This document shows, one piece after another, positions 1-47,466 of a DNA stretch of 47,466 nucleotides. Each line of letters starts with the position of its first letter. The first letter of the stretch is position 1. This DNA comes from an uncultured Candidatus Saccharibacteria bacterium (lineage in GTDB: Bacteria; Patescibacteriota; Minisyncoccia; UBA6257; 2-01-FULL-56-20), in contig CAZMPQ010000002.1 of the NCBI GenBank assembly GCA_964568535.1, forward strand, positions 1 through 47,466, written 5' to 3'. The notes under the pieces are model-generated. The model was not told the origin of the DNA. It was given only the letters and a program-made list of their open reading frames with translations, and ran no database searches. The translations under genes were made by a program, and so were the position numbers.

Positions 1-53
1 GTCCAGGTCTTCAACTTCACCGGGGGAGTATTGCGGGAGATACGGGCGCAGTA

Positions 54-83
54 TTGACGAACAGGGCTTGAATGACCTATTAT
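54..83 (+). promoter_or_regulatory. candidate sigma70-type promoter of rpsL (TTGACG-18nt-TATTAT)
   Basis: TTGACG at 54-59 and TATTAT at 78-83, about 35 nt upstream of the rpsL ATG. Confidence 0.45.
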
Positions 84-117
84 TTCCTCGCCCTCCCTTA
101 GGGGTGGTGCATTTTTT

Positions 118-534
118 ATGCCTACCGTACGGCAACTCATCAAGCACGGACGAAAGTCCATCAAGGCGAAATCAAAATCGCCGGCTTTGTCATACTATTT
201 CAACACGCTGAAGAATCGCCCAGTGGACTCGTCATCGCCCTTTAAGCGCGGCGTATGCCTGAAGGTCTTCACGACAACGCCGAAGAAGCCGAACTCCGCG
301 CTCCGCAAGGTGTGCCGTGTGCGGCTCACGAACGGCATGGAGGTCACCGCCTACATTCCCGGCGAGGGCCACAATTTGCAGGAACACTCGCTCGTCGTGA
401 TCCGCGGCGGCCGCGTGAAGGATTTGCCGGGCGTTCGCTATCACGTCGTGCGCGGCGTTCTGGACACGACCGGCGTGGAAGGGCGGAAGCAGCAGCGGTC
501 CAAATACGGCGCGAAGCGCGCCAAAACAAAATAG
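118..534 (+). CDS. rpsL: 30S ribosomal protein S12
   Basis: 138-aa [15 protein letters not shown]...[11 protein letters not shown]...; first gene of the canonical str operon order. Confidence 0.97.
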
Positions 535-598
535 TATCACGTATCAGGTATTAAGTATCATGAAGAATACTTGACACCTGACACCTGACACCTGACAC
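534..598 (+). repeat. heptad-periodic inverted repeat, site A: (GTATCAN)x4 - loop - TTGACAC(CTGACAC)x3
   Basis: Left arm 534-561, right arm 571-598. The right arm ends directly at the rpsG ATG (599). Confidence 0.9.
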
Positions 599-1066
599 AT
601 GCGCAAGAAACAAGTTTTCAAAAAATACTACAAACCGGACGATGTCTACGGCCGCGTTGATGTATCGCGCCTCGTGAACTACATCATGCGTGACGGGAAA
701 AAGAGTGTTGCGCAGCGCGTGGTCGCGGATGCGTTCGCTCGCGTGAAAGCAGAAACAAAACAGGAACCGATGGAGGTATTTGAAAAAGCGATGGCGAACG
801 CGTCGCCGCTTCTTGAAGTCGCTTCCAAGCGCGTTGGCGGCGCGAACTATCAGGTGCCGCGCGAAGTGCGTCCGGAACGCCGGTTCGTGCTCGGACTTCG
901 CTGGATCATCGGCGCCGCGCGTTCCAAGAAGGGAAAACCGATGGCGATCAAACTTGCCGACGAGCTCATTGCCGCCGCAAAGAACGAAGGCGCGGCCATC
1001 AAGAAGAAGCAGGACACGCATCGTATGGCAGAAGCGAACCGGGCGTTCGCGCACTTCGTGAGATAA
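599..1066 (+). CDS. rpsG: 30S ribosomal protein S7
   Basis: 155-aa ORF with S7-like sequence (…[11 protein letters not shown]…) in str operon position. Confidence 0.96.
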
Positions 1067-1070
1067 GGAT

Positions 1071-3176
1071 ATGGCTCGGCTTTATCCGATAGAAAAAATT
1101 CGCAACATCGGTATCATCGCGCACATTGATGCGGGAAAAACGACCGTTTCCGAACGGGTGCTCTTCTATACCGGCGTTTCGCACAAGATCGGCGAAGTGC
1201 ACACGGGGGACACGGTGATGGACTGGATGGAGCAAGAGCGTGAGCGCGGCATCACCATCACCTCCGCCGCGACGACGGCGTTCTGGATACCGACCTACGA
1301 CAAAGGCGCGAAGGCGCGCGAACATCGCATCAACCTCATCGACACACCAGGGCACATCGATTTCACCGTTGAGGTGAAGCGGTCGCTCCGCGTTCTGGAC
1401 GGCGCGGTCGTCGTTTTTGATGGCGTTGCCGGCGTTGAGCCGCAATCCGAGACGAACTGGCACTATGCAGACGAATATATGGTGCCGCGCATCTGCTTCA
1501 TCAACAAACTGGACCGCACCGGCGGCAACTTCCACAAGTCCCTTGCCTCAATTCACGAACGGCTCACGAAGCATGCTGTTCCGATCCAGCTTCCCATCGG
1601 CGCCGAGGCGAATTTCACGGGCATCATCGATCTACTCACCGAGAAGGCGTACGAATTCCAGGGCGAGCATGGCGAGAAGATAACGGAAATCCCCATTCCG
1701 GATGCGATGAAGGACGAGGTAAAGAAGTTCCGGCATGACCTTATTGAAAGGATCGCCGACACGGACGATGCCGTGATGCATAAATATCTGGAAGGCCAGG
1801 ATATCCCGCTTGCCGAACTGAAAGCCGCGCTTCGCAAAGCCGTCATCGCAAACAAGTTGGTTCCTGTTATGACAGGTTCCGCGCTGAAGAACAAAGGGGT
1901 GCAGCTGGTGCTGGATGCGGTGATAGATTATCTGCCCGCGCCGACGGACCTGCCGCCGGTGAAGGCCACAGACCCGAAGACGGGCGCTGATGCGCATCGC
2001 ACGGCATCGGACAGCGAGCCATTCACGGCACTCGCGTTCAAGATCGCGACGGACCCGTTCGTGGGAACGCTCACATTCTTCCGTGTCTACTCCGGCGTAT
2101 TGAAGAAGGGTTCATATATTTTGAACGCCTCAAAGAACGAACAGGAGCGCATCGGGCGCGTCCTGCGGATGCACGCGAACCAGCGCGAAGAGGTGGACGA
2201 GGTCTACGCCGGCGAGATCGCCGCGCTCGTGGGTTTGAAGAATACGACGACAGGGGACACGCTCACTGCGCCGGAGACACCGGTCATTTTGGAAAAGATC
2301 GTCTTCCCCGAGCCGGTCATTGGTATCCGCATTGAGCCGAAGACGAAGGCCGACCAGGAGAAGATGGGCGTTGCGTTGCATCGTCTTGCGGACGAAGACC
2401 CGACCTTCCGCGTGAAGGGAGACGAAGAGACGGGCGAGACCATCATTCAGGGCATGGGCGAGTTGCACTTGGAAATTATCGTGGACCGCATGAAGCGGGA
2501 GTTCAATGTTGAAGCGAACGTCGGCCGCCCGCAGGTGGCGTATAAGGAAACCATCACTGCTGAAGCTGAAGCCGAAGGGAAGTACATCAAACAGTCCGGC
2601 GGACGCGGCCAGTATGGCCATGTGCGATTGCGCGTTGCACCTCGCGAGCGCGGCACTGGGTTTGAATTCTTGGATGAGATAAAAGGAGGCGCTATCCCCA
2701 AAGAGTTCATCGCGCCGACCGAAAAAGGCGTGAAGGAGGCAATGGACAAGGGCGTTGTGGCGCACTATCCGATGGTGGACGTGGAAGTGACCCTCTACGA
2801 CGGTTCGTTCCACGAAGTGGACTCGTCAGAGGCCGCGTTCAAGATAGCCGGCTCTATGGCGTTCCAGGAGGCCGCGAAGCGCGCGAAGCCCGTCATTTTG
2901 GAACCGGTGATGAGCGTGCAGGTCCTGGTGCCGGACAATTTCATGGGCGAAGCGACGGGAGACCTGAACGCACGTCGTGGGAGAATTGAGGCGATGGGGG
3001 ACCGCGGCTCGGTGAAAGTTATTGATGCGAAAGTACCGCTCTCCGAAATGTTCGGCTACGCGACAGATATCCGCTCCATGTCACAGGGCCGCGGCTCGTT
3101 CACGATGGAATTCTTTGCGTATGAAGTTGCGCCGAAAAACATTGAAGCGGAGATCGTCGAGGGAAAGAGGAAATAG
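1071..3176 (+). CDS. fusA: elongation factor G
   Basis: 701 aa, GTPase motifs [18 protein letters not shown]; follows rpsG. Confidence 0.97.
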
Positions 3177-3181
3177 TCGTA

Positions 3182-3211
3182 TTGACAGGGGAGAGCTCTT
3201 CCATCTATAAT
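3182..3211 (+). promoter_or_regulatory. candidate promoter of tuf (TTGACA-18nt-TATAAT)
   Basis: Consensus hexamers at 3182-3187 and 3206-3211. About 145-nt leader with inverted repeats (AGCTTTTG...CAAAAGCT). Confidence 0.6.
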
Positions 3212-3356
3212 CCACAGTTGCCGGCCGAGAAGCCGGTCGTTCTCGTGCTCATAAATAAATCATAAGGTCGCATCGGGTTTTAGCTCTTAGCTTTTGCGCT
3301 AAGTGGTCCACAAAAGCTACAAACCCAGAAGCTAATAGCTAAACAAAAATAACAAC

Positions 3357-4556
3357 ATGGCGGAAAAAGAAAAATTCAATCGGTCCAAGCCCCACGTGAA
3401 TGTGGGCACTATCGGTCACGTTGACCACGGCAAGACCACCTTGACCGCGGCCATCACGAACGTCCTCTTTAAGAAAGGTCTCGCGAAGAAAGCGGAAGGC
3501 GTTGATCAGATCGACAACGCGCCGGAAGAAAAAGCGCGTGGTATCACGATCGCCCTTCACCACTCGGAGTACGAGTCCGAAAAGCGGCACTATGCGCATA
3601 TCGATGCGCCGGGCCACGCGGACTACATCAAGAACATGATCACGGGTGCCGCCCAGATGGACGGCGCGATCCTCGTGGTTGCCGCAACGGACGGTCCGAT
3701 GCCGCAGACGCGGGAGCACGTGCTCCTCGCTCGCCAGGTCGGCGTGCCGGCATTGGTCGTGTTCCTCAACAAGTGCGATCAGGTGGACGACAAAGAGCTC
3801 ATCGACCTCGTGGAATCCGAGGTGCGCGAGTTGCTCACGAAGTATGAATTCCCCGGCGACAAGGTGCCGGTCATCCGCGGCTCGGCTTTGAAGGCCTTAA
3901 ACGCGCCGACGGCAGAACACGAGGATGCGAAGTGCATCGTTGACCTCGTGAAAGCGTTGGACGAGTTCGTTCCGGATCCGGTCCGCGAATTGGACAAGCC
4001 GTTCCTCATGCCGATCGAGGACATCTTCTCTATTGAAGGTCGCGGCACCGTCGTCACGGGACGCGCGGAGCGCGGCAAGGTGAAGGTAAACGAAGAAATT
4101 GAAATCGTCGGTTTGAAGCCGACGCAAAAGACGGTCGTCACGGGCATTGAAATGTTCAACAAGCTGCTTGATGAGGGCTTGGCCGGCGACAATGTCGGTA
4201 TCCTCCTCCGCGGCTTGAAGAAAGAAGATGTGGAACGCGGCCAGGTGGTCGCAAAGCCGGGGAGTATCACCCCGCACACGGACTTTGAGTGTGAGGTGTA
4301 TGTGCTTTCCAAAGAAGAAGGCGGACGGCACACCCCGTTCTTCAAGGGCTACAAGCCGCAGTTCTATATCCGTACGACGGATGTGACAGGCGAAGTGGTT
4401 CTGCCGGAAGGCACCGAGATGGTCATGCCGGGCGACACCGTGAAGCTCACGGCGAAGCTCATCGCTCCGGTTGCCATGGAAGAGAAAATGCGGTTCGCCA
4501 TCCGCGAAGGTGGTAAGACCGTCGGCGCCGGTGTCGTGACGAAGATCTTGAAGTAA
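3357..4556 (+). CDS. tuf: elongation factor Tu
   Basis: 399 aa, [18 protein letters not shown] motifs. Confidence 0.98.
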
Positions 4557-4563
4557 TCCGGTC

Positions 4564-4896
4564 ATGGCCACGAAGAAGAAGGACGATTTGCCGCAGAAGA
4601 TACGCTTGCGTATCAAAGCGTACGACCACAAGTTGATCGACAGTTCCGCCCGCCAGATCATCGAGACGGCGGAGCGGAGCGATGCGAAGCTCGTGGGCCC
4701 CATCCCGCTTCCGAGCGAGATAAAGCGCTACACGGTGAATCGTTCGACCTTCGTCCACAAGGACGCGCGCGAGCAGTTCGAGCTTCGCGTCCATAAGCGG
4801 CTTATCGACATCCTGAATCCGAACCCGAAGATCATCGAATCGCTTTCGAATCTGAATCTTCCGGCAGGGGTGGATGTTGAGATAAAGATCGTGTAA
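4564..4896 (+). CDS. rpsJ: 30S ribosomal protein S10
   Basis: 110 aa, [20 protein letters not shown]... typical S10. Confidence 0.96.
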
Positions 4897-4938
4897 CCCA
4901 AAAGAAAAACCGCCGACGAGGCGGTTTTTCTTTTGGGG
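4897..4938 (+). terminator. intrinsic terminator after rpsJ (18-bp perfect palindrome with flanking A/T tracts)
   Basis: CCCAAAAGAAAAACCGCC gacga GGCGGTTTTTCTTTTGGG starts immediately after the stop codon. Confidence 0.8.
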
Positions 4939-4940
4939 AC

Positions 4941-5015
4941 ATTCGTATATTTGTCGCAATTCGTATGCTTGCCCGGCCGACATGAGTCATTCGGGCGGGT
5001 TCGGGATTACTCCTC
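4941..5015 (+). repeat. orphan copy of the ATTCGTAT...ATTCGGGATTACTC module (no start codon follows)
   Basis: ATTCGTAT at 4941 and 4959; TTCGGGATTACTCCTC at 5000-5015 resembles the ATG-proximal module at 10891-10920. Confidence 0.7.
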
Positions 5016-5040
5016 AAAAACGTCGCCCGCCGGGTCGCGT
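5016..5040 (+). repeat. direct repeat copy 1 (AAAAACGTCGCCCGCCGGGTCGCGT)
   Basis: Matches 5402-5425 apart from one G indel. The two copies flank the small antisense gene. Confidence 0.9.
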
Positions 5041-5074
5041 GAGCGAATCGGCGGGGTGCTTGGTCGGGCGGTCG

Positions 5075-5326
5075 TCAGCGTGAGCGCGTGATGCGCACGG
5101 TCGCGGCGATGACGCCCTTCCTCTTCTTGAGCTTCGTGAGGCGAACGAGGACTCCTCGTTGTCGCGGTGGTCGTCCATTGCGCGTCTTCTTGCGGGCCCG
5201 AATGTCCAAAGTGCCGTCGCCGTTCTCGAAGAGCCAGGCCATGAGGATCTTGAGGACCCCGTTGCTGCCGTAGTGCCTTCTGTCGGAAACGGTTCCCGTC
5301 ACGCGAGTCAACTCCAGGTTCGCCAT
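5075..5326 (-). CDS. hypothetical small basic protein (83 aa) inserted antisense between rpsJ and rplC
   Basis: Start MANLELTRV... has GGAGG 6 nt upstream and its own TTGACA-17-TATTTT promoter. Lys/Arg-rich C-terminus. No family recognised. Confidence 0.55.
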   Translation of the reverse strand: MANLELTRVTGTVSDRRHYGSNGVLKILMAWLFENGDGTLDIRARKKTRNGRPPRQRGVLVRLTKLKKRKGVIAATVRITRSR

Positions 5327-5370
5327 CGGTAACCTCCCCGCGTTCCCCACGAACGCAAAGCGCTGGGAGT

Positions 5371-5399
5371 AAAATACTTTCCCCGACGGACCCTGTCAA
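5371..5399 (-). promoter_or_regulatory. candidate promoter of the small antisense gene (TTGACA-17nt-TATTTT on minus strand)
   Basis: The reverse complement of 5394-5399 is TTGACA; the reverse complement of 5371-5376 is TATTTT. Confidence 0.6.
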
Positions 5400-5401
5400 T
5401 A

Positions 5402-5425
5402 AAAAACGTCGCCCGCCGGTCGCGT
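5402..5425 (+). repeat. direct repeat copy 2 (AAAAACGTCGCCCGCCGGTCGCGT)
   Basis: See 5016-5040. Abuts the -35 box of the rplC promoter. Confidence 0.9.
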
Positions 5426-5454
5426 TTGACACGAATAGGCCTTTGCCCTACAAT
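5426..5454 (+). promoter_or_regulatory. candidate promoter of the rplC-led operon (TTGACA-17nt-TACAAT)
   Basis: TTGACA 5426-5431, 17-nt spacer, TACAAT 5449-5454. Confidence 0.7.
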
Positions 5455-5516
5455 AGCGTGGTCTCTTTAATGGCCCCACTTTCTGGAGACAAATAGGGGG
5501 TTCACAAGGACAGCGG

Positions 5517-5546
5517 ATCGCCCGGCTGTGCTTGGGCGGTTTTTTT
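5517..5546 (+). terminator. leader hairpin plus T7 tract (attenuator-like) just upstream of rplC
   Basis: Stem 5517-5525 / 5532-5540 (core CGCCC/GGGCG plus G-U pairs), then TTTTTTT 5540-5546. Confidence 0.5.
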
Positions 5547-5554
5547 ATGGAGAT

Positions 5555-6088
5555 ATGATGATACTCGGCAAAAAGCTGAATATGACGCAGATCTGGAAGG
5601 AAGAAACGGTGATCCCGGTCACCGTGATTTCCGTTCCGCCGAACACCGTCTCGCTCGTGCGAACGAAAGCAAAGGACGGCTACGACGCGGTCCAATTACA
5701 GCTCGGCCGGACAAAGCGGGAGGCGCGCGATATGGGCGATGTGAAGAAAGGAGACACGGTCGGCGTCGGCCTCTTTGCGGAAGGCGATATCGTGAAGGTT
5801 GCTGGCCTCACGAAAGGCCGCGGTTTTCAGGGAACGGTGAAGCGGCATGGCTTCGGCGGCGGGCCGAAAACGCACGGCCAGAAGAATCGTTTCCGAGCGC
5901 CAGGCTCCATTGGGAATACGTCGCCGCAGCGCGTCGTGCCGGGCCGCCGGATGGCCGGCCACATGGGTACCGAGCGCGTAACGATACAGAATTTGAAAGT
6001 GGTCGCCGTTGACACCGAGAAGAATCTTCTGATGCTCCGCGGCGCTATTCCCGGTTTTCGCACAAGTCTTGTGGAAATCAGCAAGTAA
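5555..6088 (+). CDS. rplC: 50S ribosomal protein L3
   Basis: MMILGKKLNMTQIW... L3 N-terminus. Start moved to the ATG at 5555 (5558 also possible); the upstream part of the tracked ORF lies in the leader hairpin. Confidence 0.93.
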   Translation: MMILGKKLNMTQIWKEETVIPVTVISVPPNTVSLVRTKAKDGYDAVQLQLGRTKREARDMGDVKKGDTVGVGLFAEGDIVKVAGLTKGRGFQGTVKRHGFGGGPKTHGQKNRFRAPGSIGNTSPQRVVPGRRMAGHMGTERVTIQNLKVVAVDTEKNLLMLRGAIPGFRTSLVEISK

Positions 6089-6092
6089 GACG

Positions 6093-6743
6093 ATGAAAGC
6101 AGATCTCTACAACATGCAGAACGAGAAAGTGGGCACGGTGGAACTTCCCGAGGCCGTGTTCGGCGCGCCGTGGAAGCCGGAGCTCGTGAAGCAGATGGTC
6201 ACCGCGTTCCTCGCGAATAAGCGCCGCCCGTGGGCGCACGCGAAAACGCGCGCAGAAGTGCGCGGCGGCGGCAGGAAGCCATGGCGCCAGAAGGGGACCG
6301 GCCGCGCGCGGCACGGCTCCACCCGCTCGCCGATCTGGGTCGGCGGAGGGAAAGCACACGGACCGCTCAAGGAACGCGATTATAGTCAAAAAGTAAACAC
6401 AAAGATGCGCCGCGCCGCGCTCTTTTCGCTGCTGTCCCGGAAACTCCACGAGGGCGAGCTGCGCATCGTGCAAAATCTCACCGCATCCGAGCCGAAAACG
6501 AAAGCCGTGGCGAAACCGCTCGCAACACTCGTAGGAGCATCGGCGCGCACAAAACAGCTGAACGTCTTGCTTGTGCCGGGAACGGAAGAAAAGAATCTCT
6601 ATCGCGCGGCGCGGAACATCCCGAAGACCTTGGTTGCGGACGCTCGCTCGCTCAATGTGTATGACGTCTTGAACCACAAGCACGTGCTGGTTGACGAGAG
6701 CGCCATTCCGGTCGTCGCACAGCATTATGCGGTAAAGAAATAA
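6093..6743 (+). CDS. rplD: 50S ribosomal protein L4
   Basis: MKADLYNMQNEKVG...; start chosen 5 nt after the rplC stop. Confidence 0.93.
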   Translation: MKADLYNMQNEKVGTVELPEAVFGAPWKPELVKQMVTAFLANKRRPWAHAKTRAEVRGGGRKPWRQKGTGRARHGSTRSPIWVGGGKAHGPLKERDYSQKVNTKMRRAALFSLLSRKLHEGELRIVQNLTASEPKTKAVAKPLATLVGASARTKQLNVLLVPGTEEKNLYRAARNIPKTLVADARSLNVYDVLNHKHVLVDESAIPVVAQHYAVKK

Positions 6744-6744
6744 C

Positions 6745-7023
6745 ATGGCGAACATTTTTATCATCAAGGAACCGCACATCGCCGAAAAAGCGACCGTCTT
6801 AAGCGAGTCGGGAAAATATGTTTTTCTTGTCGCACCCTCGGCGACGAAGCGGGAAGTGAAGAAGGCGGTCAAGGAGCTGTATCGCGTGGACGCGACAGCG
6901 GTGAATATGGTGAACTTGCCCGGGAAGACCCGCCGCTATCGTGGCGTGAAGGGCAAACGACCCGGCGTGAAGAAGGCAGTCGTAACGCTCAAGGAAGGGC
7001 AGAAGATAGACATCGGACGCTAA
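6745..7023 (+). CDS. rplW: 50S ribosomal protein L23
   Basis: 92 aa, in the conserved S10-operon position. Confidence 0.93.
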   Translation: MANIFIIKEPHIAEKATVLSESGKYVFLVAPSATKREVKKAVKELYRVDATAVNMVNLPGKTRRYRGVKGKRPGVKKAVVTLKEGQKIDIGR

Positions 7024-7024
7024 T

Positions 7025-7852
7025 ATGAAATCCTACTCTCCTACATCTCCATCGCGCCGCCAGATGACATCGACCGATTACGGCGTGCTTTCGGGCGACC
7101 GGCCGGAGCGGAAGCTCATGAAGCGCCTAAAGACCCGTTCGGGGAGGAATTCGCAGGGCCGTATCACGACGCGCCACCAGGGCGGCGGCAACCGGAAGCT
7201 CTACCGCCTCGTTGATTTCCGGCAGGAGAAATTGAACCAGCCTGCACGGGTGGAAACGATGGAATATGATCCGTATCGCACGGCGTTCATCGCGAAGGTG
7301 GTATATAAGGATGGCGAGCGCCGATATATTCTTGCGCCGCACGGCCTTGCGGTCGGCGCGAGCATTGTGGCGGCAGACGGCGCGCCGCTCACGGTAGGGA
7401 ACCGGATGAAGCTCCAGCACATCCCGGTGGGCACGCAGGTGCACAATATAGAAATGCATCCGATGGGCGGCGGCAAACTGGCGCGTTCGGCGGGTTCGTA
7501 CGCCGAAGTACTGGCGTCGGCCGACGGATACACCGACCTGAAATTGAACTCCGGCGAGGTGCGCAAGGTGCTTTCCTCATGTTTTGCTTCCATCGGCCAG
7601 GTATCGAATCCCGAATGGAATCTTGTGAACTTTGGCAAGGCCGGCCGTTCCCGTTGGCTCGGTATCCGGCCGACGGTGCGCGGTTCCGTCATGAACCCAG
7701 TTGACCATCCGTACGGCGGCGGCGAGGGTCGTCAGCCACGGGGCACCCGGAAACCGAAGAGCTATACCGGCAAGGTCACGGGCGGGCGGAAGACGCGGAA
7801 TCGCCGCAAGTGGTCCAACAAGCTTATCGTGAAGCGCAGGAAACAGAAATAA
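7025..7852 (+). CDS. rplB: 50S ribosomal protein L2
   Basis: 275 aa, ...[14 protein letters not shown]... L2 signature. Confidence 0.97.
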
Positions 7853-7856
7853 TCAC

Positions 7857-8195
7857 ATGTCACGTTCGATAAAAAAAGGTCCGTATGTGGACCAGAATAT
7901 CCTGAAGAAGATTGCGAAGGCGAAACCGGAGCAAGCGGGCGTCTTAAAAACATGGGCGCGTGCATCAGAGATCTCGCCGGAGATGGTAGGATATACGTTC
8001 GCGGTGCACACGGGGCGCGACTTTGTGCAGGTCAAGGTGAGCGAGGAGATGGTGGGGCATCGCCTCGGGGAATTCGCGCCGACGCGGAAATTCACGAAAC
8101 ACGGCGGCAAACTGACCAAGGAACTTGAACAGAAAGCAGCCACAGCGGAAGCTGCGGCAAAAGCGGCGGCAAAACCAGCTCCGGCAAGCAAATAA
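7857..8195 (+). CDS. rpsS: 30S ribosomal protein S19 with Ala/Lys-rich C-terminal tail
   Basis: [12 protein letters not shown]...HTGR...; about 20 extra C-terminal residues ([22 protein letters not shown]). Confidence 0.95.
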
Positions 8196-8198
8196 GCC

Positions 8199-8711
8199 AT
8201 GAACAAGGAACAGAGCGTACAATTGAACTATCTGCGCGTGGCGCCCCGGAAGGTGCGCGCGGTCGCGGCATTGATCCGCGGCTCATCCGTGAATGAAGCA
8301 GAGGCGCAGCTCATCTACGAGCGTCGCCGGCCGGCGAAGGCGCTCTTGAAGCTCTTGCGCTCCGCGGTCGCCGCCGCAAAGAACACGAAGAAGCTGGATC
8401 CCGAGAAGCTCGTCGTTACGCGTATCATGGTGGACCAGGGGCCGATGCTCCGCCGGTCGCTTCCGCGCGCACGCGGCGTCGCATCCGCTATCCAGAAAAA
8501 GATGAGCCACGTGACGCTCACACTGGCCGAACAGGACGCTGTTGCAAAGCCGCGGTTCGCCATCGTCGTAAAGAAGAAGGTCAAGAAGCAGGAAGGTGAA
8601 GGCCGTGCGCAGAAAAGGAAAACGACGCCGGACGCGGAGGCCGAGCGCACGAAGCCGACCGAGTCAAAGCCCGGATTCTTCAAGCGTGTCTTCCGCAGAA
8701 AGAGCGTCTAA
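8199..8711 (+). CDS. rplV: 50S ribosomal protein L22 with Lys-rich C-terminal extension
   Basis: 170 aa. L22 core followed by an approximately 50-aa basic tail. Confidence 0.92.
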   Translation: MNKEQSVQLNYLRVAPRKVRAVAALIRGSSVNEAEAQLIYERRRPAKALLKLLRSAVAAAKNTKKLDPEKLVVTRIMVDQGPMLRRSLPRARGVASAIQKKMSHVTLTLAEQDAVAKPRFAIVVKKKVKKQEGEGRAQKRKTTPDAEAERTKPTESKPGFFKRVFRRKSV

Positions 8712-8715
8712 GTTC

Positions 8716-8743
8716 TTGACACTTGATACCTGACACCTGATAC
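8716..8743 (+). repeat. heptad repeat site B: TTGACAC TTGATAC CTGACAC CTGATAC
   Basis: Four tandem heptamers ending 10 nt before the rpsC ATG. Confidence 0.9.
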
Positions 8744-8753
8744 ATACAAAACT

Positions 8754-9482
8754 ATGGGACAGAAAATAAATCCAATCTCGCTCCGCATCGGCATCGTGAA
8801 ACCGTGGGTCAGCCGATGGTACTTCGCGTCCAAAGGCAAAGCGGGCCTTGGCGGGAAATATCCATACGCCAAATTTCTGGAAGAGGATGAGGTGATCCGC
8901 ACGGTCGTCATGAAGCGTATCGGCCAGGCCGGTGTCGCGGGCATCGATATTGAACGCACGTCGAACCACTTGAAAGTGCTCATTAAAGCCGCGCGCCCGG
9001 GCTACATCATCGGTCAGGGAGGAAAAGGTATTGAGGAACTAACGAAGGCGGTCGAGCGGGCGCTCAAAGCCGTTCGCGGACTGAAAGCGAAGGGGCCGCA
9101 TCTCTCGGTGAACGTAGAAGAGCTGAAACGCTCTGAGGTGTCGGCAACCTACACGGCCCAACAGATCGCATGGGACATCGAAAAACGCATGCGCTTCCGC
9201 AGGACAATGAAGAAGTATCTGGAGCAGCTCATGCAGAATCGCGACGTAAAGGGAGCGAAGATCATGATGTCCGGGCGCTTGGATGGGAATGAGATCGCGC
9301 GGAACGAGGTGATGAAGCAAGGGCCGCTCCCGCTCCAAACGCTCCGCGCGGATATCGACTACGGCCGCGCGACGGCATTCACGACCTACGGCACGGTCGG
9401 TATCGAGGTGTGGGTGTACAAAGGTGAAGTGTTCGCGAAGAGGGCGAAGACCGAGGAACGGAACGGCCGCCGGACCGCATAA
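8754..9482 (+). CDS. rpsC: 30S ribosomal protein S3
   Basis: MGQKINPISLRIG... S3 N-terminus; 242 aa. Confidence 0.96.
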   Translation: MGQKINPISLRIGIVKPWVSRWYFASKGKAGLGGKYPYAKFLEEDEVIRTVVMKRIGQAGVAGIDIERTSNHLKVLIKAARPGYIIGQGGKGIEELTKAVERALKAVRGLKAKGPHLSVNVEELKRSEVSATYTAQQIAWDIEKRMRFRRTMKKYLEQLMQNRDVKGAKIMMSGRLDGNEIARNEVMKQGPLPLQTLRADIDYGRATAFTTYGTVGIEVWVYKGEVFAKRAKTEERNGRRTA

Positions 9483-9491
9483 CGAACGACC

Positions 9492-17394: not shown

Positions 17395-18153
17395 ATGACC
17401 CCGAAGACCCCTGAAGAACTGAAGCTCATGGCCGAAGGCGGCCGCCGGCTTGCGCGCGTCTTGCGCGCGGTCGCCGCCGCTGCAAAGCCAGGGATGCGCA
17501 CCATCGAGCTGGACCATCTGGCGTACGACCTCATCACGAAGGGAGGCGACAAGCCGGCGTTCCTCGGTTACCGGCCGGGCGGCGCGGGGAAGCCGTATCC
17601 GGCGACCTTGTGCGCATCAGTGAACGACGGCATCGTGCACGGCCTGCCGTCGAACTATATTCTGATGGACGGCGATCTCCTCAAGTTGGACCTCGGTCTT
17701 ATCCACGAGAAGCTTTATTTAGACTCGGCAATCTCCGTCGGTATCGGGAAGCTTACGAATGAAGCAAAAAAGCTCATCGCCGTGACGGAAAAGGCGCTCA
17801 CTCTAGGCATCGCTGCCGCGAAGGCGGGGAATACGCTTGGCGATATCGGCCATGCGGTGCAGTCCTACGTGGAAAAGAACGGTTTCTCTGTTATTCGGTC
17901 CCTCACGGGCCACGGCATCGGCAAAAAACTCCATGAGGACCCGCACGTCTATAATTTCGGGAAACCGGGCGAAGGCGAGACGCTCGTGCCGGGCATGACG
18001 ATTGCGATAGAGCCGATGGTTGCCGCCGGCCGCTATGAGTTGAAACAACTGAAGGACGATAGCTTCGTCACGAAGGACGGCTCGCTCGGAGCTCATTTCG
18101 AGCACACGGTCGTCGTGACTGACCGCGGCGCACGTGTCCTTACGATGGTATAA
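17395..18153 (+). CDS. map: methionine aminopeptidase type I
   Basis: MTPKTPEELKLMAEGGRRLA...; start moved to 17395, 2 nt after the preceding stop. Confidence 0.93.
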   Translation: MTPKTPEELKLMAEGGRRLARVLRAVAAAAKPGMRTIELDHLAYDLITKGGDKPAFLGYRPGGAGKPYPATLCASVNDGIVHGLPSNYILMDGDLLKLDLGLIHEKLYLDSAISVGIGKLTNEAKKLIAVTEKALTLGIAAAKAGNTLGDIGHAVQSYVEKNGFSVIRSLTGHGIGKKLHEDPHVYNFGKPGEGETLVPGMTIAIEPMVAAGRYELKQLKDDSFVTKDGSLGAHFEHTVVVTDRGARVLTMV

Positions 18154-18160
18154 TTGAGCC

Positions 18161-18913
18161 ATGGCAACACCCGCAAAACCCCACCTTTCCATCATTTTGC
18201 CCGCCTATAACGAAGCGGAGCGCATCCCCGCAACGCTCTTGGATATCGATAAGCGCATGGCGGGAAAGGAGTATGCCTACGAGGTTATCGTGGTGAACGA
18301 TGGCTCCAAGGACAATACGTCGGAGGTAGTGAAGAAGTTGATGCCCGCGGTGAAGTATCTGAAGCTTATCGATAATGTAGAGAATAAAGGGAAAGGCGGC
18401 GTGGTGCGGCAAGGGATGCTCGCGGCGACGGGCGACATCCGTCTCTTTATGGACTCCGACAACGCAACGACGATAGATCATTTTGACCGCATGGAGGAGT
18501 GGTTCACTCATGGCTATCAGGTTGTCATCTGCTCGCGTGCGGCGAAGGGAAGCGAGCTGGATCCGCCGGAACCGTGGTACCGGCAGATACCGGGCAAACT
18601 CGGGAATATGTTTTGGATACAACCACTCTTACTCTGGGGGCTCTGGGACACACAGTGCGGATTCAAGGCGTTCACGGCCGAATGCGCGGAAAAAGTATTC
18701 TCGTACTCAAAACTTTCGGGCTGGAGCTTTGACGTGGAGATATTAGCGCTTGCGATGGCGATGGGGTATCGCGTGAAAGAAGTCCCGGTGCACTGGAAGC
18801 ACGACGGCAAATCAAAGGTAAAGGCATCGGCGTATCTCCAGGTGCTTCTGGACGTGGCGAAGATCCGCTGGTGGTTTTGGATGGACGCCTATCATTTGGA
18901 CCCCGAAAAATAA
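18161..18913 (+). CDS. family-2 glycosyltransferase (dolichyl-phosphate hexosyltransferase-like)
   Basis: LSIILPAYNEAERI...VNDGSKDNT...DSDN motifs. Confidence 0.85.
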   Translation: MATPAKPHLSIILPAYNEAERIPATLLDIDKRMAGKEYAYEVIVVNDGSKDNTSEVVKKLMPAVKYLKLIDNVENKGKGGVVRQGMLAATGDIRLFMDSDNATTIDHFDRMEEWFTHGYQVVICSRAAKGSELDPPEPWYRQIPGKLGNMFWIQPLLLWGLWDTQCGFKAFTAECAEKVFSYSKLSGWSFDVEILALAMAMGYRVKEVPVHWKHDGKSKVKASAYLQVLLDVAKIRWWFWMDAYHLDPEK

Positions 18914-18931
18914 GGGTTTTTCGGCCATCTC

Positions 18932-18959
18932 TTGAAGTTTTTAGGCAGAGGAGTATACT
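18932..18959 (+). promoter_or_regulatory. candidate greA promoter (TTGAAG-16nt-TATACT)
   Basis: Hexamers at 18932-18937 and 18954-18959. Confidence 0.5.
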
Positions 18960-18988
18960 CAAAGCAATAAGAATCGACATCGGAAGTG

Positions 18989-19012
18989 CAACCCGTGGGG
19001 TTGGGCTTTTTT
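18989..19012 (+). terminator. short hairpin plus T6 inside the greA leader
   Basis: CAACCC gtg GGGTTG, then GGC TTTTTT; 15 nt before the greA ATG. Confidence 0.4.
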
Positions 19013-19026
19013 CTTATAACACTACA

Positions 19027-19488
19027 ATGGGAGACAAATACTACGTAAGCGAAGAGCGATTAGCAGAGCTCAAAGCGGAGCTTGAAACGCTCAAAACAAA
19101 AACGCGTTTGGAGATCGCGGACGCCTTGAAGCGCGCGAAAGAATACGGCGATCTTTCGGAGAATGCCGAGTATGCGCAGGCGCGGGAGGAGCAAACCCGC
19201 GTTGAGACGCGCATCTTTGAGCTTGAGGAGTTCGTGAAGAAGGCCGTGGTCATCAAGGGCTCGGTCGGCGGCGACACCGTACGCGTCGGTTCGCGCGTGA
19301 CGACAGAGCGCGACGGCAAGGAGTCCGTATATACCATCGTTGGTTCAACCGAAGCAAACCCGCAGGAGGGGAAGATATCGAACGAATCGCCCATCGGGAA
19401 GGCGTTCTTGGGGAAGAAGGTAGGGGACAGCGTGGAAGTGACGACGCCGGCCGGCAAGGCGGTGTATCAGGTGACGAAGATCGAGTAG
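19027..19488 (+). CDS. greA: transcription elongation factor GreA
   Basis: MGDKYYVSEERLAELKAELETLK...GDLSENAEY...; start moved to 19027. Confidence 0.93.
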   Translation: MGDKYYVSEERLAELKAELETLKTKTRLEIADALKRAKEYGDLSENAEYAQAREEQTRVETRIFELEEFVKKAVVIKGSVGGDTVRVGSRVTTERDGKESVYTIVGSTEANPQEGKISNESPIGKAFLGKKVGDSVEVTTPAGKAVYQVTKIE

Positions 19489-19494
19489 GACGCC

Positions 19495-19621
19495 GCGTTC
19501 TTTTTGAGAACCGCGGTTCGCTCGCTCCAGCGGCGAGCGTCCACTGCCGCTCGGCGACAAAAGTTTTGCTTCGCAAAACACCGAGCTTTTGTCACCTCCG
19601 CGAGCTTCTCCAAAAGAACGC
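19495..19621 (+). ncRNA. candidate structured 3'-trailer element X2 (paralog of X1)
   Basis: GCGTTCTTTTTGAGAA (19495-19510) / TTCTCCAAAAGAACGC (19606-21), 15/16 complementary. Shares TTTGAGAACCG..GCTCCAG and CTCCG..AGCTTCTC termini with X1. Confidence 0.4.
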
Positions 19622-19663
19622 AGCGCCCTCTTTCTACTAGATGGCTGGTCCGTCGCCGTGGAT

Positions 19664-19717
19664 AGGAAAAATAAGAACTGAAGGTAGCTCCGACCGGCCC
19701 ATCGGAGCTTTTGTATA
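19664..19717 (+). repeat. module Y2 (paralog of 15783-15838)
   Basis: AGGAAAAATAAGAACTGAAGGT-AGCTCCGA-loop-TCGGAGCT-TTTGTATA. Confidence 0.8.
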
Positions 19718-19790
19718 TCTCAATATTTGTATTACTATGTATTCGTATCGTAGCCCACCACACTAGATACTCACTCCTCGATTCCCATCC

Positions 19791-21236
19791 ATGCTTGACG
19801 ACCTGATCGCCGACCGGAAAAAGAAACTCGCCAAACTGAAGGAAGCGGGTGTTGAGGCCTATCCTATCAAGACCAAGCGGACGCACCGGATAGCGGAAGC
19901 GCTTGCGGACTTTGGAAAGCTAGAGAAAGGGAAGAAGAAAATAGGAGTTGCTGGCCGGGTGATGGGCTTGCGTGACATGGGGAACGTCATCTTTATGGAC
20001 GTCCACGACGGTTCCGGCAAATTGCAGGTCGTCGTGAAGAAGGATAATCTCGCGAACTTCGCACTCGTGAAGGAAACAACCGACCGCGGCGATTTTGTTT
20101 CTGCTGCCGGAACAGTATTGAAAACAAAGAGCGGCGAGCCGAGCGTGGAGGCGAAAGAATTTATGATGCTCGCAAAATCTGTCCGGCCGCTTCCAGACAA
20201 GTGGGCCGGGTTAGAGGACGTGGAAACGCGGCTTCGCGACCGGTATCTGGACATTCTCGCGCATCCGGTGACGGCCGAGATGTTCCGCCAGAAAGCCGCG
20301 TTCTGGGATACGTTCCGCGCGGCAATGAAGCGCGAAGGATTTTTAGAAGTTGATATGCCCGTTTTGGAATCCGTTCCCGGCGGGGCGGAAGCGGAACCGT
20401 TCATCACGCACCATAACGCGCTGGACACCGATTTTTACCTTCGCATCTCCCTGGAGCTCCCCTTAAAGAAGATGCTCGTTGCGGGATACGAAAAAGTATT
20501 TGAAGTTGGCCGAATTTTCCGGAACGAGGGAATCGACAAAGACCACTTGCAGGACTATACGCAACTTGAGTTCTATTGGGCCTACAGTGATTACGAAGAA
20601 CTCATGAAATTCACGGAAAAACTGTACAAAGAGGTCATCAAAGCGACGACCGGCGGGCTCACGACGACCTACGAAAATCGGAAGCTCAATTGGGGAAAGA
20701 AATGGGGCCGCGTTGACTACGTGGATGCGTTCACGCAGGCGGCGGATTTGAATCCGCTCGCCGCCACGCGCGACCAGTTATTCGCGAAGGCGCAAAAACT
20801 TGGCCTCAAACCTGAACCGGAGCACGGCAAGGGCCGCCTTATCGACCTTATCTACAAAAAAACCGTCCGTCCGCAGCTTTTAGACCCGTGCTTCCTCGTG
20901 GACCCGCCGGTCGAGGTGGAGCCGCTTGCAAAGCGAAAACCCGGTGATCCGCGCCGCGTGGAACGGATGCAGATCGTTGCGGCAGGTACCGAACTTGGCA
21001 AAGGGTTTTCAGAGCTGAACGATCCGACGGACCAGCGTGCGCGGTTTGAAGAGCAGATGAAACTGCGGAAAGCCGGCGACAAAGAAGCCCAACAACTGGA
21101 CGAAGCTTATCTTATCGCGATGGAGTACGGCATGCCGCCCGCTTCCGGCTTCGGCGTCTCCGAGCGGCTTTTTGCGATACTGATGGACAAGCCCATCCGC
21201 GAGACGGTTATCTTTCCGCTCATGAGAAAGCGATAG
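19791..21236 (+). CDS. lysS: lysyl-tRNA synthetase, class II
   Basis: 481 aa, class II aaRS motifs (..FRNEG.., ..GFGVSERL..). Confidence 0.95.
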   Translation: MLDDLIADRKKKLAKLKEAGVEAYPIKTKRTHRIAEALADFGKLEKGKKKIGVAGRVMGLRDMGNVIFMDVHDGSGKLQVVVKKDNLANFALVKETTDRGDFVSAAGTVLKTKSGEPSVEAKEFMMLAKSVRPLPDKWAGLEDVETRLRDRYLDILAHPVTAEMFRQKAAFWDTFRAAMKREGFLEVDMPVLESVPGGAEAEPFITHHNALDTDFYLRISLELPLKKMLVAGYEKVFEVGRIFRNEGIDKDHLQDYTQLEFYWAYSDYEELMKFTEKLYKEVIKATTGGLTTTYENRKLNWGKKWGRVDYVDAFTQAADLNPLAATRDQLFAKAQKLGLKPEPEHGKGRLIDLIYKKTVRPQLLDPCFLVDPPVEVEPLAKRKPGDPRRVERMQIVAAGTELGKGFSELNDPTDQRARFEEQMKLRKAGDKEAQQLDEAYLIAMEYGMPPASGFGVSERLFAILMDKPIRETVIFPLMRKR

Positions 21237-21311
21237 TATCAAGTATCAGGTATCAAGTATCAAGTTGCGCAATGCGCATGATTATATCTCCTGACACGTG
21301 ACACCTGACAC
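21236..21311 (+). repeat. heptad-periodic inverted repeat, site D
   Basis: GTATCAA GTATCAG GTATCAA GTATCAA (21236-21263) ... CTGACAC GTGACAC CTGACAC (21291-21311). Ends 6 nt before the ATG at 21318. Confidence 0.9.
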
Positions 21312-21317
21312 TTCATC

Positions 21318-21743
21318 ATGCGTAAAGTAATGGTCTTCGGCGTGTTTGACCGGCTGCACGATGGGCACCGGCATTTTTTGCATCAGGCGAAGCGGGAAGG
21401 GGATTGGCTCGTCGCAGTCGTGACCCCCGACCACATCGTGCATCAGTTGAAGGGTTATATGCCCGAAGAACACGTCGGTGACCGAATGGAGATGCTTCAT
21501 CGCGAGGGGCTCGCGGATCAGGTCATCGAGGGCGATGTCGAGCTCGGTATGTGGAGTGTGTTACGGAACCATAAGCCGCATGTTGTGGCGTTGGGATATG
21601 ACCAAGAGGCCCTGCGTATAGAAATAGAAGCGACGATGGATCAATGGATGTGGTCGGTAGAGCTCGTGACGATGGAACCGCACAAGCCGGAGCAATTGCA
21701 TTCACACATTCAGCGTGCGCATGCGCGCGGGAAGAAGCGTTGA
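21318..21743 (+). CDS. cytidylyltransferase-family nucleotidyltransferase (FMN/pantetheine-phosphate adenylyltransferase-like)
   Basis: N-terminal GVFDRLHDGH, an (H/T)xGH-type motif; 141 aa. Confidence 0.7.
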   Translation: MRKVMVFGVFDRLHDGHRHFLHQAKREGDWLVAVVTPDHIVHQLKGYMPEEHVGDRMEMLHREGLADQVIEGDVELGMWSVLRNHKPHVVALGYDQEALRIEIEATMDQWMWSVELVTMEPHKPEQLHSHIQRAHARGKKR

Positions 21744-21795
21744 CGGGCGTCTTCGCCTAGAGTAGAAAGGGATAAGAACCACGAAGGAGGTTCGC

Positions 21796-22044
21796 ATGCC
21801 CCAGTTCGCCAAAGGTCAGTTGCTGCGCTTGCGGTCGGACCTCGAGCCGGACATGTTTCTTGCCCTCGCACGGTATGTGCGGCCTCAGGTGATATACCTC
21901 GCCAAACGTGTTCACGGTGGCGACGCAGTACCACTCGTGCAGCTTGTCGAGTACAACACGAAGCGGCCGGTGCTCGGTCCGCATGACCTCTGTCCGGCGG
22001 ATCTCTCCGCAGACTTCTTCGAGCCGGTGCCGCGGGCGGTCTGA
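21796..22044 (+). CDS. hypothetical protein (82 aa)
   Basis: Strong GAAGGAGG 6 nt upstream of the ATG, followed by a terminator hairpin. Confidence 0.55.
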   Translation: MPQFAKGQLLRLRSDLEPDMFLALARYVRPQVIYLAKRVHGGDAVPLVQLVEYNTKRPVLGPHDLCPADLSADFFEPVPRAV

Positions 22045-22069
22045 GCGCCAACCGTACCGCACAACGCGT

Positions 22070-22104
22070 GCCGGGAGACAGGTTCTCCCGGCCGCTTCCT
22101 TTTT
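22070..22104 (+). terminator. terminator between convergent genes (GCCGGGAGA caggt TCTCCCGGC ... TTTTT)
   Basis: 9-bp perfect stem at 22070-22092, T-run to 22104. Confidence 0.6.
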
Positions 22105-22114
22105 CCGCCACCGC

Positions 22115-25100
22115 TTACAATTTCTTCGCCCGCTCGCAGACGAGTTTCGTTTGGCCGTCGCGTTTTGACACCTTTCCTTCAATGAGAACGGTTGCGTTCG
22201 GCTGCCAACAATCGTTCGTTTTTTCAAGCGTGCTGTTGAACACAATGACCTCCATCGGTTGAGGCGAGAAATCTTCAATGGTCGCAAATATCATCGGCCG
22301 CCCGTCCTTTGCGACGATCTTTTTGAGTTGCGCGATGCAGCCGGCGATGCGCACGATGCGTTCGTCAGGCATCGTGAGAACATCCGTGATCGGTCGTACA
22401 CCGGCCTTCGCCAAACGCTCTTTGTGGGCGTTCAATGGGTGGTCCGACAGGTAGAATCCCAAGAGCTCCTTTTCCCATGCAAGTTTTTCTGCAGCTGACG
22501 CGGGTGGCACGTTCGGCAGTTTGAGCTCTACGGGAGGTAATGATGCGCCGAAAAGCGACGCGGTACTTTGTGCTCCCTTGCGATTCGCCTGCGCGAAGCG
22601 AAGCGCCTGGTCTATGTTCGCAAGGATGCCGTTCCGTTCAATGCCGAGTGAATCAAAGACACCCGCCTTTGCGAGGGATTCCAGCGATTTTTTGTTCAGA
22701 TCTTTATGCTGGACGCGCGAAAGGAAGTCGCCGAAGTTCGTGAACGGTCCGCGTTGAACGCGTTCTTCTATCATCGCCTGCGTGATGGCATCGCCAACGT
22801 TCTTCACCGCGCCAAGCCCGAAACGGATGCGCGGGCCCTCCGGCGTAAATGCGGCGAAGGACGTATTGATGTCAGGCGGCAGGATGTCTATGCTGTTCTG
22901 CTTCGCCTCGGTAATGAGGAAGGAGATGCGCTCCACATCACCCGAGTCGGCATTGAGGAGTGCCGCCATGAATTCTTCGGGATAGTGCGCTTTGAGGTAT
23001 GCGGTGCGATACCCGATCATGGCGTAACACGCTGCGTGCGATTTATTGAAGCCGTACCGCGCAAAGGGCGGGAAGAGCTCCCAAATGGCTTTCGCGGTCT
23101 TCGGGTCAATACCGCGTGCTATCATGCCTTTCGTCAGTTTTTCTTTCTGTTCGTCCAGAAGTTCCTTGATCTTCTTGCCGATGGCCTTGCGCAGCGTGTC
23201 CGCTTCGGGCAGCGTGTAGCCGGCGAGGTCGGTTGCGATGCGCATCATCTGCTCCTGATACACGCCGATGCCGTAGGTGTTCTCCAGGATGGGCTGGAGC
23301 TTCGGGTGGAGGTACGTGACCTGCTCTTCGCCGTGCTTGCGCTTGATGTAGGAGGGAATAAGCTCCATTGGCCCGGGGCGAAAGAGGGCAACGAGCGCAA
23401 TGAGGTCTTCAAGCTCGTTCGGCTTGATCTCTTTCATATATCGCCGCATGCCGGACGATTCAAATTGAAAAACCCCCGTCGTGTTCCCGGCGCGTAAAAG
23501 ATCAAAGGCCTTTTTGTCATTGAGCGGGATGTGGTGGATGTCCAGCTCTTCGCCGCGCAGCTCGCGGATGAGGCGGACGGTGTCTTCAATAATGGTGAGG
23601 TTCTTTAAGCCCAGGAGATCTATTTTCAGGAGCCCGAGGTCTTCCACGGCATGCATCTCGAATTGCGTGATGATGATGTCCTTGCCTTGCGGTGCGAACT
23701 GGAGCGGCAGATATTCAGTGAGCGGCCGCTCGGTGATGACCGTGCCGCAGGCGTGCACAGATGCATGGCGTGCGACGCCGTCCAGGCGAGTTGCGGTATC
23801 AATAAGCCGTTTTGCGTCCGGATTTGCCTCATAGAGTTCGCCGAGTTCCGGAACGGTCTTCAGTGCCTCCGGCAGGTCGGCGGTGAACGGCACGAGCTTT
23901 GCGATCTGGTCGCAGAAGCCGTAGGAGAATCCCATCGCGCGTCCCGCGTCGCGGATGGCTGCGCGCGATGCCATCGTTCCGAACGTGATGATCTGCGCCA
24001 CGTGGTCCGTGCCGTACTTTTCGCGTGCATAGGCCAAGACCTCATCGCGGCGGGTATCGGCGAAGTCCAGGTCGATATCCGGCATTTCATTGCGTTCGGG
24101 ATTCAGGAACCGTTCAAAGAGCAAGTCGTATTCCAATGGATTGATATCCGTGATGCGGAGGATGTAGGAAACCAAGCTGCCTGCGGCGGAACCCCTGCCG
24201 GGGCCCACAGCGATGCCATGGTCCTTCGCCCAGTTCACGAGGTCTTGCACGATGAGGAAGTAGTCGGCAAAACCGGTCTTTTCGATGATGGCGAGCTCGT
24301 GCTCCAGTCGCTTGTCGACGACAGCGGACCGCTTCTCATTTAAAAATCGTGCCGGCAGGCGCTCCTCGATGAGTTCCCGAAGATATACCATTGCGGTCTT
24401 TCCATCCGGCTTCGGAAAGTGGGGGAGCTTCACCTTCCCGAGCTCTATGGTGACGTTGCATCGCTCAGCGATCTTCCCGGCGTTCGCGACCGCCTCAGGC
24501 ACATCCGCAAACTTCTTTTCCATGTCGTCCGGCGACAACATTGAAAAATCATCTTCTTTCATGGAAAGCCGGTCGTCATCCGAAAGTTTGTTTCCTGTCT
24601 GCACGGCAAGAAGCACGTCATGCACATCGCGGTCGTCGGACTTCGCATAGTGGATGTCTTGTGTTGCAACGAGGGGAATACCGGTTTCCTTCGCGAGCGC
24701 GATGGCAAGCGGCCGGTGCTTCACGACGTCCGGAATATGCGGATGGTCCTGAACCTCCAAAAAGAAATTCCCTTTGCCGAAAATGTCCTGATATTCCAGC
24801 GCAAGTTGTTTTGCCTCATCATTCCGGCCGGCGGAGAGCGCACGGTTCACCTCGCCGCCGAGGCAGGCCGAAAGCGCGATAAGGCCCTCGTGATGCTCGC
24901 GTAAAAGGTCTTTGTCCACGCGCGGCTTGTAGTAAAAACCTTCAAGATGCGCTTTCGTGACGAGCTGAATAAGATTTTTCCAGCCCGTGTCGTTCTCGGC
25001 GAGCAGCACGAGATGAAAATATTTTTCATTCGCGTCCTTGCTGAAGCGGTCGCGCGGCGCAACGTAGGTTTCCACACCGAGGATAGGTTTTATGCCTGCC

Positions 25101-25282
25101 TTCTTCGCTTTCTTATAGAACTCAATCGCGCCGTAGAGCACGCCGTGGTCGGTGAGCGCCAAGGCATCCATCCCGAGTTCTTTCGCGCGCGCAATAAGCT
25201 CATCAATTTTCCCCAGGCCGTCCAGAAGGGAGTAGTGGGAATGCGTATGTAAATGCGTGAACTTCGCCATATTCGTCCCCAT
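22115..25282 (-). CDS. dnaE: DNA polymerase III alpha subunit
   Basis: 1055 aa. N-terminal PHP domain (HLHTHSHYSLLDG), polymerase core and OB fold. Confidence 0.96.
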   Translation of the reverse strand: MGTNMAKFTHLHTHSHYSLLDGLGKIDELIARAKELGMDALALTDHGVLYGAIEFYKKAKKAGIKPILGVETYVAPRDRFSKDANEKYFHLVLLAENDTGWKNLIQLVTKAHLEGFYYKPRVDKDLLREHHEGLIALSACLGGEVNRALSAGRNDEAKQLALEYQDIFGKGNFFLEVQDHPHIPDVVKHRPLAIALAKETGIPLVATQDIHYAKSDDRDVHDVLLAVQTGNKLSDDDRLSMKEDDFSMLSPDDMEKKFADVPEAVANAGKIAERCNVTIELGKVKLPHFPKPDGKTAMVYLRELIEERLPARFLNEKRSAVVDKRLEHELAIIEKTGFADYFLIVQDLVNWAKDHGIAVGPGRGSAAGSLVSYILRITDINPLEYDLLFERFLNPERNEMPDIDLDFADTRRDEVLAYAREKYGTDHVAQIITFGTMASRAAIRDAGRAMGFSYGFCDQIAKLVPFTADLPEALKTVPELGELYEANPDAKRLIDTATRLDGVARHASVHACGTVITERPLTEYLPLQFAPQGKDIIITQFEMHAVEDLGLLKIDLLGLKNLTIIEDTVRLIRELRGEELDIHHIPLNDKKAFDLLRAGNTTGVFQFESSGMRRYMKEIKPNELEDLIALVALFRPGPMELIPSYIKRKHGEEQVTYLHPKLQPILENTYGIGVYQEQMMRIATDLAGYTLPEADTLRKAIGKKIKELLDEQKEKLTKGMIARGIDPKTAKAIWELFPPFARYGFNKSHAACYAMIGYRTAYLKAHYPEEFMAALLNADSGDVERISFLITEAKQNSIDILPPDINTSFAAFTPEGPRIRFGLGAVKNVGDAITQAMIEERVQRGPFTNFGDFLSRVQHKDLNKKSLESLAKAGVFDSLGIERNGILANIDQALRFAQANRKGAQSTASLFGASLPPVELKLPNVPPASAAEKLAWEKELLGFYLSDHPLNAHKERLAKAGVRPITDVLTMPDERIVRIAGCIAQLKKIVAKDGRPMIFATIEDFSPQPMEVIVFNSTLEKTNDCWQPNATVLIEGKVSKRDGQTKLVCERAKKL

Positions 25283-25310
25283 TGTAGCCCATTTGTTTGG
25301 TAAGCGGCAG

Positions 25311-25339
25311 TTTACAGAACGAGCTGTTTTTTGTATGGT
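25311..25339 (+). promoter_or_regulatory. candidate promoter of tRNA-Thr(UGU) (TTTACA-17nt-TATGGT)
   Basis: The -10 box ends 14 nt before the mature tRNA 5' end. Confidence 0.5.
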
Positions 25340-25353
25340 AATAGGGCAAATTT

Positions 25354-25425
25354 GCCACCCTAGCTCAACGGTAGAGCTACCGCTTTGTAAGCGGTAGGTT
25401 GTCGGTTCGAATCCGACGGGTGGCT
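25354..25425 (+). tRNA. tRNA-Thr (anticodon TGT)
   Basis: Manual cloverleaf: GCCACCC/GGGTGGC acceptor, GCTC/GAGC D-stem, ACCGC-TTTGTAA-GCGGT anticodon arm, GTCGG-TTCGAAT-CCGAC T-arm. No encoded CCA. Confidence 0.9.
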
Positions 25426-25471
25426 CCCAAATTCATCGGTTCGTTAGAGATAATATACCACGGCGAGGGGT

Positions 25472-25921
25472 ATGCTATGGTATACTTCAGCTATGCTGAA
25501 ATGTGTGAATTGCAGAGCGACTCTCGCAGGGCGACACCAGATAAAATTTTGCTCAAACAAATGCCAGTTTCTTTTTCAGCACAAAAAATGGTTGGGCGAT
25601 TGGAAACAGGGGAAATTAAGTGGCAATATCGGAATAGTCGCAAAGAATATTTCAAGGCATCTCAAGGGATATCTTACCGAAAAATTCGGCAATAGATGTT
25701 CTCAATGCGGTTGGAGTAAAAAACATCCCGTAACGGGATTTGTACCATTGGAGATAGATCACATTGATGGAGATTCGGAGAATAATTCCGAGTCAAATTT
25801 ACGCCTCCTGTGCCCGAATTGTCATGCGCTTACACCATTTTATAAAAACCTGAACAAAGGGAAGGGGAGGAAGTGGCGGATGGCAAAATATATCAAGAAT
25901 GCAAGCAAACTCCACAAATAA
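25472..25921 (+). CDS. HNH endonuclease
   Basis: ...EIDHIDGDSENNSESNLRLLCPNCHAL... HNH motif plus an N-terminal CxxC..C..C. Visibly A/T-richer than its surroundings. An alternative start exists at 25493. Confidence 0.85.
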   Translation: MLWYTSAMLKCVNCRATLAGRHQIKFCSNKCQFLFQHKKWLGDWKQGKLSGNIGIVAKNISRHLKGYLTEKFGNRCSQCGWSKKHPVTGFVPLEIDHIDGDSENNSESNLRLLCPNCHALTPFYKNLNKGKGRKWRMAKYIKNASKLHK

Positions 25922-26109
25922 TGGATCCCTCCTAAGTCTCAAATGCGACATACACGAAGAAAGGTGCGGGATAAAGAGTGCCTGCCTGCCGTCAGGCAGG
26001 GGTCCCCGGTTTCCCGCGAAGCGGGATTGCGTTTTGTTACTAAGCGAGCGCGCTTAGACAAAACGGGAACAAGTCCGGGAGGTGGCTCCATGGATCTATA
26101 CGCAGGCCT

Positions 26110-27162
26110 ATGAAGCATATTATTATCGGTATCACGATTCTCCTATTTGTTGGTGTCGGTTTTTTCGGGAAATTGAGGGCTTTATTTGATGGAGGTAGGA
26201 GAAGTCCCACGCCCCCTCCGGTCAGCGTGTCCACATCAACTCCAGGATCAACTTCTCCTACAAACGCAAAACTCTTGTTCCGCTCGGGATTTGAGGACGG
26301 AGTTGTGCTCGATTCGCCAAAGATCGACGGCGACGGATGGTCACAATTTCTTCATGGGGGAGACGCAGGGTATGCATGGGAAGAAGTTTTGAGCAGGGGC
26401 ATTCCCAAAAATAGATTTACCTATCTCGTATCTTCAAGACAGAACAATTTGAGCACATTTGTAAACACCAGGATCGAAACCGTCACCGGACGAGATGGCA
26501 AACCGACGCGTGCCTTAATGAGCGAGCTTGTGAGACAAGACCCCACCCCGTTCATTGAGAATACGAGGAACCAATACGGGTTTTATCCGGAACCAACCGA
26601 CAAGCAGGCCTATATACGCCACTGGATCAAGCTCCAACCAGACCTGGGCACCGTGATATTGCCGTTGGGAGAAACTCATTCCCGTCAGCTTATGGAATGG
26701 AAAGAGACGGGGCCGCCCGGCGCGCGCGCTGACTTCAGATGGAATATTAACGTGAGGCGCAGTAAAGGCGTGGATGATCTGTATTGGTGGACGAACGCCC
26801 AGTTCGGAGATCTCGCTAATTCGCCGAAAGCGTGGGACTGCAGATCAACTGGTGTTCCTGTTCCTGTTGATGAATGGTTCTTGTTTGAGGTTTTTTGGAA
26901 GCTGGATACCACGGATGGCAGGGTGTGGGCAGCAGTGAACGGCAAAACGATCGTGGATTATCATGGACAAACCCAGAAAGACAGCGGACTTTTCGTGTGG
27001 TGGCCATTCAAGGTCTACACTGGCGGACAGATAGACACCATGCCCGACGCTCCTGGATATAGATCCATCTACCAATGGGTAGACGACGTTGAGATTTGGA
27101 GCGATTTTCCTGTTTCGGCTACAAAGCCACACATGGGCGCCTTCTCGTGCGAAACATTTTAG
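26110..27162 (+). CDS. secreted/membrane-anchored protein, polysaccharide-lyase-like jelly-roll (tentative)
   Basis: N-terminal TM/signal segment, Pro/Ser/Thr linker, Trp-rich C-terminal domain ending ...YQWVDDVEIWS, as in Polysacc_lyase/ConA-like families. Recalled from memory, not searched. Confidence 0.6.
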   Translation: MKHIIIGITILLFVGVGFFGKLRALFDGGRRSPTPPPVSVSTSTPGSTSPTNAKLLFRSGFEDGVVLDSPKIDGDGWSQFLHGGDAGYAWEEVLSRGIPKNRFTYLVSSRQNNLSTFVNTRIETVTGRDGKPTRALMSELVRQDPTPFIENTRNQYGFYPEPTDKQAYIRHWIKLQPDLGTVILPLGETHSRQLMEWKETGPPGARADFRWNINVRRSKGVDDLYWWTNAQFGDLANSPKAWDCRSTGVPVPVDEWFLFEVFWKLDTTDGRVWAAVNGKTIVDYHGQTQKDSGLFVWWPFKVYTGGQIDTMPDAPGYRSIYQWVDDVEIWSDFPVSATKPHMGAFSCETF

Positions 27163-27203
27163 ACGAACAGCGGCCTCATATCAAAAAACCCTCCTTCGGC
27201 TCC

Positions 27204-27815
27204 ATGGACGATCTGCGAACGACCTACGACAAAATAGCGCGCGATTGGACAAAGGCCCACGAGAGCGACGCGTGGTGGGTTGAGGGCACGAACAAACTCA
27301 TATCGCTCCTGCCACTCGGCGGAAGCGTATTGGATGTTGGTTGCGGTTCTGGCGTGAAATCAGAATATCTTGCGCAAAAAGGCCTCGCAGTCGTCGGAGT
27401 AGATTTTTCCGGCGAGATGGTGAAGCTCGCCACGCATCGCGTGCCGAACGGCAAATTTTTAATATCGGACGTTCGCGATGTGAGCAAGTTGGACCGGATG
27501 TTCGATGGAATCTTTGCGCAGGCCGTTCTGCTCCATATCCCAAAGAGGGAAATATCCGATGTTATTGCCGGATTGAAACAAAAACTGAAACCCGCCGGAT
27601 ATTTGTATATAGCGGTCAAGGAGCAGCGTCCAGGCAAACCCGAAGAGGAGATCGTAACAGAGAACGACTACGGCTACGAATATTCACGATTCTTCAGTTA
27701 TTTCAAGTTGGATGAGGTAAAAGACTATGCACGGGCTGCAGGAATGGATATCGTCTACGAGAACGTGACAACATCGGGGAAAACGAACTGGCTCCAGGTC
27801 ATCGGGCGCGCTTGA
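27204..27815 (+). CDS. class I SAM-dependent methyltransferase
   Basis: VLDVGCGSGVKSEYLA...VGVDFS motif I / post-I. Start moved to 27204 to avoid overlapping the preceding gene. Confidence 0.85.
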   Translation: MDDLRTTYDKIARDWTKAHESDAWWVEGTNKLISLLPLGGSVLDVGCGSGVKSEYLAQKGLAVVGVDFSGEMVKLATHRVPNGKFLISDVRDVSKLDRMFDGIFAQAVLLHIPKREISDVIAGLKQKLKPAGYLYIAVKEQRPGKPEEEIVTENDYGYEYSRFFSYFKLDEVKDYARAAGMDIVYENVTTSGKTNWLQVIGRA

Positions 27816-27840
27816 AAATTCCTCCACCGAACGGTAGAGT
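27812..27840 (+). promoter_or_regulatory. candidate promoter of tRNA-Thr(GGU) (TTGAAA-17nt-TAGAGT)
   Basis: The -10 box ends 9 nt before the tRNA 5' end. Confidence 0.45.
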
Positions 27841-27849
27841 AGCAGCGTC

Positions 27850-27921
27850 GCCGTTGTAGCTCAGTGGTAGAGCGACTCCATGGTAAGGAGTAGGTCGGGA
27901 GTTCAATCCTCCCCAACGGCT
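27850..27921 (+). tRNA. tRNA-Thr (anticodon GGT)
   Basis: GCCGTTG/CAACGGC acceptor, ACTCC-ATGGTAA-GGAGT anticodon arm, GGGAG-TTCAATC-CTCCC T-arm. Confidence 0.9.
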
Positions 27922-27923
27922 CA

Positions 27924-27964
27924 AAACACAAAACAGCGAACCGATGGTTCGCTGTTTTGTGTTT
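27924..27964 (+). terminator. 19-bp perfect palindromic terminator after tRNA-Thr(GGU)
   Basis: AAACACAAAACAGCGAACC gat GGTTCGCTGTTTTGTGTTT. Confidence 0.75.
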
Positions 27965-27965
27965 C

Positions 27966-28092
27966 GGGGAGGATTGAACGGGAAAGGGGTCGGGAAAACG
28001 GGAGTTTTCCCGTGGCGGAAGTTGGGAACCGATGGGTTCCCAAGAGCCCCGCCGTGGCGGGGCGACGTGAAATCCTCCCCAACGGCTCAAAA
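27966..28092 (+). ncRNA. tRNA-trailing structured element T1 (candidate novel RNA / miniature element)
   Basis: The 5' end is the exact reverse complement of the tRNA T-arm. The 3' end is a 22-nt direct repeat of the tRNA 3' end. Three internal hairpins. Homologous to 42752-42910 (minus) and 35513-35656. Confidence 0.5.
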
Positions 28093-28126
28093 GTAAAGTC
28101 GAAGGGCAACGGTAGGATGAGGGAAG

Positions 28127-28135
28127 TGGTATAAT
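28127..28135 (+). promoter_or_regulatory. extended -10 promoter element (TGgTATAAT) for the repeat-protein gene
   Basis: TG at 28127-28128, TATAAT at 28130-28135; 38 nt before the ATG. Confidence 0.45.
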
Positions 28136-28173
28136 GAAGCTGTCTGCGGCATCAACCGCAGCAGTTTTTCCTT

Positions 28174-30507
28174 ATGATACGGAAGGCTCTTTCCGCGTTC
28201 TGTGCGGCGACGATGCTTATCGCCGTGTTTGCGGCGCTCAGCGAGCCGTTCGTGGCGGCGGGTGAGGAGCTAAGCGACCAAACAGCCGCTGTGCGCCCCG
28301 CTGAACCGAATCCGGTGCTCGCGCCGTTCGCGCAATTCTTTCGGCGACTGCGGCGCGTGAGCGTGAGCTTTTTACGGAGCAGGGCTGCAGGAGAAAGCGC
28401 GCCCATCCTGACCGTTCTCACGAACATCACGAACGACAACGGCGGCACAACAGAACCGCAGCAGGTGATGGTACATGTCCGCGATGAGCACGGCGATATT
28501 GTGGGAAGCCCTTCGCCGGGTTCGGCAACGGGGCAAGGATACGAGCTCGCTCCCGGCATGTATACCGTGAGCTACGAAGGCATTCCATTCGGCTACGCAT
28601 CGGCCATCACCGGCGATTGCGCGCCAGACGGGACCATCACGCTCATCCCCGGCGATGTTGTGACGTGCGGTATAGAGAGCGATGATATTCAGCCGCAGGT
28701 CAAAGTGGTGAAACAGGTTGTGAACGATCACGGCGGGACGATGGATGCTTCAAATTTCATCATGTATGTGACCGGCTCTGGTTCGTTCGCGCAATTTCCC
28801 GGCGTGGCCGACGGAAGGGTCATCAGTATGAACGCAGGCGGTTATACCATCCACGAGTCCACGGTCGGCGGCTACACCGCCAGCTTTTCTGCGAACTGCA
28901 ATAGCTCTGTCGGCATCGGCGAGACGAAGATATGCGTCATCACGAACAATGACATCCCATCGCTCTTGGATGTCGCGGTGAACATCGTGAACGACAACGG
29001 CGGTACGAACTCGGTGGAAGATGTGTCGCTCGCCATAACCGGAACGAACCCGACTTCTCCCGCGCTGAGCGGCGCAACGACGCCGCAACCTATCGGTATC
29101 GGTGCTGGGCCGTACACGGTGACCGCCGCCCTGCGTGGATACGCGATGCTCACGAGCGCTGGTTGTTCGGGCACGATGGATTCGGGGGAACGGCGCACGT
29201 GCGTGGTAACCGCGAACGATATCCAGCCGGTCGTGACGGTAACGACGAACGTGGTGAACGACCACGGCGGAACGGCATCCCCGGGTGATTTTTCCGTCAT
29301 TGCGGCAGGCGAGAATCCCGTGCCATCAGCCTTCCCGGGCTCCTCTGCTGGTATAGCGGTAGCCGTGAACGCAGGTCCGTACACGATAGATCAAGCGCCG
29401 CCGTTCGGATACAGCCAGCAGTTCTCCGCGAACTGTTCCGGGATAGCGGAAGTCGGCGACGCGCTGACCTGTGTCATCACGGCAGATGACATTCCGGCGA
29501 AGCTCACGGCGATGAAAACGGTCGTGAACGACGACGGCGGCGCGAAGACGCCCGCTGACTTCACGCTCACGATCGCCGGTCTGCCGGCGCAAAACGGCGT
29601 TCCCGTTCCGCTCGCGCCGGGAACGCACCGCGTTGCCGAAACGCCCGACGCGGGATACGCGCCGTCCTACAGCGGCGACTGCGATGCGCAGGGGAATGTA
29701 ACACTCGCATTCGGTGAGTCCGCAATCTGCACCATAACGAACCATGATATCCAGCCGAAGCTCACCATCATCACGGCGGTGACGAACGACAGCGGCGGCA
29801 CGAGAACGGCAGGCGACTTCTCCGCAACGGTTGTCGGTACGAGTGTGTCGCCGTCCGGCGCCGTTCCCGGCTCATCGGTCGGCGTCGCGGTGACGCTCGC
29901 TGCAGGGTCATTCAGCGTGACGCCGGGTACCGTAAGCGGCTATACCTCCCTTGCCGGCGCAGGATGCAGCGGCACGCTCGCGGTCGGCGAGGAGCGCACC
30001 TGCACCATCGCGTACGACGATGTACAAAGCGAGCGTGCTGTAACGCGCACCAGCACGTTCTGGCGGCAGTACGGCGAATTCACCCGTCGAATGTTCCAAG
30101 AGAAGTTGAATAGTGCCATCCGAGTGGGTGATCCGGCGCGGAAGAATGTGAACAATTCGGAGAAGGTCTTCGGGCTGTATTATGCGAAAACGGACGAAAA
30201 AACGAACGGCGATGACCGTACGCGCGTGGAAATGGCGCGCATCAAGCTGGCGCGGGAACTCGTGACCGCACGCCTGAACTGCAGTGCTTTCGGATGCTCG
30301 GACGCCGTTCGTGCGGTCATCGCGACCGCGGATAAGGCATATGCCGGCACGTCCACAAGGGATATGGGCCGTTCGGAAGTTGCACTCAACGAATACAACC
30401 GGAGTGGCGTGCGACAAAGCATTCCAACATCGGCGGGCAATATCGGCAGGGCATCCGAGAGTCAGGCCGAACGGGGCGCCGACAAGCGGTTCTGGAACGA
30501 GCCGTAG
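28174..30507 (+). CDS. large extracellular protein with six tandem ~90-aa Cys-pair repeats (VxNDxGGT...C...C..TNxDI)
   Basis: Signal/TM N-terminus. Repeat motif at roughly aa 86, 185, 272, 362, 452 and 540. Non-repetitive ~170-aa C-terminal domain. Confidence 0.85.
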   Translation: MIRKALSAFCAATMLIAVFAALSEPFVAAGEELSDQTAAVRPAEPNPVLAPFAQFFRRLRRVSVSFLRSRAAGESAPILTVLTNITNDNGGTTEPQQVMVHVRDEHGDIVGSPSPGSATGQGYELAPGMYTVSYEGIPFGYASAITGDCAPDGTITLIPGDVVTCGIESDDIQPQVKVVKQVVNDHGGTMDASNFIMYVTGSGSFAQFPGVADGRVISMNAGGYTIHESTVGGYTASFSANCNSSVGIGETKICVITNNDIPSLLDVAVNIVNDNGGTNSVEDVSLAITGTNPTSPALSGATTPQPIGIGAGPYTVTAALRGYAMLTSAGCSGTMDSGERRTCVVTANDIQPVVTVTTNVVNDHGGTASPGDFSVIAAGENPVPSAFPGSSAGIAVAVNAGPYTIDQAPPFGYSQQFSANCSGIAEVGDALTCVITADDIPAKLTAMKTVVNDDGGAKTPADFTLTIAGLPAQNGVPVPLAPGTHRVAETPDAGYAPSYSGDCDAQGNVTLAFGESAICTITNHDIQPKLTIITAVTNDSGGTRTAGDFSATVVGTSVSPSGAVPGSSVGVAVTLAAGSFSVTPGTVSGYTSLAGAGCSGTLAVGEERTCTIAYDDVQSERAVTRTSTFWRQYGEFTRRMFQEKLNSAIRVGDPARKNVNNSEKVFGLYYAKTDEKTNGDDRTRVEMARIKLARELVTARLNCSAFGCSDAVRAVIATADKAYAGTSTRDMGRSEVALNEYNRSGVRQSIPTSAGNIGRASESQAERGADKRFWNEP

Positions 30508-30520
30508 GTGTCCCTCGCGT

Positions 30521-30548
30521 TTGCAAAAACACGGCATTTGTATATAAT
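30521..30548 (+). promoter_or_regulatory. candidate rpmG promoter (TTGCAA-16nt-TATAAT)
   Basis: Hexamers at 30521-30526 and 30543-30548. Confidence 0.55.
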
Positions 30549-30562
30549 GCTCCGGTACTCGT

Positions 30563-30742
30563 ATGGCTAAAGCAAAGCGTTCCGACAACCTCATCGTCCT
30601 CCGGTGCGACGTCTGCAAGCGGCGCAATTTTTACACGCGGAAGAACAAGAAGAAGGTAGAACGGAAAATAGAACTGCAGAAGTACTGCAGTTGGTGCAGG
30701 AAGAAAACGAAACATAAGGAAGGAAAAATCTCCGGCAAATAG
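30563..30742 (+). CDS. rpmG: 50S ribosomal protein L33 (zinc-ribbon type)
   Basis: Not in the ORF track (59 aa). My translation: MAKAKRSDNLIVLRCDVCKRRNFYTRKNKKKVERKIELQKYCSWCRKKTKHKEGKISGK. Confidence 0.9.
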   Translation: MAKAKRSDNLIVLRCDVCKRRNFYTRKNKKKVERKIELQKYCSWCRKKTKHKEGKISGK

Positions 30743-30755
30743 CCGGAGATTTTTT
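30724..30755. terminator. bidirectional terminator between rpmG and tRNA-Trp
   Basis: AAAAATCTCCGGC aaata GCCGGAGATTTTT(T); overlaps the rpmG stop codon. Confidence 0.75.
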
Positions 30756-30765
30756 CTTCCTTATG

Positions 30766-30836
30766 CGGGGGCGGAAGGAATCGAACCCTCGTCGGTGGTT
30801 TTGGAGACCACAGTCCTACCATTGAACGACGCCCCC
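30766..30836 (-). tRNA. tRNA-Trp (anticodon CCA)
   Basis: The reverse complement folds as GGGGGCG/CGCCCCC acceptor, GTGGT-CTCCAAA-ACCAC anticodon arm, GAGGG-TTCGATT-CCTTC T-arm. Confidence 0.9.
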
Positions 30837-31023
30837 AATGGCGTATGGTCTATAGCTTATCTCGTACACCAAAAAATTCAACTCAGTACGACATCGCTTG
30901 AGGGAATTGGTGCAGACATGATATACTCACCGGCGTCTTCGGCGCGCCTCGCGCGGCCGAAGAGTTCTTTTGTTCCGAAGGTCGGTTCCATCAAAAAACG
31001 AACGAAAGGAAAATAAACACACG

Positions 31024-32436
31024 ATGCGATACACCACTCGCGTAGGATTAGTACTCGGTGCGCTCCTCATAGCTGTTGCGCCATTGGTGAGCGCAGGAGC
31101 GGCAGGGACGGAAGGGGATGTGGCCGCAAGCCACGGTCCGGGATTCTCGTTGCTTTGGGTCGGCATCCTGTTGCTTCTCGCGCGCATTGCCGGCGCGCTC
31201 GCGGAGCGGCTGGGCCAGCCAGCGGTTCTCGGTGAGCTCTTCGCCGGGGTGCTCTTGGGAAATCTGTTCCTCGTCGGCGTGCCCTTTTTGGAGGGGGCGA
31301 AAGCGGACATCCACGTCGCATGGCTTGCGCAGGTAGGGGCGGTGATTCTGCTCTTCATGTCGGGTCTGGAGACGAATGTGGATGAGATGCGCCGCGTCGG
31401 CATCCGTGCGTTCCTCGTTGCTTGCGTTGGCGTGGTAGTGCCGTTCGTGCTCGGCGCGTTCGTTGCGCCGATGTTCTTTGTGGAGATGTCGCGGAACGGC
31501 GCCATCTTCCTTGGCGCGACGCTTACGGCGACCTCGGTTGGCATCACCGCCCGCGTCTTCAGCGACCTCAAAAAGAGCAAGACACCGGAGGCGAAGATCG
31601 TGCTCGGCGCGGCCGTCATTGACGACGTGCTGGGGCTCATCATCCTTGCGGTGGTCTCCGCGCTTGTCACAGCGGGGACCATCGGCCTCGGAACCGTCGC
31701 GGGCATCACGCTCACGGCGACCGCGTTCCTTCTGGGCGCCATCGTCATCGGCCGCCTCGCAGCGCCCCGTTTGGGAGAGTGGTTCTCGCGCATCCATTCG
31801 GGAGAGGGAATGAAGTTCACGCTGGCGTTGAGCTTCTGCTTTATCCTCGCATGGGCATCAGGCGAGATAGGTCTTGCGGCAATCGTGGGTGCGTTCGCGG
31901 CCGGACTCGTGCTTGATCCGGTGCATTTCCGGATGTTTCGGAGATCGGAGCACGCCGAGCGAATGCGCGAATATGTCGCGCATCTTCCCGAAGAGCACCG
32001 GAAAGGCGCAGTCGCGCATGCAGAAGAGGAAGAGGAAAAGCATGTGGAGTACCTTGTTCGTCCGGTCTCGTTCCTCCTCGTCCCACTCTTCTTTCTGAAG
32101 ACGGGCATGGATGTTCGTTTGGAGACATTATTTGACCCATCGCTCCTTGGCGTGGCGCTTGCGATCACGCTCATCGCCGCGTTCGGCAAGATTGTGTCTG
32201 GACTTGCGGCGGGCAGCGTGAATAAATGGGTCGTCGGCGTCGGGATGATACCGCGCGGAGAGGTCGGGCTCATCTTCGCCGCTATCGGCAAAGGGCTTGG
32301 CGTCGTCTCCGATGAGGTCTACTCGGTCATCGTCATCATGGTCATCTTGACGACGCTCCTCACGCCGCCGGCGCTCGCGTGGCTTTTGAACCGCGGGCCG
32401 CGCGGGGCGGGCGAAGCGTCCGCTGCGACCGCATAA
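31024..32436 (+). CDS. cation:proton antiporter (CPA2 / Kef-NapA type)
   Basis: About 470 aa polytopic membrane protein, Na_H_exchanger-like. Start taken at MRYTTRVGLVLG... (31024). Confidence 0.8.
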   Translation: MRYTTRVGLVLGALLIAVAPLVSAGAAGTEGDVAASHGPGFSLLWVGILLLLARIAGALAERLGQPAVLGELFAGVLLGNLFLVGVPFLEGAKADIHVAWLAQVGAVILLFMSGLETNVDEMRRVGIRAFLVACVGVVVPFVLGAFVAPMFFVEMSRNGAIFLGATLTATSVGITARVFSDLKKSKTPEAKIVLGAAVIDDVLGLIILAVVSALVTAGTIGLGTVAGITLTATAFLLGAIVIGRLAAPRLGEWFSRIHSGEGMKFTLALSFCFILAWASGEIGLAAIVGAFAAGLVLDPVHFRMFRRSEHAERMREYVAHLPEEHRKGAVAHAEEEEEKHVEYLVRPVSFLLVPLFFLKTGMDVRLETLFDPSLLGVALAITLIAAFGKIVSGLAAGSVNKWVVGVGMIPRGEVGLIFAAIGKGLGVVSDEVYSVIVIMVILTTLLTPPALAWLLNRGPRGAGEASAATA

Positions 32437-32458
32437 CACCTCCTCGTTCGTATCAAAG

Positions 32459-32494
32459 ACCGCTCTGCGCCGACAGGCGCAGAGCGGTTTCGTT
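32459..32494 (+). terminator. terminator after the antiporter gene (13-bp perfect stem)
   Basis: ACCGCTCTGCGCC gaca GGCGCAGAGCGGT TTCGTT. Confidence 0.65.
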
Positions 32495-32580
32495 CATAAA
32501 AATTTCAATCGCCCGGACACCTGGTGGCGTCCGAGCGATTGCAGGGCTTGTCCCGCCGTGGCGGGATCCGAAGCCCCTTA

Positions 32581-32865
32581 CTACTTCTTGGTGTTCATCC
32601 CGATGTCGGAGGAGCGCTTCACGCGCTCCAGCTCCGCGTCCACTCGGCGATTGAGCTCCGAGTCGGAGAGTCGCTGCGCGGGGAGCGTCTTCACGCTCGG
32701 CGCCGATGCCGCGGGCGCCTCGCAGAAGGGGAGCTTCTGCTCGATGCAGATCGAGCGGAGCTCGCTCGGGACGTCGAGCGTCACGAACGCCACGGCCACC
32801 GCAGCGAGCAGAAAGAGCGCCAGCACGCCCGAGCCGATGCCTGACGATACGCTACAATTCACCAT
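32581..32865 (-). CDS. hypothetical small membrane-anchored protein (94 aa)
   Basis: Start MVNCSVSSGIGSGVLALFLLAAV... with GGAGGG 5 nt upstream. One TM segment. Confidence 0.55.
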   Translation of the reverse strand: MVNCSVSSGIGSGVLALFLLAAVAVAFVTLDVPSELRSICIEQKLPFCEAPAASAPSVKTLPAQRLSDSELNRRVDAELERVKRSSDIGMNTKK

Positions 32866-32931
32866 ATCTTCCCTCCTAGGAAGGCCCGCCGGAGCGGGGG
32901 GATGTCCACCCAATACTCAAGGTGCTCGTAC

Positions 32932-32961
32932 ATTATACCATATTATAACATATTATGTCAA
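32932..32961 (-). promoter_or_regulatory. consensus promoter on minus strand (TTGACA-18nt-TATAAT, with TGg extended -10)
   Basis: The reverse complement of 32956-32961 is TTGACA; the reverse complement of 32932-32937 is TATAAT. Confidence 0.65.
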
Positions 32962-33001
32962 GTATGGGTAAGTGGTCAAAAACCTTATGCAATAAGGCAT
33001 C

Positions 33002-33030
33002 TTGACGTACATCTAGGTTTCAGCTATTCT
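33002..33030 (+). promoter_or_regulatory. candidate promoter (TTGACG-17nt-TATTCT) driving a ~165-nt structured leader
   Basis: Hexamers at 33002-33007 and 33025-33030. Confidence 0.45.
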
Positions 33031-33204
33031 GTCTAGGTTCCAAAGACCGCAGGCATTTCCACAAGGAATCTAAGCCCCGCGCAGGAGAGCCCCAGAATAC
33101 CGGGGTTTTCGGACGGTCTTTGGAGGCCGTTTTATTTTTCGCCGAAGGCGAAAAATAATCCTGAGCGAGCGTGGCGAGTCGAAGGATTATCGCACATTTA
33201 TTCT

Positions 33205-33483
33205 ATGAAGCGAGCAAGGCATACGATGGACGTTGTGGGGCGGCGCGTTGCCGATGTGTTGGGCTGGGGAGGCGTACTGTGCTTCCTGCTCGCATATATC
33301 CTTGTGACCTATGGTTGGCTGTTGCCGACAGGCGCGGGATATCAACTCTTGAACATCCTCGGTGCGCTCGGGCTCATTATTGAAGCTCGCGGCAAGAGGG
33401 ATGCGCAAGTCGTGGCGCTCAATATTGTCTGGCTACTCCTTGCCGCGTTCGCGATCATTCGCTCAGCGCTCTCGCATTCGTAG
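33205..33483 (+). CDS. hypothetical small membrane protein (92 aa, about 3 TM)
   Basis: Hydrophobic segments VLCFLLAYILVTYGWLL, LLNILGALGLII, NIVWLLLAAFAII. Confidence 0.55.
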   Translation: MKRARHTMDVVGRRVADVLGWGGVLCFLLAYILVTYGWLLPTGAGYQLLNILGALGLIIEARGKRDAQVVALNIVWLLLAAFAIIRSALSHS

Positions 33484-33520
33484 ATTCGTCTCAATTCGTA
33501 TATTCGGGAATACTCTCATG
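33476..33520 (+). repeat. ATTCGT-unit repeats ending in ATTCGTATATTCGGGAATACTCTC-ATG
   Basis: ATTCGTAG ATTCGTCTCA ATTCGTAT ATTCGGG..., then the rplJ ATG at 33518. Confidence 0.85.
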
Positions 33521-34024
33521 AAAACAAAAGCCCAAAAACAGGAAGCAATCACAAAAGGAGAGGGTCTCTTCGCAAAGAGCGAGGCGGTCTTATTCATCGA
33601 TTTTGCGAAAGTCCGGACCGCCGATCTCCGGAATCTCCGCGTTGAACTGAAAAAAGCGGGGAATCCGCTGCTCGTTATGAAGAAGCGGCTCCTCGCGCTG
33701 GTCCTCAAAAAGAACGGCCTTGCGTGGGAAACGAAAGATATGAAAACGCAGGTCGGGGCGGTGTTCGCCTCGTCATTGGAAGCCGCTGCGCAGTCCGTCC
33801 ACAAGTTCTTCAAGGCGCTCGAAAAGGAGAAGAAGATAGAGGGCACGAAGATACTGGGGGGATTTGATGTGAAGAAAGGAGTGTTCATGCCCGCGCCGGA
33901 AGTATCAGCCATCGGTTCGCTCCCGCCGCGCGATATCCTCCTTGCGCAGCTCGCGATGATGCTCGCAGCCCCAGTGAAGCAATTGCTCTACGTGCTGGAT
34001 CAGAAAGCAAAGCAGTCGAAATAA
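33518..34024 (+). CDS. rplJ: 50S ribosomal protein L10
   Basis: [41 protein letters not shown]... Start placed on the conserved module. Confidence 0.9.
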
Positions 34025-34046
34025 TCACCCAAAGGTCACTACAACT

Positions 34047-34415
34047 ATGGCGAAAAACTACGACAATCTTATCGCTGAAATAGAGAAACTCTCGGCCCTG
34101 GAGCTCTCCGAGCTCGTGAAGGCGCTTGAAGAGAAGTTCGGTATCTCTGCAGCGATGCCGGTTGCCTCAGCTGGCGGCGCGGGCGCTGCGGCGGAGGAGG
34201 AGAAAACGGCATGGAACGTTTTCTTGAAGTCCGCCGGTGAACAGAAGATAAACGTCATCAAGGTCATCCGCGAAGCGACGGGTCTTGGCCTCAAGGAGGC
34301 AAAGGACATCGCTGATAGCGCACCGAAGATGGTGAAGGAGGGCCTCAAGAAGGACGAGGCAGAAGCCTTGAAGAAGAAGTTGGAGGAAGCCGGTGCGGTC
34401 GCGGAGCTCCAGTAA
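34047..34415 (+). CDS. rplL: 50S ribosomal protein L7/L12
   Basis: 122 aa with Ala-rich hinge, ...[18 protein letters not shown]... Confidence 0.96.
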
Positions 34416-34430
34416 GGAAGCTCGAACGCG

Positions 34431-34706
34431 CTTGGTAAGAACCGACGTCGCCCCGCCCTGAGCAGCGGGGCGCGTCTGCATCTCGGCTCGCGCCGTTTGT
34501 ATGCCGGGGGAGCGATATCAATGTGGCGCTCGCTTCCGATAGTCCCGCAACGCTTCACGAGCCCGCAGGGCGAGTGGTAGCGTTGGCGCGATCCCGCACA
34601 TCTCCGCATACAACCTTATCCCGGCTTCATCGTGAAGCGAACGGGATCAACGCACATCTACCCTCGGACTTCGTCCTGCGGAGATGTGCGGGACTTCTTG
34701 CAAGGC
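34431..34706 (+). ncRNA. candidate structured 3'-trailer element X3 (looser relative of X1/X2)
   Basis: CTTGGTAAGAA / TTCTTGCAAGG closing helix. AGAACCGACGTCGCC resembles the X1 5' block. Internal 16-bp perfect helix 34593-34608 / 34677-34692. Confidence 0.3.
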
Positions 34707-34867
34707 GCATTTTTCGCTTTTGTGAAGCCGGGCAGAGATATTGACAAAAAATGCTAGTTATTCTACCATCCTCGTGACGTAGCGTACCCGGCCGCTTCCT
34801 GCAGACACGAAGCGCGAAAGGGGCCGCGCTTCGTGTTCCTTACGACTAGCCCCAAAAGGACGGGTGC

Positions 34868-35263
34868 ATGAGGCGACTCCTCGTGTGCTTGCTGGTCCTG
34901 CTCGGACTGGCCCTCATTGCGGATCTCCCCGCGACCGGGCCGCCGGCCGAGATGTCCAGCATGCAAACCATGGTGAACTTCGACCGGGCCTCGGCGACGA
35001 CTCCGGCCCTCGACACCCTCACGGCTCTCCTCGGCGACTGCGCCACCTCGGCGCCGCGCGTCGACGGGCTCGCGACGGTCGAGCGTCGGCACAACGGGAG
35101 CGGGCACGCTCGGGAGGTGGTGGCCATCCTGGCCCATCGGGCTGCGGGGCCATCCCCACGCACGATGAACGCCATCTACAACGGCCACGAGCTCCAGAGC
35201 GACCGCAACCTCCGGCGCCTCGGGCCGGCCCAGGCCGCGACCGCGATCGTGCTCCGCATCTAA
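34868..35263 (+). CDS. hypothetical secreted protein (131 aa) in a very GC-rich patch
   Basis: Signal-peptide-like MRRLLVCLLVLLGLALIADL. Several overlapping shadow ORFs on both strands make the frame choice uncertain. Confidence 0.4.
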   Translation: MRRLLVCLLVLLGLALIADLPATGPPAEMSSMQTMVNFDRASATTPALDTLTALLGDCATSAPRVDGLATVERRHNGSGHAREVVAILAHRAAGPSPRTMNAIYNGHELQSDRNLRRLGPAQAATAIVLRI

Positions 35264-35346
35264 TCGCGGAGCGCCACCAAGTCCTTCGGGCGTACCGGCC
35301 CGGCAGTGTGTGTCCCGCAAGGGAACCTGCCGGGCCGTTCTCTTTT

Positions 35347-35375
35347 TTGCAAACCATCCGCACTTTCCGTATGAT
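35347..35375 (+). promoter_or_regulatory. candidate promoter of tRNA-Val (TTGCAA-17nt-TATGAT)
   Basis: The -10 box ends 8 nt before the mature tRNA 5' end. Confidence 0.6.
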
Positions 35376-35383
35376 AATTCCGC

Positions 35384-35457
35384 GCGCGCATAGCTCAGCT
35401 GGTTAGAGCGTTGCATTCACATTGCAAAGGTCCCTGGTTCGAGTCCAGGTGCGCGCA
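35384..35457 (+). tRNA. tRNA-Val (anticodon CAC)
   Basis: GCGCGCA/TGCGCGC acceptor, TTGCA-TTCACAT-TGCAA anticodon arm, CCTGG-TTCGAGT-CCAGG T-arm. Confidence 0.9.
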
Positions 35458-35471
35458 CACGAAAAACAAAA

Positions 35472-35510
35472 CGATCCTACCCTCGCGGTAGGATCGATTT
35501 GCTTTTGCGC
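35472..35510 (+). terminator. terminator after tRNA-Val
   Basis: CGATCCTACC ctcgc GGTAGGATCG ATTTGCTTTT. Confidence 0.65.
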
Positions 35511-35512
35511 AC

Positions 35513-35656
35513 GGGGATTCGAACAGCGGAGGGGGTCGGGGAACCGCGACCGGTTCCCTGTGTAGGAATGAGCGAAGCGGACTCAAAACCGAGGGTTTTG
35601 AGAGAGTGGCTTGCTGAGTAGCGAGCCATGACGTTCGATTCCTCCAGGACGCACCC
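35513..35656 (+). ncRNA. tRNA-trailing structured element T2
   Basis: GGGGATTCGAAC...GGGGGTCGGGGAACC..GGTTCCC.. hairpins ..TGACGTTCGATTCCTCCAGGACGCACC. Same block order as T1/T3. Confidence 0.45.
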
Positions 35657-35668
35657 TGGTTTGCTACA

Positions 35669-36493
35669 ATGGACACCATGAGACGTGTTTTTTTGTTCGC
35701 TGGTTTTGCGTTATTCAGCGTTCTTTCGCTTGCGCTCGCCGCGCCGCGTGGCGTGACGCAGCCGACGGCAAAAACCTTGCCCGCCGACGCGCCTGCGCCG
35801 GCGTATGTCATCTTCCGCGGCGAGGTGGCAACGGGCGGCGGAGAAGCGGCGATGTGGTTCGAGTACGGCATAACGAGCTCGCTTGATGCAAAGACCGCAG
35901 AAGAGCGTTTACGCGTCAGTACGACGACCACACCGGTCTCGCTCGGTGTTTCGGTGGAAGGCGGCCGCACGTATTTCTATCGCGTGGTGGTAAAGAACGA
36001 AGCGGGCGTTGCGGAAGGGGAGGTGATGCAGATCACGGCGACAAGTCCGCCATCGCTCGTCATCGTTCCGGCGGAAACCACGACTCGCGTGGGCAGCCGA
36101 AAACAATTCCGCGCGCTCTACGATGCGGATGGCGCAGGCGTTGGCGGAACGGTCGATGTGACGGAGCGCGCCACGTGGATATCGGCGAACGTGCCCGTTG
36201 CAGCGCACGAACTCGGTGGCAGGTTTTTCGGGAAAGCGGTAGGGAAAACGACGGTGCGGGCGCTCTATAACCCCGACGGGCCGGTCGCAAGCTTATCGGA
36301 TGTGCGGAACGTCGCAGCGAGCGCCGAGCTCACGGTTGAAGCGGTGCCGCTCAACACGTCGGAGCAGGAAGAGAATGACAGCGGTGGGTTGGGCAACATC
36401 CCGTTCGCCGTGCTGATAGGCATTCTGGGCACCCTCGCCTTCGCGGCGCTCGTGGTGACCGTGGTGCATTTTGCGAAACGGTTCCGCGGGTGA
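35669..36493 (+). CDS. surface protein with Big_2-like Ig domain and C-terminal TM anchor
   Basis: Signal peptide; ...VGSRKQFRALYDADG...VTERATWISANVPVA...GKAVGKTTVRALY... resembles bacterial Ig-like group 2. Hydrophobic C-terminus. An alternative start exists at 35678. Confidence 0.75.
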   Translation: MDTMRRVFLFAGFALFSVLSLALAAPRGVTQPTAKTLPADAPAPAYVIFRGEVATGGGEAAMWFEYGITSSLDAKTAEERLRVSTTTTPVSLGVSVEGGRTYFYRVVVKNEAGVAEGEVMQITATSPPSLVIVPAETTTRVGSRKQFRALYDADGAGVGGTVDVTERATWISANVPVAAHELGGRFFGKAVGKTTVRALYNPDGPVASLSDVRNVAASAELTVEAVPLNTSEQEENDSGGLGNIPFAVLIGILGTLAFAALVVTVVHFAKRFRG

Positions 36494-36506
36494 TACTATC
36501 GCCCGT

Positions 36507-37487
36507 ATGAAAAAGAAGCGCGTGGTCGTTATCGGCGGCGGAACGGGGACGTTCACCGTGCTTTCCGGCCTTCGAAACTATCCCCTGGACCTCTCGGCTA
36601 TCGTCACGATGGCGGACGACGGTGGTTCCACAGGCGTCCTGCGCGATGAGTTGGGCGTCCTGCCGCCCGGCGACGTGCGGCAATGTCTCGTTGCGCTCGC
36701 GCGATCACCGCGCTATGTGCGCCAGCTCATGAACTATCGCTTCACCCAAGGAGCATTAAAGGGCCACAACTTTGGCAACCTCTTTCTCTCGGCGCTCGAA
36801 AAAATGACCGGCAGTTTTGATCAGGCGGTAGAAATGGCAGGGGACATCTTGCAGACCGAAGGCCGCGTCATCCCATCCACACTGAAACAAGTACAGCTTG
36901 TTGCGAAACTCAAAAATGGCAAGCAAGTTCGCGGCGAGGAACAGATATACCATGCAAACCTCGCGAACCTGAAAACGATGAAACTTGAGCCGCATGCCGC
37001 GGCGAACCCGAAAGCGCTTGCGGCGATCCGCGCGGCGGACGCCGTCGTTATCGGCCCCGGCGATTTTTATCGGAGCCTGATGCCGAACTTGCTCGTCTCC
37101 GGAATTCCGGCAGCGCTTCGCAAGAGCCGCGCGGTGAAAATATATGTATGCAATCTCATGACGAAGGCGGAGCACACGCGGAATTTCACAGTGGAGGATT
37201 ATGTGCGGACGATGGAATCGTATCTCGGCGGGAAGTTCAATCATGTCGTATGGAACACGAAGCGACCATCGCCGCTTGCGATGAAGCGCTACGCACGCCA
37301 CGGCGAAGCGTTCGTGGAGCTCGGCGAGAAGCTTCTTGGGCGTACATATGTCGGTGCGGATCTCTTGAGCCGCCGCGCAGTGAAAGTTTTGAAGCACGAC
37401 CCGATCGCCGGCCAACGGACGCTGATCCGCCACGACCCAGACCGCCTTGCGAAGCTCATCTTTGGCATCGTCTGGCAGGAGACGTGA
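36507..37487 (+). CDS. yvcK: YvcK/CofD-family gluconeogenesis factor (UPF0052)
   Basis: MKKKRVVVIGGGTGTFTVLSGLR...VTMADDGGSTG... Confidence 0.88.
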   Translation: MKKKRVVVIGGGTGTFTVLSGLRNYPLDLSAIVTMADDGGSTGVLRDELGVLPPGDVRQCLVALARSPRYVRQLMNYRFTQGALKGHNFGNLFLSALEKMTGSFDQAVEMAGDILQTEGRVIPSTLKQVQLVAKLKNGKQVRGEEQIYHANLANLKTMKLEPHAAANPKALAAIRAADAVVIGPGDFYRSLMPNLLVSGIPAALRKSRAVKIYVCNLMTKAEHTRNFTVEDYVRTMESYLGGKFNHVVWNTKRPSPLAMKRYARHGEAFVELGEKLLGRTYVGADLLSRRAVKVLKHDPIAGQRTLIRHDPDRLAKLIFGIVWQET

Positions 37488-37539
37488 CCCGCGTTTTTCT
37501 TGACCCGCTCCAGCCGCGAAAATACTTCTCGCTCGGCTT

Positions 37540-37607
37540 GGTTTTTTGAACGACCGGAACGGTTCCCGTCGCACCCCCCGACCATTCCGTTCGTGCGTCA
37601 AAAAACC
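37540..37607. terminator. long imperfect palindrome (GGTTTTTTGA...TCAAAAAACC), probable yvcK terminator
   Basis: 10-bp perfect outer stem at 37540-37549 / 37598-37607, with further inner pairing. Confidence 0.4.
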
Positions 37608-37802
37608 TGCGCCTCGCTCGCGTATTTTATCGCGGCTTCCGCTTATGGCCGGGAAAAACGCGTGTCACGCCTTGGTGAGGCCAGGTTTTTCACAGATTAT
37701 CTGTACGCCATTGCACAAGCTGTGCATATCTTTGCAGCGTATAGCTCATACAGGCCAGTAAAATAAGGGCTTTTCAGGCATTCCCAGAGTGGGGGAATGC
37801 CT

Positions 37803-37830
37803 TTGACTTCAATGGCCATTGCTTTAGTAT
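37803..37830 (+). promoter_or_regulatory. candidate Pmra promoter (TTGACT-16nt-TAGTAT)
   Basis: Hexamers at 37803-37808 and 37825-37830, about 280 nt upstream of mraZ. Confidence 0.5.
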
Positions 37831-37840
37831 AGATATCGAA

Positions 37841-37866
37841 GTGGTGAATTGTGGGTAATTTTGGGG
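37841..37866 (+). promoter_or_regulatory. putative MraZ operator: three direct GTGGT/GTGGG/TTGGGG repeats at exact 10-bp spacing
   Basis: GTGGTgaattGTGGGtaattTTGGGG lies immediately downstream of the -10 box. Confidence 0.55.
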
Positions 37867-38110
37867 ATAACACCACTTCGGGACGATTTGGGGATACGGT
37901 TCATTGATTCTGGAAAACCGCTTTATCTGGAGGCATGTGCCGAATATGCGTCCGCTGCGCGCGTCCGAATAGGAGCCGGGCACGCGCTTATAGGGAAACA
38001 TTCGCGCGGTTTTCCAGGATCATGAGCTTGTCTCTGCATGCGCAGAGCAACCAAAAATGTCCGCCTGATGCTCATGTCCCGCGGGAGTACAACTCATTTT
38101 TCTTTCCACC

Positions 38111-38542
38111 ATGTTTCTGGGGGAATACACCCATTCCATAGACGTAAAAGGTCGGGTAGCAGTACCGGCAAAGTTCCGCGACAAGCTCACGGCCGGCGCT
38201 ATCATCACGCGGGGACTTGATCAGTGCCTCTTTATCTTCACGGCGACCGAATGGGAAGCGCTCGCGCAGAAGCTCATCGCATTGCCGCTTGCGCAAGCGA
38301 ACTCTCGCGCATTCGTCCGGCTCATGATGGCCGGCGCCGCGAATGTTGATGTTGACGCGCAGGGGCGCATCCTTGTTCCTGAATATCTGCGGAACTACGC
38401 GCATTTAAAAAAGGAGGCGGTGCTGACCGGCCTCTACAATCGGATAGAAGTATGGGATCGCGAGTCGTGGGAGCGCTACAAACAGCGGACAGAAGGCGCC
38501 TCCGACGAGATCGCGGAGAAGCTGTCGGAGCTCGGAATCTAG
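38111..38542 (+). CDS. mraZ: transcriptional regulator MraZ
   Basis: MFLGEYTHSIDVKGRVAVPAKFR... and a second half ...DAQGRILVPEYLR... Confidence 0.96.
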   Translation: MFLGEYTHSIDVKGRVAVPAKFRDKLTAGAIITRGLDQCLFIFTATEWEALAQKLIALPLAQANSRAFVRLMMAGAANVDVDAQGRILVPEYLRNYAHLKKEAVLTGLYNRIEVWDRESWERYKQRTEGASDEIAEKLSELGI

Positions 38543-38544
38543 TT

Positions 38545-38611
38545 CATGGAATGTGAAACATGAAGCATGAAGCAGAAGACGGTGTTTCAGGTTTCAAGTT
38601 TCATGATTCAG
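38545..38611 (+). repeat. heptad-periodic inverted repeat, site F: (CATGRAR)n ... (GTTTCAR)n, spanning the rsmH start codon
   Basis: Left arm 38545-38579, right arm 38584-38611. 38560-38580 pairs with 38584-38604 (17 of 21 positions, including G-U). Confidence 0.85.
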
Positions 38612-39492
38612 GACATATTCCGGTTCTCCTCGAAGAAGTTCTTTTATATCTTGACCCTCGACCAGGCGCGTTCGTCGTGGACGGGACGTTGGACGGCGGG
38701 GGACACGCAGCGGAAGTTCTGAAACGGCTTGCGCCGAAGGGGACGTTTCTCGGTATTGACCTCGACCCGGACATGCCGGAACGTTTTGCGGAGCGAGCGC
38801 ATCCGAAAGGCATCCGTGTGCATGTCGCGCAGGGAAACTACGCCGACTGCGCCGCGCTCATCGCGGAGCGGAACTTGCCGAAAGCGGACGGCCTTCTCGT
38901 GGACCTTGGGTTCTCATCGGAGCAGATGGATGCCTCGGGTAGGGGATTCAGCTTTCTGCGCGACGAGCCGCTCCTCATGACCTATGACCCCGAGGCGATC
39001 CCGCTCTCTGCGTTGCTCGTTCGCGTTACCGAAGGAGAGCTTGCGAACATCATCCGTGAATTCGGCGGTGAACGGATGGCCGGCCGTGTTGCCCACGCTA
39101 TCGTAGAGCGCCGGCGCAAACAGCCCATCCGGACGAGCGGCGATCTGGCGGACATCATCCGGAACGCGTTGCCAAGAGGTTACGAGCGCGGACGAATAGA
39201 CCCCGCGACGCGAACCTTCCAGGCACTGCGCATCTGGGCGAACGGCGAATTGGGGAATCTCTCGCGGCTCCTTGCTGCGCTCCCCGATATCCTTGCTCCT
39301 CGCGGCCGTGCAGTCATGATCAGTTTTCATTCTGCGGAAGACCGGCTCGTAAAGATTGCGTTTGCCGAAGGAAAGAAAGCAGGCCGTTATGAACTTCTGA
39401 CAAAAAAACCTATCACACCATCTCCTGAAGAGCTATCACAAAATCCCCGCAGCCGCTCCGCAAAACTCCGCGCTATAACTTTTCTCAAATAG
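38560..39492 (+). CDS. rsmH: 16S rRNA (cytosine1402-N4)-methyltransferase
   Basis: ...HIPVLLEEVL...VDGTLDGGGH...DLGFSS...; second gene of the dcw cluster. Confidence 0.94.
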   Translation: MKHEAEDGVSGFKFHDSGHIPVLLEEVLLYLDPRPGAFVVDGTLDGGGHAAEVLKRLAPKGTFLGIDLDPDMPERFAERAHPKGIRVHVAQGNYADCAALIAERNLPKADGLLVDLGFSSEQMDASGRGFSFLRDEPLLMTYDPEAIPLSALLVRVTEGELANIIREFGGERMAGRVAHAIVERRRKQPIRTSGDLADIIRNALPRGYERGRIDPATRTFQALRIWANGELGNLSRLLAALPDILAPRGRAVMISFHSAEDRLVKIAFAEGKKAGRYELLTKKPITPSPEELSQNPRSRSAKLRAITFLK

Positions 39493-39497
39493 ACTTC

Positions 39498-39525
39498 CTG
39501 ACACGTGACACTTGATACCTGACAC
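39498..39525 (+). repeat. heptad repeat site E: CTGACAC GTGACAC TTGATAC CTGACAC
   Basis: Ends 6 nt before the ATG at 39532. Confidence 0.9.
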
Positions 39526-39531
39526 ATTCTT

Positions 39532-39852
39532 ATGACCATTATCACTCCTACATCCCGAACATCGTTCGTGCTCCGCTACATGCTGGCGATACTGGTATTT
39601 TTGCTCATCGCATCTGGCGTGATGCTCGTCTTTTTATACAATCGCGCGGTGAATTGGGAGCAGGCCGTGCGGGTGTCGATCGCCGAGACGAAACACATGC
39701 AAACGGAGAACGCAGAATTACAGGACCGCGTGTTCGCGCTCTTTACGACCGCGCGCGTGGAATCGCTTGCCGCCGAGTTCGGTCTCGTGAAGGACAAGTC
39801 GCCCCGATATTTGGAAATTCCACACGGATGGTTTCTCGCTTCTCAATACTAG
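39532..39852 (+). CDS. ftsL: FtsL-like cell division protein
   Basis: 106 aa, single TM followed by a coiled-coil-like segment, in dcw position between rsmH and the PBP gene. Confidence 0.65.
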   Translation: MTIITPTSRTSFVLRYMLAILVFLLIASGVMLVFLYNRAVNWEQAVRVSIAETKHMQTENAELQDRVFALFTTARVESLAAEFGLVKDKSPRYLEIPHGWFLASQY

Positions 39853-41453
39853 CCTTCTTCATCTCGGCGGCGTACGCGGCGCTCTTCGGGCGTCTCTACT
39901 ACCTGCAGGTCATGCAGGGTTCTTTTTATTTTGAGCGGGCGCAAGCCGACGTTCCGGGCGTCGTGCTCGCGGATCGCGGCATCATTTTCTTTACCGACAA
40001 GAACGGCAAGACGCTATCGGCGGCGACGAACAAGGAGTTCCCGACGGTCTATGCGACGCCGAACACCGTTTCCGACGCGCAGGAGACCGCGCATGCGGTC
40101 GCGCCACTTTTAAACCTCGCCATTCCCGATGTCGTGAAACAATTGAGCAAGCCGGACGACCAGTACGAGCTCCTCGGCAGAAAAGTGCCGCGCGATGCCG
40201 CCGATGCGGTCGATGCATTAGACCTCAAAGGCATCTACGTGCGTTCGCTGCCGGAGCGATACTATTCGCAGGGCCGGCTCGCAGCGCAGGTTGTGGGGTA
40301 TGTTGGGCCAAGCGATACGGATGGTGGCCTTGCGGGAAAGTATGGTGTGGAGCGGTTCTATAACGAGCAACTTGCGGGAAGCCCCGGCATGAAAGAGGAT
40401 GGCGTCATCACGCCGGCGACTCCCGGCAAGGACCTGACATTGACACTCGATCCGACCATTCAGGTGGAAGCAGAGCGCATCTTGCAGAACGCCGTGGAGA
40501 AACATGGCGCGGTCGCGGGGAGTGTCATTGTGCAGGAGCCAGTGACAGGACGAATTCTCGCGATGGGCAGCTGGCCGAATTTCGATCCGAACGAGTATCA
40601 GGAAGCGGACATCTCGGACTTTCTGAACCCGACGGTGCAGAGCCGGTACGAGCCGGGGTCCGTTATGAAGGTCATTACCATGGCCGCCGGCATTGATGCG
40701 GGAAAGATAACGCCGCAGACGACCTATAACGACACCGGAGTGCTCATGGTGAGCGGCAGGAAGATACAGAACTGGGACTTGAAGGCGCACGGCGTGGTTA
40801 CGATGACGAACGTAATAGAAAAGTCCTTGAACACCGGTGCAGCGTTCGCGGAACGCCAAACGGGCCACGACACGTTCCTGCAATATCTCCGCCGGTTCGG
40901 TTTTAGTGAACAAACGGGCGTGGATCTGCCGGGCGAGCTGAAAGGCGACCTGGGGCGGCTCACCGAACGCGGCGCACCTGCGGTCGCGTTCGCAACAGCT
41001 TCGTACGGCCAAGGCGTCGCGGTGACGCCGCTTGAAATGCTGAACGCCATCGCCGCTATCGCGAACGGGGGCATCTTGATGCGTCCATACGTGAACGCAG
41101 AGCTCGGTCCGCAGGAGCTCCGCCGCGTTATTTCGCCGGAAGCTGCGAAGCAGGTGACGGAGATGATGATATCCGCCGTGGACAAGGCAGAGGTCGCGGC
41201 GATATCGGGATACACCGTTGCCGGCAAAACCGGCACCGCACAGATACCGGGCCGCGGCGGATATACCGACGAGGTCATTCATACGTATATCGGTTTCGGC
41301 CCTACAGAACATCCGCGGTTCGCCATTCTCCTCAAGTTGGACAAACCGGCGGGCGCGCCGCTTGCAGGCACGACCGTCGTGCCGGCGTTCCGCGATCTCG
41401 CACAGTTCATTCTCGGGTATCTGAACATTGCGCCCGACCGGCTCGCGAAATAA
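39828..41453 (+). CDS. ftsI: penicillin-binding protein 2/3 family transpeptidase (FtsI-like)
   Basis: N-terminal TM, then SVMK (SxxK), SLN (SxN) and KTGT motifs. Start taken at MVSRFSIL..., overlapping the ftsL end. Confidence 0.85.
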   Translation: MVSRFSILAFFISAAYAALFGRLYYLQVMQGSFYFERAQADVPGVVLADRGIIFFTDKNGKTLSAATNKEFPTVYATPNTVSDAQETAHAVAPLLNLAIPDVVKQLSKPDDQYELLGRKVPRDAADAVDALDLKGIYVRSLPERYYSQGRLAAQVVGYVGPSDTDGGLAGKYGVERFYNEQLAGSPGMKEDGVITPATPGKDLTLTLDPTIQVEAERILQNAVEKHGAVAGSVIVQEPVTGRILAMGSWPNFDPNEYQEADISDFLNPTVQSRYEPGSVMKVITMAAGIDAGKITPQTTYNDTGVLMVSGRKIQNWDLKAHGVVTMTNVIEKSLNTGAAFAERQTGHDTFLQYLRRFGFSEQTGVDLPGELKGDLGRLTERGAPAVAFATASYGQGVAVTPLEMLNAIAAIANGGILMRPYVNAELGPQELRRVISPEAAKQVTEMMISAVDKAEVAAISGYTVAGKTGTAQIPGRGGYTDEVIHTYIGFGPTEHPRFAILLKLDKPAGAPLAGTTVVPAFRDLAQFILGYLNIAPDRLAK

Positions 41454-41478
41454 CAGACGTTCAGTTACTCTGCGTACT

Positions 41479-42747
41479 ATGACGACCCTTATCGTCGGGA
41501 TGTTGATGAAGGACCAAGCGGTGCTTGTTGTCCGCTGGCTCCTGAAGCATCTGGCCAAAGCGACCATCTGGCGCTATCGGCCGGGCATCATTGCGGTTAC
41601 GGGAAGTGTGGGAAAGACGTCAACGAAATACGCCATCGGTGCGGTGCTTGCGGCGGACCGCACCGTGCGCATCTCGCGCGGCAATTTCAATAACGAACTC
41701 GGCGTCTCGCTCGGTGTTTTGGGCGATTGGGGGAAGATAGCGGGATTGTTCTTCTGGCCGAAGGTCATCCTTGCCGGACTGTGGCGGCTCGTCGTGAAGA
41801 GCGATTATCCAGAACTCTTGATCCTTGAGTACGGCATCGACCGGCCGGGCGATATGAAGCGGCTTATCGGCATCGCAGAGCCGAACGTGAGCATCGTGAC
41901 CGCCATCGGGGACGTTCCCGCGCATGTGGAATTCTTTGAATCGCCGGAACAAGTGGCGCGCGAAAAGGCGCGCATCATCGAATGCCTGGAGCCGGCGAGT
42001 TTCGCGGTGCTCAATGGGGACAGCCCCGCCGCGCTTGATCTGCGGGAGCGGACGCGTGCGCGTGTCGTGACCTACGGGTTTGGCGCCGAGAATGATGTGC
42101 GCGTCACGGATTTTGAGAATCGCGTGGCGGACGGGCGGCCCATGGGCATTTCGTTCCGCATCGGCTATGCGGGGAACACGGTGCTCGTGGAGCTGGATGG
42201 CGTCTTTGGTCGCGCACATGCCTATGCCGCCGCCGCGGGCGCGGCGATGGGACTCGTGTTCGCCATGCCGCTCGGGAAGATCGCGGAAGCGCTTCGTTCG
42301 TACGATCCGCCGGGAGGCCGTATGGAACTTATTTCGGGTCCGAACGATACGCTTTTCCTAAATGATGCTTACAATGCAAGTCCTCTTTCCATGCAAGAAG
42401 CGCTCGCGACGCTCAAAGGCCTGCCGGCGAAACGGCGCATCGCGGTCTTGGGTGATATGTTGGAGATCGGCGCGTATGCAATGGACGAACACCGCGCGAT
42501 CGGCGAGCGCGCGGCGAAGTCTGCGAACCTACTCCTCACGGTCGGCCCGCGTGCCAAGTTCATTGCCGAAGGCGCGCGGAAGGCCGGCCTGCGGAAGAAT
42601 TACATTTTTTCATACGATACTGCAGAGGAGGCCATTCCGAAGCTCTCGGGGCTTTTGAAGCCCGGCGACCTCGCGCTCTTCAAGGCATCGCACGCGGTCG
42701 GGTTGGAGAAACTGGTGGAGATATTTACGAAGAATGCCGCGGATTGA
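41479..42747 (+). CDS. murF: UDP-N-acetylmuramoyl-tripeptide--D-alanyl-D-alanine ligase
   Basis: ...IIAVTGSVGKTSTK... Mur ligase P-loop and domain order. Start moved to 41479. Confidence 0.88.
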   Translation: MTTLIVGMLMKDQAVLVVRWLLKHLAKATIWRYRPGIIAVTGSVGKTSTKYAIGAVLAADRTVRISRGNFNNELGVSLGVLGDWGKIAGLFFWPKVILAGLWRLVVKSDYPELLILEYGIDRPGDMKRLIGIAEPNVSIVTAIGDVPAHVEFFESPEQVAREKARIIECLEPASFAVLNGDSPAALDLRERTRARVVTYGFGAENDVRVTDFENRVADGRPMGISFRIGYAGNTVLVELDGVFGRAHAYAAAAGAAMGLVFAMPLGKIAEALRSYDPPGGRMELISGPNDTLFLNDAYNASPLSMQEALATLKGLPAKRRIAVLGDMLEIGAYAMDEHRAIGERAAKSANLLLTVGPRAKFIAEGARKAGLRKNYIFSYDTAEEAIPKLSGLLKPGDLALFKASHAVGLEKLVEIFTKNAAD

Positions 42748-42751
42748 GTTC

Positions 42752-42910
42752 TTGTAGCGCCAATGGGATTGAACGTCGCTCGTCGCTATACAGCAACTCG
42801 CTCCCACGAACCCAGCGGTTCGTGTGCTCCGCCACGGGAAACCTCTCCTTCGACCCCGAGCTCAGGACCGAGGGGCCGGTTTCCCGACCCCATCCCCGTT
42901 CGCATCCCGT
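42752..42910 (-). ncRNA. tRNA-trailing structured element T3
   Basis: The minus-strand reading shares GGGGTCGGGAAAC, TTTCCCGTGGCGGAG, GAACCGCTGGGTTC and CGACGTTCAATCC blocks with T1. The distal end TTGTAGCGCCAATGGGATTGAAC (42752-42774) repeats the tRNA-Glu 3' end (42955-42978). Confidence 0.5.
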
Positions 42911-42919
42911 CGGCGGCAA

Positions 42920-42951
42920 GTAAAAACATCCCACGCGTGGGATGTTTTTAC
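42920..42951 (-). terminator. palindromic terminator after tRNA-Glu
   Basis: GTAAAAACATCCCA cgcg TGGGATGTTTTTAC. Confidence 0.75.
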
Positions 42952-42957
42952 TCGTTG

Positions 42958-43032
42958 TAGCGCCAACGGGATTCGAACCCGTGTTCCCGCCGTGAGAGGG
43001 CGGTGTCCTGGACCGGGCTAGACGATAGCGCC
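42958..43032 (-). tRNA. tRNA-Glu (anticodon CTC)
   Basis: Reverse complement: GGCGCTA acceptor (G-U at 1:72), GTCTAGCCCGGTCCAGGAC D-arm typical of tRNA-Glu, CCGCC-CTCTCAC-GGCGG, ACGGG-TTCGAAT-CCCGT. Confidence 0.88.
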
Positions 43033-43043
43033 GTGCGGAAATA

Positions 43044-43071
43044 ATCATAACGAAATTTCAGCATACAGCAA
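43044..43071 (-). promoter_or_regulatory. candidate promoter of tRNA-Glu (TTGCTG-16nt-TATGAT on minus strand)
   Basis: The reverse complement of 43066-43071 is TTGCTG; the reverse complement of 43044-43049 is TATGAT. Confidence 0.45.
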
Positions 43072-43120
43072 CCCCGCTCGCGCATCACGCGCTTTTCGTG
43101 GTACAGTTCATCATCACCTC

Positions 43121-44110
43121 ATGACATCCCTCGCATTCACCATCGTTCAACTTGCGGCAGCACTCCTGACGCTCTTGGGGCAGGCGCCAAACTTGTCTGC
43201 GCCAGCACGAGCGCAGCTCGCGTCTGTTGCCGACCAGGCGGTCGCGACGGCGGTGTGGACCCTGAAGACCGTTCCGGCAACCACGCCGGTTGACGTGGAC
43301 GCGAACATCCACAAATTGCGGAACGCTTTATATATCTCCGAGGCGGGCGGGCGCATCGCGCTTGGCGTGAAGCATCCATTGACCGGCGGTGTTATGGAGC
43401 TGTTAGAGGAGTACGCATCGTTCGGTCATCTAGATGCGGACGGACTCTCGGACGCGATGCCCATCGTCCGCACGACGTATCCGGACGGCAGAACGGCGTA
43501 TCACCTCGCCATTATGCGAAACTTCGCGGGTGCGTTCGTGAACACCCTCCGCGAGCCGTTGCCGGAATTGGAAACCGTCTATGAACATCGCATCGCGAAC
43601 GAAGGCCTCCACCTTGATTTCAAAGCGAAGGGCGCGGAACGCACGACCGTCTTCTATATCGCGCATCCGCAATACAAGGAAGCGCCCCCGTTCGTCATCG
43701 TGCGGAACCCCGAACCGCTCGCGGTTGTTGACCGCACGGCAACGATGGGGAACAAGCTTGCATCCTTCCTGATCTTCGCCGCGCCGTGGAGTGGAGGAGT
43801 TTCGGTGCGTTCCGTGACGCTCAACAAGGACTTTGACCACGGCATTCGCCTGGCGAATCTCCGTGTGGCTCATGCTTCGCGCACACAGGCGAACGTGCAA
43901 GATGCTGAAAGCGAGATGGTATTCCCCGTAGAGCTTTCCGTTCCGGCAGGAACGATAGGGACGCTGGACGTATACGCAGATGTGACAGGTGGGGAAACAG
44001 GAACACGCACGAGCGTTCTGGATCTCATCTCCGGCGAGGCGATGAGCGGCACGGGCGGTTCGCTCGCATGGCCCGCGCCGGTCGACGGACAGGATATCGT
44101 GGTGCGTTGA
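43121..44110 (+). CDS. hypothetical protein with N-terminal signal/TM segment (329 aa)
   Basis: MTSLAFTIVQLAAALLTLLGQAPNLSAPA...; no recognisable family. Confidence 0.6.
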   Translation: MTSLAFTIVQLAAALLTLLGQAPNLSAPARAQLASVADQAVATAVWTLKTVPATTPVDVDANIHKLRNALYISEAGGRIALGVKHPLTGGVMELLEEYASFGHLDADGLSDAMPIVRTTYPDGRTAYHLAIMRNFAGAFVNTLREPLPELETVYEHRIANEGLHLDFKAKGAERTTVFYIAHPQYKEAPPFVIVRNPEPLAVVDRTATMGNKLASFLIFAAPWSGGVSVRSVTLNKDFDHGIRLANLRVAHASRTQANVQDAESEMVFPVELSVPAGTIGTLDVYADVTGGETGTRTSVLDLISGEAMSGTGGSLAWPAPVDGQDIVVR

Positions 44111-44142
44111 TTCAGCGGATAGCAGAGAGATAGGATGTGAGA

Positions 44143-44173
44143 CGCCCCCGGCCGTAGTACGGCACCGGGGGCG
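44143..44173. terminator. GC-rich hairpin between convergent genes
   Basis: CGCCCCCGG..CCGGGGGCG outer stem with an inner GCCG tagta CGGC. Confidence 0.55.
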
Positions 44174-44174
44174 G

Positions 44175-44864
44175 TCAGTCAAAGTTGAGCACGGGCTCGG
44201 CGAATCGTGCAAGTTGTCGCGCGACGCGGTCCTTCAGTGTTCGGGGGACGGCTGCCGTGTATGGGAAATGCATCGTGCGGCCTTCGAAGACCGTGTAAAC
44301 GTCGCCTTTGAGAACCGCGAAATGGCCGCGACGGAATCCCGTGCTACGCGTCAGCACCGGAACTGAGGTGATGAGCTCATCAAGTGTGTACTGCCACAGC
44401 GTGATCGTTGCCGCGAGATGGTTGTCTCGCTGACTATGGGTGCGATGGGCACGGAGCGCGTAGAGAAGCCGGGGGTCAATGATGTGCAGGGTAAGCGTCC
44501 GTTCAGCAAGCTCGCGATAGAGCGATACAAGCGTTCGGACAGATCTCGTGATCCGTTCTTCGGGGCGGTGTTTCCGCGCTTCGTACCGATAGACGAAGTA
44601 GAGGCAGTGCTCTCGCCCTCTCCCGAGGCCATCGAGGTACCCTTCTAATTGTTCAATGAACACATTCACGCCGTTCGCCGAACTGCCGCCACTCTTGACC
44701 TCCAATCGAGCATCCCATGCTTCGTGGTCGATATCGGCGATGTGGACGTTGCTCCGGGGGAGAATGTCGCCGCCGACAAGATGAGTGGTGAGCTCAACAA
44801 AGAAATCGCCGATCCCATAGCGGTGCGCGTTGGGATTAGCGAGAACCTTCCGCGGGTTCTTCAT
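44175..44864 (-). CDS. hypothetical protein with PD-(D/E)XK nuclease-like motif
   Basis: GDFFVELTTH (helix Glu), ..IADID.., ..ARLEVKSG.. fits E...D...ExK spacing. GGAGGA 7 nt upstream of the ATG. Confidence 0.6.
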   Translation of the reverse strand: MKNPRKVLANPNAHRYGIGDFFVELTTHLVGGDILPRSNVHIADIDHEAWDARLEVKSGGSSANGVNVFIEQLEGYLDGLGRGREHCLYFVYRYEARKHRPEERITRSVRTLVSLYRELAERTLTLHIIDPRLLYALRAHRTHSQRDNHLAATITLWQYTLDELITSVPVLTRSTGFRRGHFAVLKGDVYTVFEGRTMHFPYTAAVPRTLKDRVARQLARFAEPVLNFD

Positions 44865-44936
44865 CGTAAATCCTCCTCGCGCCCGACATGGGTGCTGCCC
44901 GTATTGAAGCAGGGAATCATCCGCACGCGCAAGTCG

Positions 44937-44965
44937 TTGACACTAATGCACACAACCCGTAGTAT
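44937..44965 (+). promoter_or_regulatory. consensus-like promoter (TTGACA-17nt-TAGTAT) for the glycosylase-like gene
   Basis: Hexamers at 44937-44942 and 44960-44965. Confidence 0.6.
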
Positions 44966-45022
44966 CGCATGCAGCAGTATTGAGATGGTTTCTCAGAGCG
45001 CGCGAGAGGAGGTGAGAGCCAC

Positions 45023-46078
45023 ATGCGCGTCATCGTTGATTTTGATCTTGCTCGTATGAATTTCGATACGCTCATGGCGGCCCTCGCCGCGGGTGCGTAT
45101 CCGTACAACACAAAGAAAGGCCAGGTGCCGCAGATACCCGAGAATCTGCCACGGAACGGTTTCGCGAGCGAAGTGCACAAGGCCAGTTTCTTCTTCGCTG
45201 CGTGCTACTTCATGCGCGGTGGTGTGACGAGCGACAGCGGTGTTCGTGGGCTCACGCGCATGTACAACGAGCATCCGGAATATTTCGAGCCCTCCGTTGC
45301 CGCAGAACTGGAGCCGCAGGCGATCCGCGAAGCGCTGCTCAAAGTACGCTTGGGCTACAACGAGCTTCCCAACACTCCGCGATTCTGGGTGGAGAACTCC
45401 AAACAGATCGTGCAGTTCTGGCAAGGAGATCCGCGTCGCATCTTTGACGGGGTTGGGACCTACGACGAGGCGTGTGCGCGGGTGCAGAACCAAAAGACGC
45501 GGCGGAAGGCAAGGCCAAAGTCCCCGTATCCGGGATTCCTCGGTTTCCAGGAAAAAATGGTGAGCATGCTCATCTACTTCTTCATGGACGTGGGGCTCCT
45601 CACGCCGTGGCACTTTCCGTTGCCGATAGATTTCCAAGTGCTCCGATTTCTTTTGGAGCACGAGATCATCCGCGTGGAGGACTTGCCGAACGGGAACTAC
45701 TACCATAGCGAGGTGCTTGCCGAAGCGAGGGCGCTGACGCTCTGGTACGCGCAGGAGCACAACATCAATCCGCTGCGCTTCTGTGACGCCGTATGGTGCT
45801 ACTCGCGAGCGGTGTGCGAGCAGAATCCCGGCAACGAGACCCGCGGGCGCGGTAGGTACAGGAAGGGAGGATTGGGACGCAAGGCGCCCATTAGGGCCGC
45901 GGAGGTGGTCTGGTCGCGAAGTCAGCTTGAAGCGTACGAACGCTCCTGCGGGCGGTGTCCGGTAGAGGCGAGCTGCAAGTGGAACATCCCTTCGGGGCCG
46001 TACTACGTGCAAGGTAAGCTCATCATCCGGGGGCCACGACGGCGTTCGCCCCAGCTCCATCTCTTCGGTAAACGGTAG
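45023..46078 (+). CDS. divergent HhH-GPD superfamily DNA glycosylase-like protein with Cys cluster
   Basis: FLGFQEKMVSMLIYF aligns by eye with EndoIII LPGVGRKTANVVL. LPIDFQVLRF aligns with VDTHIFRV (catalytic Asp). C-terminal CGRCPVEASC matches Cx2Cx5C. GGAGG 9 nt upstream of the ATG. Confidence 0.6.
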   Translation: MRVIVDFDLARMNFDTLMAALAAGAYPYNTKKGQVPQIPENLPRNGFASEVHKASFFFAACYFMRGGVTSDSGVRGLTRMYNEHPEYFEPSVAAELEPQAIREALLKVRLGYNELPNTPRFWVENSKQIVQFWQGDPRRIFDGVGTYDEACARVQNQKTRRKARPKSPYPGFLGFQEKMVSMLIYFFMDVGLLTPWHFPLPIDFQVLRFLLEHEIIRVEDLPNGNYYHSEVLAEARALTLWYAQEHNINPLRFCDAVWCYSRAVCEQNPGNETRGRGRYRKGGLGRKAPIRAAEVVWSRSQLEAYERSCGRCPVEASCKWNIPSGPYYVQGKLIIRGPRRRSPQLHLFGKR

Positions 46079-46138
46079 ATTCAAGGCGGCCGTTGCCCAC
46101 ATCGGGACGGCCGCCGTTCGTTTTTGTATAATGGAGAC

Positions 46139-46852
46139 ATGTCAAAGCTCATCGTTGCAAATTGGAAGTTACATCCGCTTACGGTCAAAGATGCGCTTCG
46201 CATCGCAAAGGCGAGCGACCGCAAGCACGCCGTTGTGTGCCCGCCATACCCGTTTCTGCCGGCGGTTGCGAGAGTTCTGAAGCGCGCGGCACTCGGCGCG
46301 CAAGACGTGTTCTGGCAGGAAGAAGGTCCGCACACCGGCGAGGTGTCCGCACAGATGCTCAAAGCATTCAAGGCGCGATACGTCATCGTCGGTCACTCGG
46401 AGCGACGCGGACTGATAGGCGAGACGGATTGGATGGTGCATCGGAAAGTTCGCGCGGCGCAGGCGGCCGGACTCCGCGTCATCCTCTGTGTTGGCGAGCC
46501 GGGCAGTGTTCGGAAGAAAGGCATCGCTGCGGCGAAAAAGTATGTTGCGAATCAGTTGAAGCACGACCTCAAGGGAGCGAAGGGCCGCGTCGTTTTGGCG
46601 TACGAACCCATCTGGGCCATCGGCACGGGCAAGGCGGATACGCCGAAACAATCCGCCGAGATGGCGTGGTTCATCAAGTCATATTGCCGCGCGAAGCTCG
46701 GTCTCCCGCGCGTTGAGGTGCTCTACGGCGGTTCGGTAAAACCGAAGAACGCGCGGCGATTCCTCGTGCATGCAGAGATTGACGGCGCCCTCGTCGGCGG
46801 CGCGAGCGTGAAACCCAAGGAGTTCCGCGCCGTTCTCAAGGCGGGAGCGTAG
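46139..46852 (+). CDS. tpiA: triosephosphate isomerase
   Basis: MSKLIVANWKLH...VGHSERR...YEPIWAIGTG...; GGAG 4 nt upstream of 46139. Confidence 0.94.
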   Translation: MSKLIVANWKLHPLTVKDALRIAKASDRKHAVVCPPYPFLPAVARVLKRAALGAQDVFWQEEGPHTGEVSAQMLKAFKARYVIVGHSERRGLIGETDWMVHRKVRAAQAAGLRVILCVGEPGSVRKKGIAAAKKYVANQLKHDLKGAKGRVVLAYEPIWAIGTGKADTPKQSAEMAWFIKSYCRAKLGLPRVEVLYGGSVKPKNARRFLVHAEIDGALVGGASVKPKEFRAVLKAGA

Positions 46853-46873
46853 CCGGGGACTCTTGCAATCAGA

Positions 46874-46906
46874 AAAAGGCCTGCGCATACTGTGCGCAGG
46901 CCTTTT
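46874..46906. terminator. bidirectional palindromic terminator after tpiA
   Basis: AAAAGGCCTGCGCA tactg TGCGCAGGCCTTTT. Confidence 0.75.
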
Positions 46907-46941
46907 CGGTTCGGGGAATGTTCGAGTTCAGAAAGGAGGTG

Positions 46942-47466
46942 ATGCGCGTGACCCGGGAAGAGATCCGTGCTGAGGTGTGGAAGCAAGTAACGTACGGCAA
47001 TCCGCCGCGCCTGCTGCTCTACACCATCCGTAAGCAGATCGTGGCAGGCCTGTTGGCGCGTTACCACGCCGATGAGCTCCGAGCGGAAGACCGTCGAGTA
47101 GTGGATGCTGCAGCACAGGCTCGCATAGATCTTGAGGACCTCGTTGCCGTCGCCGCAAGCCAAGGCATGAGCGAGTCGTTTGACGCCGAGGAACTGCGAC
47201 TGCTCCGAAGTGTCTACGAGACGGTCCAGATGGTGTGCCGGTGCGTGTACGATCGGTTCGACAGCGATCCGTATCTGCGCATTTGCTGGTCCCGGGATGC
47301 CGTGATGAGCGAATCGGTCTTCGCTGGCGAGACGATAGGCGACATCGAGCTCTACCTCAGCGCCAGTCATCTTCCGAGCTACGCGTTCCTGGATCGGCTG
47401 ATGTATTCCCATGACGTACCGCAGATACTCCAGCATGCGTTCCATGCGGTCTTCGGCGAGCCGCGC
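46942..47466 (+). CDS. hypothetical protein, 3'-truncated by the window end
   Basis: Open frame from the ATG at 46942 (or in-frame GTG at 46948) to the window end, preceded by AGGAGG (46934-46939). It competes with a minus-strand 240-aa ORF that would have to read through the tpiA terminator. Confidence 0.45.
   Translation, partial: MRVTREEIRAEVWKQVTYGNPPRLLLYTIRKQIVAGLLARYHADELRAEDRRVVDAAAQARIDLEDLVAVAASQGMSESFDAEELRLLRSVYETVQMVCRCVYDRFDSDPYLRICWSRDAVMSESVFAGETIGDIELYLSASHLPSYAFLDRLMYSHDVPQILQHAFHAVFGEPR

Follow-up and report, generated by a model that had tools for sequence, protein, structure and literature searches.

A family of small folded insertion elements behind tRNA and tmRNA genes of Patescibacteria

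Introduction

The closest described counterparts of the element reported here are recombination sites that act as a folded single strand, namely integron attC sites and the attP(+) site of CTXphi (XerCD). In these sites, as in our element, inverted and direct target-like copies surround a loop that is itself structured, one strand shows conserved structure, and the integrated layout reads hybrid site, element, inverted site, loop, hybrid site. A mismatched region beside the presumed crossover, as they have it, occurs in about half of the copies of our element. Searches aimed at structured RNA are known to catch such folded ssDNA recombination sites (PMC5737381). Our element differs in that it targets tRNA and tmRNA genes, at their T-loop and 3′ end, and not attI or dif, in that its loop is a strongly conserved core whereas theirs is variable, and in that its stem changes with each tRNA. 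Moreover, its core motifs are GAAC/GTTC rather than the RYYYAAC/GTTRRRY of attC, dif-like half sites are also absent, and the link to IntI or Xer that is known for those sites does not recur among its neighbours.

Integrative elements of tRNA and tmRNA genes, with the attL and attR sites of tyrosine integrases, and the CIMEs derived from them, which lack an integrase, also show a direct repeat from the T-loop to or past the 3′ end. They share with our element a tRNA that stays intact through an element-borne 3′ end, tmRNA targets and tandem accretion. In contrast to them, the element measures only 115–200 nt without an integrase, carries an extra inverted target copy and conserved covarying hairpins, and covers tRNAs of at least 18 amino-acid types with one core family. 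Bacterial MITEs, REP/BIME sequences and palindromes derived from IS200/IS605 are likewise small, non-coding, hairpin-rich, multi-copy, sporadic and non-autonomous. The element departs from these by ends that copy the local target in place of fixed terminal repeats, by its strict position and orientation relative to the tRNA, by a direct repeat that is long and variable, where theirs is a duplication both short and fixed, and by having no linked or family-typical transposase.

Two further groups resemble the element at the level of RNA. In plant mitochondrial t-elements, the tRNA-like domain of tmRNA and YrlA, a closing stem mirrors the T-stem and sometimes the acceptor, and by the same likeness the stem of our element could recruit tRNA-processing enzymes; here, however, the core replaces the T-loop, the 5′ strand of the acceptor is usually gone, and it is specifically the neighbouring tRNA that is mimicked. 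The internal guide of group I introns (P1/P10) and the loops of the IS110 bridge RNA contain, like our element, a segment complementary to both sides of a junction (G53–C56 on one side and R57 to the T-stem on the other in the element). Unlike these, the element has no group I core, terminal G or IS110 recombinase, and its complementarity covers 10–22 nt rather than a few bases.

Results

The tRNA-Thr copy and its two relatives in the window

The element was recognised behind tRNA-Thr(GGU) in a stretch of 47,466 nt from an uncultured Candidatus Saccharibacteria bacterium, which was analysed as a whole and is called the window. The features are as follows.

27850–27921/22, plus strand: tRNA-Thr(GGU), the target gene (ARAGORN and Rfam tRNA, 69.1 bits)
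27924–27964, plus strand: spacer hairpin T1, a perfect 19-bp stem with arms 27924–27942 and 27946–27964 (100% complementary)
27966–27979, plus strand: inverted copy (‘anti’) covering G53, the T-loop and the 3′ strand of the T-stem, 14/14 complementary to 27901–27914
27980–28070, plus strand: conserved core (fold; covariance model R1, 89.9 bits)
28071–28092, plus strand: direct repeat of the tRNA 3′ end, 22/22 identical to 27905–27926
35384–35457, plus strand: tRNA-Val(CAC), target of the third copy
35459–35655, plus strand: third copy, partly degraded, including hairpin T1 (R1, 52.6 bits at 35507–35603)
42752–42957, minus strand: second copy, including hairpin T1 (R1, 65.7 bits at 42804–42915)
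42958–43032, minus strand: tRNA-Glu(CUC), target of the second copy

Both ends of the Thr element are copies of one tRNA stretch, 27901–27926, which comprises the T-loop, the 3′ strand of the T-stem and the 3′ strand of the acceptor. The inverted copy is the 5′ strand of a closing stem, P0, and the direct repeat, spanning the T-loop through the discriminator plus CAAAA, is its 3′ strand; a single-stranded acceptor tail of the direct repeat is left over by the P0 pairing. In between, the core consists of a purine-rich junction (GGGAAAGGGGTC), hairpin P1 (27991–28012), the junction GTGGCGGAAG, hairpins P2 (28022–28043) and P3 (28046–28063), and the junction GCGACGTGA. The sequence-only reading had described a 14-nt anti-T-arm and a 22/22 direct repeat whose ends pair over 10 bp around three hairpins. 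Both repeats are exact, and folding of 27966–28092 reproduced the 10-bp closing stem together with hairpins at the positions of P1, P2 and P3. The RNA fold has an energy of −69.2 kcal/mol (z = −5.5), and none of 200 shuffles was equally stable. What was observed at this locus is correct at its coordinates and far beyond chance.

Two details were modified. All features of the block that had been delimited as 27924–28092 are present, but 27924–27964 is the hairpin spacer and the element proper starts at 27966. The hairpin, which had been called a perfect 19-bp terminator, is indeed perfect over 19 bp and resembles a bidirectional terminator with its A-tract and T-tract; its T-run sits within the stem, however, and a simple terminator scan gives no call there.

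The copies that had been proposed behind tRNA-Glu and tRNA-Val are indeed related, as indicated by their R1 scores in comparison to the Thr copy, and all three window copies are co-oriented with their own tRNA. The Glu element without T1 (42919–42952) occupies 42752–42915 on the minus strand. Its inverted copy (42898–42915; 18 nt, 89%) reaches into the acceptor strand, its direct repeat (42752–42770) matches at 18/19 positions, and its core has a 40-nt insertion in P1. In the Val copy, T1 (35462–35506) is terminator-like on both strands in the simple terminator scan. The Val element without T1 (35507–35655) contains an inverted copy (35507–35524), a core of the subtype ‘AGCGGAGGGGGTCGGGGAACC’ and a decayed direct repeat at approximately 35633–35655. 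Its ends match poorly, both mutually and with the tRNA, and the z-score of its fold is just −2.7. Within the window, no copies beyond these three and no promoter-like site in front of any of them were found.

A family behind tRNA and tmRNA genes

A strict core pattern retrieved at least 120 genome loci, and covariance model R1 confirmed 99 among the matches listed; nearly all copies confirmed among these belong to Patescibacteria. A few element-bearing loci are labelled Bdellovibrionales, Gammaproteobacteria or WS2 (metagenome-assembled genomes, labels as deposited). A co-oriented tRNA ends at most 130 nt upstream in 75 of the 89 testable copies among the matches listed, while the others are mostly second units of tandem arrays or stand behind an intron-containing tRNA or a tmRNA gene. 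This supports the suspected tie to tRNA 3′ ends. The targets comprise at least 18 tRNA amino-acid types and, for one copy, a tmRNA gene. All share one layout, in which the tRNA is followed by a hairpin, an inverted T-loop and T-stem 3′ strand, a core of covarying hairpins and, last, the 3′ end of the tRNA copied in direct orientation. The element is approximately 115–200 nt long, non-coding and without an ORF, and its recurring core has approximately 75–110 nt. Hence, the block in the window is a member of a widespread family of insertion elements behind tRNA and tmRNA genes of Patescibacteria.

The window and the 81 fetched loci make up 82 sources with the element, in which 76 of 165 tRNAs carry a copy, nearly all of these being the copies by which the loci were fetched; the remaining tRNAs are occupied at approximately 5–8%. 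Tandem arrays, mosaic modules and degenerate copies (the window Val copy, L124 and L133) all occur in the family. At L018, L021 and L033 the copies lie within tRNA operons, between tRNA genes and without a terminator, and must therefore be transcribed.

The core has two or three covarying hairpins, and its purine-rich junctions are conserved. P1 and P2 showed 83 double-change cells compared to 32.7 in shuffles, and 0 of 500 shuffles reached the observed value, in line with the earlier remark that helix arms vary yet stay complementary. A conserved T.G pair in P3 is compatible with the tRNA-sense strand only. As in attC and attP(+) sites, the sequence fits an imperfect inverted repeat that folds on a specific strand (P0; the sense-only T.G pair; z = −5.2 for the Thr element folded with DNA parameters).

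Each end follows its tRNA

Throughout the family, the reverse complement of the inverted copy equals the tRNA at 91–100% over the first 10 positions and decays beyond. The copy is anchored on the core side and its match fades outward, with a peak of conservation at positions 53–62. Fold-back priming from the terminator hairpin was rejected, since it predicts the best match beside the hairpin and the gradient runs in the opposite direction. Between the end of the T-loop and the 3′ end, the direct repeat agrees with the tRNA at 88–100%, and in some copies the agreement continues further; the identity of its single-stranded acceptor tail is 98%. It has a variable length of at least 18–22 nt, and in the window Thr copy it carries the genomic trailer (CAAAA) and not CCA. 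The ends of the element differ from copy to copy following the local tRNA.

The junction motifs ..TYGAAC and GT(TC/GA)RA represent the T-loop and its complement. In 29 of 63 copies GTGA stands in place of GTTC, immediately 5′ of the C56|R57 junction, and faces GAAC with a tandem G.A mismatch; 27 of 63 have GTTC or GTTT. The inverted and the direct copy each track the tRNA independently (99:3 and 103:3), and family-wide the closing stem P0 showed neither compensatory changes of its own nor an enrichment of wobble pairs (G.T over A.C). Complementarity to the acceptor strand is only 13–45% per position, and as the acceptor 5′ strand is missing in most copies, these do not form a complete minihelix. 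The proposal that the anti-T-arm switches between the genuine tRNA and a decoy copy, and is kept by this pairing, did not hold up: independent compensatory changes are lacking (3 against 99) and G.T pairs are not in excess. A terminator-like hairpin also lies between tRNA and element in approximately three quarters of the copies.

Empty sites and exchange between lineages

Unoccupied sites, for which a search in relatives had been suggested, were found for tRNA-Val and tRNA-Glu. The orthologous tRNA-Val locus L132 is empty and consists of the tRNA, 27 nt, and the −10 box and ORF that are also present in the window, and L122 contains the same tRNA-Glu as the window with neither hairpin nor element. 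At L131 an identical tRNA-Thr is bare, though the synteny differs. T1 is missing at all three sites, and it is part of the inserted unit. Together with the family and the covariation, these sites bear out in substance the initial idea of either a fold under selection or a miniature element with tRNA 3′ ends as its target.

A terminator-like hairpin stands between tRNA and element in 45 of 59 copies, and this left hairpin T1 is poorly conserved between copies. Behind the direct repeat there is a second hairpin in 37 of 59 copies, which is homologous to T1 in 13 of 59; a displaced native flank would lead one to expect this. A simple long target-site duplication fails at the window Thr copy, where T1 is unduplicated.

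The cores of L048 (Saccharibacteria, tRNA-Arg) and L108 (Kaiserbacteria, tRNA-Gln) are identical at 72 of 73 positions, and their ends are different. Between the window Thr copy and its ortholog L130, the core is identical at 81 of 82 positions with P3 exchanged, and the ends at 28 of 28, compared to 62% for T1 (with compensatory changes), 70% for the flank and 73% for the adjacent ORF. Conservation of core and ends so far above the flanks has the appearance of a resident functional element under purifying selection, or else of a recent sweep.

Neighbouring genes and known families

Clustering of 413 neighbouring ORFs from the 81 fetched loci revealed no recurrent linked protein (the top family occurred in 5 loci), no integrase gene nearby and no linked reverse transcriptase or nuclease; the element itself contains no integrase gene either. 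Partial tRNA copies of other kinds lie nearby at L022 and L117, and a 6.9-kb defence island at L024 is bracketed by two copies. A riboswitch or leader for the downstream gene was discarded, since downstream genes vary and have their own promoters behind the element, and since the next gene of some copies is convergent or is another tRNA directly adjoining.

With Rfam 15, only tRNA was detected in the whole window. In a permissive search of 27800–28200 the best non-tRNA match was ylbH with 28.4 bits (gathering score 50), lying on the hairpin, so that the scan that had been proposed returned no family for the element at either gathering or permissive thresholds. At 18 related loci, Rfam returned only tRNA, tmRNA and LOOT, none on the element. 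Full-text searches, core sequence included, found no description of the family in the literature, which agrees with the sequence-only reading, where no described family had been recognised. ARAGORN and the tRNA-clan models gave no match on the element, which argues against a tmRNA or tRNA-like gene; a tRNA-like RNA is also disfavoured by the core in place of the T-loop and the low acceptor complementarity. A MITE does not apply, as the terminal inverted repeats are not fixed and there is no short target-site duplication with a constant length. An IS200/IS605 element or a TnpB omegaRNA was rejected because T1 is not conserved, the direct repeat is long and no gene is linked; moreover, an omegaRNA guide equal to the direct repeat would presumably also target the intact upstream tRNA gene. 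Group I and group II introns do not match a length of 115–200 nt, a complete unspliced tRNA and a terminator-like hairpin inside, and no Rfam intron model matched; a retron was rejected alongside these candidates. A phage or plasmid origin was dismissed, as blastn against phage and plasmid collections found nothing and the five pattern matches in IMG/VR were chance matches in coding or terminator sequence.

Discussion

The inserted unit consists of T1, the inverted copy and the core. A direct copy of the tRNA 3′ end stands on either side of it: the first completes the tRNA, and the second follows the core. By analogy with CTXphi attP and integron attC, we give about even weight to the interpretation that this is a non-autonomous mobile element which inserts into the T-loop and acts via a folded single strand. 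Crossover would occur in or just after the T-loop (~C56|R57), and the incoming element would bring its own tRNA 3′ end and hairpin, so that the tRNA remains intact and the original 3′ end is displaced downstream. The attachment site would be one folded strand, the tRNA-sense strand, in which the inverted copy pairs with the tRNA 3′-end copy and thus mimics a double-stranded target; the 2-nt G.A/A.G bubble (GTGA) in approximately half of the copies would adjoin the crossover point. The chemistry would be provided by an enzyme encoded elsewhere. The likely vehicle between lineages would be ssDNA taken up by natural transformation; in Patescibacteria, competence genes are enriched, natural transformation has been demonstrated and natural plasmids are not known (PMC11665869).

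The tie of the family to tRNA genes, the empty sites, the sporadic occurrence, the near-identical cores behind different tRNAs in different classes, the asymmetric ends, the second hairpins and the single-strand fold speak for this interpretation. So do the lack of a recurrent neighbouring protein and of a promoter-like site at the window copies. Other observations fit less well with a mobile element. A classical integrase model needs no inverted copy and leaves its match to each new tRNA unexplained. The conservation of core and ends at the L130 locus, the copies in terminator-less operons, a GTGA bubble in 29 of 63 copies only and the pairing partners without wobble enrichment also count against our interpretation.

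It is possible, though doubtful, that the element is a structured non-coding RNA module which serves the host, is produced by read-through from the tRNA promoter or within tRNA operons, and is mobile only secondarily. Its closing stem would imitate the T-stem and acceptor of the neighbouring tRNA, the core would bind a conserved cellular partner, and owing to the tRNA-like stem the ends would be set by RNase Z, RNase P and the CCA-adding enzyme. The covariation of P1 and P2, the conserved purine-rich junctions, the universal co-orientation with the tRNA and the sense-only T.G wobble are in line with such a module, as are the core and ends that are 98.8–100% identical at the orthologous locus (adjacent ORF 73%), the copies between tRNA genes without terminator and the single-stranded acceptor tail kept 98% identical to the tRNA. 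Nevertheless, a terminator-like hairpin precedes the element in 45 of 59 copies, no promoter-like site was found at the window copies, and the occurrence is sporadic with empty sites in close relatives and degenerate copies. Most copies also lack a complete minihelix, the closing stem shows no compensatory evolution, and Rfam tRNA and tmRNA models do not match. The inverted copy is complementary to the last four bases of the tRNA 5′ piece as well as to the first bases of the direct repeat, and could therefore guide or splint; as an RNA spanning C56|R57 it might direct a trans-acting recombinase to the T-loop, or hold a broken tRNA against a spare 3′ quarter for ligation. This seems distinctly unlikely to us, even though the inverted copy is best conserved at positions 53–62, the direct repeat makes up a full 3′ quarter with its discriminator, the GTGA mismatch lies just 5′ of the junction and tRNA-specific ends occur on shared cores. 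The argument is purely geometric, Rfam yielded no ribozyme or ligase signature, most copies have a terminator in front of them, copies occupy only a minority of tRNAs and the mismatch is present in only half of the copies.

Patescibacteria have many reverse transcriptases, and a retroelement-like origin would have a read-through transcript of tRNA, T1 and element copied into a T-loop-nicked tRNA gene by target-primed reverse transcription, with the direct-repeat end of the RNA annealing to the nicked bottom strand. The geometry fits on paper, as the RNA 3′ end equals the target top strand from R57 and the donor T1 would travel along. Yet we hold it to be very unlikely: no reverse transcriptase or nuclease is linked, T1 would stop most template transcripts, there is no poly-A or 5′-truncation pattern, and the trailer in the direct repeat is CAAAA and not CCA. 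Direct repeats of tRNA 3′ ends are also the classical footprint of integrases, and these repeats, the partial tRNA copies near L022 and L117 and the defence island between two copies at L024 could be taken as decaying att remnants of larger integrated elements such as prophages or islands. That the copies are such remnants only, a caveat raised at the outset, is nearly refuted, as the same core with covarying helices is present in 99 loci among the matches listed and is better conserved than adjacent coding sequence, no integrase is nearby, and the element is absent from the phage, plasmid and IMG/VR collections.

Patescibacteria account for a large share of bacterial diversity and have tiny genomes; to our knowledge, few mobile elements have been described in them. 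A small, protein-free element on tRNA and tmRNA genes across the whole group represents an overlooked route of genome change, and it combines a near-invariant folded core with two ends that are both tailored to each target. If the folded-strand model is true, the principle of CTXphi and attC extends to tRNA genes. More tentatively, and rather on the improbable side, it may be speculated that the inverted copy acts across the T-loop junction as a guide or splint that can be programmed, with the core as the active scaffold. The element would then be either a naturally retargetable insertion system, free of protein genes and guided by RNA or ssDNA, which reaches any tRNA by a change of approximately 10–20 nt, or a cassette that gives the cognate tRNA a spare 3′ quarter as replacement; either would be a kind of system so far undescribed in bacteria. 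In metagenome-assembled genomes, tRNA pseudo-fragments and wrongly annotated intergenic RNA have a recurrent source here, which the covariance model flags. Furthermore, the element is a marker of horizontal exchange between classes of Patescibacteria, and it may serve as an integration site or tool for the newly tractable Saccharibacteria.

Copies in the window

The sequence-only reading had described, behind tRNA-Thr(GGU), a block with an inverted T-arm copy, a 22/22 direct repeat and three hairpins, and had reported the same co-oriented block order behind tRNA-Glu and tRNA-Val. All of these parts are found at the places where it had put them, and they are listed below.

Features of the three copies in the window
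27850-27921 (plus strand): tRNA-Thr(GGU)
27924-27942 and 27946-27964: arms of the perfect 19-bp hairpin behind tRNA-Thr
27966-27979: inverted copy GGGGAGGATTGAAC, exact reverse complement of tRNA-Thr G53, T-loop and T-stem 3' strand (27901-27914)
27991-28012, 28022-28043 and 28046-28063: hairpins P1, P2 and P3 (fold prediction)
28071-28092: direct repeat of the tRNA-Thr 3' end, 22/22 match
42752-42915 (minus strand): second copy, behind tRNA-Glu, block order and orientation as in the Thr copy
35507-35655: third copy, behind tRNA-Val, block order and orientation as in the Thr copy

The predicted fold of 27966-28092 comprises a 10-bp closing stem (P0) and the three hairpins, with -69.2 kcal/mol and z = -5.5 against 200 dinucleotide shuffles; DNA parameters give the same structure (z = -5.2). 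The inverted segment of the Glu copy (18 nt, 89%) extends into acceptor-strand sequence. Degradation is evident in the Val copy (z only -2.7), and further degenerate copies occur in L124 and L133, two loci of other genomes. A fourth tRNA of the window, tRNA-Thr(UGU), carries no element; directly 3' of it lies a 149-aa HNH endonuclease ORF (25472-25921, plus strand; Pfam HNH, 1.5e-06), and no direct repeat of the tRNA-Thr(UGU) 3' end was detected downstream.

Family, hosts and target genes

Scanning a one-genome-per-species collection with the pattern GAAC-N6/7-GGGGTCGGGRAAMC returned at least 120 loci. A covariance model (R1), built from 48 copies and spanning the inverted copy, P1 and P2, confirmed 99 of 120 loci among the matches listed, mostly 3' of a tRNA. 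All 20 listed loci with clear labels of other phyla were chance matches without an R1 match. Among the confirmed hosts are Saccharibacteria, many lineages of Parcubacteria/Paceibacterota, Moranbacteria, Berkelbacteria and Minisyncoccia; other taxon labels, which we took as given, stand on a few R1-positive metagenome-assembled genomes. The element is a large family confined, or nearly so, to Patescibacteria.

Rfam 15 and the IMG/VR, phage and plasmid collections contained no match, and a full-text literature search, with the core sequence among the queries, found no description, in agreement with the first impression that no described family has this layout. The family is real, and the known kinds to which it is akin are integrative elements targeting tRNA genes and recombination sites made by a folded strand.

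A same-strand tRNA ends at most 130 nt upstream in 75 of the 89 R1 matches with enough upstream DNA. Most of the others form the second unit of a tandem array or lie behind an intron-containing tRNA or a tmRNA gene. The target tRNAs represent at least 18 amino-acid types, and in L012 (7195-7709, minus strand) the target of one copy is a tmRNA gene (Rfam, 136.5 bits), with the inverted copy matching the tmRNA T-arm at 15/16 positions. The 82 element-bearing sources, made up of the window and 81 fetched loci, contain 165 tRNAs, of which 76 are occupied, but almost all of these are the copies for which the loci were fetched, so that occupancy of the remaining tRNAs is only about 5-8%. The window is unusually dense, with 3 of 5 tRNAs occupied.

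Other inserts were seen at tRNA genes. The tRNA-Val locus, empty in L132 and element-occupied in the window, has a different insert in L135 (62-307), where an ORF for an 81-aa GIY-YIG nuclease (Pfam, 2e-15) immediately follows the tRNA; tRNA-gene 3' flanks in this clade attract several sorts of selfish insert. In three different genomes (L097 about 1050-1310; L124 2990-3250; L133 about 1130-1380), about 130 nt interrupt the anticodon loop of a tRNA-Glu or tRNA-Val gene; this insert, with an inverted repeat on its flanks, encloses a whole second tRNA for the same amino acid. For tRNA-Val, the inner and outer types are the two alleles found singly in L132 and the window. Furthermore, tRNA-Thr(GGU) of L045 (about 1060-1310) and L130 (upstream of 1186, minus strand) has an anticodon-loop insertion of about 190 nt which looks like a group I intron; unlike these, the window tRNA-Thr(GGU) is free of it.

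The core is a selected single-strand fold

P1 and P2 are 89.5% paired over 48 copies. Both sides were changed in 83 cells, compared to 32.7 in shuffles, with none of 500 shuffles as high, and slid registers score far below the true one. The selected fold suspected from the sequence is hereby borne out: the core is a selected single-strand fold, of either RNA or ssDNA. P3 is modular, with GC-rich, AT-rich and 'GCTGTATAGCGA' types that are all self-complementary; a conserved T.G pair in one type is compatible only with the tRNA-sense strand. Most conserved are the purine-rich junctions GGAAAGGGGTC and GTGGNGGAAG, the former overlapping the search pattern.

RNA-discovery methods have also turned up attC sites, and the builders of many Rfam motifs caution on telling RNA from ssDNA (PMC5737381). 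Mini-hairpins of the GAGCGAAGCGAG type (GCGAAGC) are common in many loci (e.g. L096, L119, L117, L048, L030), where they lie upstream of the inverted copy in the spacer, within P2/P3 insertions, or in the stretch from GTGAGAT to the T-stem copy. The motif is known to be unusually stable in DNA, and its frequency may be a hint of folding as ssDNA. In L031, at a contig end, a hammerhead-like motif (CTGATGAGTCCAAAAGGACG) is found 3' of a truncated element copy.

Each end follows the tRNA

We compared the ends of 60 copies with their own tRNA. Read as its reverse complement, the inverted copy agrees with the tRNA at 91-100% across G53, the T-loop and the initial bases of the T-stem 3' strand; agreement drops to 83, 78, 70, 61 and 56% over the rest of the T-stem and the acceptor-strand start, and to 13-45% across the remaining acceptor strand. 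The direct repeat matches at 88-100% from the T-loop end to the discriminator, often extending past it by a few bases and in some cases into the following hairpin. GTGA replaces GTTC at T-loop positions 55-56 in 29 of 63 copies (GTTC or GTTT is kept in 27), and facing the GAAC of the inverted copy it yields a tandem G.A/A.G mismatch.

Where tRNA and direct repeat differ, the inverted copy sides with the tRNA (99 vs 3); where tRNA and inverted copy differ, the direct repeat does so (103 vs 3). Among mismatches between the ends, G.T is not in excess of A.C. Therefore, each end is bound to the tRNA, and the two are not bound to each other via compensatory evolution. This leaves unsupported the earlier proposal of a switch in which the anti-T-arm could pair with either the tRNA or its decoy.

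Insertion and spread

Orthologous loci of close relatives were obtained via neighbouring proteins. Behind tRNA-Val, L132 has 27 nt and then the same -10 box (GGTTTGCTACAAT) and ORF as the window, which at this place has 197 extra bases (hairpin and element). L122 has a bare tRNA-Glu(CUC) identical to that of the window, and in L131, where synteny differs, an identical tRNA-Thr has an ORF directly next to it. The element is an insertion, and with these empty sites and its position behind tRNAs, the miniature element at tRNA 3' ends postulated from the sequence is supported. At all three empty sites the tRNA lacks a hairpin behind it; thus the hairpin between tRNA and element (T1) arrives with the element. 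At occupied loci, T1 is stable in 45 of 59 copies; 37 of 59 have another hairpin behind the direct repeat, which is T1-like in 13 of 59. This pattern is consistent with an insert that carries in a tRNA 3' end and hairpin of its own and pushes the native 3' end and flank aside.

The closest cores mostly lie behind different tRNAs in different organisms. The cores of L048 (Saccharibacteria, tRNA-Arg GCG) and L108 (Kaiserbacteria, tRNA-Gln CTG) are identical at 72/73 positions, and their ends are unlike each other, each matching the local tRNA. We also compared the orthologous Thr locus L130 with the window by segment.

Identity between L130 and the window
tRNA 3' part: 30/30
hairpin T1: 26/42, compensatory changes
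inverted copy through P2: 81/82
P3: swapped for the type of the window's Glu copy
3' junction and direct repeat: 28/28
flank: 40/57, 27-nt indel
ORF: 154/211 (73%)

These identities may indicate that core and ends are under much stronger constraint than the protein gene; alternatively, they may have been lately renewed through transfer or gene conversion.

In tandem arrays, spacer and inverted copy are identical and the cores differ; in L007 and L034, some cores belong to other, unrelated families with the same architecture. Such families, in which a core is likewise set between an inverted T-arm copy and a direct tRNA 3'-end copy, were observed at L007 850-1080 (minus strand), L032 1425-1630, L010 after 2226 and L024 627-700; one example terminates in ...CTTAGTAACTCGTGACCGAG. 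Stacked with the studied family, they share its spacer and inverted copy.

Compared to L122 (4267-4409) and L124 (2851-3446), the whole tRNA-Glu cassette (promoter, tRNA, hairpin, element) is inverted in the window (42748-43120), with the order of the flanking MurF and 329-aa ORF unchanged. After murF, L121 has no tRNA-Glu; the intergenic region there holds a LOOT RNA (4680-4804; Rfam RF03000, 88.4 bits). The corresponding region of the window contains tRNA-Glu and its element copy.

Neighbouring genes and possible mechanism

Clustering of 413 ORFs within 2.5 kb of copies gave no family in more than 5 of the 81 fetched loci. Housekeeping genes surround the window copies; no promoter-like site was detected in front of these, and the downstream genes have their own promoters, placed after the element. 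In L024 (353-7525), a 6.9-kb defence island (GmrSD-HNH, EcoRI-type methylase, SDH protease, AbiEii/AbiEi) lies between two 97%-identical hairpin and element copies behind tRNA-Asn.

The inserted unit (T1, inverted copy and core) lies between two tRNA 3'-end copies that begin in the T-loop. Together with the one-strand fold, the horizontal spread and the absence of a cis protein, this makes integration by crossover at about C56|R57 of the tRNA gene the best model, which as a whole we judge evenly balanced between right and wrong. One strand would fold into an attachment site, the inverted copy pairing with the tRNA 3'-end copy, and the tRNA would be completed by the 3' end that the element carries. 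In CTXphi, a folded attP(+) recombines with dif, and the integrated order expected here (hybrid site, element, inverted site, loop, hybrid site) is the one CTXphi leaves; the folded-strand site would also be similar to integron attC sites. Uptake of ssDNA by natural transformation is a plausible route, because in Patescibacteria transformation has been shown, competence genes are enriched and plasmids are not known (PMC11665869).

An RNA function, serving the host or the element itself, stays a serious rival, as the crossover model would need an enzyme encoded elsewhere and does not account for the re-matching of the inverted copy to a new tRNA type, for the strong in-situ conservation, or for the transcription that some copies certainly undergo within tRNA operons (L018, L021, L033). 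That the inverted copy acts as a guide or splint across the 56|57 junction is improbable. The interest of the family rests on its breadth, its target-tailored ends and its mechanism.

Follow-up and report, generated by a model that had tools for sequence, protein, structure and literature searches.

Within the window, by which we mean the whole 47,466-nucleotide stretch of DNA analyzed herein, a tRNA-Glu(CUC) gene lies on the strand opposite to murF and is followed, on its own strand, by a terminator-like hairpin (hairpin S) and then by a structured element, hereafter T2, whose distal end adjoins the murF stop codon (Table 1). An earlier note, made by reading this DNA, had described the same order on the minus strand, together with the position of the element against murF, and each part was recovered where that note had placed it. 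The tRNA-Glu gene has no encoded CCA, its trailer being CAA. The box TATGATTAT on its upstream side, probably the -10 element of its promoter, was not picked up by a promoter scan, and boxes like it also stand 5′ of tRNA-Glu in two related genomes (L036 and L038) and of other tRNA genes in the window. Over 42752-42917, neither ARAGORN nor Rfam RF00005 called a tRNA, the tRNA-like part being the last 23 nt only, and the frames of at least 80 aa that run over the tRNA and the element were only mechanical (42725-43048 on the minus strand, and the end of murF on the plus strand).

Table 1. Features of T2 and its surroundings, with the two sister copies found in the window
Feature	Position	Strand	Basis or remark
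Sister copy T1, after tRNA-Thr(GGU)	27965-28092	plus	R1 95.3 bits; in seed
Sister copy T3, after tRNA-Val(CAC); different subtype	about 35506-35663	plus	R1 38.3 bits, E 1.5e-9; not in seed
murF stop codon TGA	42745-42747	plus	4 nt from base 42752 of the direct repeat
3′ junction (GAGCGAC + GTTCAAT) and direct repeat of the tRNA-Glu 3′ end	42752-42781	minus	sequence comparison
Helix 3, GTTGCT gtat AGCGAC	42782-42797	minus	family alignment; variable, optional in the family
Helix 2, CACGAACC gcug GGUUCGUG, conserved apex AACCGNNGGGTT	42805-42824	minus	model R1
Conserved single-stranded linker UGGCGGAGCA (family GUGGNGGA)	42825-42834	minus	family alignment
GGGGT, then helix 1 (CGGGAAACC / GGTTTCCCG)	42835-42891	minus	exact pattern match; model R1
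34-nt T2-specific insertion in the helix 1 loop, GGCCCCTCGGTCCTGAGCTCGGGGTCGAAGGAGA	42844-42877	minus	model R1
Purine-rich linker GGGGAT (family consensus GGGAAR)	42892-42897	minus	family alignments
Inverted arm GCCGCCGACGGGATGCGAAC, inverted copy of tRNA-Glu nt 53 to about 72	42898-42917	minus	
Terminator-like hairpin S, GTAAAAACATCCCA cgcg TGGGATGTTTTTAC	42920-42951	minus	read from sequence
Host tRNA-Glu(CUC)	42957/8-43032	minus	ARAGORN; Rfam tRNA 57.6 bits
TATGATTAT, likely -10 box of the tRNA-Glu promoter	43041-43049	minus	read from sequence

Anatomy of T2

Hairpin S, in which a 7-bp GC-rich stem followed by TTTTT can be recognized by eye, forms the tip of a long imperfect palindrome that begins in the T-loop of tRNA-Glu; specifically, a single hairpin (-51.0 kcal/mol, z -11.1) is predicted for the 81 nt that begin at tRNA nt 53 and close with the inverted arm. 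Where the earlier note had called a terminator, the hairpin GTAAAAACATCCCA/TGGGATGTTTTTAC is indeed present, and a simple terminator scan gave no call. Since the A-tract and the T-tract lengthen the stem, the word “terminator” is used for hairpin S as our own reading.

Past the hairpin, the GAAC of T2 starts 55 nt beyond the end of tRNA-Glu. The inverted T-arm had originally been delimited as 13 nt with one mismatch (GTTCGCATCCCGT, 42898-42910, against GTTCGAATCCCGT of the tRNA), which is correct for that segment and too short for the whole: the arm runs on to 42917, and 17/20 positions of GCCGCCGACGGGATGCGAAC, counted on the sequence, are complementary to the T-loop, the T-stem 3′ strand, and the acceptor 3′ strand. 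The core blocks GGGGTCGGGAAACC...GGTTTCCCGTGGCGGAG, CACGAACC-gct-GGGTTCGTG, and GTTGCT-gtat-AGCGAC that had been pointed out previously were all found, as was the direct copy of the tRNA 3′ end that closes the element. This repeat (42752-42774 versus 42955-42978) matches the tRNA at 22/24 positions, with one substitution and one 1-nt gap, and extends through the discriminator and the CAA.

The loop of helix 1 holds an insertion that is specific to T2. Its presence had been recognized before, with a length estimated at about 45 nt; it measures 34 nt, about 30 nt beyond the usual 4-nt loop. By itself, the insertion is predicted to form a hairpin (-12.8 kcal/mol) that would be able to extend helix 1, and it also offers a rival pairing with GGGGUCGG. 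Among the predicted folds of T2, the competing one (-83.0 kcal/mol) is 4.8 kcal/mol more stable than the consensus one (-78.2 kcal/mol), so T2 may be a weakened copy, or its insertion may be tolerated in the way of the larger insertions at two other loci (L062 and L043).

A large family of structured elements

The covariance model R1 (81 positions, two helices) was built from a seed of about 23-24 copies of other genomes plus T1, with T2 and T3 excluded; its first 14 positions are tRNA-derived arm, the other 67 are core, and none belongs to the direct repeat. In the 47-kb window, R1 makes three matches only and finds no further copy besides T1, T2, and T3. T2, which the earlier note had taken for a second copy of a T1-type element, scores 73.2 bits (E about 8e-20) over the full model length (42802-42911). 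Because T2 reaches 73 bits with a model built without it, its likeness to T1 lies in the core and not in the ends alone, and the possibility of a likeness limited to the tRNA-derived ends, raised in the earlier note itself, fails on the same score and on the 67/81 R1 positions that are core. The conserved blocks are kept despite the insertion, as had been stated, T2 aligning one block after another with T1, and likewise with 100+ copies of other genomes. Its core is 76% identical to that of T1 and 70% identical to that of T3 (with 65-76% of core positions common to the three copies in the window), and it is 97% identical to the core of a copy after tRNA-Arg(CCG) in another genome (L098). T2 carries all of the R1-family features, namely the core, a same-strand tRNA no more than about 160 nt upstream, the inverted arm, and the direct repeat. 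Our results show that the minus-strand segment 42752-42917 genuinely belongs to a very large family, whose structured members measure about 110-160 nt.

Two observations go beyond the earlier note: the third copy in the window, T3, and the very large, lineage-wide extent of the family. When one genome per species was scanned with the pattern GAAC-N6-7-GGGGTCGGGRAAMC, at least 120 loci were obtained, and almost all of them, among the matches listed, were labeled Patescibacteria (CPR), to which the family is thereby shown to be tied. The carrier groups listed comprise Saccharibacteria, Paceibacterota, and Jorgensen-, Yonath-, Moran-, Nomura-, Lipton-, and Berkelbacteria; judged by its MurF relatives, the window belongs to Patescibacteria as well. 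A same-strand tRNA ended at most 160 nt upstream in 87 of the 126 pattern matches listed, the remainder being accounted for by chance in GC-rich genomes, by a location at a contig end, or by the second unit of a tandem pair. Downstream, a copy of the tRNA's last 15 nt was present in 65 of the matches listed, with the direct repeat located 109-380 nt (typically 110-160) past the arm start. R1 found at least 116 copies in 100 loci of 8 kb, often several per locus. Host tRNAs include every amino-acid type, and the element is always on the tRNA strand; only a minority of tRNAs carry it. From the tRNA end to the GAAC, the spacing has a median of 55 nt, and the spacer usually consists of a hairpin between A- and T-runs.

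At the gathering and E-value thresholds of Rfam 15, only tRNA passes in the T2 region, and 15 related loci likewise gave tRNAs only, with no match to an Rfam ribozyme in either set. LOOT was considered for the T2 region and rejected as spurious: the match, at 21.5 bits, stays below the threshold of 46.4 and extends over the hairpin and the arm as well as the 3′ half of the tRNA, and the true LOOT RNA, which we observed in the related genome L035, differs in consensus. A full-text literature search found no description of such an element. The family is undescribed within Rfam 15 and the literature searched, and we know of no kind of element in which a conserved fold lies between an inverted and a direct end that both match the target. 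It was not found in 2.9 million viral contigs either. There, a loose two-block pattern gave 34 matches, all by chance within GC-rich coding DNA, and the specific pattern gave 5 chance matches, with 0 supported by the model and 0 near a tRNA.

Fold and covariation

Across the family, the order of parts is hairpin, inverted arm, GGGAAR linker, GGGGUC with helix 1, GUGGNGGA, helix 2, helix 3, junction, and direct repeat, within which the core comprises GAAC, 6-7 nt, GGGGUC, helix 1, GUGGNGGA, and helix 2 with the apex AACCGNNGGGUU. The junction before the direct repeat reads GUGAGAU or GUUCRAU, and helix 3 is missing in short members (e.g., L060, L066, L146, and L157). RNAalifold, applied to a MAFFT alignment of the whole element, recovered helix 1 only, because the variable parts misalign; the final structure was set by hand and the sequences were realigned with Infernal.

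In the alignment of the 116 copies, pairing holds for 96.8% of cells and compensatory change for 15/17 pairs, a combination that 0/500 shuffles reached and that collapses in shifted registers. Helix 1 is 98% paired, with compensatory change in 7/9 of its pairs (116 copies), and helix 2 has undergone such change in 8/8 pairs across the family. Conservation of the core over phylum-level distances includes its unpaired bases. Further, the identity of the last linker base follows that of the variable helix 1 pair, G going with G-C and A with A-U, and a second pair is followed in the same way by another linker base; as far as covariation can tell, both may represent base triples. The helices contain 33 G-U versus 18 A-C combinations, an excess that mildly favors the tRNA-sense strand.

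Ends matched to the neighboring tRNA

The two ends of the element were compared with the adjoining tRNA, position by position in tRNA numbering, for 69 copies (Table 2). Family-wide, the inverted arm corresponds to tRNA nt 53 to about 66, that is, to the T-loop and the T-stem 3′ strand, and the direct repeat corresponds to nt 60-74, with an identity of 0.86-0.99 and a sharp edge at nt 59/60. That the arm might instead repeat the T-stem 5′ strand directly was rejected, by 7 to 2 at non-Watson-Crick pairs and by 40 to 7 at the next base. In family members, the stretch that begins at tRNA nt 53 and ends with the arm forms a long imperfect hairpin (median 81 nt, 80% paired, z -8.9) that has the “terminator” at its tip.

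Table 2. Agreement of the element ends with the adjoining tRNA (n = 69 copies)
tRNA position	Arm complementary to own tRNA	Repeat identical to tRNA
nt 53-59	0.88-1.00 (variable nt 59: 0.91)	0.23-0.67
nt 60	0.94	0.86
nt 61-62	0.96, 0.90	0.90-0.93
nt 65	0.62	0.99
nt about 70	about 0.3	0.96
nt 74	0.19	0.96

The direct repeat is followed by CCA in 12/69 copies, compared with 8/69 for the tRNA genes themselves, and CCA after the repeat was therefore rejected as a sign of copying from mature tRNA. Repeats often have the same trailer as the tRNA gene.

Gain, loss, and variants

The tRNA-Glu gene that adjoins murF is a conserved neighbor in the clade, and the sequence behind it differs. The earlier note had proposed a look at murF orthologs in relatives, and those examined have a bare tRNA-Glu, an element of another subtype, or no tRNA-Glu at all, depending on the genome. 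In L159 (MurF 66%), tRNA-Glu is opposite to murF, as it is in the window, and is bare, its 3′ end overlapping the murF stop at the place where the window has the direct repeat. The remaining relatives with a tRNA-Glu have it on the same strand as murF: it is bare in L036 (MurF 82%) and L161 (MurF 60%), followed by a hairpin and an arm remnant GGAATCGAAC with the core absent in L160 (MurF 64%), followed by an other-subtype element of 44 bits, behind the same tRNA sequence, in L162 (MurF 56%, Liptonbacteria), and followed by an element of another subtype, with a different core, in L038 (MurF 82%). L035 (MurF 86%) lacks tRNA-Glu, and the LOOT RNA comes after its murF.

At the second site compared, L035 and L036 have the same tRNA-Val without T3, and the additional DNA that the window has there takes in the hairpin, which argues that the hairpin comes with the element. 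For T2, an origin of the terminator by fold-back of a native trailer was rejected; the native flank in L159 is murF itself, which indicates that the T2 hairpin arrived together with the element. These genome comparisons show that elements have evidently been gained and lost on short evolutionary scales.

Several variants of the layout exist. Two loci (L072 and L078) have tandem units with different cores behind one tRNA, truncated copies occur (L096), the arm has decayed beside a perfect direct repeat in L106 and L092, and copies without a terminator lie between tRNAs of one operon in L056, L059, and L071. An inverted arm was also found downstream of 11/101 tRNAs that lack this core, versus 1/101 in the upstream control; since what comes after these arms is a core of another, unrelated kind and then a direct repeat, the layout is common to several element families. 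A longer autonomous version, in which a gene would separate arm and repeat, was not found among the 120 loci listed, and none of the copies examined had a recombinase, transposase, or reverse transcriptase within or beside it. Metagenome contigs of close strains contained no empty-site or excision joints, only assembly breaks, which fall at the palindrome in related strains. T2 is covered at 100% identity by the window's own contigs in three runs. Among RNA runs, neither the window nor L099 was found, and in the one run for L084 coverage was limited to a tRNA.

At L062, the element seems to be a landing pad for defense islands. Two ORFs of the island there had no match in Pfam, PHROGs, or NCBIfam.

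Relation to known systems

By its features, the element is placed among tRNA 3′-end insertions or orphan structured motifs. At tRNA genes, a regenerated tRNA gene and a displaced fragment mark the ends of inserted DNA (Islander, PMC4383910). Like the islands and prophages that tyrosine integrases insert into tRNA genes (PMC4383910), the element sits at the tRNA 3′ end, leaves the tRNA gene intact, and has a displaced or duplicated 3′ fragment at its far end, with an identity block that runs from in or near the T-loop to the 3′ end. Unlike them, it has an insert of only about 130-200 nt, without integrase, cargo, or any gene, and it adds a conserved folded core, an extra inverted copy of the target, and the occurrence of one and the same core after many tRNAs.

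MITEs, which are gene-less transposable elements, resemble the element in being short, multi-copy, intergenic, and non-coding, with ends that pair together; they differ from it in that its terminal repeats are copied from each target, its “target duplication” is at least 15 nt, and its copies in one genome are old and divergent. A MITE assignment was rejected, given that the ends vary with the tRNA, that the repeat is 15-24 nt, and that the copies in the window share only 65-76% of the core. The IS200/IS605 elements have ends that are recognized in the form of single-strand hairpins, and their left flank pairs with an internal guide; palindrome-associated derivatives without genes of their own exist. 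To our knowledge, the tRNA-trailing element has no known transposase partner.

Integron attC and phage CTX attP offer a further parallel, as folded single-strand recombination sites in which structure is conserved above sequence and two inverted arms form a target-like duplex with an unpaired central bubble. In the present case, however, there is no integron integrase or dif-like target, and the arms imitate a tRNA gene. The core boxes of attC read RYYYAAC ... GTTRRRY; an attC identity for T2 was rejected, since neither its left end, TGCGAAC, nor its right end, GTTCAAT, fits these boxes. Trans-splicing group I ribozymes share the order of an antisense guide, a structured core, and a replacement 3′ sequence, and the layout agrees to the extent that the element's guide fits, with its 3′ half, the target sequence upstream of the junction and, with its 5′ half, the 3′ piece of the element itself. 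The resemblance is one of layout only, as the core of the element is about 90 nt, without group I helices or a conserved junction G-U. Finally, orphan Rfam motifs (LOOT, raiA, and ROOL) are likewise covarying, lineage-restricted, RNA-like structures, whereas the element matches no Rfam 15 family, is multi-copy and tied to tRNAs, and has target-specific ends.

Possible origins and functions

The reading that we consider the most likely, at about even odds on the comparisons available, is that the family is a mobile cassette without genes of its own, which would insert at tRNA 3′ ends and whose core would act as a folded single strand. The inserted unit would comprise the hairpin or terminator, the inverted arm, and the core, and the distal direct repeat would be the tRNA 3′ end, duplicated or displaced as with tRNA-integrated islands. 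The folded core would be used either as RNA or as single-stranded DNA of the tRNA-sense strand, its fold would be recognized by an enzyme encoded elsewhere, and the universal palindromic T-loop GTTCGAA would be the likely anchor. Near-identical cores occur after different tRNAs, each with fitting ends, so that the ends would have to be templated on the target at arrival or converted to it soon afterward. In favor of mobility are the presence, absence, or change of subtype behind the murF-linked tRNA-Glu of relatives, the lack of T3 behind tRNA-Val in L035 and L036, the bare tRNA end of L159 at the position of the direct repeat, the closeness of the T2 core to the L098 copy rather than to T1 and T3, the tandem and truncated units, and the recurrence of the layout with unrelated cores. 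Against a mobile cassette, the copies within a genome are old and divergent and their helices are perfect, which looks more like long-term selection on each copy than like a recent selfish burst; the core is conserved across phylum-level distances and may show tertiary covariation; and neither an enzyme nor a moving form nor an autonomous relative turned up, the family being absent from the 2.9 million viral contigs. We also know of no insertion mechanism by which the target would be copied in both inverted and direct orientation.

A serious rival, which we consider possible if somewhat unlikely, is a small RNA that is useful to the host and aimed at its own tRNA. Such an RNA would be transcribed by read-through or within tRNA operons, with its junction closed by arm and repeat; the 5′ arm would guide it to nt 53-65 of the cognate tRNA or pre-tRNA, the 3′ end would be a spare nt 60-74, and its role would lie in tRNA processing, quality control, modification, or 3′-end repair. 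Several aspects of the family suit this proposal. At nt 53-59, the arm is complementary to the tRNA (0.88-1.00) rather than to the repeat (0.23-0.61), the repeat equals the tRNA from nt 60 only, and arm pairing fades beyond nt 65, as if only the T-loop and T-stem were selected. The sequence and structure of the core are strongly conserved, with possible base triples, element and tRNA are always co-oriented, and the terminator-less copies of L056, L059, and L071, located as they are inside tRNA operons, must be transcribed. Yet a terminator-like hairpin precedes most copies, the distribution is patchy among close relatives with a minority of tRNAs having a copy, the arm is decayed beside a perfect repeat in L106 and L092, and the gain of a matched copy by a new tRNA is left without explanation. 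It is improbable, in our view, that the family consists of tRNA-specific guide-and-donor RNAs that join a tRNA to a spare 3′ end, or that insert themselves at the RNA level. Here, the 5′ arm would capture nt 53-59 of the cognate tRNA while its other half holds the element's copy of nt 60-74, both end to end on one splint, and the core or a bound protein would join them, such that a damaged tRNA 3′ end would be replaced; alternatively, the same geometry would drive insertion of the element's RNA into the tRNA.

A retroelement-like snap-back, in which the tRNA 3′ end would be copied, followed by a jump to the element RNA, fold-back, and entry by recombination with the tRNA gene, is a long shot. 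The symmetric ends are those expected of a snap-back copy, they fit whichever tRNA adjoins, and the copied stretch ends near nt 59/60, close to where retroviral reverse transcriptases stop on tRNA. The CCA counts given above (12/69 versus 8/69) give no sign of copying from mature tRNA, however, and repeats often have the gene's own trailer, no reverse transcriptase was seen nearby, and the inverted arm copies the entire T-loop to nt 53. Least credible, and given almost no weight here, is the view that T2 combines a terminator with a partly duplicated and decayed tRNA-Glu 3′ end, or that it arose as an assembly artifact at the palindrome. Assemblies of related strains do break at the palindrome, but the same core recurs at least 116 times, with compensatory changes, in independent assemblies of many studies, the window's contigs span the element at 100% identity in three runs, and tRNA finders make no tRNA call on the element; artifact or plain decay of T2 is excluded.

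Implications

Patescibacteria, whose genomes are tiny, account for a substantial part of bacterial diversity, and most of them have not been cultured. The presence of a conserved folded element after a sizeable fraction of the tRNA genes in such bacteria counts as a major genomic feature, one for which our searches turned up neither annotation nor description. Model R1 allows these regions to be annotated, and the element explains assembly breaks behind the tRNA genes of its carriers. If the guide-and-donor proposal were true, the family would be a natural device of guide, core, and replacement exon, placed beside tRNA genes in minimal genomes. If the element is instead a mobile cassette, its mode of movement would be one not yet described, in which the ends are rewritten to each target tRNA, and if it is a host RNA, it would point to a further layer of tRNA handling in reduced genomes.

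Variation in the murF/tRNA-Glu neighbourhood

Among close relatives, tRNA-Glu and its promoter are found in both orientations relative to murF, irrespective of the presence of the element (comparison of window 42957-43032 with the murF relatives L036, L038, and L159-L162). In the closest murF relative, L035, a LOOT RNA stands in place of tRNA-Glu after murF. The coreless hairpin and inverted-arm remnant in L160 look like a decayed element. In L038, an insert of approximately 180 nt splits the murF-linked tRNA-Glu at the anticodon loop, following CTCT; this insert has 19-bp terminal inverted repeats and itself contains a second, intact tRNA-Glu(CUC); behind the outer tRNA lies an element with a different core.

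Features in the window and in loci from other genomes
Feature	Locus	Position	Strand	Remark
T3, third element copy	Window	35506-35663	+	Behind tRNA-Val(CAC)
murF-linked tRNA-Glu interrupted by insert	L038	2990-3290	+	
LOOT RNA (RF03000, 88 bits)	L035	11680-11804	+	Occupies space after murF
Hairpin and inverted-arm remnant (CCCAATTTAGGAATCGAAC)	L160	4357-4420	+	No core; after bare tRNA-Glu
Hammerhead-like string (CUGAUGAGUCCAAAAGGACG)	L069	1-90	-	At contig end
Direct repeats, 97% identical, at both ends of 6.9-kb defence island	L062	353-747 and 7252-7801		

Core diversity and possible base triples

The window holds a further copy of the element, T3, whose subtype differs (AGCGGAG...GUGUAGGA); the same tRNA-Val in L035 and L036 lacks it. 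Unrelated cores (for example, GGCCGGAG...GAGGCCGCGUCCAG) were found behind tRNAs in L045, L067, L070 (two), L088, L090, L097, L099, and L119, in elements that follow the same plan: a hairpin, then an inverted T-arm, a core, and a direct repeat. The tRNA-trailing elements seem to comprise several families. In A4, the alignment of element copies, bases of the purine linker between the inverted arm and helix 1 covary with helix 1 base pairs, A with A-U and G with G-C (column 26 with 36:129 and column 23 with 39:126). This covariation, which was seen again in several subtypes, may reflect base triples. The hammerhead-like string in L069 lies within an element or just past it, and Rfam made no call on this string, which is cut by the contig end.

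Assembly breaks

Breaks occur at the hairpin (window 42923-42948) and at element cores in short-read assemblies of the window organism and its strains, as read from that interval and from the metagenome contigs of runs X1, X4, X6, and X7. CPR assemblies probably under-represent such elements.

Association with a defence island

The repeats that bound the L062 island are composed of a tRNA-Asn trailing element, with hairpin, arm, core, and partial repeat. Between them lie two unknown ORFs and genes for a GmrSD/HNH nuclease, an EcoRI-like methylase, an SDH protease, and AbiEii/AbiEi; no integrase was found. Islands may use the tRNA-trailing element as a landing pad.
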